64,000 nucleotides of DNA from Podarcis bocagei (GCA_964188305.1 OZ076888.1); one strand, 5' to 3'. Positions 1-64,000 are shown, counted from the first letter of the stretch. A program made the numbers and translations. Notes: a model not told the origin generated them from the letters alone.

Positions 1-871
1 CCAACACACCCAGGTGCATGGAATAATGCCTTTGGGATTATTAGTTTTTATGCATGTTACTGGAAATGCACACAGACTGACATGCTCTTGTATGCATTAT
101 AGAGGACAACACTTCTTTGGTCAGTGAGTGTTGGAATATATTCTTGCAGTGTTGTTTCTTAACTACAGGAAAGCAGCAGAGTGTACTCCCCCAATCTTTA
201 AATTACAGGTTTCAGACACTTCTTTGGGAGGTGATGTGACAAGAGAACATTTTAGCAGGTTAGCATTAAATTGAAACATGTTCCACCTTTATGGTGTTGA
301 CATTGCTATGTGGTCCCAAGCGAACAATGCTCATCCTTAGGCCAAAAATGTATAACTGTTTAATCTTTGCAGTTATTTACACCCTTTTCCAACTCTGGGA
401 AAGCTGTAAGAAAGTAATCTGTTTTAGAAGCAATCCTTCCCTGCCACACACACCCATTACTCCTGTTTCAGCTGAAAACCTGGTGCTATAGGGCCTATGG
501 TATAGGCAATCCTCCAAACAGATCAGTTTCTTTTTCACATCCCACCATTAATTTATCCTCAGTGAGTTTCCATGTAAGTTCTCTTCCTCAATTAATTAAA
601 GATCCCTGCAGTTTTATGCAACAGAAGCATCTAGTCATCGAGATTTCCTCTGCCTCTTGCTACGAAGCTCTCAGCAATCAAATCAGTTATTTATTTTTTT
701 AATAGTAGCTGCTTCATGCTTTGCCTTTTGCACAGCCAAACTAGAAATGGAACCAGAGTCATTATTACCCTGAGATAATGAATATATCACGCCTCCCCCA
801 CAAAGGGGCCATGGATAGCAAAGGGTTTAGAAGCAGGTGTGTCAGGTAATTGCAAGAGGTTTAAGACTCAC

Positions 872-907
872 CGGTAGTCCACGGATCCCCATGGCGCCTT
901 TGTCTCC
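872..907 (-). CDS. COL13A1: COL13A1 36-nt collagenous exon [12 protein letters not shown]
   Basis: cattaattgttag|GGAGACAAAGGCGCCATGGGGATCCGTGGACTACCG|gtgagt; four Gly-X-Y triplets; human counterpart recalled as [12 protein letters not shown]. Confidence 0.88.
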
Positions 908-1933
908 CTAACAATTAATGCAAAATCAGAGGGCAGTTGGAAACTGGCCATATGTGGTGCTATAAAGTGACACAAATGAGCTTTTACTTGGCGTTTCAAG
1001 CAGCTGCATTGGTTAATTTAAAATTTATGTAACTGGTTTAGATGTTTGTGTGTTAGGTTGAAAATACAGAAGTTTGCGTAATTTATGGAATCTGAAGTTG
1101 AAACTATGTGGTTGGAGCATCTTCAGTGCAACGGTATAAATCTGCTTGCATGGTCTTGTGTGCGTATAAGGTGTATGTGTAAATATTTTTTAAATATGTC
1201 TATAAGTACGTAAGTATAGCTGTGCAGAAAACTGATAAAGAAACATACATGGTGTCGTTATACAGAAACATTTTATAGTTTCACAAATTTGCAATATTGC
1301 ATAACACATCGAAGTTGTTGAGAACATAAGAACAAAACATAAGAAGAGGCTGCTTGATCAGGCCAAAGCCCCAACTAGTCCAGCATCCTGTTATCACAGT
1401 GGCTAACTAGATGCCTATGGGAAACCAAGGAAAGAAGAAAACGGGCCCTCTCGTAGTCTAATGACATATTCTGTTTATCAGTATATTTCCTAGTCCATTA
1501 GTATAATAAGTGGTAGCCCACTGGTTCTTAAATTTGTTTTATTTTGGATCCCTTGCTTGTTTGTTGTGAATCATTTTTATGTCACCATGTGGGGGAGGTA
1601 TTTGAAAGGCTTATGATTATTAATCACCTGCTGTTCTTTTCTTCCATTGCTATTTGTGTGATGGAGAATCACACATTAGCATATAAAAAAAACTTGCACT
1701 GTCAAAGAAACAAGCAGCTTCTCTGTGGCTTGCCTCTTCAGCCTGAGGTAGAACTACTAACAGGAATCTATAGCTCTTTAGCATTTCCCTTTTTTATTAG
1801 CAGTGTGGCATCAACATGCCCCTGAAAAATGCACCAGAAGCCCTTGAATCACAGCTAAAGAACCCTTGTATCAGTTAATTTGAGAAAATCAGTTCTACAC
1901 TTTTTCAAAATGTTGTTCAAGATATTATTAAGG

Positions 1934-2097
1934 CAAAGGATGTTTTAGGGGAGTATGGCCAGTTTGGTCACACTGGGTGTGGAGCCTCAGGGATGCCACA
2001 ACTATGATTTACAATGGAGCGCAAGAAGGGAAGGGGTGCCAAATTTTGGTGTCACACAGGGTGCTGCTGAAATTTGAGATCCTAAGGTCTGCCACTG
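1934..2097. mobile_element. MITE related to 15307-15493 in opposite orientation, 7-bp TSD
   Basis: Shares reverse-complement motifs with it (CACTGGGTG, CTGAAATTTGA, terminal CCACTG); TSD ATTAAGG/ACTAAGG. Confidence 0.6.
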
Positions 2098-5000
2098 ACT
2101 AAGGGGCATAGAAATTACTTGCTTTAAAGGTGCATGTTGTAAGCTGGAAAAAAGTTGAACTTTCAGATCTTCCTGGCTGCAGTCCTAACTATGGCTACTA
2201 AGAAATCACTGGGGCTTACTCCCAACTAAGAAGGGGCAGGATTGCAACCTCATAGTGGATGCATGTCTACTTAGAATTAAGTCCCACTAAGTTCATTTGA
2301 AATTACTCCTAGGTAAGGATGTATACGAGAGTCACGACGTATATTCTAGCATTTATGAGTCTTATGTCTGGTAATGGACTCTCTATTTTGAACAATGTGC
2401 ATTGCATCATGCCCTGCCCTCTCTGTGCAAAAACATTCATATATATCTTTGCAACCCTAAAGGCTAGCAACATGCTTTTAGACAATGAAATAAAGCTGAT
2501 CTTATCAAGAAGTTGAATTCTGAACCTAATACTGTCTTCCAGATTCCTGTTGAATCACACCACACACACATCCCTGCCTATGATGTTCAGAATAAATTAC
2601 TGATGCTTAAGAGAGCAGGATGCCTATCATGTAATGCCAAGAAACACACTCACTCATGAGTAATGTTTATACCCCTCACAGTGCATTGGCACAACCTTCA
2701 TAGCTTAATAAGTCAGCATGGTTTGCCTGGCTGCCTGCCTACCATGTGTTTCTAAGGTTTTCATCACCAAAGCAGCCAACACACTATACAACCGCATGAA
2801 AAACAAGGGCCTATCTTGATGTTCTCCCCTAAGATTCCACAAAGTTTGTTCCACAAAGGTCCCTTATTTTTATTTCTTTGCATTTGAAAGTCACACTTGA
2901 GGGATATTTTATCCAAAGGTGTCCTGTCTAAGATCTGAACTACCTTCAAGTCTGACCCTTGTATGGTCTTTCTAGAGAAGAACTTTCCAAACTGATTTCT
3001 GAAACTGAACACATTTTACTCCCGAATTTCAGAAAATTTATCCTAAAGCTCCCTAATTATCAAAGCTGAACCTTTTGGACAGGTAGATCCCATAGCACAT
3101 GGGTTAATTCAAATTGAAATCAAGAAATAAAAAGTAGGAGAGCTTCTTACTTGACATTTTGAATTGAGGTATAGATACCTGAGTACAAGGCATGCACACA
3201 CTACTAATTTGTACGTGCCTTGATAAACAGCTCAGCTTTCCCAGATGTTTTTCCATTATCATGTCCATGTATATAACAAGGTTTTTGTTTTTTAATGTAC
3301 GAAGGCATGCTTTGCAATTGATGGATGCCCAGTCATATATCTTGAGCTCAGATATTTATACACACTGACAAAACAGCAAGCAAGAACAGAACTAAATGTT
3401 ATGCTTTTCAGACTGAGCTGCCAACAAAAATGATACACCGGCTTCAAGTTCTCCCACTCGTCCCTGTTATGTTTAGGCATATTGAGCAGAATCAAGACAT
3501 CATCATGTTATACATTTCCCCAGCCCTTGACTGTGGTGTAGGCTGTGTTGTTGGCAGGCCAGGGTAGATGACTATCATGGGTGTCTTTGTACATTAATAA
3601 TAATAACAATTTTATTATATATACCCCACCCATCTGGCTGGGTTTCCTCAGTCACTCTGGGAAGCTTACAGCACATAGAAAAATATAATAAAACGTCAAA
3701 CATTAAAAACTTCCTGATATAGGGCTACTTTCAGATGTCCTCTAAAATTTGTATAGTTCTTTTACTCCTTGACATCTGATGGGATGGCGTTTCTAAAACT
3801 TTTGGGGAGAAAACTCAACAAGAGACTATGGTTTTGGGCACCAACCCCATGTTGGAGCTAAAACTGACTTCTGCCCTGAGAAACGTCCCTTTAATAAAAA
3901 AGAGAACTGACTTCCAATATCATATTCCCATACTTACAGTGAAAAACAGTGGTACATTTATTGTGGTTATAATTGTTCATATAGATAGGCTCTTTCGCTT
4001 TCCCCTGAGTGAACTAGCTTCTGAAGTCAGTAACTTATCATTAGATTAGATTAGAGGGGGAAATGTCAGTCCTCCAGTATGAAGTCCCTCTGGCATATTT
4101 TTTGTGACCCATCATGTCCACAGACTATCACTAATACCTGATTTCCATGTGGATTAGCATTGGGTATGTGTTTACAAATCCCATAAAAAGTGACCGGCAC
4201 CATGCTGGTTTTGTTTTTAATCTCTGATAATAAGACTATTCATATAAACAAGCTTAGAGGGGAAAGAAGAATGCAAGCTGTCAACAAGGTGGGAAAAGAA
4301 TATTTACCGGTACATCTTTTGCTGTTTGAGAGGAACTACAAATAGGAATGGGGGATGTGTCCATTAAGAAGAGATTTAATATACTAGCCATGTTCCTACC
4401 TAGCAAACGTAGAAGGATAATGGAATGGATTCTGATAATAGATCCTATCCCAGCCGGGCAAATGCAAAAACACCCAAGGTAAGCTAGGTACAACTTCCAT
4501 TCCAACAGTGACAGCTAGTTACAGAGGGGCAGAAAGTGGTCAAGTGACCGCCACTGCTGGTTGTGAGAGAGGGGTGCCTGTGATCCATGACCTGGTGAAA
4601 GCAGTCAAAACAATAGTGCCTCACATGTAGCACTGTGCAGCTGTTTTGGTGACTGGCTAGTTCACCATACCCATGTGGATATTACAGACTAATTACACAA
4701 TTGGCACAAAACTACCAGCACATGCCTTCATGAGTATCTCTTGCCCAGGCTACTCCCAATACATATTGGTTGGTAAGCCCCAGATGTTCCCCTCCCATTT
4801 GATAGTTGCTTAGTGGTATTGTTTTCCATACCCCCTTATCAGCCACTACTATTTCCAGGAAGTGAAATCAATGGTGGCAATGAAACTTATATCAACCAGA
4901 TCAAGAGATCTTAGGTACCAGAGGTGGGGAAGCTCCTCCAAGCTTCTAAAATCAGGGTCACAATCAACATGCTTCCAATCACAGCACTAGACTACATTGA

Positions 5001-6099
5001 CCAGGGGTAGCCAGCCAGCTGTCCTTGGATTACAATCCCCATCAGCCCCAACCAACAGGGCAAATGGTCAGAGGTGGTGGAAACTGCAGCTCAGCAACAT
5101 ATGAAGGGCACTGTGTTGGTTACCCCTGGCATAGACAATGGGATGTCCAATATGAGGCAACTTTTATATTCTTAACTGTGCTATAAATGTGACTAGCAGC
5201 TTCCCAAAATGCCAGTGTCTGAATGTGGGCTGGAAGGATGTGTCTTCTCTGTCATTACATTTTCCTGATGCTTGGTTTGTGCTAAACCCAAGCCATAAAA
5301 TGCATGGTTTTTTGCTCAAGGAATGTTGTGCCACAAATTCCTGAAGGAAATCAACCCACAACACCAAAAAAATCTAATGAACTGGTGCTTCCATTGCACG
5401 TGGGCCAAACAGGTCAGCTCTCTATTTCTGCATCATTAAGAACACATTCCTCACACAATGGTATTTGTTCAACTGAACCTGCAAATCCTTTCCACGGTTA
5501 AATAATATAGGACAGATTTACATCTCTGCCTACTCACAAGTCAATGCTAGGTATGCCAAGAATCTGAAAACTCCTGAGAGCTTTATTATATGACTTGTAA
5601 GTAGACCAAGATATAGATCCTTTGTATGTTTCTGCAGGAGTGGCTTGCAGAAGCAACTCCAAGAATGAAAACTGCAATGTGGGAAGGAAATAGCCTAAAG
5701 TGCTATGAGCTCATCTGAAATCAAAAGAACTTCTTAAAGGAAATGTGTGCTCTCCATTACAAGAAAGACTTGGGAAATTCTATACCTAGAACCTTTGTCC
5801 TGACATTGAGTCAGTCTGCACGTCCCACTGAAATCCAGTTCTCTTTAGCGCAGAAGAGGTGAACATGGCACCCTTCAGATGTTACTGGACTGAGCAGTAG
5901 CCATGCTGGCTGAGGATGAATCTGATGTGAGTTCAAAACCATCTAAAGTGTACTATATCGTCTACACCTATTATCTGACAATATGTTATTTTGCAATGGG
6001 TAGCCAGCTATCTCCTCCCCAGCATTCACAGACTTTAGGCAGCTAGCAAGAAAGGAAGAAGAGAGGAGGAGAAACACAAAAAGGGGAAAAAATATTTAC

Positions 6100-6126
6100 C
6101 GGAAGCCCAGGTCTTCCTGAAGGACC
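6100..6126 (-). CDS. COL13A1: COL13A1 27-nt collagenous exon GPSGRPGLP
   Basis: gtttcttttcag|GGTCCTTCAGGAAGACCTGGGCTTCCG|gtaaat; three Gly-X-Y triplets; human counterpart recalled as GPTGRPGLP. Confidence 0.92.
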
Positions 6127-7399
6127 CTGAAAAGAAACACAGCAAAGTACAAGTTGGCACAAGGGGCATGGGCAATTGGATTGGTACAGAGAAACAATAA
6201 AGACATAAGCTAACCGAATCTTGGATGTGAAGAATACCACTCCAGTGGCGGTAGAGCACATTATTTGTGCAGATAAGGTGCCCTATGTTTAATTTGTGGC
6301 ATCTCCAGTTAAGTGATCATAAACAGGGAAGCCAGGAGTTTCCAGACACTCTGGCAAGCTATTGGAAGTCAGAGTAGACAAGACTGGGCCAGATACAACT
6401 CACTTGGTGCAGTTAGCCTTGTGTATCCTAGACAAAGATGTGGGGCTCACTAAAGAAGGATATGTAGCTTGTTGAGTACAATTGTGAACCACACCCGCTG
6501 CTACTATTCACTCCCACTGCTGTGCAGTCAGCAGGTACATTTCTGCACTGGGATTAACTGGCATTACTAGTCCATGTAGATTCATTCTAGCATAGGAGAG
6601 TATGTGCAGCGAACAAGCACAGAACAAGCACACCCTACGTGAGTGAGAAGGAGAGTCCTTGGATAAACGACAGCTATTTGCTCAAATATGTTGCAGTCTT
6701 TCAAAAGAGCCAGTTGTTCAAATATGTTGTCGGCGTGACTCCTCTTCAGGCGTGACCGATTCAAAGGAAAGTTACAATAAAAGAAGGAGCTAAAGAGATC
6801 CTTTCTCTCTTCCCCCCACCCTGCGTCTAAGCACGCACACACATGATGGATGATGGCAGGAGGACTATATTGTATCAATACTATAGGTCGCTGCTGGAAA
6901 CAATTTGCGTAAAAAACTGGAATGCAAAACTCTTAAGCACATCAACTGTCCAATTCTATTTACTAGCGCTGAGCCAAAATGCCCCACAACTTGACCACCC
7001 TGGCTGCAAGCTGCAAAGCTGGGGGGAGGGGATGTTTGGTGATTTATAAGGGACACAAACATATGAAAAATGCTTGCTCCATTTGCTACAACAGCTTCTA
7101 AACTCCCTGCTTCTGCCTGGCAGTTTCCTGTGTGCTTCCTACTCAGAGGATGCCAGCGTGAGAGCAGGGGAAAATATTCCTTGTTTATGCCCTCACTCTG
7201 AATTGGCTTTAGAATGATACCACATATAATCATAAACAAGTGGCAACAGCTGTGAAAATAGGTGAAGTGTGTGTGTGGTTTCATGAAAACTTCTGTCTGT
7301 CCCTCTCCAAAACCCCATGTCTGAGCCAGAAAAGGAATCAATATAACATTTGGCTCAGCTCTAAATTTCTTCAGGCACATGTACTCCCTTCTGTTAAAG

Positions 7400-7960
7400 C
7401 AGACATTGTGTTTGGACCTGAATGTGGAAGACCAGGGTTCAAAATCCCTAGCAAGCCGTGAAACTACCTTTGGTTAAGTCACTCTCTGTCCCAGCAGAAT
7501 AACCTACCTGAAAGGGTTGCGTACAAGATAAAAGGAGATAACCCTTTGTATACTGTATCCAGGGGAAGACCTTGGTAATATGAAGCCCTGTGCGAGGCCA
7601 AAATTTGACACCCCTCCATCCCAAAACTGCCTTCCCAAAACTGGGTAAGTGAGGTGCAGGGCTTTGGGAAGGAGGTGTGAGGCTCTGGCAGGGTCTTCCT
7701 GCCTCCTTCCCAAAGCTGGGCAAGCACTAACTAGGCTTTGGGAAGGAGACAGGAGGTCTCTAGGACCCTGCTAGAGCCCTCACACCTCCTTCCCAAAGCC
7801 CAGCACTTACTAGACTTTGAGAAGAAGGCGGGAAGGTGCCCCCTAGGCCCCTTTGCCGGGGTACCAGTCACGCTGCCCTAAACCCACCTCTGCTGTATCT
7901 TGAACAACTTAGAGGAAAGGCATGATACAATTGTGAAACACAAATAAATAATAAATACAT
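7400..7960 (+). mobile_element. Degraded tRNA-derived SINE (Squam2-like, L2-type tail) split by the 7560-7892 MITE
   Basis: B-box-like GGGTTCAAAATCC, core CTACCTGAAAGGGTTG, (AAAT)n tail after the MITE; boundaries approximate. Confidence 0.55.
7560..7892. mobile_element. MITE with internal direct and inverted GCTTTGGGAAGGAG repeats, inserted in a tRNA-derived SINE
   Basis: Ends CAGGGGAAGA.../...CCACCTCTG; TSD CTGTATC (7553-7559 and 7893-7899); about six internal copies of CTTTGGGAAGG or its complement. Confidence 0.7.
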
Positions 7961-9686
7961 GGTTACAGAATTACAGCCCAAAGCATCTCTCTAGCAAGCC
8001 AGGTCTGATAGCTTGATTCTTGGCTGGACGACACAACCATATGCCCATGGCGGAGACAGTCAAATAGCCTGTGCAACAAATGGGTGTCAGCTATGGTTTG
8101 AGCCTACACAACGCTGATGTACAAGGCTACATGAATGAGGAAACCCTTCTGGGTTTTGTTCAACAAATCAGCATTGTTAAGAAAGTCCTCAGCCTCTCGG
8201 CTTTGGAATGCAGGTTCCAAACAGCTCTTGAAGATGTGAAGCAAACAGGCCATATTTTGTCGAGTATGTTGTGTTTCTTCTGACTACGTGTCTGGGCATT
8301 AAAGTTAATGAGATGAGAGACCTCCAGCAAGTCTGAGATCCCGAAATGTCTCAAAAGTCTAGACACGGGAGGCCCATGGTCACAAATTCTGTATGGAGGT
8401 ATGAGGAGGCATTGTAAATCAACACAAAGCAGAAAAACATTGAATGCAAGTAGTATATTATAAGTTATTTAAATTATTATTTTAAGTTATTTATATAAGA
8501 CAGATACCACACGCAATCACCAATCTGTTCACAAGGCAAGAAAATAAGCACCATGCGCCCACCAAATTGGTTTAAAGGCACGAAAATCAATGGCCAGAAA
8601 ATAATACAGTCGTGGCCAACTGTAGCAAATCAAATGCCATAAATCACAATATAAACATCACACTCTTTGCTTAGCAATGGACAGTGAGTTTGGGCTCATT
8701 GTTTTAAGCCCCTACCACATACAGCTAACAGGAATCACACAGCAGTCTAAATGACAAATATTCTAGAGTCTGTATACAGACCCCAGGTAAATGTAATGCA
8801 TATTTTCCTTTTTTCCAAATTTCCTTTTGGTTGGTTTCACAAGGGGCCATAGCTCAGTGGATAGAGTGCACATGTTGCATACAGAATATCTTTATTCCAA
8901 TCTGTAGCATCTTCAGTTAAAAAAAAGCTTAGGTAGCAGGACTGGGGACAACTGGTTGGTTAGAGTAGATAGCAACCAATGGCCTGACTCAGAAAGGAGT
9001 TCCCATGATCCTCCCTGCTTACATGTTCACAGACACGTAAGGAAGAGCAGGATCACATCCAGCAACATGCACCCTGGCCATGCTCTGTGCCAGCTGGACA
9101 TCTGGCAGCAGTGTGAATGAAACAGATACATGGACAGATGTACACACGTTGGGCTAATGCATTTGTCATTGACTGCATTTTATGGCAGACTACTTCATGC
9201 TGGCACTATTGGGACCAAGCAGTTTTGCAGCACTTGGGGTCTGTAAAACTATAGTGTTTTCAGAAATTAGTTAGTTGCTGCATTTTCTTAAGGACACAAA
9301 GTGAGAGAGATGCAAGGAGATCAGCGGAGAGGACATAAGAGTTTTCTTATTTCCCCTGCACCCGTCTTAACTTTTTGCCCCGGATCTCCCCGATATTTTT
9401 TTATGTCATAAAATAAATGCTCTCTAAGTAAGCTTGCGAGAGCCTCGAAATGTTTCTAGTCTTCCCACAAAAAAATATACAGGTACCAAAAATATGGAAG
9501 AGCAGGTGGCACAGGCAGTTGAATCTTTTGTGAATCAGAGCAGCAGCAGTTTATCAGTTAAGCCCTTTCTGTCCATTAAGAATTCCTGATGTTTCAGGAA
9601 TGTTCCTCCCTCTCCCCCAGTGCCCAGTCACCTTACCACCAGATGCATTCTTCACAACACACACAGATGTAAGTTTTGGTACTTAC

Positions 9687-9694
9687 AGGGGGGC
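9687..9694 (-). CDS. COL13A1: COL13A1 8-nt micro-exon GCCCCCCT, completing Gly-Pro-Pro at the start of COL1
   Basis: Minus strand reads tttttctttctcttttctttcag|GCCCCCCT|gtaagt: long pyrimidine tract and consensus donor. It converts phase 1 to phase 0 as the flanking exons require. An 8-bp exon is a known feature of type XIII collagen genes. Confidence 0.9.
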
Positions 9695-11455
9695 CTGAAA
9701 GAAAAGAGAAAGAAAAAATAGTTATCATGGTGGAATGTGTTAATGCTATTGAACTCTATTGATAGCATCTTTAATAACATCTTCCTCAACAGATCCATCA
9801 TTTTTCAGTAGGATTATGAACTGGCAAGTGGATGGTTCATATCTCACCTTAGCCATAAACTTATCAGGATTCTGCAATACGTGCATAACAACACTGACCC
9901 TTATTACAAAGCTGAAAGGATTACTGAATAATTTGTACAAGGAGCTTTAAACACTCAAAAGTAGCATGGAAATGTTAAGCTGTGAAGGTGGTGTGTTTTA
10001 GGTTTTGCACTACAAGAGCTCCTGTTACCTTGATGCTACAAAAACCATATACATCAACTAATACAGGACAGTAACTGAAATGTCTGATTTAGAGCAGTGG
10101 AGTTCAAGACTATCAACCCTCAAGGAACTTTCACCTGCATCAATTCATCTTTTGTGTGTGGCAGAAAATTTTGGAGAACGCTCCTGATCCTAGTCATCAA
10201 CCAAAGTGGGCTGCAAATGCATTTTAGAATGCAGCTAGCACTCGCTTCTGCATATGCACCTCGCAGGAGGCAATTAGCCATGGCACTTTGGAGCAGCTTT
10301 TTGCCATTCTTCTCATCATGGAACTCTGACTAACAAGCTTTCATGGAGCACCAAGCTTCTTTGGAAAATGGTTTAAAAATCCCTGGTTTAGAGTGCTTAG
10401 ACAATACAGACCAAGGCTGTCAGGATATGGAGATATACGGTACAACACATGACACATGGGGGACATGATTAGTCTGCCATTTTTGGCGGCAGCACATGCT
10501 TCTTATTTGATGTAGCTATGCTCTAAGGCTGTTCCCAAAGGCATGTTTATGGTGTATTCTCCAGTCCAGTCTCTCCTTTGCATCTAAAATGTTAAGGTTT
10601 TCTTTAACACTTCCATTTTCAGCATCAAATCCAGGCACAACCCAGGGTGGAACTTTTCTGATTCCAAGCAGATGGCAGCCCTTTTGAAAACATTTTGCAT
10701 CCCCAATGGCAAGACTTTCTTTCTTTGTTTTTAAAATAAAGTAATACCATATATGATGATGTCATAATCCATTACAGTAGCCACTAAGTGACATCATATG
10801 GGAATTTTGGACTGCCACTCAGAAACCTTATTTGCTCTTCAGTGGCTTGGAAGAGCCCAACACACTCAAAGATATGATCATATTGCAGGCAGACCTCTGT
10901 CAGCAGCACAAGCTACGTATTTGCGGGCAAGCAGCGTTTCACACACAGCTTGCAAAATGCAACTCAGCTTTGTCTCACCTTGTAGGGATACATGGATCTC
11001 ACAGTCAAAAACCCATCCTCTCTCTCTCTCTCTCTCTGGCTATCTGTATACACCACTTTGGAACTCCCGAGTTGGGTACTGTCTCAGTATATACAATTTA
11101 ATTTACAAAAGCTACTTAAGTGGATAGTCAGGGTAATGCAGTAGTTAAAACAGTTAATTGGACAGTTAGCTAGCTGATTCAGATAGACTTAGTTTCTATT
11201 AAATAATGGGACAACCCCAATATGGAATCTTTACCTCCTTGTGGGAAGAATTGAGTACACATGCAATTAAAAAATAAAACCTACCCAGCTTTCACCTTAC
11301 TGCACACATATTACATTAATTTATCCATCAGCGATCACATTCACCAACTTACCTTTCCATCTGCCACTTTATGCAGTTCTTAAACACTTCATTTCCCCAC
11401 CACAACCAGCCAGCTAGACAGGCACAGCTGTGTAGTCTCAATGGTGGTGTTGGGA

Positions 11456-12045
11456 ACCTCACACCTTACCCAAGACGGTGGGTGAGGGCATGGAAGAAGG
11501 GGAAATTTCACATTTGGTGGGAATGCCCTCCAGCTTCATCACTTTGGACTGTGGTTTATCAGAAAATATCTAATATAATGAAACATCCTATCCAGTCTTC
11601 TCCATTAATCTCTTGGTTGAATTATTGGGATGATGACCCGATGAAAACTTTTCAATCTATTGAACTTTTAACCTGGCTCCTGGCTCCTGCCAGGATCTCT
11701 GTAGCACAGAAATGGAAAATGCTACAAGATCTCCAGTTTTCCCTGTGGTATAAAAATATGTGGACCTTGGCCATCACTGAAAAAATAATACATAACCTAT
11801 GTGTTGCTAGGAGTATTGAGAACCCAGAACAATTTCACACCATCTGTGGGACTTTATTTCATACACCTTGAACTTGCATATACAAAAGTCTCTATCTTAC
11901 TCACAGAATTTGGTTATTTTGACAATCTTCTATGTACCAACTGTTTCTTATTAAGATAATATTCAGCTTCTTGCACAGCCCCTATGTCTTTCCCCCTCTG
12001 TTGTTTTCTTTGCATTGCCTGCTATATTTCAACAAAACCTATAAA
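11456..12045 (+). mobile_element. 5'-truncated older L1 (ORF2 C-terminus plus 3'UTR)
   Basis: 16-bp TSD AATGGTGGTGTTGGGA (11440-11455 and 12046-12061). Translation contains FHIWWECP...ARISVAQKWK, homologous to FYHLWWTCP...ARILIAKYWK in the full-length L1 ORF2. Confidence 0.88.
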
Positions 12046-13366
12046 AATGGTGGTGTTGGGAGAAGCGGTTTGGATTTGTTAGGCCCTGAAGAATGTTTTG
12101 GAGCAGGCCAGACCTGTACAAATGGTACAGGCCCTGCTTGAACCAAGATGGAACCAGACTGTTGGCACTTAAAATAAAAAAGGTTACAGAGCAGTGTTTA
12201 CATTGCATCTAAATTGCAGTAGTGTGGAAAAACCTTGTCCTCAAACTGAAGGCATTGTTCTGTGAACATGCTAACATGATTTATAGCTAGCTTTGTACAA
12301 GACATCAGGGTTAATGGCAGACACTAACAGTTACCTCAATTCAGAAAAGGAAGCTCACATGAAGGAGCAGGCTTCCATACACATTGCTGAACACTTTGTT
12401 CAGAAAGTGTTAATCAGATTGGTTCCTTCAAAAATGTGACCACACAAAATCCTTGAGCATCCCTAACAAGAAAAAGTAGTTTTTAATACAGGTAAATAAT
12501 ACAACAACCGGAAAACTGGAAGATTGTAAACCAATTTGCACATTAGGAGGAGGAGGAGGTCCTGAAGTGAATTTTCTAACAGATAGCTGAAGTCAGGAGG
12601 ATGGAGCTATATTTTACAGCTAAGACGGTCTATTGATTTTAGCCACCAGCTTCACTAATCAGAGACAGATGCTAAGTATCTAAGTGCATGAGAAAGGCCA
12701 ACTGTGAGGGTTGAAAATGGAGAATGTACTGTTAGAACTATGGACTGAGGTGGGTGACCTGTGCATAACCATAAGTTTGGCTTTACATGGAGACAATAAA
12801 AACCCTGTTCTGCTACCCTCATAGTCAAATTGTAAATGGTCAAGCCAAAATAACTTTCAAGTTGCCCTTTAACCTGGCTTCTCACAGAACAGTGGTTTAG
12901 GCTCTCATGCAGAAACAAGTGGCAATTATAACTGACTTATTTTATGTTTAATAAAATAATGTTTAATCTTTTCAGCAAGGAAAACACTATTCGAACAGCT
13001 AATGTTGTCTCCACTGTGTTTCCAAACGACACTGGGTGATATCCAACAGTCATACTCAGAGTACGACAAATTTGGAGATCACCTACTGTTTGCACTTACA
13101 TTCTCCACTAAGAATAGGCGAATATGTCAATTTTGGTTCTCCACAGTTTCTCATATTTTCCCATCTTAAATTCAGTTCTCCACATTTCCATATCAGCTTG
13201 AGATTTGTTTTAAGTTCTCATGAAAATTCATGAGCATTTTTGTGCAAATTTGTCCTAATATACACATTCTTGCATGCAATTTCCCCTAATATACACATTT
13301 TTGCAAAGTAATCTTCCCAAACGTAATGCATTTGGCATGTTACTTTAACTAATACATGCATTCATA

Positions 13367-13739
13367 AAAGGGAGTGGGTGGCGCTATGGTGAGCCTCTTG
13401 GGCTTGTTGATTGGAAGGTCAGCAGTTCGAATCCGCGTGATGGGGTGAGCTTCTGTTGCTCTGTTCCAGCTTCTGCCAACCTAGCAGTTCGGAACCATAC
13501 CAACAGGAGTAGATAAATAGGTATCACTGCGGCGGGAAGGTAAATGGTATTTCCATGCTCTCTCCACCCATCACAGTGTTCCATTGCACCAGTAGCAGTT
13601 TCATCATGCTGGCCACATGACCCGGAAAGCTGTCTGCAGACAAACACCAGCTCCCTCGGCCTGAAGCAAGATGAGCACTGCACCCCATGGTTGCATTTGA
13701 CTGGACTTAACTGTCCAGGGGTCCTTTACCTTTACCTAT
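13367..13739 (+). mobile_element. Sauria (Squam1) SINE, older subfamily, inserted in an AT-rich repeat
   Basis: tRNA-like head (GGTGGCGCT...GTTCGAATCC), conserved body, (ACCTTT)n tail; TSD ATGCATTCATA (13356-13366 and 13740-13750). Confidence 0.9.
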
Positions 13740-15306
13740 ATGCATTCATATGCAGATTAAAGCACACGAAGATGAAAATATAACGTAGAAGCCTATTTTG
13801 GCATTAAGTAGTATATCAATTAAATAACAACAATAAGAGCAGTTATAATGCAGGGAGCAATAAGGGCATCATGCCCAAGCCAAAAAAATCTGGACTCAAC
13901 ACAGGTCAAATAAAAAATCCCAAAGCAACTTTAACTGGGTTGTCACTACCCTACCAAATTTTAATCATGATGTGGGAAGAAATTTCGCTGCATCATACAT
14001 AGAATTGTAGGAAAGAATGCAAAGGGTCACCCATCTAGCCCAACCCCTTGCAATGCAGGAATCCCAACACTTCCAATTTGAAACCAAACCGGACCCTGCT
14101 TGGCTTTGCTATATTCTGAACCATTCAGAAGAGAAGCAATGAGTCTTTGTGTGTATTTCATATAAAAGTGCTAGGGAATGGCAACATTAATATGAAGCTT
14201 GACAAATCTATGTGTGAATTGTTCTTGCCCCCAGCTATCTTGTAAATGGGATGACCACAGAAAAAGTGTCAATATTGAAGCTGACTAACTGACTAAAACA
14301 TTAAAAATGACCAAATATATGACAATGTTTAGGCCTTGGGACTTGACTACCTCAGATGTGCTTTGCAATAGAGTTTGGGCCTCAGGAATCTCTGGATAGG
14401 CAAAGCTTGTCTTCTTTGGCTTGCAGTGTTGGCAAGGAAGAAAGCAGGAAGTATATTTTTCTTTGGAGGGTGTAGGGAGGAGGACTGATTATGTGATAGC
14501 TAGAGAGGGGGATTGTCTTCCTAAAGCCAGGGTTCAAATACTCCTGAAAGATAAATGTGTTGGCTGGGTCTAGTGGAAACACACCCCTTGCACTATCAAA
14601 TCCACAGGACAGCTTTTAATTTTACTATGACAAATTCTAGAGAGTAGGCTGGTTTTGTCTGCAGCAGCAGAAACCAGAGAGTCTCGACTCTTGTGGCACC
14701 TCAAAGACAAAATAATATTGTGGCAAAACTTTGTTCTCCAATATATTTGTTAGTCTTTAAGGTTGTTTTACTGTGTGATAATTTTCATATTTTCTTTCTT
14801 TCTCTGATCACAGGGGAGCAGTCAGTCCTTTCAAAATATGTTTCCTTTACATAGTCAGTATCTATGCCTTTGGAAACACCCTTTGAAAATAGGCAATTTG
14901 TATAGCTGAAGAGAATATATACTGAAATATTTGATTAACTGTGTAAAAATATCTGGGGCTTAGGTTGACAGACTCGTTTCATCAGGTTCCTGAGCTTTCC
15001 TCAAAATGTTCATGGATATTTCTAGTAGAAAGCGGATTTAAATACCTTTTTGTGGTTTCCTTTCAAGGAGGGGAAATGGGATACTTAATACAACTGTCAA
15101 AGCTGTAAGTGCTTTTCATATATTCTAGACTCTTATTAAAGGCAAGAGGTCACATACTAGACTCACTCATATGAGGCAAGAGCTAACAGAGCTTGCCTTT
15201 TAAGTTAAATGGGATGGCAAATGTGTCAGCCCTGAAACAAAAGACTGGCAAAAGGATGAGTTTTCCAACTTTTTCCATTTCACCATTTGAATCTCATGGC
15301 AGTCTG

Positions 15307-15493
15307 CAGTGGTGGACTTTGGTGTTTCAAATTTCAGTGGGGCCCTGTTGCACCCACCCACCCAGTCTCTTGCCTTCCATTCTGCTCAATTCACTACATC
15401 TACATCATAGTTGTGACACCCTGCAACGCCCCCCCCCCTAGGCTTGGCACCCAGTGCGGCAGAACCAATTGTGTTGCCTTAAATCTACCTCTG
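15307..15493. mobile_element. MITE with CAG...CTG ends and 7-bp TSD
   Basis: TIR-like CAGTGGTGGAC/ATCTACCTCTG; TSD CAGTCTG (15300-15306 and 15494-15500). Confidence 0.7.
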
Positions 15494-18400
15494 CAGTCTG
15501 CTTGCTGCTAGACTGGCAGTGCAGGGACACACAATATATTTATGAAAGTCATCACCAATCATGGAGGCAGAAGCAACACTGCATAAAAAGACCGACACTT
15601 TCAAAACCAGCTTTGGGGTTTGGGGGTGTAACACAAGTAACAGCGCTGAAAAATTAATCAAGTCCAAATTTGGAAAGTAAAGTCAAATGCCCTGGAATTT
15701 CCTTGCAGCCTCTGGCTCCGCCCACTCTCTCTCTGGCAAGATGAAGGCACTTGATTCCGTACATTCAATATTGCTGAATTTGTCAGAGTAGATTGTTAGT
15801 GGTCATGGTGCAGCTATTATTCTGCAATTTAATTCTGCAACACAATGGAACATTCAGGCAAGGATCGCTTCCCTCCTACCTCCACACTGGCCAGTCACAC
15901 TTGCACCACTGCATGCTGGTTATTACATCCTATGGAAGGTCATATGCATCTCCCATATGTACACTGAATCAGCGCATTCTTCTCCAGGGCTCCAAAAGTA
16001 GCATACTGACAAGCACAAGTAAGTTGTAGGAGCAGTCCTGGGGAGGTGCTGGGCTCTGGATGCACAAATGGGATGCACAAATGTAAAAGGAAAGTAGGTT
16101 GGCACCCCTCTTCATAAGTCTGGAAAAGGCTTAGGGGCTCATATAATAAGGCACTGCCACTTACTGTGTGGCTTCTAACCATTTTATGTTTTATATTAAC
16201 TGTTTTAATGCTGTGTTTTAAAATTGTATTTTGCATTATGTGGTTTTATTGTTTTTATTATGTGTTGTATGTCACCCAGAGGATATTAATTGTTAGATGA
16301 CTAATAAATATAGGAATAAATACATAAATAATTAAACATGGATGCCCCATTGCAGCTAATGGCCAGTGTGCTGAGGTACATGCTTGAATAGCCTTTGTTC
16401 AGTGGAGGAGTGAGGGGAACAAAGTACATTTCCATGGTGTAAAAGAGCAGAGTCCAATGAGGATTTTTTTATATATAAAAAAGCAGAGGTCTTTCTACTG
16501 CTTTGCTTAAAATAGATGGTACCACACCTTCCATAACAGATGCATTCAACTCCAGCCATCCAATCAGTCAGGCCTCCTTTATTGGCTTTCACCAGCCAGA
16601 ACAGACAAGGATCAAGTGGGCATGTGGTCGGTCTCTAACCTCCAAGCAAACATACACATTAAAAGATGACAAGCAGATGCTACGGTCACAACCACTGATC
16701 CTGCTCTAAATGTGGAGTCTAAGTAAGGGAATATGAGTGACTTTACCAACAAAGTGTTTTGCAGATTGATCACAGCTGGCATCCAAAGGTTCCTCCTCAC
16801 TACACAAGATGTTCAAATATAAGACCTCCTAAAGAAAATCTCTGTTGGCCAGCACTGTGCTAATGCAACATTGGCAGCGAAGTAGATGAGTGCTATGGGG
16901 TAGTTCCCAAAATGAGCTCTAGCCCATTCTCAGTCAGATTCATTGCAAGTCTTCCTCCAGCTTTGCTCTAACTCTTTCCAGTTGCTTCATCACCCCCGGT
17001 TCCTCAAGAATCCAAGAAGCTTGAGCACTTCCTGATGGGAGAGAGGGTTGGGGAGTGATTATGTCAACCATTTGTGCCATTTTTCTATTCCAGAGATCAA
17101 CCAGCATCTTGCTGGTGACAAATGATTGCTTTTCTGGTACTGTTTAGAGGGATACAGAGTGCAAGGACTTGTGAGGACGAATGTAGTGTAGTGGTTAAAG
17201 TGTGAGCTGTGAATCAAAAAACCAGGAGTTGCAACCTCAACCTTATGCATGGTGGTCAACCTTACAGGGCAGTTGGATGGATTACTGGGAGAACAAGAAT
17301 TGAGGTAGCCCAAAATTGCCTATACATATAAACGAGCATGTGCACATTTTTTACTGAACATTGTATCCTTTGGCCCCAGGAACCTAGTCTTTTAAATACC
17401 TAGCAATGCCCCAAATGGACTGACTAAAGAAAAGGTCTGTGGGGCTTTGAGAGTTGCATCTCGCTCAGAGATGCCATCATAACTATTACACAAGTTAGTC
17501 TTTTTGCCCATTAATCCTGATTTTAATGTTATACTTGTGAGAGATCCAAAAGGGGGTACGAATCACCCGGGTTAGGTGTTAATTGTTTTTACCTATAGCC
17601 TATAGCAGCTGGCTAGTTTTCACTCTTTGCTGGATCCATGGCACGCCTCTAAGATATACCCAGACCATTCAACTTTCTTAAACGTCACAGCCAAATGAGC
17701 AGGTGGTATTGTCCTTCCAAGGGGTGGCTGGGTCCTCTCAGGGCTCATGCCGCACATCAGTTCTCTAATGCTCCTTCAGCAGCAGCAAATAATGACACTC
17801 AATTGACTACCTGATGAAAGAGAGAACCTTTCTCTTTTTATTATTATTAGATGTATAACCTCTTGTTGACCTCAGTTAAAAATGTTGAACTGAGTTTTTA
17901 AACCCTCTTTAACCACCAGACCATAATGAACCACTGCTCCAAAAGTCACGAATGCTCAAGTTCAGGGGACTGTTTAAGTATAACAGTCTGATTAGAAAGA
18001 CTGATGAATTTATGATGATCTATGAGGGAAAGGTCAAAGATCAAGTTACCATTTTCTCCTCATAGATTTGATGGACCATGACAAATACATTCGCCAGACT
18101 TCAGTATTCTATCTCAATGGAGAAATGGAAATTAATTGCATCCGTCCATCAGTCACCCCCTAACAACATCTGCGTTGCATTATAGGTTTTAGAACTGGAG
18201 GTGAACCACAATCAGAGAGCTTTAAATCAGAAACCTCTGGAATTGGCAGAAAGGCTAGGTCACATTCTCATTCATGTGTTTAAGTTTACTTGTGTGATCC
18301 TCTCAGTTCTTATCCACAATCTGAGAGACAGAGAGAGCACATCATTTTCTTGTTGCTGATTGGATGCAGCTGAACTATTATGAGAAGAATTATTCTTTTG

Positions 18401-19755
18401 ACAATTTGGTTTCCAGTGATGGAAAAAATATAAATGATGAGTCATTTTAATTAAATGGCCAATATATTTGGCTCACATTGAAAAAAGACATGCTGTATGA
18501 TTTTGACACCTCCCATTTTGAACCTAAACTGAAGCTAGAAGACTGTTCCAGTTCATTCAACCATTACTGCAAAGAAAATAGTTGGCATGTATGGAGAAAT
18601 TTAATTGTTATATGGGATCTCACATCCCAGAAGCCACATTGTGGGAAAGTAGAAAAAGAACAACAACCCACAATTAAATAATGGACCTCCATTCATTATG
18701 AGCTGGTTCACACCTGTATGCTCATCACTGGATGACTACAACATCAGGTGATGTCTTGTCACATCACATTGCTTCGAACATAAAAGTATTTTATTAGAAT
18801 CATTCAACGCACTCAGACTGGATTAAGAGGTAGACCCCCGCCCCTCCCCAAGATGCATTCTTTGTGGCCTAGTGGGATGAAGAAAAATGCCTACACTTGA
18901 TCCTGATGCCCCCATCCTTTCCACAAGGTTAGTAGGGACCTTCACAGCAATAGGACTCTGGAGAAAAAGTAGACCTAAGACACAGGCGCAAATATTGGCA
19001 GGGCACTGCTTTGTTCTTGATCGGGAATTCACTTTCCACTTTTTTTCATTTTTAAATGTTCATATGAGGATTTATGTGGAATTGCAAGTAAATGTTCAAC
19101 CTTTACAGAATAAAATGAAATATACATTTTATTTTTGTTTGGGTTTTTAAAAAAAATTTAAAACTATATAGACATCTCAGGAATGGGGAAGGGAAAATAA
19201 AATACCCCTACAAGACACATGAACTAAAGTTCTTGTGGTAGGGAAAATTCGTATTTTACTATTCACCACAAGTGCTGCAAATTTCCTTGTATAAGAAGAG
19301 GAAATTAGAAATGCCCTTGATATCCCCCTCAAAACTATACATGCCTTTATCATCTCTAGCAATTTAACTCAGCAATGCTGTTACATCCTGAGCCATGCAG
19401 TAAATCCTGTAATGCCTGCGTCTTGCTATTCATTAAGATGTTCAGATCAAAGGCGTTTCTGAGGTTCATCTTCTTTATATCACCCTCTATAAAATTAAGG
19501 ATAATGTGGAAGGGAAGTAGATACAGTCATTTAATATAAAGGAACTCTCACTGGTAGGCAACAGAATGTATTTCTGGAATAATGTTACCTGTTATGAGTA
19601 TTGAAGGCTGAGCTGAAGTGCAAGCGTAGCTGCTCATATAGAAGAATATTCTCCTTAACACCATGCACATGAATGCAGCTTCTGGGCAGCTTCTGATGCA
19701 TATGGGAAGCTCTCAGCTTCCCTCTTCAGGGAAATAATGTATGTAGTATGTAATA

Positions 19756-20128
19756 AAGGTAAAAGGTAAAGGTACCCCTGCCCGTACGGGCCAGTTGTGT
19801 CCGACTCCAGGGTTGTGCGCCCATCCCACTTAAGAGGCCGGGGGCCAGCGCTGTCCGAAGACACTTCCGGGTCACGTGGCCAGCGTGACAAAACTGCTTT
19901 GGCGAGCCAGCACCAGCGCAGCACACGGAAACGCCGTTTACCTTCCCGCTATAAAGCGGTACCTATTTATCTACTTGCACTTAGGGGTGCTTTCAAACTG
20001 CTAGGTGGGCAGGAGCTGGGACTGAAAGACGGGAGCTCACCCCGCCGCGGGGATTCGAACCGCCGACCATACGATCGGCAAGCCCTAGGCGCTGAGGTTT
20101 TACCGACAGCGCCACCCGCGTCCCACAA
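19756..20128 (-). mobile_element. Sauria (Squam1) SINE, CpG-rich young variant subfamily
   Basis: Reverse-complement head GGGACGCGGGTGGCGCTG, B-box GGTTCGAATCC, (ACCTTT)n tail; TSD GTAGTATGTAATA (19743-19755 and 20129-20141). Confidence 0.93.
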
Positions 20129-21404
20129 GTAGTATGTAATAGGCTCACTTAATTTAAAACACATCTGTACATACAAAGTTTTAGAAACTTTTATTTTAAA
20201 AATGAAGAAGAAAAGAAGTCAGTTGGGATCAGGCTGGGCCACTCCTTTAGGAATGTGCAGGGAACAAAGACAGCCAAATAGAGGAAGATCTGGAGAGTGC
20301 CCAGAGTATGAGAGAGCAGTGCTGGGTTTGCATTGTCATTAAAGAAGGTTCCTCCTGGTATTTAGGCCCAGTGTAACAGGTGTCTATTTTGTGTGATGAT
20401 ATTTATGGGGTATTAGTTAGCGGTTACAATAGGCCTCTCCCATGAAGTCCTGCAGCAAAGCATCCTATAAGTGGACAATTTGAAAACTACCTTCCATGTG
20501 CTATGTTATGCAGGACAAATGCATTCCACAACCCCCAGAGACACAATTACTTTCAGAAATGTTAAATGATAATGAGATAGCTATGACAAACAGTTAGCTA
20601 TGAATGCTAATTAAAATATCAACCACCCTAAAGCTGACGTTTATTCATTAGGAAGGGAGAGATGTATTCCTTGGTGCACTTCCGCTTCCTCTCATCTCCC
20701 CGCATGCTCTCAAAATCTGTTCTTTAGGACCCCCCAATCCTATGGAGCAGAATTTGAGGGTGCATAGAGGATTTCAGGGAACAGGAAAGGAGGAGGAAGT
20801 TCTGTTGCGTGAGCAGAACAGCAGCATTTAATAGATGCTTTAGTCTTTTCATAATAAAACTAATTTGATGTGGCATTTAACATCCACATTCAGCTTGTAT
20901 TTTAAAGATGAAGCACTCTCTTTTTCTTACATGATATTTTGGGATTCTCTTTTTCTTCTTAACCATTTAATCTGGGTTAAGACAGTTGTTCCTGTGTATT
21001 TTTTTAGGGTCTATAATTCTTCCATGTAATTGGCTCTTCACAATCCTGTTCAACATATTTGTGAGATACTTAAACATACAGAAAGGACTTTCTTCTAACC
21101 AAGCTCGCATCCACCCAAGATGACTTTTATCTCCGATAACCACTAATTAGCACAACTGATTTTAGAACAGCCACAGATCCATCCCTCAAATAGTCAGCTT
21201 GCTGTCTCTTGGAGCCTGTGATACTCCGCCCAAAAGGCAGATGAGAATGGCTACCACTGTCTTCCAAATCCCCATATTTAGCAGAAGGATAAATTTGTCC
21301 ATTATATTTTTTGTGTGCCAAAGAATTCCTATCCAAGCACCAAAGCACAAGCATGCCATTTTTTTTATTAAGACAACCTAAAGAGTTCCTGTGGATCTGT
21401 AGGG

Positions 21405-21540
21405 CAGGCATAGGCAAACTTGGCCCTCCAGATGTTTTTGGCCTACAACTCCTATGATCCCTAGCTAACAGGACCAGTGGTCATGGATGATGGGAATTGT
21501 AGTCCCCAAACATCTGGAGGGCCGAGTTTGCCTATGCCTG
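21405..21540. mobile_element. hAT-Charlie-type palindromic MITE (136 bp)
   Basis: Long TIR CAGGCATAGGCAAACT...AGTTTGCCTATGCCTG, almost fully self-complementary; 8-bp TSD CTGTAGGG/CTCTAGGG. Confidence 0.9.
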
Positions 21541-24276
21541 CTCTAGGGCTATGTACACATTTCTGGCTTAAAACACAGTTCCTTGTCTCAAGTCTCAATT
21601 CATTTCAAAGTTGGCTTGGAGGGGAGATACATCAGAACACAGAATTTCATGCATGAGAAACAACAGGACACATATGGATTGTGGCTAACATCATGTGTAC
21701 ACCACTTCCCAATCCGGCAGCGGGAGCACAATGGATGCAGAGGAAACAGGAGTGTGTAAACAGCCTTTGCCTTAGTTTGTATGCACTTAGCAGGCTATAT
21801 GTGAAGTGGGTGCTCTATGGGAAGGTATGATTTTGGGACGAGAAAGATCACACAAATTTGTTTAACACATCTGTGCAGTCAATCCACCACGTGCCATATG
21901 TACCTGGTGGAGGGAAGGTAATGTACCTGCTCCTGCAACACATAAAGAGGACCAACACTAATTGTCTGGTTAAAAAAACCAGACATAAGATGTCCATGCA
22001 TCACTGGATACTCCTTGGCGCTCCCACTAGGAGCTTTGGTGATTGAACTTCATCGTGGTTGCCTCACCACCACCCCCACAGGACTTACCGTAGTTAACTT
22101 ATTTTTAATTGCTTCCCCCATCATGCCACAGTATCTGCAGTGTGGACTCTCTTCTCTTCTGAGTGCAAGCCACTGCAGGTTTTAGTTGTGCCAGCTGTCA
22201 TGTGTTGGTTCCTCCAGCTCCCGCAACTCTTTCTAGCATTACAGAGCTCCTTTTGAACTAATTTTCCCTATATATATGTTTTTAAAAGACTTAAAATTGA
22301 GATCTAGTTTTGGGAGGAAAGTTGAGTAAACAAATAAAATACGATGTCACATGATGATTCAAACGAGTGGTTCCCAAACTCTCCCCCTCCCTACAATGGG
22401 TGACTTAAAAATTACTGATAGCCTTGGCAGAGCACTCAGTGATTTTTCTGATTGTCGTAGCAATCTCAATGACTGTGTTAGATGCTGTATTTTTGAATTT
22501 TTATTGCTTCTTTTGTTTCTTATATTGTATTTTATTGTATTAAAATTGGCATTCCATAGAATTCAAATAGTAATTGGTTGAAATCCAGCAAAGCTAAGCA
22601 ATGGCGACATTCAAAGTTTGGAGTTTTCACTGAAGTTTCCAATGCAGTGGCATGTACTAAGGAGCCAAGCCACTTAAAAATTAAAATGGAAAAGTGCCAC
22701 TTCAGTGCATGGTGGAATTTAAAAACAACAACATCCAGCTCGTCAAATTTTTCTTTGGTTATTTTCACTGAAAGTGCACCAGGGCTTGCCTGCTTGTCCT
22801 TGGGTCAAAGGTTAGGATTAGCCAACTGCAGTAATATTTGTGAGTAGCTGCACTCTATATATTGCTTAAAACACTTAACTGACAGAGAAGTATTTAAGAT
22901 TAAATCAGGGCTTTCCCTCAGCTTGATCAGATCTGCCATAGGATCACAATTCCAGCAGCTGCTACTTTGGTCCCATGCAAAAACCAAACACACAAACTTA
23001 GAAAAGGGGAACACTAGAGACCTCAACTTTGCCAATTAGCTTAACTCCATGGGAGACCACACTGTGCAACCCATATGTTTTCTAACTTTTTCCATACACC
23101 ATCCTGATCTCCCACTGCATCCCTACCTGGCCCAGCCTGACCCACACAGCTGTGATGCTTAGAGAAGCGGGGCAAAGACTGTGTCGCCTCAGAGGAAATT
23201 TGCTGGGTGGTCTCTTCTGTACTACACATGTTGCCTGGAGCAATATCAAATCATAATAAACAAGTCCAACACACAACCCCCTGTCAGTTCAGATTCCATT
23301 TAGACTGATATAATCTTCATTTTCACTTTGAAAGGCGGGAGGAAGCAGGGGAGAAGATAGACCTCCTTCCAGGGAGCGAGAAAGGCGCATGACATACAAG
23401 TAATATTCTTGCTGGCAAAGTGACTTACCAAGAGTATGTATACAAACGTGCTACTCACCAGCCTTTTGTCCCCTGTGTTGCACTTCCTCCTGCTATCCTC
23501 ATGATTCCATGGGGAATATGCTTATTTAATTACCTTGTCCTGATTGAGCTGACTGGTGCCAAAGGAGCACAGGAATGACATCATGAAAAGAAGAGAGGGC
23601 AACCCTGAAGCTTTTGCAGTCTTATTAGAACAAAAAAATCAGTATGAATGAATTACATGAAAATATTTTGATGGATGCCACTCTCTCAAGAGCACATATG
23701 GGAATAAGACCAAAGATATAACATGTGTGGCATGAATCGCATAACGTATGTGCAAAAAAGATTTATGGGTGTGCATTACGACAGAGCCTTCCTTTCTCCA
23801 CAAAGGCCCAGGAGTGCCATAGAGTGTGTTCTGGTGGACAGATCTGTGGTCAGGGCACTGCTAGCAATTGTGCACAAAATTCTGCAAGTGCAGCACTATG
23901 CCCCTTTTTCAAATAAGCCTCAAATATTTCAAACACCCAAACAGGTGAAAAGTACAGTGGACCTGGATGGAGAGACTCACCCTTCTGGTTTTGCAATATG
24001 GAATCCAAGTATAATATACAACCAGCAGCAGACAGAGCTCTAGCTAAGTGGTTTCCAAACATTTTATTAGAAGAACCCAGCAATGCAGCTTTATCTAGTT
24101 TGGGACCCTCCACTCAGTCATATTCCTCTGCTCGGTGATTCTGAGTTATAAGCCTCCAGGTGTACCGTAGGTGAACTCTGCTCTGCCAGTTACCTGACAG
24201 CCATACTGTTTTTGTTGTCCCCAATAGGCTGCTACAGCAGGGAGACTAACCACAGGACTGTCTAACACAAAGCGAA

Positions 24277-24465
24277 AGGCTGTAGCTCTGTGGTAGAGCA
24301 TCTGCTTTGCCCACAGAAGGTCCCAGGTTCAATCCCCAGTATCTCCAAGTGAGGCTGGAAAAAAGCCTTGTCTGAAATCCTGGAGAACTGCTGCCAATCT
24401 GTGTAGACAATACTGCGATGGATGGCCCAATGGTGTGACTCATTCAGGTGGTTTCCGATGTTCCT
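24277..24465 (+). mobile_element. tRNA-derived SINE (Squam3-like)
   Basis: A box TAGCTCTGTGG, B box GGTTCAATCC, body GTGTAGACAATACTG, ATGTTC tail. More decayed copies at ~6240-6430 (+) and ~8843-9010 (+). Confidence 0.75.
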
Positions 24466-24859
24466 ACTACAAGCCTGTGCAAACTTTGGTGGGATAGAAA
24501 TGCACATCTGATGGGCTGCATTCAGCTTGGTGGGTGAAAAGTAATTTTCAAGTGTTTCCAAGGCAAAAACAGGCTTTTTTTTTGGGGGGGGGGTCTATGA
24601 AGAGCCAGGGAGGCTGCACCTGAGGACTCAAGTTAAATTTCTTGTAAAAATATGAGTTAATGCTGAGAGGCAGTGTAAGTTGAAAAATTCAACACACCCT
24701 ATTGTGGCAACATTGGGCTGACCACTGTTGGAAAGACGATACTGGACAATGTGGACTTTTGGTCTGACCCAACCAAGTCTTAAACTGTGCAGACTAGTCG
24801 CAGGGTTTCATACTGCAGACTCTTGAGTCTAAAATGCTAAATAAGTGCACTAGCTTCCA

Positions 24860-25270
24860 ATTAGCTACTGGGCTAATTTCAATGTGCTGGTACTGGTGTG
24901 CAACACCCTATAAAGCTTGGGACCAGGACACCTAAAAGATTGTCTCACCCAACCAAGAACTGTGCTGTTTACCTCTTGCAGATACCATGTCAATAGGAGA
25001 TCCATTCCGTATGATGTGGGAATTGGACCTTTAGAGTGTGGCACCAACCCTCTGGAGCTCCTTCCCCTCACGTGTTAGACAGGCACAGTCTCTATTGTCT
25101 TCAGCACTCACTGAAGCCTTTTAAGTGGATATTTTTATCCCAGTCTGTAATATATGTTGGATTAACATTTGCTTCTATATGCATCCTTCTTGTTTTAATT
25201 GTTAATCGCTTTGGGATGCTTTATGAGGAATGATTCATAGGTGAAATTAAATCAAACACATAAATAATGG
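24860..25270 (+). mobile_element. Degraded L2-type LINE 3' fragment; similar relics at ~25740-26260, ~30115-30510, ~3595-3790 (-) and ~59815-60200 (-)
   Basis: Recurring L2 nucleotide motifs (AATTCAA.GTGCTG, AAAGCCCT, GTGGCACC...TGGA.CTCC) and A-rich microsatellite tails; boundaries approximate. Confidence 0.55.
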
Positions 25271-26261
25271 AATTGCTAAAACTCTGGTGTTTAAACCCCC
25301 CAGTCTATTGTATATTGAGATGCTGCAGAGCTCGCAGGTTTGTATACAGAGTTGATGTTTAACTGAAACAGACACAGACACAGTATGGAGGGTCAAGTCA
25401 TCTCCTGGCAATCAGGCATGTCTGGTTCTGGTTCTCTTCATTTGCTTTACACATGACTGGGCAGGCTGAGAATGTTCATAGCCTGCTTGTTACATCTTCA
25501 CACTCCAGTTATTAGCTTCCTTGCACTAAAGTTCTGTTCAAAAGGCACAGGGAATGAATGTGCAGACGTAAGAAGAGCCTGCCAGATGAGGCCAGTGGCC
25601 CATCTAGTCTAGCATCCTGTTCTCACAAAGGACAGCCAGAAGCCCTTGGGAAGCCCCAAAGCGAGACCTGAGCACAACAGCACTTTGCTTGCTTGTGATT
25701 CTCAGCAACTGCCTCCGAAAGTGGAGCTAGAATATAGCCACCATGGCAAGACACAAGTATTATTGGTTAGTAGAAATGTGAACTGGGATTGGAACCTTTT
25801 CTGGATGGGGCTGCACTCTCACAGAAGAGCTAGGTTCAAAGGTAAGGGTGCTCCTGAACCCGCCATTGCTCCTAGATGGCTAGGTGGCTGCTGTGGCTAG
25901 GAGTGCTTTTGTCAGCTTGAACCAGTATACCAACTGCATCTATTCCTGGAGAAAGCATATCTCCCCTTAGTCAAATCCATCTTAGGTTAGTGCAATGCAC
26001 TGTACACGGAGATCCTCTTGAAAAGTGTTCTAAAACTACAGCTGGTGTAAATATGCAATAGCCACAATAATTTCTGGTGCCTGTTTTTCTGACCATATTG
26101 CTCTAGTCTTGTTTTAATTTACATTAGTTTCCAATTCATTTCTGGGCCAAATTCAAGCTGCTGATTTTATTTTACCTATATAAAGCCCTACATGGCTCAG
26201 AACCTTCTCTTCCAACATGAACCTGTCCATCAGTTGTAGTCCTCCTCTCTGCACCCCACTC

Positions 26262-26394
26262 TGATGTGCTTTCAAACTGCTAGGTGGGCAGGAGCTGGGA
26301 CCAAACAATGGGAGCTCACCCCATCGCAGGGATTCGAACCGCCGACCTTCTGATCGGCAAGCCCTAGGCTCTGTGGTTTAGACCACAGTGCCAC
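26262..26394 (-). mobile_element. Sauria SINE 5' fragment (tRNA-related head only)
   Basis: Near-identical to the first ~130 nt of the full copies in this window. Confidence 0.85.
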
Positions 26395-27615
26395 TTAGCA
26401 GTATATAAATAGTTTTATAAATAAATCAAAAATTCCCAGCATTTTAGTGCACATTTCCCCTAATATATACATTTTTAGCAAGCAATTCCCCCTCCAGTCT
26501 AATGCATTTCAGTATGATAATGAGTATCTGCACTTTATATACATTTCCCCCTAATATGCACAACTACAAGAAAACTGCATTGCAAATTTTGGAGAAGAGC
26601 AAACTTTGAAGGAGAGCTGCATTTTGGTTCATGTATTGTTTTAGAAAGTACAAATTCGGTAATTTTCGCAAAAAACAACAACCTGCATCTCTCCCACTAT
26701 CCCAGTTGGTGGGCCTCAGGATCCTAATAAAATACAAAGTAGATTCTATAAGGCCGAAGTCTGCCCTCCCTATGTTTAATTACTTTCTCACAGCCACATC
26801 AAGGCGACCATTTTACCACACATTGTGCCACATGTTTTACTACACAGCTGCACCTGACATGTAAAATCCTCCTTACCACTTGGAAGGATGATACAGTTGA
26901 CTAAACTTGGCACACTAGCTTGTTTCTTTGTATGGGCTCTCAATGAAAAAGAGAGCAGGAGTTTAATAGCATGATGTCGGCTTGCTAAAATTAAGCACCT
27001 GTGAGAATGAAGATAGCATATGTCATTTGAATTTCACACAGTTGTGGAAGGCTGTTACTTTCAGAAATTCTTCTTCCACAGCCACGCAAAGACATACAAA
27101 AATGGGAAGTGGTTCCTTTATTCTGAGGGGAAAGAAGTGAGTTCTTCTGTTTTGCTTAATAATAATACCTTTTGCTTAATAATCTGGAGCACCAACCCAG
27201 TAAAAAGAGAACCCGTGTTTACCTCAGGGTGAAGGCAACAGCTTAATCATTAATTGCTGCTAGTTTTAAACGTCAAAACCCAACCCAGCCTCAGAAGTAT
27301 TGCCTGGTCTTCAGTGACTGTCGCTGATGGGAAACTCATTGGAGCATATATTTGGAGGGGAAGAAGGTTAAGATGATTAACTGGTGCTAACAAGTTTAGG
27401 ATGTGGAAGAAGTATTTTCTTGGACGTCCATCAAAGAGGGGATTGAATGTTCCGAAGCACAGTGGTGGGAGGGGTAGGAATGGAGGAGGCTGGGGGTGTT
27501 ATGTGTTTACCAGATGATATTTCTCAACCAGCTTTGCCTCCTTAGCTGTCCTTCCCAGCAGGCACAGCAGAACTCCTCTTTCTGCTCCTAACCCCCTCCC
27601 TCCCACCCTAGACCT

Positions 27616-27618
<3 letters not shown>

Positions 27619-27674
<56 letters not shown>
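27619..27674. repeat. (AG)28 microsatellite
   Basis: Direct reading. Confidence 0.97.
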
Positions 27675-27677
<3 letters not shown>

Positions 27678-28519
27678 CCCAGTTAGAGATGTGTCCTGGC
27701 AGCTGGGTAGAAAAATGATCCAGGAGGAAGAGGGCAACGTCACCACTCTTCCTGTTGATCAGTGCATTAAGGACACCCTTTAGATACCGGTCCCAGCAGA
27801 TCTTCAGCCTCTTCTGTCTCTAAAGGCTGCGCTAAAGGCTGGCCAAAAAGACTGATCCGAGCAGCTGAAAGTAAATCTGTCTTAATCCAGCAACTAAATG
27901 CTTCCTAGTGAAATAACTACCGATCCTTGTCAGAGACAGGAGCTTTGCTGCATTGATTGTAGGTAGCAAGGCAAGAAGTAAATTTGGGCTGGGGTGAGGT
28001 GGGTGGGGGGAATGGCAAAGTATTCATTTTCCTCATAGGATGGAGACAGTAGGACTAGGGCAGATTGGCACACACTGCCAAGGGTCAGCTTTGGTGGCCA
28101 GTCATGTAGAGTTTGGTAGGTCCTTCATCTTAACTAGATTTGCTGGGTTGGAAGCACTGCAAAGGGAATGCCATCTCAGTGGTGCTTCAGATTGTTTTCA
28201 CTCCCTGATCCTTGCATGGCAGGAAGTTCTAAGGTAGCTTAATGGAGGTGGCTTCCTGTGGAGGTAAGAAATAGTGGGTATCTCAAGGGGGTTTTATAGG
28301 GCTGTGCCAAATATTCTCCATTTTTTGTTTGAAGGCAAAAAACAGTAGTTACTAAGAAATAGAACTATTTCCTGAAAAGCACACTGTGAAAATATTCATG
28401 TTTTTGTAATTGTGAAGTGTGACACCACTACTTTGGTGTCATTTCCCCGCCTCCATGGTTGCTGCTCCTTTCTTCTCCCTGGGCTGATCAAATGAACAAG
28501 CCAAGCCAAACAGGAAGAG

Positions 28520-28843
28520 CAGGGGTCAGCAAACTTTTTCAGCAGGGGGCCGGTCCACTGTCCCTCAGACCTTGTGAGGGGCCTGACTATATTTTGGGGG
28601 GCAGGGGGAATGAACGAATTCCTATGCCTCACAAAAACCCAGAGATGCATTTTAAATAAAAGCACACATTCTACTCATATAAAAACACCAGGCAGGCCCC
28701 ACAAATAACTCAGAGATGCATTTTAAATAAAGGGACACATTATACTCATGTAAAAACACGCTGATTCCTGGACTGTCTGCAGGCTGGATTTAGATGGCGA
28801 TTGGACCAGATCTGGCCCCCAGGCCTTAGTTTGCCTGCCCATG
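28520..28843 (+). mobile_element. Non-autonomous hAT element, OposCharlie1 (OC1)-like
   Basis: Perfect 8-bp TSD AGGAAGAG (28512-28519 and 28844-28851); imperfect TIR CAGGGGTCAGCAAACT/AGTTTGCCTGCCCATG; internal ~70-bp duplication. The family name rests on a recalled OC1 5' end. Confidence 0.8.
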
Positions 28844-30754
28844 AGGAAGAGCATGGTGAATGGGATGCCACTGCAACACTACGTGGCTAACCAGAATTGG
28901 CTATGACATAACCAATGGAGAATGGGGAAATGGAGTTAACTGAGAGAGGTGAGGCAATGTAAACAAACAGGTAAACATTTTCTCAAGCAGTGCTGAAAAC
29001 TGAGGGGAAAGGGAGAAAGTCTTTCAATAGTGGGAAGAATGCTCATGGAAAATAGAATGCAGCTTTGGTACAGATTCAGTATTTTGTAGTACTCATTCAC
29101 AGATCCATCAGGCAGTAAGCAAGCAGTCACACAGAAAGGCAAAGCCAAGCTCAGACTAGCATGTTCGGCACCCCATCAGCCTACAAAGTTGCTTGTGCCT
29201 GCCAGAATGCTCTTAGTAACCTTTCCCTGCCAGCTTCAGACTTCAAACTATTCCCCCTGCCCTGGTCAAATTCCAAGCCAAGCATTGTTATTTTTCCTTT
29301 TAAGCCCCCAACCCAGACATGTGGGTATAACACACTCCATGAATTCAGACTAGCCCCTAGTTATCAGAGCCCACTGCTTATCAGGAACCTACTGCCTGCT
29401 TCATTGTCCCATGCATGAATGTACACTGTACACTTGATCACTAACAAGTCTCCACTGAAAATCACTGCATGTGAGGTAAAATGTTGTCTCTGTTGTTACA
29501 TCTGTGACGGCCCATTCACATAAGCAAGGATTGCCTTGAGGTAGCAGCCATCAAGAGAAGGAAGTTAAGCTTTCTGGCTACCCTTCTCCCCATGCCTGCG
29601 GTTACTTCGAAGTTCTCAACACAGAAAAATTGTTCAGTATTAAACTCTTTGCCCAGGCATCTAAGCATTTGTATTTGGTCAACGCATTACATGCACATTG
29701 CATGCACATTTATGTAACTATAGCCAAACAACTGATTTAGGCCAGGAAACAGTGCTTCACTATGAGCATTTAACTCTTTCCCTGCCCAAATGATTTCCAC
29801 CAGCTTAGAATTGTAAATGTGACTGAAATAGTTTTGCACCCATTATAAATCTCATGAGAAACATAAGCTGCTTGGGACTGATTTGAAGCAGAGAAATTAG
29901 AAGTGTGAAAGCATTCAGCTCTTCTTTCCTAGCCATTTCCCTGCTCCCTGAAAGACAGCTTGCTCACTGCAATGAGGAGTTCTTTGGGGAAATGATTCAT
30001 TGTACATAAGGCTGCTTTTGAAGAATGACTGGAAACTGCAGTTAGTAACCTAGCACCTGTTACTAAACTGAGTGGGTCCTGGCACTGGGAATGCATCTGA
30101 CTTGACTTTCCATAACTTCCAGTCCACTTCCACTGCAATTCAGAGTGCTGGTGCTTACCTTTAAAGCCTTCTATGGCTTGGGACCTGGATACACCAACTT
30201 GCCCATATACTAAGATCTTCCTCTGGGTATCCCCTCCATCTAAAGTGAGAGGGCTATATAGGAGAAAGCCTTTTCAGTTGTGGCACCCTACTTGTAGAAC
30301 TCCTTTCCCAGTTTTGCTTGGCACCTAAACTGGTAATATCCTTTAGGAGCCAGGCTAAGACATATTCATTTCCTTAAGCTTTTAACCTCTGATGCATTTT
30401 CTCCCCTCCTGTGATTGATTTTTTAATTGTGTTTGTATTAGTCAGTGTAAACCATACTGGAGATCTTGAACTGAAGGGCAGTATAGCAATGTTTTAATAA
30501 ATAAACAGATAAATTAGAGGCATCCTAGGGCACACTTTCAGTTATATGTACAGAGCAAGGGTGAGGCCCAGCAGGCCCAGCAAGTGTCGCTCTTGACCTG
30601 AGAATATGTCTTAGAACATGACCCAGAATCTTCTGCAACATGCGCAGGGGAGTGTCCCTTGCCCAGTTAACAGGGGCTCCCCACTATACCATGCAGAAAT
30701 CATTCCCTGATGGCAGAAAGTCTGGAAACCATTAGCCTATAACATGCCAATGTG

Positions 30755-30802
30755 TGTTTGTTTGTTTGTTTGTTTGTTTGTTTGTTTGTTTGTTTGTTTG
30801 TT
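30755..30802. repeat. (TGTT)12 microsatellite
   Basis: Direct reading. Confidence 0.95.
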
Positions 30803-33730
30803 AATAAGCATTTGTATACTGCTTAATATTTCAAAAATCTCTAAGCTAGTAGAAGAGCTGCAGCATTCCAGACTTTGGCCTGTCAGTCTGAGAAAACGAG
30901 ATCTTGTTAAGCATTTCAATAATGCAGGCATACACAGAAGTCACTTGCTGGCAATGCCAATGAAACTCCCCATCTACACCAGCTACTCAAGAGAAACATC
31001 AGGCATGCATGCCCCAAATAAATCAAGTCTTTGTATATATATATTTGCTAAATCCCATAATACAAGGCATTCTTTGTGCACAACAGGGTGTCAGAAGAGC
31101 TACATTAATTCTGCATGTCATGTTTTCAAGAATTTCTTCAGTTCTCCGTCTACAGTTGAGACATTGCTTTGACAAGGCATTGGTTTATGTGTGTGTGTGT
31201 GTGTGCTACTAGGGAATTTGTAAAGCCCTGAAAAGGCATTCCCTGGTGTAAACACTTTTGCTGAGTATCTGTGCAGAAGTATATACATACGCTCAGAGCA
31301 GTTTTGGAAGGGGGTTAATCAATCACCTGCATAACAGAACTGTTCTACTGGACATTGATCTGGTGTGAGGCTAGACTAGGATTTCATTAAGCCATATTCC
31401 AATTTCATTAATTATGTTTAACAGAACCAGAGATCTGGAAGGGGCTGAAAGGACACCTGCCCCACCCTCTGTTCAGAAAGACAATTCGCACAACTAAGTG
31501 CTGAAGTGAATAATAATTGACATTTTCAGCAGATTTGCACTTATTGAACTAGTCTTGTGAACAGGCCACAGGAATTTGTCCAGATTCACAGTCCTTAATA
31601 AATAAATAAATCTCTGAATAATGTTTTGAGTTAACAGATAAGGGGCATGCTTGTCCACACACAAGGCATATGCAACATACACAAAAGTTTAATTTGTGTA
31701 GACCTTAAAAGAAACGGATTATGAATCAGTCCAAAGACGGCTATTAATAATGACCACCTGTTAAGCCAGACAAAATGAATTTGCAGTTGCCCCAAATATG
31801 TGGCACCCAGATCATGCTATTGTGTAGGAAGGGGATTAGTAAGGGGCAATTCATTTGACTAAATGGCACGATGAGAATGTTGGTTGAGTTTCAATCTAGG
31901 CACGTTCGGACAAAACAGCCAAGCCCTTCATTAGGAGCAGAAGAACACACAACACAACCTCTACTTCAAGTGAAACTGGAGCAACCTTGGCAAGATTCAG
32001 GTATGTTTAATGTGTGGTGTGGGCACTCCAAGCAGATGCCCATGCAGCAATCACTTCTTAATGTTACAGATCAGGCGGGGCTCACTTATCACAGGGAGAG
32101 TGTTTTCAGATGACAGCACCAAAGGACTCAAGGGAAAATTTCAGTTTGCTTATAATCCCTGTTCAATTGACTGACTCTCTAGTAAATTGTGGTGACTGGA
32201 GTGACAATAACCTCAGTCCCAACTTGAAATCTCTGTGATCATCTAAGCTTCTGAAAAAATGGAAGATAAACAGTAGATCCCACATACAGCACATAAGCAC
32301 ATAGAGCTTATTCATTAGTTCTGTACAGACTGGATGAACTTGTGGAGGTTAGAAGCAGGATCCTTGTGTCTAAGCCTGCCACACCCTCAGAACATAGTAT
32401 TTGTTCAAAGCTTTGGTGAAATGAATAAGGTTCCAGTCAACTTATCTAAGAGACAAAGGATGAAATCACTGAACAAATTGTTTTTTACAAAATAGTTGCT
32501 CAACCCCTTGAATCAGCACTCACATTCTATGCATTCTATACAGAATCATAGAGTCATGGGATTTTAGATTTGGAAGATACCCCAAGGGTCATCTAGTCCA
32601 GTCAGCAGTTACCTGTGAGAATTCTTTGCATGTGATAATATGCTGAAAACAGATGACTCATTGGCATTTCTAAAGCAAACAAGCCCCAGTCTTGAATACT
32701 GTCTGCCAGAGACTCATTGCATAGGAACAACCCATGGATCATTGTGTTTACATAAACAGCAGGAAAGCAGAACTTTTGCAAAAGCAGCAGTCCTCAATTC
32801 CAAAGAATTAAACAAACTCCAAGGGGTTAGCTGTAAGAAAAATACAGTGGAAAATTTATCTTGAGACAGTTACCAGATGTGGCACACTCTAAAGACGTTC
32901 TAGTCCATTTATTAATTAGTTATTCTGCTGCAAAGTTATTTTAGGAGTAGTTTATTTGGTGGGGAAACTGCATCAAAAGGAGACACTGGCCATGCTGGAT
33001 CTAGACACATCAAAGAAGTGTTTCAGTTTAAAGCGTTGTAAATTTAAACAGGGAAAACAGGTAGAGAAAAATGGGACTTTCACATCACCATCTGGGACTC
33101 ATGATTCCATTTCTGTTGCATGTTCATGACCCCATTCTTACTGAGGTGCAAAACCTATGTCCAGGGGCATTAGCACCCCTGACTGCATGTGGAATTAATT
33201 AACTCAGGGCTCTTGCAGACTGTTGGGTTTTAGGGGCAGGATTTGTGTGTGTCTTCTGCAACTTGTCATTGACACATTAATAGTGCATTAACGTTGGACT
33301 TATACTGGACTATCCACATATAGTTCTGCCTTATTAGTTGTTCCACAATGCTTCTCTAATGCTACTGCATTATTGACAGCTGGAGGGGCATTCCTGTATT
33401 ATAGTGCAACAAAAGGGAAATAAAAAATAAAGCAGAACATTTTTGGTATAGAAGTTACAGGATTTCATAAAGATGTTGCAGGACATGCACTGATTTGAAG
33501 CACAGCAATATGATCACTGCAAAACTGTTACAGGTCAAACAGTATTGAAAGCATATCATACATGTATCATAACTACTATCATATTAGTGAGGGGGTTAAA
33601 TTCCCTTCAAATCAGATTATTCTCTCTGAGTACATGGGGGAAAGTTTTTTAAATTACTTACATTTTGCTACACTGAAACAAAAATATGAGCATTTCCATC
33701 TTTTAAACACATTAAATGGGGGGCGCCCTT

Positions 33731-34562
33731 TGTGTTGTCACGCGCAGCCCCCTGGACCTTATGCAGCACCATTAGCACAGGCTTGGCTTCACCTTCCCCA
33801 GGTGGGATCCCTGGAGGTCGCCGCCTACCTCAGCCAGTTGCCCAATCCTGCCTGGGGAGGCGTTGCCAAGGTGATCAGGCCAGGTAGGGGGAGGGACCAC
33901 CCTGCCCACACAATAGGGGGAGGGTCTTACCTGGGAATCGTCAGCTGGCTCCAGAGCTTCTCCCACCCTACCCTCCCTCAGTAAAGACTTCTTTTGCAGG
34001 TTAGCCTTTTCCCCACAGGTACACAGGCGCTGCTACATCAAGGTCGCTGTTGAAGGGCCGGAAAGGAATTCTCCTGCATTGGTAGGTTTGCCTTTTCCGT
34101 AGCAAAAGGTCACAACTTTGGCGGTATCAGGCCTTGGGTGGAATCCTTTAGTCTATCTTCCCTAAATGGGGGTGGACGTGTAGTGGTGACCCACGGCCCC
34201 TTCTCTTTGTGGCGGCGATCCCAGGGTTCCCCATTAAAGGGGTTGTTTCGAGGGAAGGCTTTGGCCATACGCCTAGAGGCTGTCATTGCTCTCCCCTGCG
34301 ATGGCGGCGTAATGGGAGCAGGCTTGCTCTGCTTGAACATATGTTCTCCAGAGCCAGCCCATTCCCCCCACACTCTCGATAGCCCTGAAGTTCCCCAGAT
34401 CCTCGATGGGGGACTGGGAGGGATAAACGCCCAATGCCTGAGCCAAGGTCTATCCACAGCTGAAACATAATAAAGTTGTGGCCAATTTTTAATCCCATAG
34501 CACATTGTCTCGAGTCGTTATTCCACACAGGTTTGGGGGACTCCGCCTGTCCACACAATACA
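33731..34562 (+). mobile_element. Solo LTR (832 bp) of an LTR retrotransposon or ERV
   Basis: TG...CA ends with imperfect terminal inverted repeat TGTGTTGT/ACAATACA; 5-bp TSD CCCTT/CTCTT (1 mismatch). Abrupt GC/CpG-rich block; AATAAA at 34469-34474, ~90 bp before the 3' end; no internal coding region. Confidence 0.75.
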
Positions 34563-35150
34563 CTCTTATAACTGCATGATTTTTTTTGGTGGGGGGGACA
34601 CATATTTTGTTAGTGACAATAGTGTAAAATTGATGTTAATAGTGGTGTACACACAATAAATTTGTTTTGGAAATAATTCTGATACTAATGTGATTTTCTG
34701 ATGGCTTGCTTACTCTCTGGCCTTTATTTTTCTGCTGGGCTCCACAAACTACATAACATCATGTAGCATCCCTGACAGTAAGTGTGGCAACCATCCTTAT
34801 GGTTGTAAGCCTATGGGTAAATCCTGTTTTATTTTTAATTTGTTGTACATTGACTTTTTCATAATCAGGATACCTGATAAATTAATTAGTTAAAACCCCA
34901 TTGCTAGGAAAGGCTTAATGATGTCAAATAATCATAATGGAGGGCCAAGTGGCATACCACCTAACATTTCTCCAATGAAAATAGGAGCATCCTAAGAAAA
35001 AGTGGGACATTCTAGGATCAAATCAGAAACCAGGACGGCTTCTGTAAATCTGGGGCTGTCCCAGGGACACTTGAAGCGTCTGAAGTAGTAGTCAATTGCC
35101 AGGGCAGAAATCTTGTGATCAATAGGTACAGTCCTGCAGAATCTGGCCTA

Positions 35151-35798
35151 AAGGGTCATGGGGATACGCAGCAGACATCTCAGTTGAGGTTCACTCTTTT
35201 TCAGACCTTGATAACCAGCCAATACAATACTGGACCAGTCAGACCAGTGCAATAGCAGAAAGCTGGCAACCCTAACCTCAGCTTCCTGAAAGCCAAATAT
35301 GCAATACATGTGAAGGGTCATGGGGATAGGCAGCAGACATCTCAGCTGAGGTTCACTCTTTGTCAGACCTTGATAACCAGCCAATACAATACTGGACCAG
35401 TCAGACCAGTGCAATAGCAGAAATCTGGCAACCCTAACCTCAGCTTCCTGAAAGCCAAAAATGCAATACATGTGAAGGGTCATGGGGATAGGCAGCAGAC
35501 ATCTCAGTTGAGGTTCACTCTTTGTCAGACCTTGATAACCAGCCAATACAATACTGGACCAGTCAGACCAGTGCAATAGCAGAAATCTGGCAACCCTAAC
35601 CTCAGCTTCCTGAAAGCCAAATATGCAATACATGTGAAGGGTCATGGGGATAGGCAGCAGACATCTCAGTTGAGGTTCACTCTTTGTCAGACCTTGATAA
35701 CCAGCCAATACAATACTGGACCAGTCAGACCAGTGCAATAGCAGAAATCTGGCAACCCTAACCTCAGCTTCCTGAAAGCCAAATATGCAATACATGTG
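35151..35798. repeat. Tandem array of exactly four 162-bp units
   Basis: Units start at 35151, 35313, 35475 and 35637 (AAGGGTCATGGGGATA...CAATACATGTG) and differ by only a handful of substitutions. Confidence 0.97.
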
Positions 35799-35830
35799 TC
35801 TTGACAAAGACTAGGTTGTACAGGACTGTG

Positions 35831-35990
35831 CATAGGTGCTGACTCCCTGGGACCCTGGGTGCCCAAGCACCCACAAAAGTCTTCACGAAGGGGCCGGGCA
35901 CCCACAAATTTCAGCGCCAGGGCCATGCATGCTGCATAGCACCCACGGCCCCAGGCATCCAGAGTCTCGAGGCCAAGCTGGCACTCCTAG
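35831..35990. mobile_element. GC-rich MITE with a CATAGGTGC end
   Basis: Imperfect TIR, three internal GCACCCAC motifs, degenerate TSD GGACTGTG/GGGCTATG. Confidence 0.5.
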
Positions 35991-36845
35991 GGCTATGGTG
36001 ATAAAGTGCATTGTGTGTACTATTCCTAGAAAGCGATGTGGAATATATATTATTGGGGAAAAGAATGTCTACCAATGGCAGCTGCACTTTCACAAAAAAA
36101 CACCTAGCATTGTACTTTGCTTGTCACTAACTACAACTTCTCTTTCCTCTCCATTTCCTTCTGTATTTGACCAGGGAGTTTTTATTCATGACAAACAGGC
36201 ATGGCTGTGGCGGCTGCAGGGGACAGGGTATCTTGTTACAAACCCTGCCTAGCTCTTTTGGTGGCTGAGAGCCAGGCAAACTGACAAATCACACTTCCTC
36301 TCAACACAGTCTCTGCCCTGAAATAGTCAGACCACTCCAGTTCAGAGCCCCCCACCTCCAAGAATCCCAAGCATCCCTCTACAATGCATCCCTATGGAGC
36401 ACAAGCCAAAGCCAAGAGCTAAGCTGGTGTCCAGGCCTTTAATCTTAACAGGCAGGTTAGGAGCCCCAGTGTCTGTCATGTTGTGCCTTATGTCAGAGCC
36501 AATTGAGGCCTCTTAAGAGAACATGAAAGGAAATTAATCATCATCATCATAATCACCATGCAAACAAAGGTGGGCACAGGCAATCTTGTTTCCCAACAGG
36601 GAATAATTTTTGCAGGCAATGGGTGGTCGTTTTAAAAATTATGCTTACTTGAACAATAATTTAAAAATGAGCTAAGTAAGGAATCCTGGCTTTATACACC
36701 AATGTGGGTCCTCAGAATTATACTTAGCACAGCTGGGGTGTTTACTGAATACAAAAGCACAAAAATGCACTGCTAGATAAGGCCATGTTCGTCTCTTCCA
36801 TCATTTTCTTTCATTCTGTTATTTAAAGCCTCTAAGGATGTTTCT

Positions 36846-37191
36846 AAGGGTGGCGCTGTGGGTTAAACCACAGAGCCTAGGACTTGCCGATCAGAAGGTC
36901 GGTGGTTCAAATCCCCATGATGGGGTGAGCTCCCGTTGCTCGTCCCTGCTCCTGCCAACCTAGCAGTTTGAAAGCACGTCAAAGTTCTTTCAAATAGGTA
37001 CCGCTCTGGTGGGAAGGTAAACAGCGTTTCCGTGCGCTGCTCTGGTTCGCCAGAAGCGGCTTAGTCATGCTGGCCACATGACCCAGAAGCTGTACGCTGG
37101 CTCCCTTGGCCAATAAAGCAAGATGAGCACCGCAACCCCAAAGTCGGTCACGACTGGACCTAATGGTCAGGGGTCCCTTTACCTTTACCTT
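36846..37191 (+). mobile_element. Sauria (Squam1) SINE
   Basis: Conserved head, body and (ACCTTT)n tail; TSD TAAGGATGTTTCT (36833-36845 and 37192-37204). Confidence 0.93.
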
Positions 37192-38281
37192 TAAGGATGT
37201 TTCTGCTCTGCTGCTACTATAATGGTGTTTTATAGCCCCCCTTTTCAGGCAGACCTCTGTTTATATAAAATTATTAAAAACAGTAAGCACCAGTACACAT
37301 TATACAGTAAGACAGAAAAGCAACTTTCTGCCTTAAAGAAACTCTTTCTGCAGCTCCTCATCTCAGAGCAAGGTTTTATTGCAGAAAGGCAAAGCATAAT
37401 ATTGCAAGTAGCAGCAATTAACCAAATCTAAGCTTGAGCGATATTCAGAGTTATACATTTTCTGTATACAGTACAGATGTCCCATTCAGTTAGTGGGATT
37501 TTAGCTGTTAATGTACCTATTCTCATGAATTTGCACAATCTATTTGAAAGTTATCTAAGCCAGTGGTCGTCACTACATCCTGTAATAGTGTGCTTTTCTA
37601 TATATGTACTAATTCAATTTTAACCAAGTAAACAACAGAAGAAAATGATGGTGATGATGACAACAGAAAAACTCACCCTCTTGAATTCCTTAAAGTCCAT
37701 TGCTCTGTGTGAGAAGTGCTTCCTTTTGTCAGTCCTGAACACATCCAGTCGGTTTCGCTGGCTGATACCAAGATCTAATATTGTGAGGGGGCAATGTCTC
37801 TAAATCCACTTTGTCCACCCTGTTCATAAATTTATAGACCTCCATTATATCCCCCCTTACTCATTTTTTCCTTAATAATAAAAATAAAAATAAAATTTAT
37901 TTATATCCCGCCCTCCCCAGCCGAAGCCGGGCTCAGAGCAGCTAACTACAATAAAACAGTAAAAAGACATTAAAAATAGAACTAAAATAGTATTAGCCTT
38001 TTCTCACACATAAGTTGCTGATACACCGATGTTCAGCCTAACTTGGGTGCTATGCAATTAACAAATTTGTTCCTTGTTTTAGGCTGGTGAAAAGCAGCCC
38101 CACTGCTGTGAAGGATACATTCACGAGCTCAGTTAAGAATAGCATTTGTGGCTCTGCATTTTCAGACCATACAAATCATAGTTACTGAAGGATGACATGC
38201 GAAGGCTGCTTACCAAACAAGGTTCTGCTTCTGTGGAATGAACATGGCAGAAGATCTGCCACAGTACTTATTGTTGTGTTC

Positions 38282-38284
<3 letters not shown>

Positions 38285-38334
<50 letters not shown>
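38285..38334. repeat. (AC)25 microsatellite
   Basis: Direct reading. Confidence 0.97.
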
Positions 38335-38337
<3 letters not shown>

Positions 38338-38796
38338 GTATACAGTACAGATGGGTGGAGGTTGTGATGCTTGCCTAACATGCCCCAGTTGTCTCAATTT
38401 GTCAGGTACTGTTCCTATTTTCTGGTCCCTGTCCTTAATGAGTTACTGTTGGAATGGTCTTGGGTTCATACATCTAAACCACAGAATAAGGGCTAACAAA
38501 TAACCACAATCTGCAGAGCAACTTGATGGTTTACAGTAGTCTCAAAACCTTTCTCTGCTCTAACAGACCCACATGCTCTTAGGGCAATGGTAGCCAACAT
38601 GGCTTCCTCCACTGTTGGACTACAATTCCTATCATCCCTGGCCTTTGACTATGCTAGCTGGGGTTGATGGGAGCTGGAATCCAACAATATCTGCATTCCT
38701 TAACCCTGTTGGCTACGCCCATTTTAGATCATGTCCAAAAATCATCGTTTTCTAAGGAAACGTTTAGTATCCCTAATAAGGAAATATCTCTTAAGT

Positions 38797-38932
38797 CAGT
38801 GTTTCCCAAACTTGGGTCTCCAACTGTTTTTGGACTACAACTCCCATCATCCCTAGCTAGCAAGACCAGTAGTCAGGGATGATGGGAACTGTAATTCAAA
38901 AACAACTTTAGACCCAAGTCTGGGAAACACTG
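38797..38932. mobile_element. hAT-Charlie-type palindromic MITE (136 bp) sharing its core with 21405-21540
   Basis: TIR CAGTGTTTCCCA/TGGGAAACACTG; shared internal GGACTACAACTCCCATCATCCCT...GGGATGATGGGAACTGTA. Older relatives at ~5001-5130 and ~38584-38720. Confidence 0.85.
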
Positions 38933-39620
38933 CTCTAAGTTAAAAACTCTCACTCTTTTGCTTCTGTGTTGGTTGTTTTTAACCTGTTAGTTGTTAGCTT
39001 TGCCATTTTTTTAGGCTAAGGTACAGTTTGGACTAGAAGCTTTCTGACCACTATAGTACACCACCAACAACTGTAGTGTTTGTTTATGTACTAATGCAAT
39101 CCTCCTGGAAGAGTAGCCTGATTATATGTGAGGAAGGAGTTGAACTTCATTCATTTTTGGCAACCCTAATGTAGAGAAAACAATACTCCTGGCTTCTATG
39201 TGGAATTTTTGAAGGGCTTAGCCCCTTCTTTTCCCTCAGCTATGGAGAAACATTCTGGGAAATATAAAGGGAAATGCAAAGACAAGTGCTGACCTCTGAG
39301 GTATTCCACTCTACCTCAGATCAATATGTTATAAACATTAGCAAAGGCTAGGCCAAGATACCTCTTTACTTTTTTTAAAAAAAGAGAGTTTATTTTGGGG
39401 GCTTTCCCCCCATTTCCGGATATCCAAAAGTCCGTAGAGTTGACTAGAGTGTAAAAGTCACTCATATCTTGGCTTCCCAGGATGCTATGCAGCAGCACTG
39501 TATAATAAATTTCAACATACAAAGATTTAAACAGAATGGTGAGAACAAAATAGTGATTTTTGCTTATGCAACAAAGGAGTAAATAAAATTCCTTTACATT
39601 CCTGCCAGGTGGAGCAAATC

Positions 39621-40122
39621 CAGTGCTTTTTTCTGGGGGTATGCAGGGGTACGCATACCCCTAAACATTTTTGGGCCTCATTGAGGGGCAGTATTACAAT
39701 ATGAAAGAGGGACGCAGGTGGCGCTGTGGGTTAAACCACAGAGCCTAGGGCTTGCTGATCAGAAGGTCGGCGGTTCAAATCCCTGTGATGGGGTGAGCTC
39801 ATGTTGCTCGGTCCCTGCTCCTGCCCACCTAGCAGTTTGGAAGCATGTCAAAGTGCAAGTAGATAAATAGGTACTGCTCTGGCGGGAAGGTAAACGGCAT
39901 TTCCGTGTGCTGCTCTGGTTCACCAGAAGCGGCTTAGTCATGCTGGCCACATGACCCGGAAGATGTACGCCAGCTCCCTCGACCAATAAAGCGAGACAAG
40001 CGCCGCAACCCCAGAGTCAGTCACGACTGGACCTAATGGTCAGGGGTCCCTTTACCTTTATTACAATATGAGGAGGAAAATGAGAGTACCCCTAAACATA
40101 TTTTTTAAAGAAAAAAGCACTG
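39621..40122. mobile_element. hAT-type MITE interrupted by a Sauria SINE
   Basis: 14-bp TIR CAGTGCTTTTTTCT/AGAAAAAAGCACTG; 8-bp TSD AGCAAATC/GGCAAATC. Confidence 0.85.
39705..40058 (+). mobile_element. Sauria (Squam1) SINE nested inside a hAT MITE
   Basis: Full head, body and tail; TSD TATTACAATATGA (39692-39704 and 40059-40071). Confidence 0.93.
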
Positions 40123-41056
40123 GGCAAATCTATACCATAACTGAACTGGTTTCATAGTAATTCCTTCTCTGCTGGGTACACTGAAACCTGTAGCTCTGTA
40201 TCACTCCAAAAGTCAGATCCCAGGATTATCTGGGAGAAACCATGGCAGTTAAACTGATATAAAATCAATATAAGATTATAGTATGGGTCCCAGAGAGTGC
40301 AAGAATGAGAGTAAGAGAAGGCCCTAGCTGTCTTTTTAAAAACTACACTTACTAAGAGCTTGTAAACCAATTACTTCACCTGCCATGAACATACTTATTG
40401 AGCAATCCCAGTGCTCCTCCTAGCAGAGAAGATATATGAGGTGCATTAGGGGAGCAATAATCTCATGACAGGGACTTAAGCAGAACTTGAGTTTGCGAAC
40501 ATCATTCAGCATAGCTGCTCCAACTGCCAGACATTGGCATGCAATGTTGTTCATGGTTAACTTGGACCCATTCAAACTTGCTTCCATGGTGATGTGTCCC
40601 ATGAAATGTTTGCTCAAAATTAGAAAATAAACCAAGCTTAAACAAGGGTGGCTTCCAACACTGCATTTTGTAACCAAGTGCAGTAACCCAATCACAGAAT
40701 AGGTATGCACTTTTGAAGGTAAATATAGCTACTTTTTCTTTTTTCTTAAGTACATGGAATGGGAGGCTCAGTCCTTTCATGGACACATCTTCCATTATTT
40801 TTAAAGGGAATGAGAAGATTTTTTTCATATGTGTTCCTTTTATCATGTAGCACACTAGGCATCTATTTTGTACCCAGGATTTAACTACATGTATAAAAGG
40901 TAGTCTGAGCAGCCACTCTATGAAACAGGACCATAAGGGGGAAAGAGGGGGAAATAGGAGACTCTTGACTGTTTCATTCCACACAGAGGTACATACACTG
41001 CAATATTATATGTGGATGATTATGCTGTACATCTGACAGGGACACCCTATGCATTC

Positions 41057-41235
41057 ATAGGAAGGAGTCGGCCTTATACAAAGTCACACTATTGGTCCAT
41101 TTAGCTCAGTATTGTCTACACTGACTGGCAGGGGCTCTCTAGAGTTTCCGCCAGGATTTGTTTCCAACTCTACCTAGAGATGGAACCTAGAAGCTTTGCA
41201 TGCAAAGCAAGTGCTCTAACCACTGAGATACAATC
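41057..41235 (-). mobile_element. tRNA-derived SINE (Squam3-like)
   Basis: Reverse-complement homologue of 24277-24465 (CAGTATTGTCTACAC, GCTCTAACCACTGAG). Confidence 0.7.
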
Positions 41236-42791
41236 TCTCTTAGATAACAAGGTCAGAGATAGCTCAGTTAAGACAGGACTACAGGCAGCGACCATTTCGC
41301 ACCAGGGTTCTGTTCCCAACCCCTGCATGCATCGGCAGAGCATCTCATTACACCACACCCCCATTCTGCTTTCTTCCGGGTCCAAAAGGACCTGCACATC
41401 AACAATAACACATCAGCTGGATACACCTAAAACCGTAACTGCCAACAGAGAGCCTCTGGAGAAAAGCAGCATATTTAATATCATATCTTACCCGCATCTC
41501 CCTCCAGGTGGCATTCGTATTCTCATATTGTAAATAGGAATTTGTGTCGGAAAGGGTGAACTTTCCTAGTGAGTTCATGGCAAGGCATTTTTGAACCAGG
41601 AACTCCCTAGTTCACACACAGTTCATCATTTCACCACACCTGTTCCATTTTCTGCTTACCAACAAATATACCTGGTTGCAATAAGCCCTTAAAGTATGCA
41701 ATATTCATGCTGCCCTGCTCTGCAGCAAGTAGCTGAACTCTCCATAAGCTGCCAATTTTGAAGGCTGCCACCCTACATTTAAAATCCACATAACCCCACC
41801 ACGATGCCAGACCTTCAAAGGACCTGCTGAAATGTGCCTATTTTCATCTGTCAGTGTTCAGAGGGCACGAGTGTCTTCACAAAGCAAGATCTGGATGTTA
41901 GAGCCCTATTTTCTTTCTATATATTCTGAGGCAATAAAAAAAAAAAATGTTTGGAGGAAATAAGGAAGTCATTAGCGCAATCGATTTCCAAGAACGCCTC
42001 TAAAATGGGCCTGAAGATGTTCCCCAGCAGAACCCTTTTTCAGCTGACAGATGGTAGAATCATTTCATCAGGCTGTTCCAACACTCAGCTCATATGACAG
42101 GCAGCAGGGTGCGGTCAGGTTGCTGCACTTTGAATGGTGATTATGCAATGCTGCTTTGCATCTTAGCATGAGAAGACACGTGAGCCATCTATGAGCAGTT
42201 ACCCCCATGCTACAAGTGTAGAGCTTCCACAGCTATCCAGTGTTGCTACCTGAATCCTCTCACACAACTAACCACACCATGTCCACACCACACCTGGTTA
42301 CAGTTTACAGTTTGACAACTGCTGTTTATTGCAACAATAATCCACAGCCTCAGCCTTTTTCACTTGTTCCCTTCCCACATCTCTGTTTTATAAAATGTTG
42401 GCCAGTTGTCCCCCTTCAGATGTTAAGATTATGTGCGCTCCAGGGGTCAGAACTTTCCTTTACTTACATGTACTGTATATCTTGGGTCTAGCACCCAAGA
42501 GTCTTGAACCTGACAGCAATGCAGCTTTTAGGTGCTACTATATTCCACAGAAACAATAAAGTGCTACTTGGAAAGATGGAAAACTCATTTTGCTTTCGCC
42601 TTGAACCCACTTGGGGGTTCAAAAGTTCGACTGAAGCTCTGACAGAGACGGAAAGGAGTGATGAAGAGACAAAGAAAAAATAACTAGTAGAAAAGTGGGC
42701 TGTAAATGGAGGCTGACTGCAGGCAGAATGAAAAGAAGAAAGCCAACACAAAGGAACAGTGGAAACGAGAGGTGTCAAAATCCCAAATCCT

Positions 42792-43140
42792 GGCTTCCGG
42801 TCGGTGCCAGCGCTTAATGGCGGTCCTACCTCCGAGCTCCGGAGAAGGACTGCTTCGCAAGTTCGGGTCTTACCCGCTACGGCGAGCGGGGGACCCCTAA
42901 AATCCCAGGCGCTGAAGCCTGAGAACAAGGAGACTCGGTGGGCACCTTCGCGCCCCCCGGTACCGTGAAAGAGCCTTTTTAAAGGCTACGGATCGACATC
43001 GGGAGAGAGCGCGGTGCTGAGAGTCGCTACCCAGCCTGCGAAGTGAAGCCGCGTCGCCATAAGCGGAGAGCGCCGATTCCTTCCTGAAAAGAAAATTTGG
43101 ACTGAATTCCCGTGAGTAAGAGTTGGAAAACAACCGGGAC
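42792..43140 (+). promoter_or_regulatory. L1 internal promoter / CpG-rich 5'UTR head
   Basis: CpG-dense in an otherwise CpG-depleted window. ETS-type CTTCCGG at the 5' terminus and YY1-type AATGGCGG at 42816-42823, positioned much like the YY1 site of mammalian L1. Promoter function is inferred. Confidence 0.7.
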
Positions 43141-43750
43141 CCTTTAAATTTCAGAAATTGGGCTAAAAACGGGGGGATTTAAACAAAGGAAGTCTGCCTC
43201 CCCCCGACTGCATGAAAGTGAAAGCAACGGAACTCTAAACTTGCATCCGTTTAGACCTGCTCTTTGATCATATAAACCGGACATTTAGACCTTTGATCTC
43301 CCCTCTAGCAAGCAGGGCAGAGGGGAGGTGAATTTGATTAATAACTGCATGATTTATTTGGAGGAAAAAACCTCTGCTATCTCATCTATTTGAAAGTTTG
43401 AAACGGACTGCCTTTTTAGTACACTGAGCAGACTTTTCCCTGTGAAGTGACATCTTGATACAAAGTTTCCACAGTGCCTGACTTTTGTATATTATAAGAA
43501 GAAACAGTATAAACAGTATACTGGGCAACTGTGGCAATTGGAAGTTATAAGACTTTAGCAACATTGACTTTGACTGTGTTAATCTCCTTTCTTTTTACAT
43601 CTTGGACTGTCTCCTTTGTTCTTGTATTTGGAAACTTCTTTCTATGGCCATTTTGATTTGCTCCCTCTAGAGGATAAAGTAAAGTCCGGCACGGCCTAAG
43701 ACAGTGGAATTTTCCAAGGGAGAATAAATCCCGTGGGAACTGACCTTGAC

Positions 43751-44782
43751 ATGAGTGGACCACAAGAAGAGATAGTTACAAGAGCCAAGATCAAGCAACA
43801 ACAACAACAGCAACAGTTGCAGCTGCAACAAGCAAAGAAAAGAGGCTCAATCTCAGGCACAACAGCCGGATTAGCTGGAACAACAGGACAAGACAAAGGA
43901 GCAGCCGTTTCTATGGAAGCTGTGACAGAAGCCTTGCTTAAGATAAACCAGACTCTGGAGTCTCTGACAAATCAGACTTCAGAGAACACACAAAAATTAA
44001 CAGAAATATCAACAAGATTAAACCAGAATACAGAATCTATAAACAAACTGGTCGAGGAAAACGCTACCACGCGTCAAATTGCCGAAGAGGCCAAAGCCAC
44101 TGCTGGAGAGACGCAGGAGAAATTAGAGCCACTTGCCAAGAAGGTCTATGAGCATGATGCAACTTTGGCCTTGTGGGAGTTACAGAGGAAAGAGAGAAAC
44201 TTAAAATTAAGACTGATTCCGGAGAATGAAAGAGACAACCTTGTGGAATATTTGACACGGGAGTTTGCGGATTGCTGGGACCTTGAGGAAGACGAATTCA
44301 AAATCACAACTGCCTTTAGACTGGGTAAAAAGCAAGATAGAAAGACACCGAGAGATTGTCTGATCACACTCAGATCTAAGGAGGAAAGAGATAAAATTTT
44401 AGGACTACACTTTGAAAAGGCCTTGCAAATTGGAAACTCAGCTGTACAGATCTTCAAAGACATACCAAAATACATTTTGGATTTAAGAAACTTCTACAAG
44501 GACTTGGTTCTTTTGTTAAAGAAAAATTCTATCCGCTTCAGGTGGGAGTTCCCACAAGGACTGTCATTCGACTACAAGGCAAAGAAAGTGAAAATAAAGA
44601 CAATTCAAGATAAAGACAAATTTTTGGCAAGATACCAGGAGGACTTACAGAAGGGGACTGTGGACGTACTTGCAGAACAGAGGAGAGCACTGGATATCCT
44701 GAATCTCTCGTTTGGACAAAAACCACCACCATCAGAAGAAGAGCAACAACTTGGAGCTGTTGGAGGAGCCCTAAGAAAATAA
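43751..44782 (+). CDS. L1 ORF1p (343 aa from the first ATG; coiled coil plus RRM/CTD-like RNA-binding region)
   Basis: Lies directly upstream of ORF2 inside the TSD-bounded element. Heptad-rich segment followed by RKERNLKLRLIPE (L1 ORF1 R-x-x-N-x-R/K-x-x-x-x-PE-like motif) and FRWEFPQGL. The ORF-track start at 43733 is a GTG. Confidence 0.9.
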   Translation: MSGPQEEIVTRAKIKQQQQQQQLQLQQAKKRGSISGTTAGLAGTTGQDKGAAVSMEAVTEALLKINQTLESLTNQTSENTQKLTEISTRLNQNTESINKLVEENATTRQIAEEAKATAGETQEKLEPLAKKVYEHDATLALWELQRKERNLKLRLIPENERDNLVEYLTREFADCWDLEEDEFKITTAFRLGKKQDRKTPRDCLITLRSKEERDKILGLHFEKALQIGNSAVQIFKDIPKYILDLRNFYKDLVLLLKKNSIRFRWEFPQGLSFDYKAKKVKIKTIQDKDKFLARYQEDLQKGTVDVLAEQRRALDILNLSFGQKPPPSEEEQQLGAVGGALRK

Positions 44783-44786
44783 CAAG

Positions 44787-47700
44787 ATGGCTTTGCAATT
44801 CCTTAGTTGGAATTGTAATGGACTGAATGGGCCTTTGAAGAGAAGACAAGTATTTCATATTTTGAACAGAGAACAACTGGACTTGATATGTTTACAAGAA
44901 ACTCACATAACCAGAGCCCACAGGAGATTACTCACAAATAAAAGGCTAGGACAAGAATTTATTTCATCAGACAAAGTTAAGAAGAGAGGAGTGGTAATAT
45001 ATGTGAAGGAGAAATGGGCTCCAAAAATGATATTCAAAGATGAACAAGGGAGATATCTGGCTGTGGAGATACAAGTACAAGGAGAAAAATTTTTAGTTGT
45101 TGGAATCTATGCACCAAATGAAGGCAAATCTGACTTCTTTAAGAGACTTCATGAAACTTTGATGGACTATCTGGATTACAATATGATAATCATGGGAGAC
45201 ATGAATGGCGTGGTCTCCACTAATATGGACAAGGCACAAAGACTAACAGTCACTAAAGAAGGGAGACTCCCTAAGACTTTTTTCGAAATGACAGAAAACA
45301 TGGACTTGATAGACATTTGGAGAACAAGGAACCCTCTGGAGAGAGAGGGAACCTTTTTCTCCCAAGCAATGATGACCTGGACCAGAATTGACCAAATCTG
45401 GGTTACTAGTGGACTGGCTCCAAAGATTAAGAAAGTGGAAATCTGCCCAAAAACTTGCTCCGACCATAACGCCGTGAAGATGGAGATGAAACCCACAATA
45501 ACTGGTCAATTTAGATGGAGAATGAATGACACCCTCTTTCGAGATAAGGAGATTCTCACGAAGGCCCAAAAGACCTTAAAAGACTATTTTGAAATAAATT
45601 TGAGGACCGACGTGGAGAAAAGAGTGATCTGGGACGCAAGTAAAGCGGTTATGAGAGGATTTTTGATTCAACAAAATTCAATAAAGAGGAAAAAACAAAA
45701 TGAGAAAAAAGAGAAGATCTTGGAAATGATAAAGGAAGGAGAGAGGAAATTAAGAACAAAACCAAAGTCTCAGGACATTTTAAGAGAGATCAAGTTATAT
45801 CAAACTCAATATATGGAATTGATGAACCAAGAGATTGAATGGAAGATAAAGCAAATGAAGCAAAAGACTTTTGAATCAGCAAATAAATGTGGCAAACTTT
45901 TGGCATGGCAATTGAAGAAAAGGCAGAAACTAAATACAGTTACAAGCCTAGAGGTGGATGGAAAGAACATATCTAAACCCAATGAAATTAGAAATTGCTT
46001 TTTAAGTTACTTCAAAAAACTCTACACCCAAGGCCCGCAAAATGAAGAAGATATAGACAAATTCCTTGGAAGATATGGATTACAAAATATCTCTCAGCAA
46101 AGTAAGATGGACTTGAACCAGAGAATCTCAGAACAAGAGATAGAGGCTGCCATTCAGAATATGCAACTGGGCAAATCTCCGGGACCAGATGGACTGACTT
46201 CTAGATACTACAAATCGCTGAAGGAATGGCTGATTCAACCACTAAGAGAAGTTTGTAATGAGATTCTTGAGGGAAAAAGGGCACCTGAATCGTGGAAAGA
46301 GGCATATATTTCACTCATACCAAAGTCAGAGACTGAAAAGACCCAACTCAAGAACTACCGCCCAATATCACTCCTTAATGTGGATTACAAAATTTTTGCA
46401 GACATTTTGGCAAAAAGATTTAAAAGAGTTTTGATGGAGAAGATTCATAAAGACCAAGCAGGCTTTCTCCCTAAAAGACACCTAGCAGACAATGTAAGGA
46501 ATGTAATAGACATCTTGGAAAAGCTGGAGGTGAATATAAACACTAAAGCAGTATTGATCTTTGTGGATGCGGAGAAAGCCTTTGATAACATCTCTTGGAG
46601 TTTTATGAGGAAGAATCTTCATGGGATGGGGGTAGGCCAGGGTTTTGAGAATGGTATGGCTGCAATATATTCTGAACAAAAAGCTAAACTGATTGTAAAT
46701 AATGTTGTGACTGAGGAACTTAAGATAGAAAAAGGAACACGACAGGGGTGCCCAATTTCCCCATTACTTTTTATTTCGGTTCTGGAGGTGTTGCTGAATA
46801 TGATAAGAAATGACCAGCAGGTCAAAGGTGTGCAGGTCGGAGCTAAACATTATAAGTTAAGAGCGTATGCAGATGACCTAGTATTGACTTTGCAAGAGCC
46901 AAACACTAGTACGAAAAGGGTCTTAGAAATAATACAACAATTTGGTCAGGTAGCTGGATTTAAGTTGAATAAGCAAAAAACTAAAGTTTTAGGGAAAAAC
47001 CTAACAGATATGGAAAAGGAGAAATTTCAGGAGGAAACAGGTTTGACAGTGGTCAAGAAGGTGAAATACCTAGGGGTTTATTTAACACCTAAGAATGTCA
47101 ATTTGTATAAGGACAATTATGAAAAATGTTGGTCAGAGATTAAAAAAGATTTAGAAATATGGTCAAATCTGAAACTGTCAATGTTAGGCCGAATTGCAGT
47201 AATTAAAATGAATGTATTGCCTAGAATGTTATTTTTGTTTCAGACCTTGCAGATTCTTGACAAGATGGAATGTTTCAAGAGGTGGCACAAAGACATTTCG
47301 AAATTTGTCTGGCAGGGCAAAAAGCCCCGAATTAAATTCAAAATACTGACTGACGCTAAAGAAAGAGGGGGTTTTGCCCTGCCGGACCTAAAATTGTACT
47401 ATGAGGCAGCAGCTTTTTGCTGGCTGAAAGAATGGATGCTCCTCGAGAACACGGACATCTTGGATCTGGAAGGTTTTAATAATGCTTTTGGTTGGCATGC
47501 ATATCTTTGGTATGACAAAGTTAACAGTACTTTTAAAAATCACATTGTTAGAAAAGCATTATTTAATGTCTGGATAAGATATAAAGACCTATTGGAAAAT
47601 AAAACCCCTAGATGGGTGTCACCAGTGGAGGCTAAAGCAGTGAAGAAACTCAATATGGAGGTCGGATGGCCGAAGTATTGGGAAATCTTAGAACAGGATG

Positions 47701-48518
47701 GAGACAAGTTTAAACTACAAAGTCAGGAGAAATTGAAGCACAAAGTAGAAAATTGGTTTCAATATCGCCAAATAATGGAATTTTTTAAACAGGATAGGAA
47801 AATCGGTTTCCAGGTGGAGAAATCAAAACTAGAGACCGAACTGTTAGAACCCAATACTAAGAATTTATCTAGAATGTATAACTTGCTGTTGAAATGGAAC
47901 ACACAGGATGAAACAGTTAAATCGGCTATGATTAAGTGGGCGCAGGATGTTGGACACAACATTATGTCAGATGACTGGGAATGGTTATGGAACACCGGTA
48001 TCAAATTTACGGCATGTAATGCCTTAAAGGAAAACATTATGAAAATGGTTTACAGGTGGTACATGACCCCAGTCAAACTGGCAAAAATCTACCATTTGCC
48101 CGATAATAAATGTTGGAAGTGTAAAGAGACTGAAGGTACTTTCTATCACCTTTGGTGGACATGCCCGAAGATAAAGGCCTTCTGGGAAATGATCTATAAT
48201 GAAATGAAAAAGGTACTTAAATGTACATTTCCTAAAAAACCAGAGGCCTTTCTCTTGGGCATTGTCGGCCAATTGGTGACAAAGAAAGATAGAAATTTCT
48301 TTATGTATGCCACAACAGCAGCAAGAATACTCATCGCAAAGTATTGGAAGACACAAGATTTACCTACTCTGGAAGAATGGCAGATGAAAGTGATGGACTA
48401 TATGACAATGGCTGAGATGACAGGCAGAATCCGTGACCAACGCAAAGAGACGGTGGAAGAAGAATGGAAAAAATTTAAAAGCTATCTTAAGGACTACTAT
48501 AAACTGAATGAATGTTAA
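44787..48518 (+). CDS. L1 ORF2p (1243 aa): APE-type endonuclease, reverse transcriptase and C-terminal CCHC zinc knuckle
   Basis: EN motifs SWNCNG, LQETH, YAPN, GDMN, SDHN. RT motifs KSPGPDG, NYRPISLLNVDYK, DAEKAFD, GTRQGCPISP, YADD, KYLG. Knuckle CWKC-x8-HLWWTC. Confidence 0.97.
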   Translation: MALQFLSWNCNGLNGPLKRRQVFHILNREQLDLICLQETHITRAHRRLLTNKRLGQEFISSDKVKKRGVVIYVKEKWAPKMIFKDEQGRYLAVEIQVQGEKFLVVGIYAPNEGKSDFFKRLHETLMDYLDYNMIIMGDMNGVVSTNMDKAQRLTVTKEGRLPKTFFEMTENMDLIDIWRTRNPLEREGTFFSQAMMTWTRIDQIWVTSGLAPKIKKVEICPKTCSDHNAVKMEMKPTITGQFRWRMNDTLFRDKEILTKAQKTLKDYFEINLRTDVEKRVIWDASKAVMRGFLIQQNSIKRKKQNEKKEKILEMIKEGERKLRTKPKSQDILREIKLYQTQYMELMNQEIEWKIKQMKQKTFESANKCGKLLAWQLKKRQKLNTVTSLEVDGKNISKPNEIRNCFLSYFKKLYTQGPQNEEDIDKFLGRYGLQNISQQSKMDLNQRISEQEIEAAIQNMQLGKSPGPDGLTSRYYKSLKEWLIQPLREVCNEILEGKRAPESWKEAYISLIPKSETEKTQLKNYRPISLLNVDYKIFADILAKRFKRVLMEKIHKDQAGFLPKRHLADNVRNVIDILEKLEVNINTKAVLIFVDAEKAFDNISWSFMRKNLHGMGVGQGFENGMAAIYSEQKAKLIVNNVVTEELKIEKGTRQGCPISPLLFISVLEVLLNMIRNDQQVKGVQVGAKHYKLRAYADDLVLTLQEPNTSTKRVLEIIQQFGQVAGFKLNKQKTKVLGKNLTDMEKEKFQEETGLTVVKKVKYLGVYLTPKNVNLYKDNYEKCWSEIKKDLEIWSNLKLSMLGRIAVIKMNVLPRMLFLFQTLQILDKMECFKRWHKDISKFVWQGKKPRIKFKILTDAKERGGFALPDLKLYYEAAAFCWLKEWMLLENTDILDLEGFNNAFGWHAYLWYDKVNSTFKNHIVRKALFNVWIRYKDLLENKTPRWVSPVEAKAVKKLNMEVGWPKYWEILEQDGDKFKLQSQEKLKHKVENWFQYRQIMEFFKQDRKIGFQVEKSKLETELLEPNTKNLSRMYNLLLKWNTQDETVKSAMIKWAQDVGHNIMSDDWEWLWNTGIKFTACNALKENIMKMVYRWYMTPVKLAKIYHLPDNKCWKCKETEGTFYHLWWTCPKIKAFWEMIYNEMKKVLKCTFPKKPEAFLLGIVGQLVTKKDRNFFMYATTAARILIAKYWKTQDLPTLEEWQMKVMDYMTMAEMTGRIRDQRKETVEEEWKKFKSYLKDYYKLNEC

Positions 48519-49821
48519 AATGTTGTGGTTGCCAGAAGCAATAGGGTACAAGGATACAAGGTTAGACAATAAAAGAGGACTAAGATGACAGAGATTAGAA
48601 AGTAACAATTGGGAGTTGCTAGTTCAAATTTGGACATTGGGATGCAGAGAGGGGGGGTATGGGGAAGTCCAAGAAAAGAGGTTTATGAAAATATCTTTGA
48701 AACTATTCTGTATGTTTGTCATTTTTTGTGTTTGTTTGTTTTTCTTAAAAATGTTGTAAAACCAATAAAAATTTATTTAAAAAAAAAACAAAATCCCAAA
48801 TCCTATAGTAAACAGTGAGAGGCTGGCAGCGCAAGCCTTCTTCTGGCAAAACAATCAAAATTATTTCAGTGGTTCCTTAGTTACAATGTGATATAGCAGA
48901 TACACACAGATACACTTAGCCTTTCCAGTGCAGGATTCATGGCCCAGCCATGAAGCTCAATGAATGGGTGAGAGCAAGTCACTTTTTAAAATTAGTATCC
49001 TTGGACAGAAAAGTAGAGCCTGTGAAAAAGGATGTCTGTTTGCAATGCCCACATATGCAATGCCTCTCTTTATTGTCAAATGCCAAATCAAAATACGCAT
49101 GGACAAAACAGTTGTCTGTGAATGATGTATTTTTCCACACCTCTGGCTTCAGATAGTTCCTGCTATATCCTGAAGGAAGGCTGTTAATAGAGATTTCATT
49201 TCAACTATTTCCTGCCCCCTTAGAATAGCCCATCTCTTTATTTTTATTTTTGACAAAGAACCCATTATTCGACATAGTATTTTGGATGGTTTGAAAACTC
49301 TTTCTTTCTAGCTTATCCACCCCACTTTTGTTTGAATACCCACTAGCTGAATACTTTTAAGTGTTCCAAGTGGGTCGTCGTCCCCCCCCCCCCCGGCTTA
49401 GGGAAGCTGTTTAGGACAGTTTATCTATCTGGCATCAGATTTCATTGGAACCATAGAGCCAAGTTACATGTTATATCAAACCCATTGTTTGGAGTTGTGT
49501 GGTTTATTTATTTTTAGAAAAGCTTTAAACAGCAACCATGGGAAGGGTGGGGAGCTGATGAGGATGTGGACGGTGGTGAGGGATGGAGGTATTGGTGAAA
49601 ACTGCCCCCTAAAGTTGCTTTTTATGTCAGGAGAGAAGCTTCTATCGGTATCCCTCCTTATCCAAACAGCAACTTTGGTAGGGGAAATTATTTTTGTTGC
49701 AACTGCAGAACTGACACACCCCAGTCCCAACCTGAGCAGTGCCCACCATAACTTCCTATTTGAAGTTTAAAAAATAAATACACACCAAACTACAGATTAA
49801 ATTTATAGCTTTTCCTGTAGC

Positions 49822-50038
49822 CATACCCTCCAACATCGATCAGGACATGCGTCTTTTGGGATCCTGCTCCCACAGGTGTCACCTGGCTCCTGGGAGAGTA
49901 CGGTCCTCAAAACGGGTACCTTTGGGGGCTGCTCTCCTGTGGGAGCCAAAACAGGACATCTCAGGATCCAGTCAAAAGCTGAAATGACTTCTGTAATTCT
50001 GGGGTGTCCCGCTCAAAGCGGGACAGTAGACAATTATG
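49822..50038. mobile_element. hAT-type MITE with CATA...TATG ends; relatives at ~34953-35082 and ~53224-53360
   Basis: Imperfect TIR CATACCCTCCAAC/GTAGACAATTATG; imperfect 8-bp TSD CCTGTAGC/CCTACAGC. Confidence 0.6.
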
Positions 50039-50381
50039 CCTACAGCTAGAAAACAGGTTTCTTCTAGATATGGAGTGGAACAATACCTCCATGGCCAACT
50101 TTGTGCTGGCTATTTCTTAATCCCTTGCACTTCATTCTAAAACTTCTAAGGATTCTCCCTTCAAAGGTGACTTATGAGACCCAAGCCTATAACAACATAT
50201 GTTGATATTCTAATGCTTAATTAATAAGATGCTTTTGCAGAAGTGTGTTCAGTTCCTTCTTTCTTTAAAATGTTTTTTCAGTGGTTAAAAGTTGGGGAAT
50301 TTTTTCTTAAATGAAAATGCAATCATGAATTTTAGACAATTGCATAAGCAATTGAAATCCAAAGACAGTTCAGCTCCTTAG

Positions 50382-50450
50382 CCGATAAAGTGGGTAGGCT
50401 GCCCATGAAAGCTTATGCTCCCATAATGTGTTAGCCTTTAAGGAGTCATG
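50382..50450 (+). mobile_element. Penelope-like element terminal-repeat relic with a decayed minimal hammerhead ribozyme; second relic at ~14641-14763
   Basis: CCGATAAA-GTGGGTAG-G-CTGCCCAT-GAAAGCTTATGC...TGTTAGCCTTTAAGG resembles the recalled sauropsid Penelope repeat (CTGATGAAGTGGG...CCCACGAAAGCTTATGC...GTTAGTCTCTAAGGTGCCAC). Confidence 0.6.
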
Positions 50451-53400
50451 GAATTATCTGATTTAACCAGAAACTTATTGTATTAAGAGTACCTTGAAAA
50501 TATTATTTTGGGAATGGGGTCAGCATGTCACACAACATGCAGCAACTCTTGTTCTAAAAATTGGGTGAAGTACAGGCTTTGACAAAGTTCACAATAACAT
50601 TTATCAGATCCAAAGATGCTAGGCACCAACAGCCAAGACCACAGCAGCTAACAATCACGGACACAGCTCGGAGACTTCCTGTACAGTCTTATGGTGATCT
50701 TTAAACCTTTGGTGACCCTAGAGAAAAACTCAACTCACAGCGGGTGCCACACCTATCCCAAAGCATGACAGATTAGTAGTGTCGGTTTCCTGAGCCCAAG
50801 GAAACATAGATTTCCTTATCGTGTCTATAAATAACATTAAAACACTGTGTTTTTACTTCTGTCTATATTGTTCTTATCTTTAGTGCTAAGATAACCAAGA
50901 CACACACACACTTATGTATCCTCCTTACAGCTTCACTTTACTCAGTCTTCTGTTAAACTAAAAGTACAAATTTTACAGTTTGGACCATTTACAATTTCTC
51001 TGCTGCTTTCAAAAAGTCTGCAGATGAACTTGTGTTCTCTTTTCCTTTCTGCACACTAGGCAGAACTCGGAAATCGGGGAAGAATCTGTGGGAAATATGG
51101 TGCAATGTCACTTATGGTAAACATTTATTTTCAAGAAGGAACATGAGGTCTCCTTGTTTATAGGCACCATAAGGGGCTGGCTTTAGAAGAGAACCTTGAA
51201 AACATCATGCTGACTCTCCTAAAATTTGAGAAAGCTTCACGTCTGCCCACAAGGACCACAATGTCTAGGTTCAAGAATCCATCTAGGCCATAAGCATATC
51301 AGGCATTGGGGGTGTGTGTCAAGAGTGTAGTGTTTTCCAAGGTCTTCTCCTGGTTTAATATTCACAGTGAGAAAGCACACTTGCATTGTTCAAAGTCAAC
51401 CAGAGCCCCGCCTGCCAAACCACTACTCCAATTCCACATTCCACCCATTGAATTCAGTAGAGTGACTGAAATGGACGAGAGTGGGAATTTTGCAGATGGC
51501 ATCCGTGTCCATGGAATCTTTGGTAATGATACAACAGGTGCCTAGAGGCAAAAAAAGGAAGTCACAGATTCATGTATGCATGTTACCCAATTATTCCTTG
51601 GTTATGTAGTCACTCATCCATTCATTCGAAACAAGGCTACCTCTCCAGAGGAGAGTAGGAACAACACAGAATGATTGCTGAAATATTGGGAGTGGGGCAT
51701 GTCACAGAGAGCAAAGTTTTCTTGAAACGCCCCCCCCCCCATCTTTGCTCAACACTAAGTGGAAGCATATGATTCAGCTACCCAGTAAAATAAAGACCTA
51801 TTTCTCATTGAGAAATGTGGCATAAATAGCTACTCTTAAGTTGAGAGGTGTCCCAAGAGTATTTCAGCAGCTGACTAGATCCCTCCTTTTGATAATGGCC
51901 AGTGCAAAAGAAGACAATGACAGACATTAAGGGATATAATTTTACAAGATGCTCCAGTTTGCTTGTGGACCTCGAGGCATTATGAAAGTCATGCTTTCTC
52001 TGACCTGCTGGTATGCAGACAGACAGCACTACATCACTCTTGCTGTCTGCTCTTGCTCACACTGTTTATGTTTTAAAGCGTTTGTTTCATACACATCTTC
52101 CAGAGCAATTACGCAATCAGACGTCTCAACCTCCGTGTGTGGTGTTAGCAGTTTTAAAGTCCACACACCACACGTGTGTTCTCTCAGGTGTATCAGTTGT
52201 ATTGGTGAGATATTGCAGCACTTTAAGAAAATTGTCAAGAATGTAGAATTGGGGGGGGGGGGCTCTTAGGGCATATGGAGGTGCCAGTGCAGCTGCAACA
52301 GGGGTGCTATTTGGTTAGGGAAAGGAAGAGTTGCAGGAATCTCAACGAGGTTCCATTTTTTTGTTACTTTTAAGCAGGCACTAAGTATTTATTTATTGTT
52401 CTGTCCAGCCTTTCTTGATGTTTGTTTTACACTACTGGTGTTTGCCTGGTTTTTAGTTTTGAATTTATATTTTAAATTTTTTATTGTATTGCTTTTATCT
52501 CTTGTTGGACGTTGCTGCGAGGGGACATTGTTCTAAAAGGCAGGTTTGAAATATTTAAAGGAAATATTTGGTACAAGATTAAGTTAGGACTGTCACTATA
52601 CTGATGGACCAATCCGGATCTGAAAGTAAATAAATACATAAATAAATGCTTATATGCATCCGTATAAAACATACATGGATAACCTTTTTTGGCTCAATGG
52701 CCTCTTTGTCCTCCAGGGACCCCTCTGGGGGATGCATGCCAGTTCTCCGCAAATGTTTCTGACCCCTACACAAACATCAGCAATCACACACATACACCAT
52801 AGTTTTCAAATGTTCTGAAAATGCCAGGACTGCCATGAAAACCCTACAGCCATCATGGCTTTTTACTATGACATACAGAGGTCCAAATTCTACAAGCGGG
52901 GAAAGGGAGCAGGGGCAGGGAAGGGTGGGGGCAGGGGAAAGAGGAGGCAACATGGCCCCTCATTGTGGTGCAGCAGGAGCCACGGGCAGGGTTAATGGTG
53001 GCAGCATGGGCCTGGCTCATGCAGTCACAAAAGGACCCTTCAGCAACCATAGCCACTGATCATAGAGACTACTTTGCTGTCGTGGAAGAGCCACCTTGCA
53101 AACATCTGGTGCAGGTGCCTCCTCTGACGCCCAAGATGGGCTGATGGAAGCCTCACAGTTTCACTATATAGCATCTAACGGTCCTGCATATAACAAGGAC
53201 ATTTGCCGGTATAGTATTGTTACATACCCCTGCTCAGCCAGCCCCATCCTTTCCCCATATTTCATCAGCAGTGTGCATATATAGGGAGGACAGGGTGGGG
53301 GACACACACGGATTTAGAATAGAATGTTCCTATTTTCATCTGAGGAGTGTTGGAGAGTTTGATCCACATAGACATGCATAAAGCACCACCAACGTTTCAG

Positions 53401-53989
53401 TGGATCCTTTAGATCCATAGAAAAGGGCGAGTACTTTCCTCCCCATTAGTGCTGGGCTTGATGTAGATGTCTCTACCTAACCCAGCACTGTGATGAAGAG
53501 GAATATCATGCTATCCACTATTAACAGAACAGAGTGGATGCAATGTCCGTTTTTGCTGTGGTTCTGGATTATGTGGAGGGGTTTAAATTGCCCAGCTCAG
53601 TATTGCAATGTTACCTGTCTGCCCCCAACCCAGTCCACCATTGGTGCTGCTGAACAAGGCACCCTTCCTGTCCAATGTCAGGTTTCAATCAAATACAGAT
53701 CAAAGTATTCTGGGAACAAGAAACGGCACTCCTACCTGCTCTGTTTCCCAAAGGTGCATTCAGGAAACATCAGAGCAGAGGAGAGTGCTGTTCCCTGTTT
53801 TTGGAGTGCTCTGATCTATTTCCAATGGCAGCAGCTACAGGACGAAAGAGACACTTCATTCAGTGGTTTTGCCACTATGTGGTACTAGTGGGATTGTTGT
53901 CCACAGAACAGACAAGCTGGATCGGAACTATGACTCATCAATTCCCCACCCCTGCTATACTCAGTCTTGTACATGTACATGTACGCACT

Positions 53990-53992
<3 letters not shown>

Positions 53993-54038
<46 letters not shown>
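53993..54038. repeat. (AC)23 microsatellite
   Basis: Direct reading. Confidence 0.97.
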
Positions 54039-54041
<3 letters not shown>

Positions 54042-56027
54042 TATTTGCTGACTCATTGTTACATAGGCATGTGTAAAATTAACTTAACAAATGTTGCTCG
54101 TATCATTGAAACTCTTCTGGCTTCAAATTCCTCAGATGTTTCACTTGAGAAAGCACCATCAAAACTGCTTTGAATTTTGCTTTAGGCAAAATTTTGATGA
54201 CAACTGTACTCTGACAACTGCAGAAATTCACTAGTATAATTCCACTTCTTTCCACATTTACCACATGTGTGAGATTATCAACAGTTCTGCATGGCCATTC
54301 ATAATTCCCACCAGCCCAGTGAATTACTTCTGAGTAAGACATGTGTAGGATTGCACTATTAGAAATTAGAAAAATGCATGATGTTACATTTTGAATAGGA
54401 CTGCAGTGTTCATAGCTTTTCTACAGCTGTGTCCAGTGGTATAAATTTGAAAAAAACACATTAATACAAAATATGTTGGCTTTAACAGCCACATTTTATA
54501 TTGCTGGCATTGATCACCTTGCAGCCCTGACATCATCATCATTATTATCAAAAGCAGGAGTAGCCAAAGGATGTCATTCTAAATCATTGCCTTAACATAC
54601 TGAATCCTTCTAAAATTGTGCTTACATTCCAAAGGTATACATTACTTTGATTCAAAGCAGCCTCAATGTCCTGAGCTAGCAGTCTCACTCATTAAAATAT
54701 GTTTTATTAAAACATTTCATGAGCAAGTCTCTACAGAGAAGACTTGCTCTCCCCCTCCTGATTTCCTTGAGAAATGAAGATTTTTCAAATGTTCATTCTC
54801 ATCAAAGGGCTTTTGGGATGTCAATAAGAACATTCAAAACCACTGCTACAGCCAATCCCCTTCACTGCTACTTCTCCTCCTTTCCCAAGGAAAAGTCTTG
54901 GCTTAGGGAAGATGGATGGATAGTTGACAGCAGAGGGACTGACATGTGGAACACTTTTTCCAGTTGGAGATCATAGGGGTTGATTTTAAGCGTAACAATT
55001 TCTGGGAGAAAATGAACCCACACACATCATTTGTAGCCAATAAGAGGCAATATACAGTCAAACCCCATGATGCCCAGTAGGAAAAGACATCCCATGTGTC
55101 ATTTGCTGATGAGGAGAGACTCTCCTGTGTAGATGAAACCATTCTCTCCTCCCTTTCCCCAAAGGAATGTGTTTTTTTTCATTGGAGAAGGGAGAGTGGC
55201 AGGGAGTGCTAGAGGTGGTGTACGGGTCCAATGCAAACCCCGATCAAGATGGCCAATCTAAAATGCCATTCAAGCACAGGTTGGTTTGCCTTTTCAAGCA
55301 CTTATATATTTGACATATGTCTAGATATTTCTACCAGTGTGTTTTGTTTTTATTATTTAATTAATTATTTATAAAAAAAAATACCTGGAAGTACTCAAGC
55401 ATTCTGAACAAAAATGGTTTGTAGGAAATGTTTATATAAAATAGGGATGAACGAACTACCTAGATGAACACTCAGTTTTGCATACATTCAATCTTAAATT
55501 CATTCCGTCCTATTTTCCGTGAAGTTTTTTTAAACCATATGAAAACTTTACATCAAAATAGCACACATTTTTGTATGTGCTTTCCTCATAAATATGCATT
55601 TTGTGCATTTTTATGGATTCCCCTCTAAAATGCGCATGTTTGAACTGAAAGTGCGTCACAAAATCCAGAAAAATACACAACTCAATTGCTAACAAAGGTC
55701 CAATCCCTATAGAAATCCAGAACTGTGAATTAAGCCAGTTTGCTTTAAAATGTGGACCAAATAAATTTCCCCTCTATCCCTTAAATAATATAATTAAACA
55801 CATGTTGCTTGTTGACCTTAGAATTCAAAGTTTGTAAGTCCTTAGATCCTCTAAACATTCAGATGCCTTGGCCTATTACTACCCAGTTTTAATTTGTCAT
55901 CAGAGTAGCTAAATCAATGCAAATTAGAATGGCTGTGACATATTTGCCTTCCCAAGAGATTATGACATCACGGTACATCAGTCTGTGGCATTAACAGAGG
56001 TAGGGTTTGAAGAGAGGAGAACACTGC

Positions 56028-56341
56028 CAGGGGTGTAGGGTGGGGGGTGCAGTTCGCCCCCGGTGTCATCCTTGAGGGGGGGGGTGACAAAATGGCACAC
56101 CGCGGGGGGTGGCACTTACCGCGGGGCCTGGCATGCAGCGAACCCGAGCCACACATCTCTCCTGGGACTGACACAGTGGCTCACGGCCCCACACTGCTTG
56201 AATCGGCAGCATGGGGCTTGTGTCGGACTCTGTGGGCAGCTTGCCGCTCCACCCCCCGGGCAGATCGCTGCGGCGCCCCGGTGCATGGATCGCTGTGTCC
56301 CCATGTGGCCCTGGGTGCCAGAGCAGCTAGCTACACCCCTG
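56028..56341. mobile_element. GC-rich hAT (Tip100-like) MITE
   Basis: 11-bp perfect TIR CAGGGGTGTAG/CTACACCCCTG; perfect 8-bp TSD AACACTGC (56020-56027 and 56342-56349). Confidence 0.9.
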
Positions 56342-56628
56342 AACACTGCAAGCATGAACACTACCAGAGTGTTGGTTTTAATTGTTAGTTGAGGAATAGG
56401 GGATAAATATTTTAAAACAAATAGAGTAATCAAAGATCAAAGGAGACAAATAGAAAATATTCCAAAACAATGCTGGTTTTTACACAACCTTCAATGAACT
56501 CAAGGGCTTGCCTTTCGCTTTTGATCAAAGTTGTCCACTCCTTCCCTATCCATAAAGACTCAAATGATACTCTATATCTACTGTATATAAAAGCAGTCAT
56601 AACCACCATCACAATATGGAGTTCCTAC

Positions 56629-56698
56629 CTGCAGGACAGTTGCATCGCTGGTGGATGTCTCTAGCTTCCCGATGTCTTGGCATGTTGAACTGTAATCT
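56629..56698 (-). CDS. COL13A1: COL13A1 70-nt exon (NC1 juxtamembrane region with furin-type site and CNC motif): [23 protein letters not shown](G)
   Basis: Minus strand reads ctttcccctcctgccttcactttatag|AGATTACAG...TGCAACTGTCCTGCAG|gtagga. 23 codons + 1 nt (phase 0 in, phase 1 out); MACIT-family CNCP motif. Confidence 0.9.
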
Positions 56699-57775
56699 CT
56701 ATAAAGTGAAGGCAGGAGGGGAAAGCTACATTAATAATAATGAAACCCAAGACTTGTGCATGTTAGAAAACAGCTTTTGAAAGGAATTCAGCCCAGAAGT
56801 GTAGCGAGGAAAAGACATCTGGTCTCGGATCAAAGACAGACAATTGCCTTCAAATTGAATCTCAACATCCGCTTGACTGAAAGCAGGCAGAGCAAATTTG
56901 ACAGAATTTCTAAATGTGATTCCTTGCTGAAGGGCTGGATTGCTGCAGAAAGGGGCAATTACCCACGCAGGGGAAATTCCATGTGGCAGACACAACAATT
57001 TAGGTTTGGGAGCACTCTTCTAAATACAGTAGCCACCATGGGAATGTCAGGCAAAAACGTTCTCCATGTAATAAGACAACCCAATCCAATCACTAATGTC
57101 TACACATATTCAACTACCACATCACTTCCCTTAAACCCTACCCCTGTCTCACCCTCAGTCACCATAAATGTAGAATGCAGTTGCAGTTGTGGGGTGAGTA
57201 CCTACCTGAAAATATTATGATCTTTAATAGAGAAGACTAATTTCTGACAGCTGCATCTACTACACATACGCCAGCCCTCAGTAATAAATCTGCTCCATCA
57301 AGTGTTGCTAGTTCTCCTCTACATTATTTATTTATTTTGACAATTTATATAACCGCTTAATTACAACAATCTCTTAGCAGATAAAGTTATACAGTGCCAA
57401 CCAGTATAGACAATATGGAGCTAGGCAGACCATGGATCCGACTCAGTATAAGGCAGCTTCCTAGAACATTTAGAAAACTGCATCAGATTCATGTGCCACG
57501 GCCAATGCAATGGCACACTATTGCAACTAAGTAAGGAGCTTTGCTTCAAATCCACCATGTATCATATTCACCTTTTCTTAGCCATGTACCTGATAAGAGG
57601 AACCAACACTGTCAGAAATAGGAACCTATCTTTAGCCTCCTTGATCTGTTTTTAAGACTCAGTATATGGTGACCTGAATTTCCTAAGTACTGTACTGAGA
57701 TGCTCAGCAACACACACAAACTTAACCACTTCAGACTCAGAAGGAACGGCTGTGTTATCAGATCATTTATTAATC

Positions 57776-57955
57776 TGGCTACAGTCCAATGCAGAGTTAC
57801 TCGGGAGAAAGTCTTGTTGAATTCAATAGGGCTTACTTCCAAGTATGTTTAGGATCAGGCCATAATCCTGCAATCCCTAGCATATTTCTGCGAGAAATTA
57901 GGTCTCACTGAATTCAGTGGGACTTACTTCTAAGTGAAAATGTTTAGGGCTTCAA
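57776..57955. repeat. Two adjacent copies of a short (~85 bp) ancient palindromic repeat; further copies at ~2175-2330, ~54310-54355 and ~61475-61630
   Basis: Shared self-complementary core CCCA(C/T)TGAATTCA(A/G)TGGG(A/G)CTTACT flanked by GCAATCC/GGATTGC-type ends. Confidence 0.55.
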
Positions 57956-60900
57956 ATAGATTTGAAGCCAAAATTCAGAAAGTTTACATACAATTTTTAT
58001 ATATATATATATAAAACCTCTGGCTTTGTTTTATTTATTTATTTTATTAAATTTCAATTTATAATATAGATATGCCATTCCTTCTCCCTCAACCTTCACA
58101 AATCTGTATTTTCAGATAGTTGTACCTTACATATTATCAGGGTCACGTTAGGGCTATAAGAAACAGTATTCAAATCTAGGCTTGAATGGTGAGTTGTCCA
58201 ACCCAGGTACTTGAACTCAATTAACTGAATGGGGTCTGATCTGCAGGCTGGTACTGCTTTATTAACTTGGCATGGGAAAACAACTAGGCTACTAGTATTT
58301 ATACTGGGCTGGTCAATCCAGAGATGTTATACTTCCAACCAGAGGGTCTGAAGCTTCACACACCTAGTCCCTTCGGTGCCTTAAGACTTTGATGGCTCAG
58401 CATAAACAATAACTTACTAGGCTAGGTCTCAGCCTGTGAGGTTTTCTAGTTGAAACCATGGGGTTCCCAATAAATACTATGTAACTGTGTGTGTTCCCTT
58501 TAACAAAACCTTTGGATGCATATGAACCTCTGTTCTGGAAATGTTCCACTCTTCATCCTTGATGTTTACCTCAAAACCAGTGAGAGATTCTAATTCTGTA
58601 TCTTGGATCTTCTCAACTGTGTGTATTAAATTTCAGCTAGGGCCATAAATAGGACATCCATATCCTTTAGTTTGATATGTAACCTGGTCTTTGAAGACCT
58701 AATTGCCTCCTTTTATACATCCAAGTGTTAATTTAAGGATCTTACCACAGGCGTTTGCCATCTCAGTAAGATTGCTCCATTAGGAACTTGTAGGGTACCA
58801 TATGTCATTCCTTCTGGCAAGTTCAGGGATGAGGCCATGTGACATGATTTGCATGGTCAGAAGGTCTCTGTGACAACTCATCCTCTAACAAGTGAAAGCT
58901 AATGCTTCAGGCTTAGAACACAGCTCTTTGATGTACTGTTTATAGCACCAGAATATGGCAAATGCAAAGAGAATGGCAGTCAAAATGGGGAGGGCAGTCG
59001 GGATATGAAAAAAGTGGCCTTGTTTTCCGTTTTTGGCTGTGGCCAAATATTGTTGCAACTCAAGGGTGGCAGAAGAAATGAGAAGGCTATTTTGGCTCTC
59101 AAGACAGAAATGCAGCATTTTCTGGTTCTTTTTGTTATCAGAAAAGACTGTCACTTCCCATACTATTCCAATAACTTGGGAAATATGCATCTTCTGACCT
59201 AGGGCACTACCAGATGGTTGTCATTTTGGGGTAGGATTCAATCACATACTGGTAAATTCAGCTTGTGCAATTAAAGTTGATTTGGTGCTCTTGCACAACA
59301 AACCAGCTTCTACTCAAAACCCGACTTTTTGCAATAAGGAGAGTGACAGGAAAAGGCACTGGGAAGTGTAGGATAATGACTGCTTGATACGACATTGTGT
59401 AATCTCCCTGCAAGTACTGTACATCAGAATGAATGCTCAATAAATAACTGACCATGCCTCTCTGCCCCACAAACTTTGTGCAAATAAGCAGAGACAAATG
59501 TTCAATATACTGTACTAGCTGTTCAGAACTGACCCTAGACTGCTAAAGACAATTGCAGAATGGTGGTCATAGGGCTAGAATTGTCTCAGGAAGCTTAATA
59601 TATTGGAATGTAAATTGGAAGACATGGAAAGACCATTTCTGTATTCGCAAGGAGAAAAGCTACAAACCCCTATCTTCAACAAAATTGTGGGTTTCCACCA
59701 AGGAAAATGATGTGATAATCAAAACAACTTATTTGGTATGTAAGTTTTCAGATTGCCCTTCAAGCAAAATGGAAATGACAAAATCTATCCTTTGAAAGCT
59801 AGTTTTAGGTAGCCTGTGCGTAGCACTTTATAGAATATAAAAGACAGGTGCACATCATGGAGAGCTTACAATCGAAGTTTGACACAGGGGAAACAGCAGA
59901 GGGCTGGGAGGGAAGTGGAGGCAGGAGCGATATGTGAATGTTTCATATACCTGTGATTAGTCTATGTTACAGGCTTAGTTGCAGTAGGGCATGGGAATTA
60001 GGGGCCTGACCCAAAGGCCTCACAGAAATGGTAGGTCTTAAGGAGGAATTTAAAGGAAGTAAGGTGGTATCACACAGGTATTCTGGTAAGCAGCTCCAAG
60101 TATATAGTGCAGAAAGGGATAAAGAGTGGAGTCTTTTGAGGGAGCAGAGGGAAGGTCATGGTTGGGAATGTACAGGGATATCAGAGCAGAGATGAGACCA
60201 TTACTACTGGATCACCAAAGAACTAAAATAATCTCTTGAGACCACTATCTTCTGTATTCTTCAAGATGATCGATTTTAAATCCAAAGCACAAATGTACTG
60301 GTATAGTGTGGGTTTCTTTCAGCATAAAGTTAGGTCTCTATTCATAACTGAAGACAATGTTCTATTGCCCCTCCCACTATGCAGCTCCTAAAACTTCTCT
60401 AAAAACAACAAATGGATTATTGGATAACTTATACATGCCCAGGTTGCCTTTGTCCAACAAGCACAGATGCAAACTGATAATAAAGTCAACTTTTAGAAGT
60501 CAGAGTCACTAGTGTTACCTGCTATGGGAGAAAGTTGCCTTTTCTCTTTGAAAGCTTTGCCTATGCCTAAAATGCCACTGTTTTGGTTTTTGTCCCATAA
60601 ATGCTGAAGAATTTCGCCTTGCAGCCAGGGTACTCTCCGTACCATCTACATCATTCTCAGTCTACAAACACATTTGTCAGGGAAACACAGTTGGCAGAAA
60701 ACCTCATGCCATTGCTTGCTGCTCACTGTCACTGGCAGTACGTAAGGAACAGAACCTGTGGGGTGGGGGGAGCATTTAAGGGCACTTGCCCTGGGTCTCC
60801 ACATATAGAGGAAGACACATCAATGCTGACAAACAGCAACCGAGAAGGGTGGTTGTCTCAAATTAACATTCAGCTGCTGAATGCTAAGCTTCTGGGTGTT

Positions 60901-61934
60901 CAACAGTTCTTGTTAGTGCAATCTTTCTGAAGAAATCAGGATCTGATCATTTTTGCCAGGGTATCTGTCAATAGTGCATCAACAGGCAGGAAAAAACTAC
61001 AGCATGTCCTGATATGTGCATCTGGATATACCCATGCTCAAAGTATGCATCCCATTCACAAGTCCTTCATCCCCCCCCCACCTCTCTCTCTCTTCTGAGT
61101 GTTAGACAATATGCATGGATCATATTTTAATTGGCTTTCAGTGTCTTAGGTTCATACGTGGCTGGAGGTCCTTCCGCAGCTAAGAATATTAAAATCAAAT
61201 TTACACAGTGATCCAAGTAATGCTTTACAAAGAAACCAGTCCATCAAAACTTCCATACATTGATCGTATTTTGAGAAAAGCATACTATTATGTGATGCTT
61301 TGAAATGCACCACCCTTTCTTCAGAGTATCTAGTGGCATATGCAGGGCTCCATTCGGGTACTTGTCAGGACCAGCTGTTTAGTATCAGACACAGAAAGAA
61401 CCTCTTTATACATCTTGACTTCAGGCCATCTTTAGTTAAGTGTTCTTGAGTTGTCCTGAATTTAGTCAAATATGCAGCCTGATCCTATCTGTGTTTTACA
61501 CATGTGGAAGTTCCACTGAGTACAGTGAGGTTTGTTACCAATAAAGGAAATGGAATTGCAGCATTAGGCCACACTCTGGAGTGTACTTACCAGGAAACAA
61601 CTCCCACAAAACCCAATGGATCTTACTTCCAACAAACCAGCTCCCAGTGATGGCCCTTTTCAAAATGTCATCACCTACAGAACCATCTAACCTTGCTGGG
61701 AGTAGAGAAGAAGCAGTTACCACAGCCTCTAAACAAACGGTTGTCTTTGTCATGTTCTTATAACCTCTCCCTGTGCCCCCAATGCTTATTGTTGTCATAA
61801 TCATATGCAAACCACTTTGTGAGGTCCACCTGAAAATAAATACCACGATCTAAGACATGTGGAACAGCCAGATGCAAAAGAGAACAGGGTTCCTGCACCT
61901 TTGATGGTTGTATAGAAGATGGAGTTACAAGCTA

Positions 61935-62287
61935 GGTAAAGGTAAAGGGACCCCTGACCATTAGGTCCAGTTGCGGACGACTCTGGGGTTGCGGTGCTCA
62001 TCTCGCTTTATTGGCCGAGGGAGCCGGCGTACAGCTTCCAGGTCATGTGGCCAGCATGACTAAGCCACTTCTGGCGAACCAGAGCAGAACACGGAAACGC
62101 CGTTTACCTTCCTGCCAGAGTGGCACCTATTTATCTACTTGCACTTTGACGTGCTTTCGAACTGCTATGTTGGCAGGAACAGGGACCGAGTAACGGGCGC
62201 TCACCCATCGCGGGGATTCGAACCGCCAACCTTCTGATCGGCAAGTCCTAGGCTCTGTGGTTTAACCCACAGCGCCACCCGTGTCCC
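61935..62287 (-). mobile_element. Sauria (Squam1) SINE
   Basis: Full-length reverse-complement copy; TSD AGTTACAAGCTA (61923-61934 and 62288-62299). Confidence 0.93.
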
Positions 62288-62400
62288 AGTTACAAGCTAT
62301 ACCTGTTCAAATCCTCTCTTTTCCTAACTTCTTAAAGGTGGATCAACCCTGTTGTTCTTCTGCACGTGACACCCTTAGCTGTGATCAATGTAATTAGGAT

Positions 62401-62514
62401 GCACGGCAGCAGCAGGAGGCCCCATTAGCTAAAGTGGTGCTTCAGGTTAAGAACAGTTTCAGGTTAAGAACGGACCTCCGGAACGAAATAAGTACGTAAC
62501 CAGAGGTACCACTG
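62401..62514. mobile_element. One-ended Tc1/mariner-pogo (Tigger-like) MITE fragment
   Basis: Terminus GAGGTACCACTG followed by TA; duplicated subterminal TTCAGGTTAAGAAC; the other end is not visible. Confidence 0.65.
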
Positions 62515-62581
62515 TATGCAGTTTTGTGTTTTTATATTGTAAACCACCTTGTATTCTTCAAATGAATGGCAGTATAGAAAT

Positions 62582-63170
62582 TTTAATAATAATAATTTTT
62601 TATTTATACCCCGCCCTCCCTAGTTCAGAAAACCGGGCTCAGGGTGGCTAACGACAAATTTAAAACACTTAATTTATGCTACAAAAAACAGCATAAAATA
62701 CAGTATAAAACATGAATAACAATAAAATAAAAAATCAATTTAGGGGGAAAATCCATCCAATAAACATTAGCTGATCACCAGGGCTAGCTAGCTAAATTAG
62801 TCCTATTTGGGCCAGCGAGGAGACCAGGGGAGAATTAGCTGTGGGATCCCAGAGTGGGTAATCTTCATGAAAAGGGGAGAGGGAGGGAAGGAAGGGGAAT
62901 AAAAGATCAGGCTAAGTTCAAATTGAAAGCTAGGTAGAATAGTTCTGTCTTACAGGCCCTGCAGAAGGAAGTTAAATCCTGCAGGGCCCTGGTCTCATGG
63001 GACAGAGCATTCCACCAGGTCGGAGCCATCACTGAGAAGGCCCTGGCCCTGGTGGAGGATCTAACCTCCTTAGGGCCTGGGACCTCTAAACTATGATTAT
63101 TCATGGACCTTAAGGTCCTCTGCGGGGCATACCAGGAGAGGAGGTTCCAGAAATACGAGGCCCTAAGCCA
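62582..63170 (-). mobile_element. 5'-truncated L2-clade LINE (ORF2 C-terminus plus 3'UTR)
   Basis: Minus-strand translation RTLRS...RARAFSVMAPTWWNALS...SFCRACKTELF is a typical L2 ORF2 C-terminus; (TAAA/TTA)n tail. The same 3' end recurs at ~37875-37990. Confidence 0.8.
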
Positions 63171-63249
63171 CATAATAATATCCCTTCCCAGCTTATGTCC
63201 CCACCAGTGGTGTACTGCCTCTGAATAATGATGTTTCACTTAGTTTTTC

Positions 63250-63445
63250 TGGCTAATAGCCACAGAAAGGCCTCTCCTCCATTAATTTGATTATTCTCAT
63301 TTTGAAAGCATCTAAATTGATGGCCATTGCCACATAGTGTACAGTGCCAACAGGAAATGCCATTAGTTAATTAGGCTTCATGTGAAAAAATACTTTCTAT
63401 TGTCTGTCTTGACTCTTTTGGGTGACCCTAGTTCTAGAGTTACCA
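63250..63445 (-). mobile_element. Degraded CR1 LINE fragment; other CR1 relics at ~1321-1420, ~25565-25750 and ~37680-37870 (all minus)
   Basis: CR1-type 3' motifs recognised by eye (GAACATAAGAA repeat, CATCTAGTCCAGCATCCTGT, TGTGAAAAA.TACTT.CT); boundaries approximate. Confidence 0.55.
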
Positions 63446-64000
63446 TGGCATTCATCATTGAATAAGGATGCATCAAAGTCCCATATAGACACAATGTATG
63501 AAGCACAGAAATCCATTCACATGGCTCGAAAAGGACAACGTCCTTTGCATTTACTGCTATGGGGCAGAACTCAGCTGAAGATAAGGATGGATCAGCCGCC
63601 AGATTTAATGACTGTTAAGCACATGCTTTACTTTTCTGCTGAGATCAAGGAAGCCCAAGTGTGCTTAACTTTCTAAAATGCCCCATGCTTGCAAAATAAG
63701 GAGGAAAGAAACCAAGTTAAAGCTGAGCTGCTTCATTAATTCAGTGCATTTGCTTCCCTCCGCCTCCCTTAAAAACCACACTGTGCTTTATTCTGTGTTG
63801 TTGTTGAATGATGTGAACCTTGCAGCTGTAAAACTCATTAGGAGCCACTGTAACTTGTTCATGAGAATGTGACGGTAGAAGTACTGACAACGTGAAAAAG
63901 AGTAGGGACTTAATGCTCTGCTTGGGGGGTGAGTCATTCTATACTGTTTTCTTTCCTGGTTCCATTCTGCTATCCATCTCTCTTGTCATCCTATATGATA

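Follow-up and report, generated by a model that had tools for sequence, protein, structure and literature searches.

A conserved RNA fold at the 5′ end of Podarcis L1 retrotransposons that is probably superimposed on an internal promoter

A closed, branched RNA fold is predicted for the 5′-terminal 287 nt (positions 42792–43078, plus strand) of a full-length L1 retrotransposon. The element lies in a 64,000-nt stretch of DNA from Podarcis bocagei, which was analyzed as a whole and is referred to here as the window. We consider it rather likely that this segment is a lacertid L1 RNA leader domain within a dual-use module that serves as a promoter in the form of DNA and carries a selected fold in the form of RNA. 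Comparison of related elements argues that the plus-strand fold, which sits at the exact 5′ end of the L1, is under purifying selection in several lineages. Up to now this 5′ stretch has been interpreted solely as a promoter; it probably functions at the RNA level too, and the specific function that we assign to the fold is purely inferential. L1 5′UTRs are regarded as fast-evolving promoters devoid of conserved RNA architecture, and the literature searched contained no report of conserved RNA structure at the 5′ end of reptile L1s. Conservation of the 5′-end sequence is known; because it was published without a fold, both the fold and the covariation that goes with it seem to be novel.

The original prediction placed the structure at the 5′ end of an L1, and this is borne out by a target-site duplication, by two intact ORFs, and by sequencing depth (Table 1). 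In DNA runs from three related species, the summed contig depth rises from 16 to 150 in the flank to 4 × 10^4 to 3 × 10^5 in the bin 42782–42822. Since this bin holds position 42792, the jump confirms the L1 5′ boundary and shows that copies of the family are very numerous. The closest ORF2 proteins found in a protein search belong to Podarcis muralis L1s (94% identity), and the L1 copy is young and intact. The window is free of N runs, and similarity and covariance-model searches detected no second copy of the domain elsewhere in it. A pyrimidine-rich tract is found 3′ of the domain and forms the sequence context for a putative IRES or other cap-independent translation element.

Table 1. Positions of the L1 element, of the predicted RNA domain and its helices, and of nearby motifs in the window
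Feature	Position	Strand	Remarks
Target-site duplication, 5′ copy CAAAATCCCAAATCCT	42776–42791	+	Identical 16-mer at 48789–48804
5′-terminal heptamer GGCTTCC	42792–42798	+	No partner in the 287-nt fold; all six lineages start with ETS-like box G(G/A)CTTCCGG
Predicted structured RNA domain	42799–43078	+	280 nt, ~90 bp, three-way junction around a four-way junction; from MFE, RNAalifold, covariance model R1, pair counts, and structure-blind check
Basal stem, 5′ strand	42800–42822	+	Pairs with 43055–43077; holds invariant AATGGCGG (YY1-core-like, 42816–42823) and the only early AUG
Hairpin GUCCUACCUCCG / CGGAGAAGGAC	42823–42850	+	10 pairs; two-sided changes: 5 structure-blind, 3 model-fitted
Long-range stem, 5′ strand	42852–42863	+	Pairs with 43033–43044; 12 pairs, 6–7 changed on both sides
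Hairpin GGGUCUU/GGGACCC	42865–42896	+	Inner CGC/GCG; UNCG-type tetraloop, UACG or, in L005 and L009, UGCG
Hairpin UCCCAGGC / GCCUGAGA	42903–42924	+	8 pairs, 2 with two-sided changes
Long arm	42929–43028	+	GGAGACUC/GAGUCGCU, invariant GGCACC/GGUGCU, variable C-rich/G-rich middle, apical AGCCUU/AAGGCU
Unpaired junction GAAGCCGCGU	43045–43054	+	GAAGCCGC unchanged in every lineage, the most distant one included
Basal stem, 3′ strand	43055–43077	+	Holds CGCCAT, complement of the ATGGCG box
GTGAGTAAG, 5′ splice site-like	43112–43120	+	34 nt 3′ of the domain; all six lineages and L001 have GTGAGTA at +317 to +327
GGAAGTC, complement of the 5′ heptamer, in conserved block AAGGAAGTCNGCC	43188–43194	+	+391 to +404 in all six lineages
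ORF1, intact	43751–44782	+	343 aa from ATG; relatives are Podarcis L1 ORF1 proteins
ORF2, intact	44787–48518	+	1243 aa; domains Exo_endo_phos and RVT_1 (endonuclease, reverse transcriptase)
Target-site duplication, 3′ copy	48789–48804	+	Directly 3′ of poly(A); perfect 16 bp

Folding of the window copy (42792–43078, plus strand) with ViennaRNA gave an MFE of −132.1 kcal/mol, compared with −113.8 ± 5.7 kcal/mol for dinucleotide-shuffled sequences (z = −3.23). One of 200 shuffles was as stable as the native sequence, which means that the folding energy is better than expected by chance. For the 280-nt core alone (42799–43078), z was −4.6 (100 dinucleotide shuffles), and the minus strand of the 287-nt stretch folded with −127.7 kcal/mol (z = −2.25). 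Every helix of the nested, multibranched fold proposed originally was located at the coordinates given and was recovered in the ViennaRNA MFE structure. The further statement that the only early AUG, at 42817, sits in the basal stem is likewise correct, this being the sole ATG in the first 340 nt. The upstream ORF that starts at this AUG (+26) encodes 27, 27, 35, 35, 5, and 7 amino acids in the six lineages compared, and these varying lengths rule out a conserved coding upstream ORF. Since the length is not conserved, the AUG is taken to be kept as part of the box or the stem, not as a coding start.

The same domain is found at the 5′ terminus of five further Podarcis L1 copies, with ORF1 identities down to 50%. 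Loci of these relatives were taken from P. lilfordi and P. muralis by means of ORF1p and ORF2p searches. The comparison set comprises six sequences that represent five independent lineages of a single lizard genus. According to BLAST, the first ~300 to 440 nt are conserved in L003 and L004 at 77 to 83%, and L007 is 90% identical over 313 nt, though its ORFs are only 77% identical. A covariance model, R1, was built from a MAFFT core alignment of four copies and revealed the domain in two copies where BLAST was blind to it, namely L005 (5949–6226, 87 bits, E = 1e-22) and L009 (4064–4345, 161 bits, E = 2e-44), whose ORF1p is 50% identical to that of the window. These two copies were aligned by R1, which leans toward the structure. 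All six copies, which are full length or nearly so, have unrelated upstream flanks, and in each the domain begins 7 to 9 nt after the first base of the element; folding z-scores range from −4.4 to −7.2 across the six homologues.

As a specificity control, R1 was applied to GC-rich metagenome contigs (549 kb) in which two R1 motifs occur, and no match was obtained. These microbial contigs contain the pattern CTCGGNGGGCACC-N50-80-GCGGTGCTG, for which there are at least 120 chance matches, and R1 was run on the 80 listed loci. An R1 match in L006 (11838–12064, 26 bits) turned out to be an unrelated palindromic repeat and was discarded, and minus-strand matches were confined to the palindromic arm. 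Three Logan contigs with ORF1 or ORF2 relatives (L001, L002, and L010) end before the L1 5′ end, and of these only L001 keeps a part of the domain, its final 48 nt. Truncation at the 5′ end was found for L008 and for the L1 in L006. Exact look-up with the window ORF1p and with P0002 retrieved no contig. In L003, L004, L005, and L007, ORF1 is broken.

Relative to the rest of the element, the domain forms an island of conservation (Table 2). Identity to the window copy is 57 to 96% over +1 to +287, compared with 28 to 65% (mostly 38–60%) in the other parts of the 5′UTR and 47 to 70% in ORF1, which indicates that the domain is under stronger constraint than ORF1. By analogy with the R2 5′ RNA and retroviral leaders, such a profile could be that of a putative protein-docking leader, which would bind ORF1p, ORF2p, or a host factor, would hold the RNA's 5′ end in the integration complex or mark the RNA for packaging, and would in this way favor full-length copies. 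In line with this idea, the domain always occupies the extreme 5′ end of the element, neither the junction GAAGCCGC nor the helix GGCACC/GGUGCU varies, even in the most distant lineage, and read depth at the 5′ end is similar to that over ORF1. The invariant motifs, however, can be explained equally well as transcription factor sites, and we know of no requirement of L1 for 5′ RNA signals, which we count against docking as the main role. We regard it as possible but unlikely.

Table 2. Identity of related L1 copies to the window copy, by region
Region	L007	L003/L004	L009	L005
+1 to +287	89–96%	79–83%	65–75%	57–63%
+421 to +878	38–61%	38–60%	35–55%	28–57%
ORF1	60–70%	60–65%	52–63%	47–57%
ORF2	77–84%	80–88%	45–82%	72–80%

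The conserved segment also carries promoter-type signals. The elements open with G(G/A)CTTCCGG at +1 to +9, which is the reverse complement of the ETS-type motif CCGGAAGT, and motif matching places AATGGCGG, with its YY1-type core ATGGCG, at +24/+25 in the plus orientation in all six lineages. The first 300 nt contain 27 to 31 CpG dinucleotides, with an observed/expected ratio of 0.97 to 1.08 and a GC content of 61 to 63%. In the Anolis clade-1 L1 consensus, GACTTCCGGTG-N8-ATGGCG is found at the first bases, and zebrafish L1 starts with GGACTTCCGGTT; within lizard 5′UTRs, conservation is highest in the first ~120 bp, which has been interpreted as a shared promoter (Boissinot & Sookdeo 2016, PMC5381506). 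The window copy starts with GGCTTCCGGT, and its ETS-like and ATGGCG boxes are 15 nt apart, compared with N8 in Anolis; in Podarcis, this 15-nt spacer forms basal stem 1. The domain overlaps the known lizard L1 promoter boxes GACTTCCGG and ATGGCG. Because these boxes share the segment with the fold, DNA-level and RNA-level constraint would be superimposed, a point absent from the original prediction.

This overlap raises the question of whether a promoter alone could account for the data. If so, conservation would result from transcription factor sites and CpG composition, and the helices would be incidental to GC-rich, partly palindromic DNA. The invariance of the ETS-like and YY1-like boxes, the observed/expected CpG ratio of ~1.0, and the published interpretation of the lizard L1 5′ terminus as a promoter (PMC5381506) all fit such an explanation, as does the fact that the minus strand also beats shuffled sequences (z = −2.3 to −5.7). 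The pattern of substitutions within the helices, however, does not.

RNAalifold, applied to a MAFFT alignment of the four BLAST-alignable copies, yielded 92 pairs, seven of which were compensatory. In the model-based alignment of seven sequences, 95.5% of the pair cells were standard-paired and 21 pairs had changed on both sides, versus 9.9 ± 2.1 in shuffles (0 of 500 reached 21) and only 3 to 6 when the partners were slid by one to three columns. The covariation score was 0.209, compared with 0.127 for shuffled and 0.04 to 0.075 for slid controls. Because the model alignment leans toward the structure, the pairs were counted again after the six full sequences (identity down to 62%) had been aligned by MAFFT blind to structure. 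This gave 90 pairs, with 92.6% of the cells paired on the plus strand (84.0% on the minus strand), and 22 double-change pairs. The covariation sought among related L1 5′ ends is thus seen in the Podarcis copies, both by RNAalifold and in pair counts, the 21 to 22 pair-keeping double changes being about twice the shuffle mean and four to seven times the slid controls, statistics that are subject to the relatedness of the compared sequences. In the harshest test, in which the MFE structure of the window copy alone was imposed on the blind alignment, 33 of the 45 double changes preserved the pair; changed pairs survived in 50 to 67% of cases versus 38 to 46% for random partners. By the same count, many one-sided changes broke pairs (4 to 15 per lineage), especially in the two most distant lineages. 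Divergence is lower in paired than in unpaired columns in every lineage, which also argues against a promoter as the sole explanation.

Individual pairs illustrate these changes: depending on the lineage, 42813:43063 is C-G, U-A, or G-C; 42814:43062 is U-A, U-G, or C-G; 42857:43039 is G-C, G-U, or A-U; and 42824:42849 is U-A or A-U. In the long arm, the outer helix shows an A-U to G-C change among lineages, and the apical helix of L005 is CCCC/GGGG with a GUAA loop. Covariation gives good support to basal stem 2 and the first hairpin, to the long-range stem and the CAGGC hairpin, and, within the long arm, to its outer and apical parts. Basal stem 1 and GGCACC/GGUGCU are uninformative because they are invariant, and support for the C-rich/G-rich middle of the long arm, where 87 to 89% of the cells are paired, is weak. 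The invariant helices and loops may alternatively reflect conservation at the DNA level.

Two linked variants in the long-range stem are seen in sequencing reads as well. The changes 42855 U>C and 43041 A>G affect pairing partners, and few variants have better support in the reads and contigs of the four runs. In two DNA runs the two changes occur at matching frequencies (26 and 27%, 8 and 8%), in a third DNA run at 40 and 15%, respectively, and RNA reads from a fourth species carry them in 9 of 10 and 11 of 11 cases.

As to the strand that folds, the blind alignment contains 64 G-U cells and 18 A-C cells, an excess that duplex DNA sites cannot explain and that points to the plus-strand RNA as the folding molecule. 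The plus strand is also more stable than the minus strand by 4 to 21 kcal/mol in all six lineages. The UNCG tetraloop, kept as UACG or UGCG, and the GNRA loop (GUAA) of L005 are read here as hallmarks of RNA, unlike duplex DNA sites. Taken with the paired changes, these features make it improbable that the conserved segment is a promoter and nothing else. The prediction of a selected RNA domain is upheld by compensatory changes in at least five lineages, by the G-U excess on the plus strand, and by the lack of an Rfam match described later.

One pairing proposed originally did not withstand comparison. The putative pseudoknot between GGCUUC at the 5′ terminus and GAAGCC is present in the window copy but perfect only there and in L009. 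Elsewhere, base 2 is A and faces C, so that four of the six lineages have an A·C mismatch; GAAGCC is invariant, and no compensating change is seen. When a longer segment was folded (+1 to +409, 409 nt), bases 1 to 7 were found to form a nested pairing with GGAAGUC at 43188–43194, near +397. This outer helix fits all six lineages, as A and G at base 2 both pair with U, and it is part of the MFE structure in four to five of them.

The heptamer complement lies in a region with motifs that resemble splice signals. In all lineages, ACGGG near +375 is a possible pairing partner for CCCGU at the GTGAGTA junction, and in four copies a pyrimidine tract followed by TAG|AGG is found ~80 nt before the ORF1 ATG; the arrangement looks like exon 1, intron, and exon 2. 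The fold could thus serve in co-transcriptional or splicing control, bringing the cap near the conserved GUGAGUAAG at ~+320 and, with the outer pairing between bases 1 to 7 and ~+397 to 403, regulating U1 snRNP or a 5′UTR intron. The conserved GTGAGTA, the acceptor-like motif, the possible CCCGU/ACGGG pairing, and the frequent presence of the outer helix in MFE structures would agree with this. However, a spliced joint 43111|43671 was not seen in the RNA run, and no intron-less copies were seen in the three DNA runs. Moreover, the extra outer pairings are backed by one-sided changes only, and the motifs double as ETS-core sites in DNA. On balance, we find such a role hard to credit. The Gnomon model LOC144325741 of P. 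muralis was also considered as evidence on an L1 intron and rejected as uninformative, because it has host exons spliced into flanking DNA, not to an L1 acceptor.

HDV-like ribozymes free the RNAs of R2, RTE, and L1Tc elements from read-through transcripts, and the original prediction considered a ribozyme or a role in 5′-end processing for the present fold. Searches of the window, L003, and L005 against Rfam 15, at E-values up to 10, gave no credible match to HDV-type, hammerhead, twister, twister-sister, or other ribozymes, nor to the LINE-1 mini ribozyme, pistol, hatchet, hairpin, or VS models, and permissive thresholds produced inconsistent noise only. In this comparison, the domain belongs to no Rfam family, and it could not be matched to the HDV motif, as had been stated. 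A ribozyme function found no backing, since no known ribozyme family matches and the topology is unlike the HDV core: the P1-type helix GGCUUC/GAAGCC is imperfect in four of six lineages, and the adjoining "P3" would enclose a branched insert of ~170 nt, not a short loop. A hammerhead was rejected by eye because CUGAGAG at 43017 differs from the CUGANGA box. RNA run X38 has a depth of ~7 to 38 over 42782–43109 on both strands and, at this low coverage, neither a sharp start nor a pile-up of RNA ends at 42792. A self-cleaving ribozyme of a new class, cutting at or just upstream of +1 and freeing L1 RNA from read-through host transcripts, would fit the exact 5′-end position, the complex multihelix fold with its invariant junction nucleotides, the precedent of the dual promoter/ribozyme Pr77 of L1Tc (PMC3383444, PMC3185411), and the occurrence of a ribozyme in primate L1 5′UTRs (PMC11620745), but given the above results, and because an element with its own promoter boxes does not need such processing, we deem it very improbable.

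A broader proposal is that the domain belongs to a new class of large functional RNA in the L1 5′ end, either self-cleaving or a docking site for L1 proteins that secures full-length copying, and that this class is squamate-wide, perhaps going back to fish L1s that start with GGACTTCCGG. We are doubtful of this; if true, it would mean that a 5′ RNA signal is in use in non-mammalian L1s and was lost in mammals.

In the reading that we favor, a promoter as DNA combined with a selected fold as RNA, the module would span ~320 to 400 nt at the very start of the element. Its DNA layer would be an internal CpG-island promoter with the ETS-type box at +1 to +9 and the YY1-core AATGGCGG at +25 to +32. 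In its RNA layer, +8 to +287 would fold co-transcriptionally into a closed, branched domain, in which a 20-bp basal stem joins the ends and encloses one hairpin and a long-range stem bearing the four-way junction. Selection would maintain the fold itself, through compensatory substitutions, and the fold would act in cis on the L1 transcript, after transcription. The role that we would prefer is to compact a long GC- and CpG-rich leader and to bury its single upstream AUG, the cap-proximal bases being brought beside the downstream linker. Such a compact unit could control ribosome access and the stability of the 5′ end and might give L1 or host proteins a surface on which to dock; self-cleavage would not be among its activities. 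A translational role is not obvious, because a structure of −130 kcal/mol located 7 nt from the cap is expected to hinder cap-dependent initiation.

Several known systems resemble the module in part. The L1s of Anolis clade 1 and zebrafish (PMC5381506) share with it GACTTCCGG at the first bases, ATGGCG soon after, and CpG richness, and in both a long 5′UTR is best conserved over its first 100-plus bp, which are shared across deeply divergent, coexisting families; unlike here, the motifs were treated as promoter or transcription factor sites, and no RNA fold was reported. In Pr77/L1TcRz of the Trypanosoma cruzi element L1Tc (PMC3383444, PMC3185411), the first bases of a non-LTR element likewise act as a DNA promoter and form the folded 5′ end of the mRNA. 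That RNA is 77 nt long, HDV-like, and has been shown to cleave, whereas the lizard domain comprises 280 nt, has no similarity to HDV models, and is unlikely to cleave. The 5′ RNA of R2, consisting of an HDV-like ribozyme and a protein-binding region (PMC3774820), is similar in being a structured LINE 5′ RNA of ~300 nt with conserved structure and variable sequence. R2, however, is promoterless and cut from a 28S co-transcript, whereas the lizard L1 has an internal promoter, and there is no sequence or model similarity between the two. The twister-sister-like mini ribozyme of primate L1s (L1PA6–10, PMC11620745) differs in its length of 35 nt and its location elsewhere in the UTR, and has no Rfam match here.

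The human L1 5′UTR has in common with the lizard module an internal promoter, a YY1 box (+13 to +21, ATGGC core), a CpG island, and a GC-rich leader. Mammalian L1 5′UTRs turn over quickly, and to our knowledge no conserved multihelix fold has been described in them. Retroviral leaders (TAR, PBS, splice donor, packaging signal) also combine a multihelix leader with a splice donor-like site directly downstream, and the RNA concerned serves as template as well as messenger; there is no homology, and the corresponding L1 roles are hypothetical.

The conservation of the 5′ end of lizard and fish L1s has previously been attributed to shared transcription factors. A 280-nt fold that is kept by compensatory changes at 50% ORF1 identity points to an RNA function layered on the promoter. 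If present, this RNA-level function would help explain why these 5′UTRs escape the replacement seen in mammals. The stems, which can be broken and restored without touching the transcription factor boxes, constitute a target for work on the translation, stability, and recognition of L1 RNA, and R1 can be used for charting the element across reptile genomes.

The L1 5'UTR looks like a first exon, a poorly conserved intron of about 560 nt and a second exon, because of the positions of two splice site-like sequences listed in the table below. All six lineages compared (the window L1 and five Podarcis copies with an intact 5' terminus) carry GTGAGTA(A/G)G, which resembles a 5' splice site, at L1 coordinates +317 to +327, and so does L001, an L1-related contig keeping the last 48 nt of the RNA domain. 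TAG|AGG follows a pyrimidine tract in the window, L007, L009 and L001. No spliced joint of this putative intron was seen in X38, an RNA run of a related lizard species, and no L1 copies lacking it were seen in the DNA runs of three other species (X1, X2, and X6).

Sequence features outside the RNA domain of the window L1
Feature	Window coordinates	Strand	Remarks
GTGAGTA(A/G)G	43112-43120	+	5' splice site-like motif
Pyrimidine tract and TAG|AGG	43660-43670		about 80 nt upstream of ORF1 ATG
GGAAGTC	43188-43194	+	complement of 5'-terminal G(G/A)CTTCC
GGGGAAGTCC	48663-48670		near L1 3' end; equivalent places in L007 and L005

GGAAGTC, the complement of the 5'-terminal heptamer, is kept at +391 to +404 in 6/6 lineages, and GGGGAAGTCC is present about 120 to 130 nt upstream of the poly(A) in three of the six. 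Each may pair with the L1 5' end over a long range in the RNA, or may be an additional ETS-core site.

No Pfam match at E 1e-3 was obtained for the ORF1 protein (window 43751-44782). Close to the N-terminus of this protein lies a polyglutamine run, at which CAG/CAA length variants occur in RNA reads from a related species.

At the Podarcis muralis locus OZ076970.1 (L006), which holds a 5'-truncated L1, the annotated gene LOC144325741 (L006:6001-24754) has host exons spliced onto ORF1 of that element, using an acceptor in the flanking DNA immediately 5' of it. L006:11838-12184 was rejected as a copy of the RNA domain; it is a palindromic repeat, built on TTAAAATGCTGGGGGTCGG, which may be a small inverted-repeat element, and its weak matches to the RNA model, scoring 26 and 14 bits, are false.

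Within the long arm of the predicted fold, the window letter is in the minority at two loop or irregular positions: across four runs, the share of depth showing C>T at 42949 is 51-100%, and that showing A>T at 43006 is 73-95%. L007 carries the majority letters at the matching positions. Across the first 313 nt, L007:6054-6367 and window 42792-43104 are 90% identical, versus 77-84% identity for ORF2 and 60-70% for ORF1. Such similarity of the 5' ends would reflect either far stronger constraint there or a 5' module swapped between lineages.
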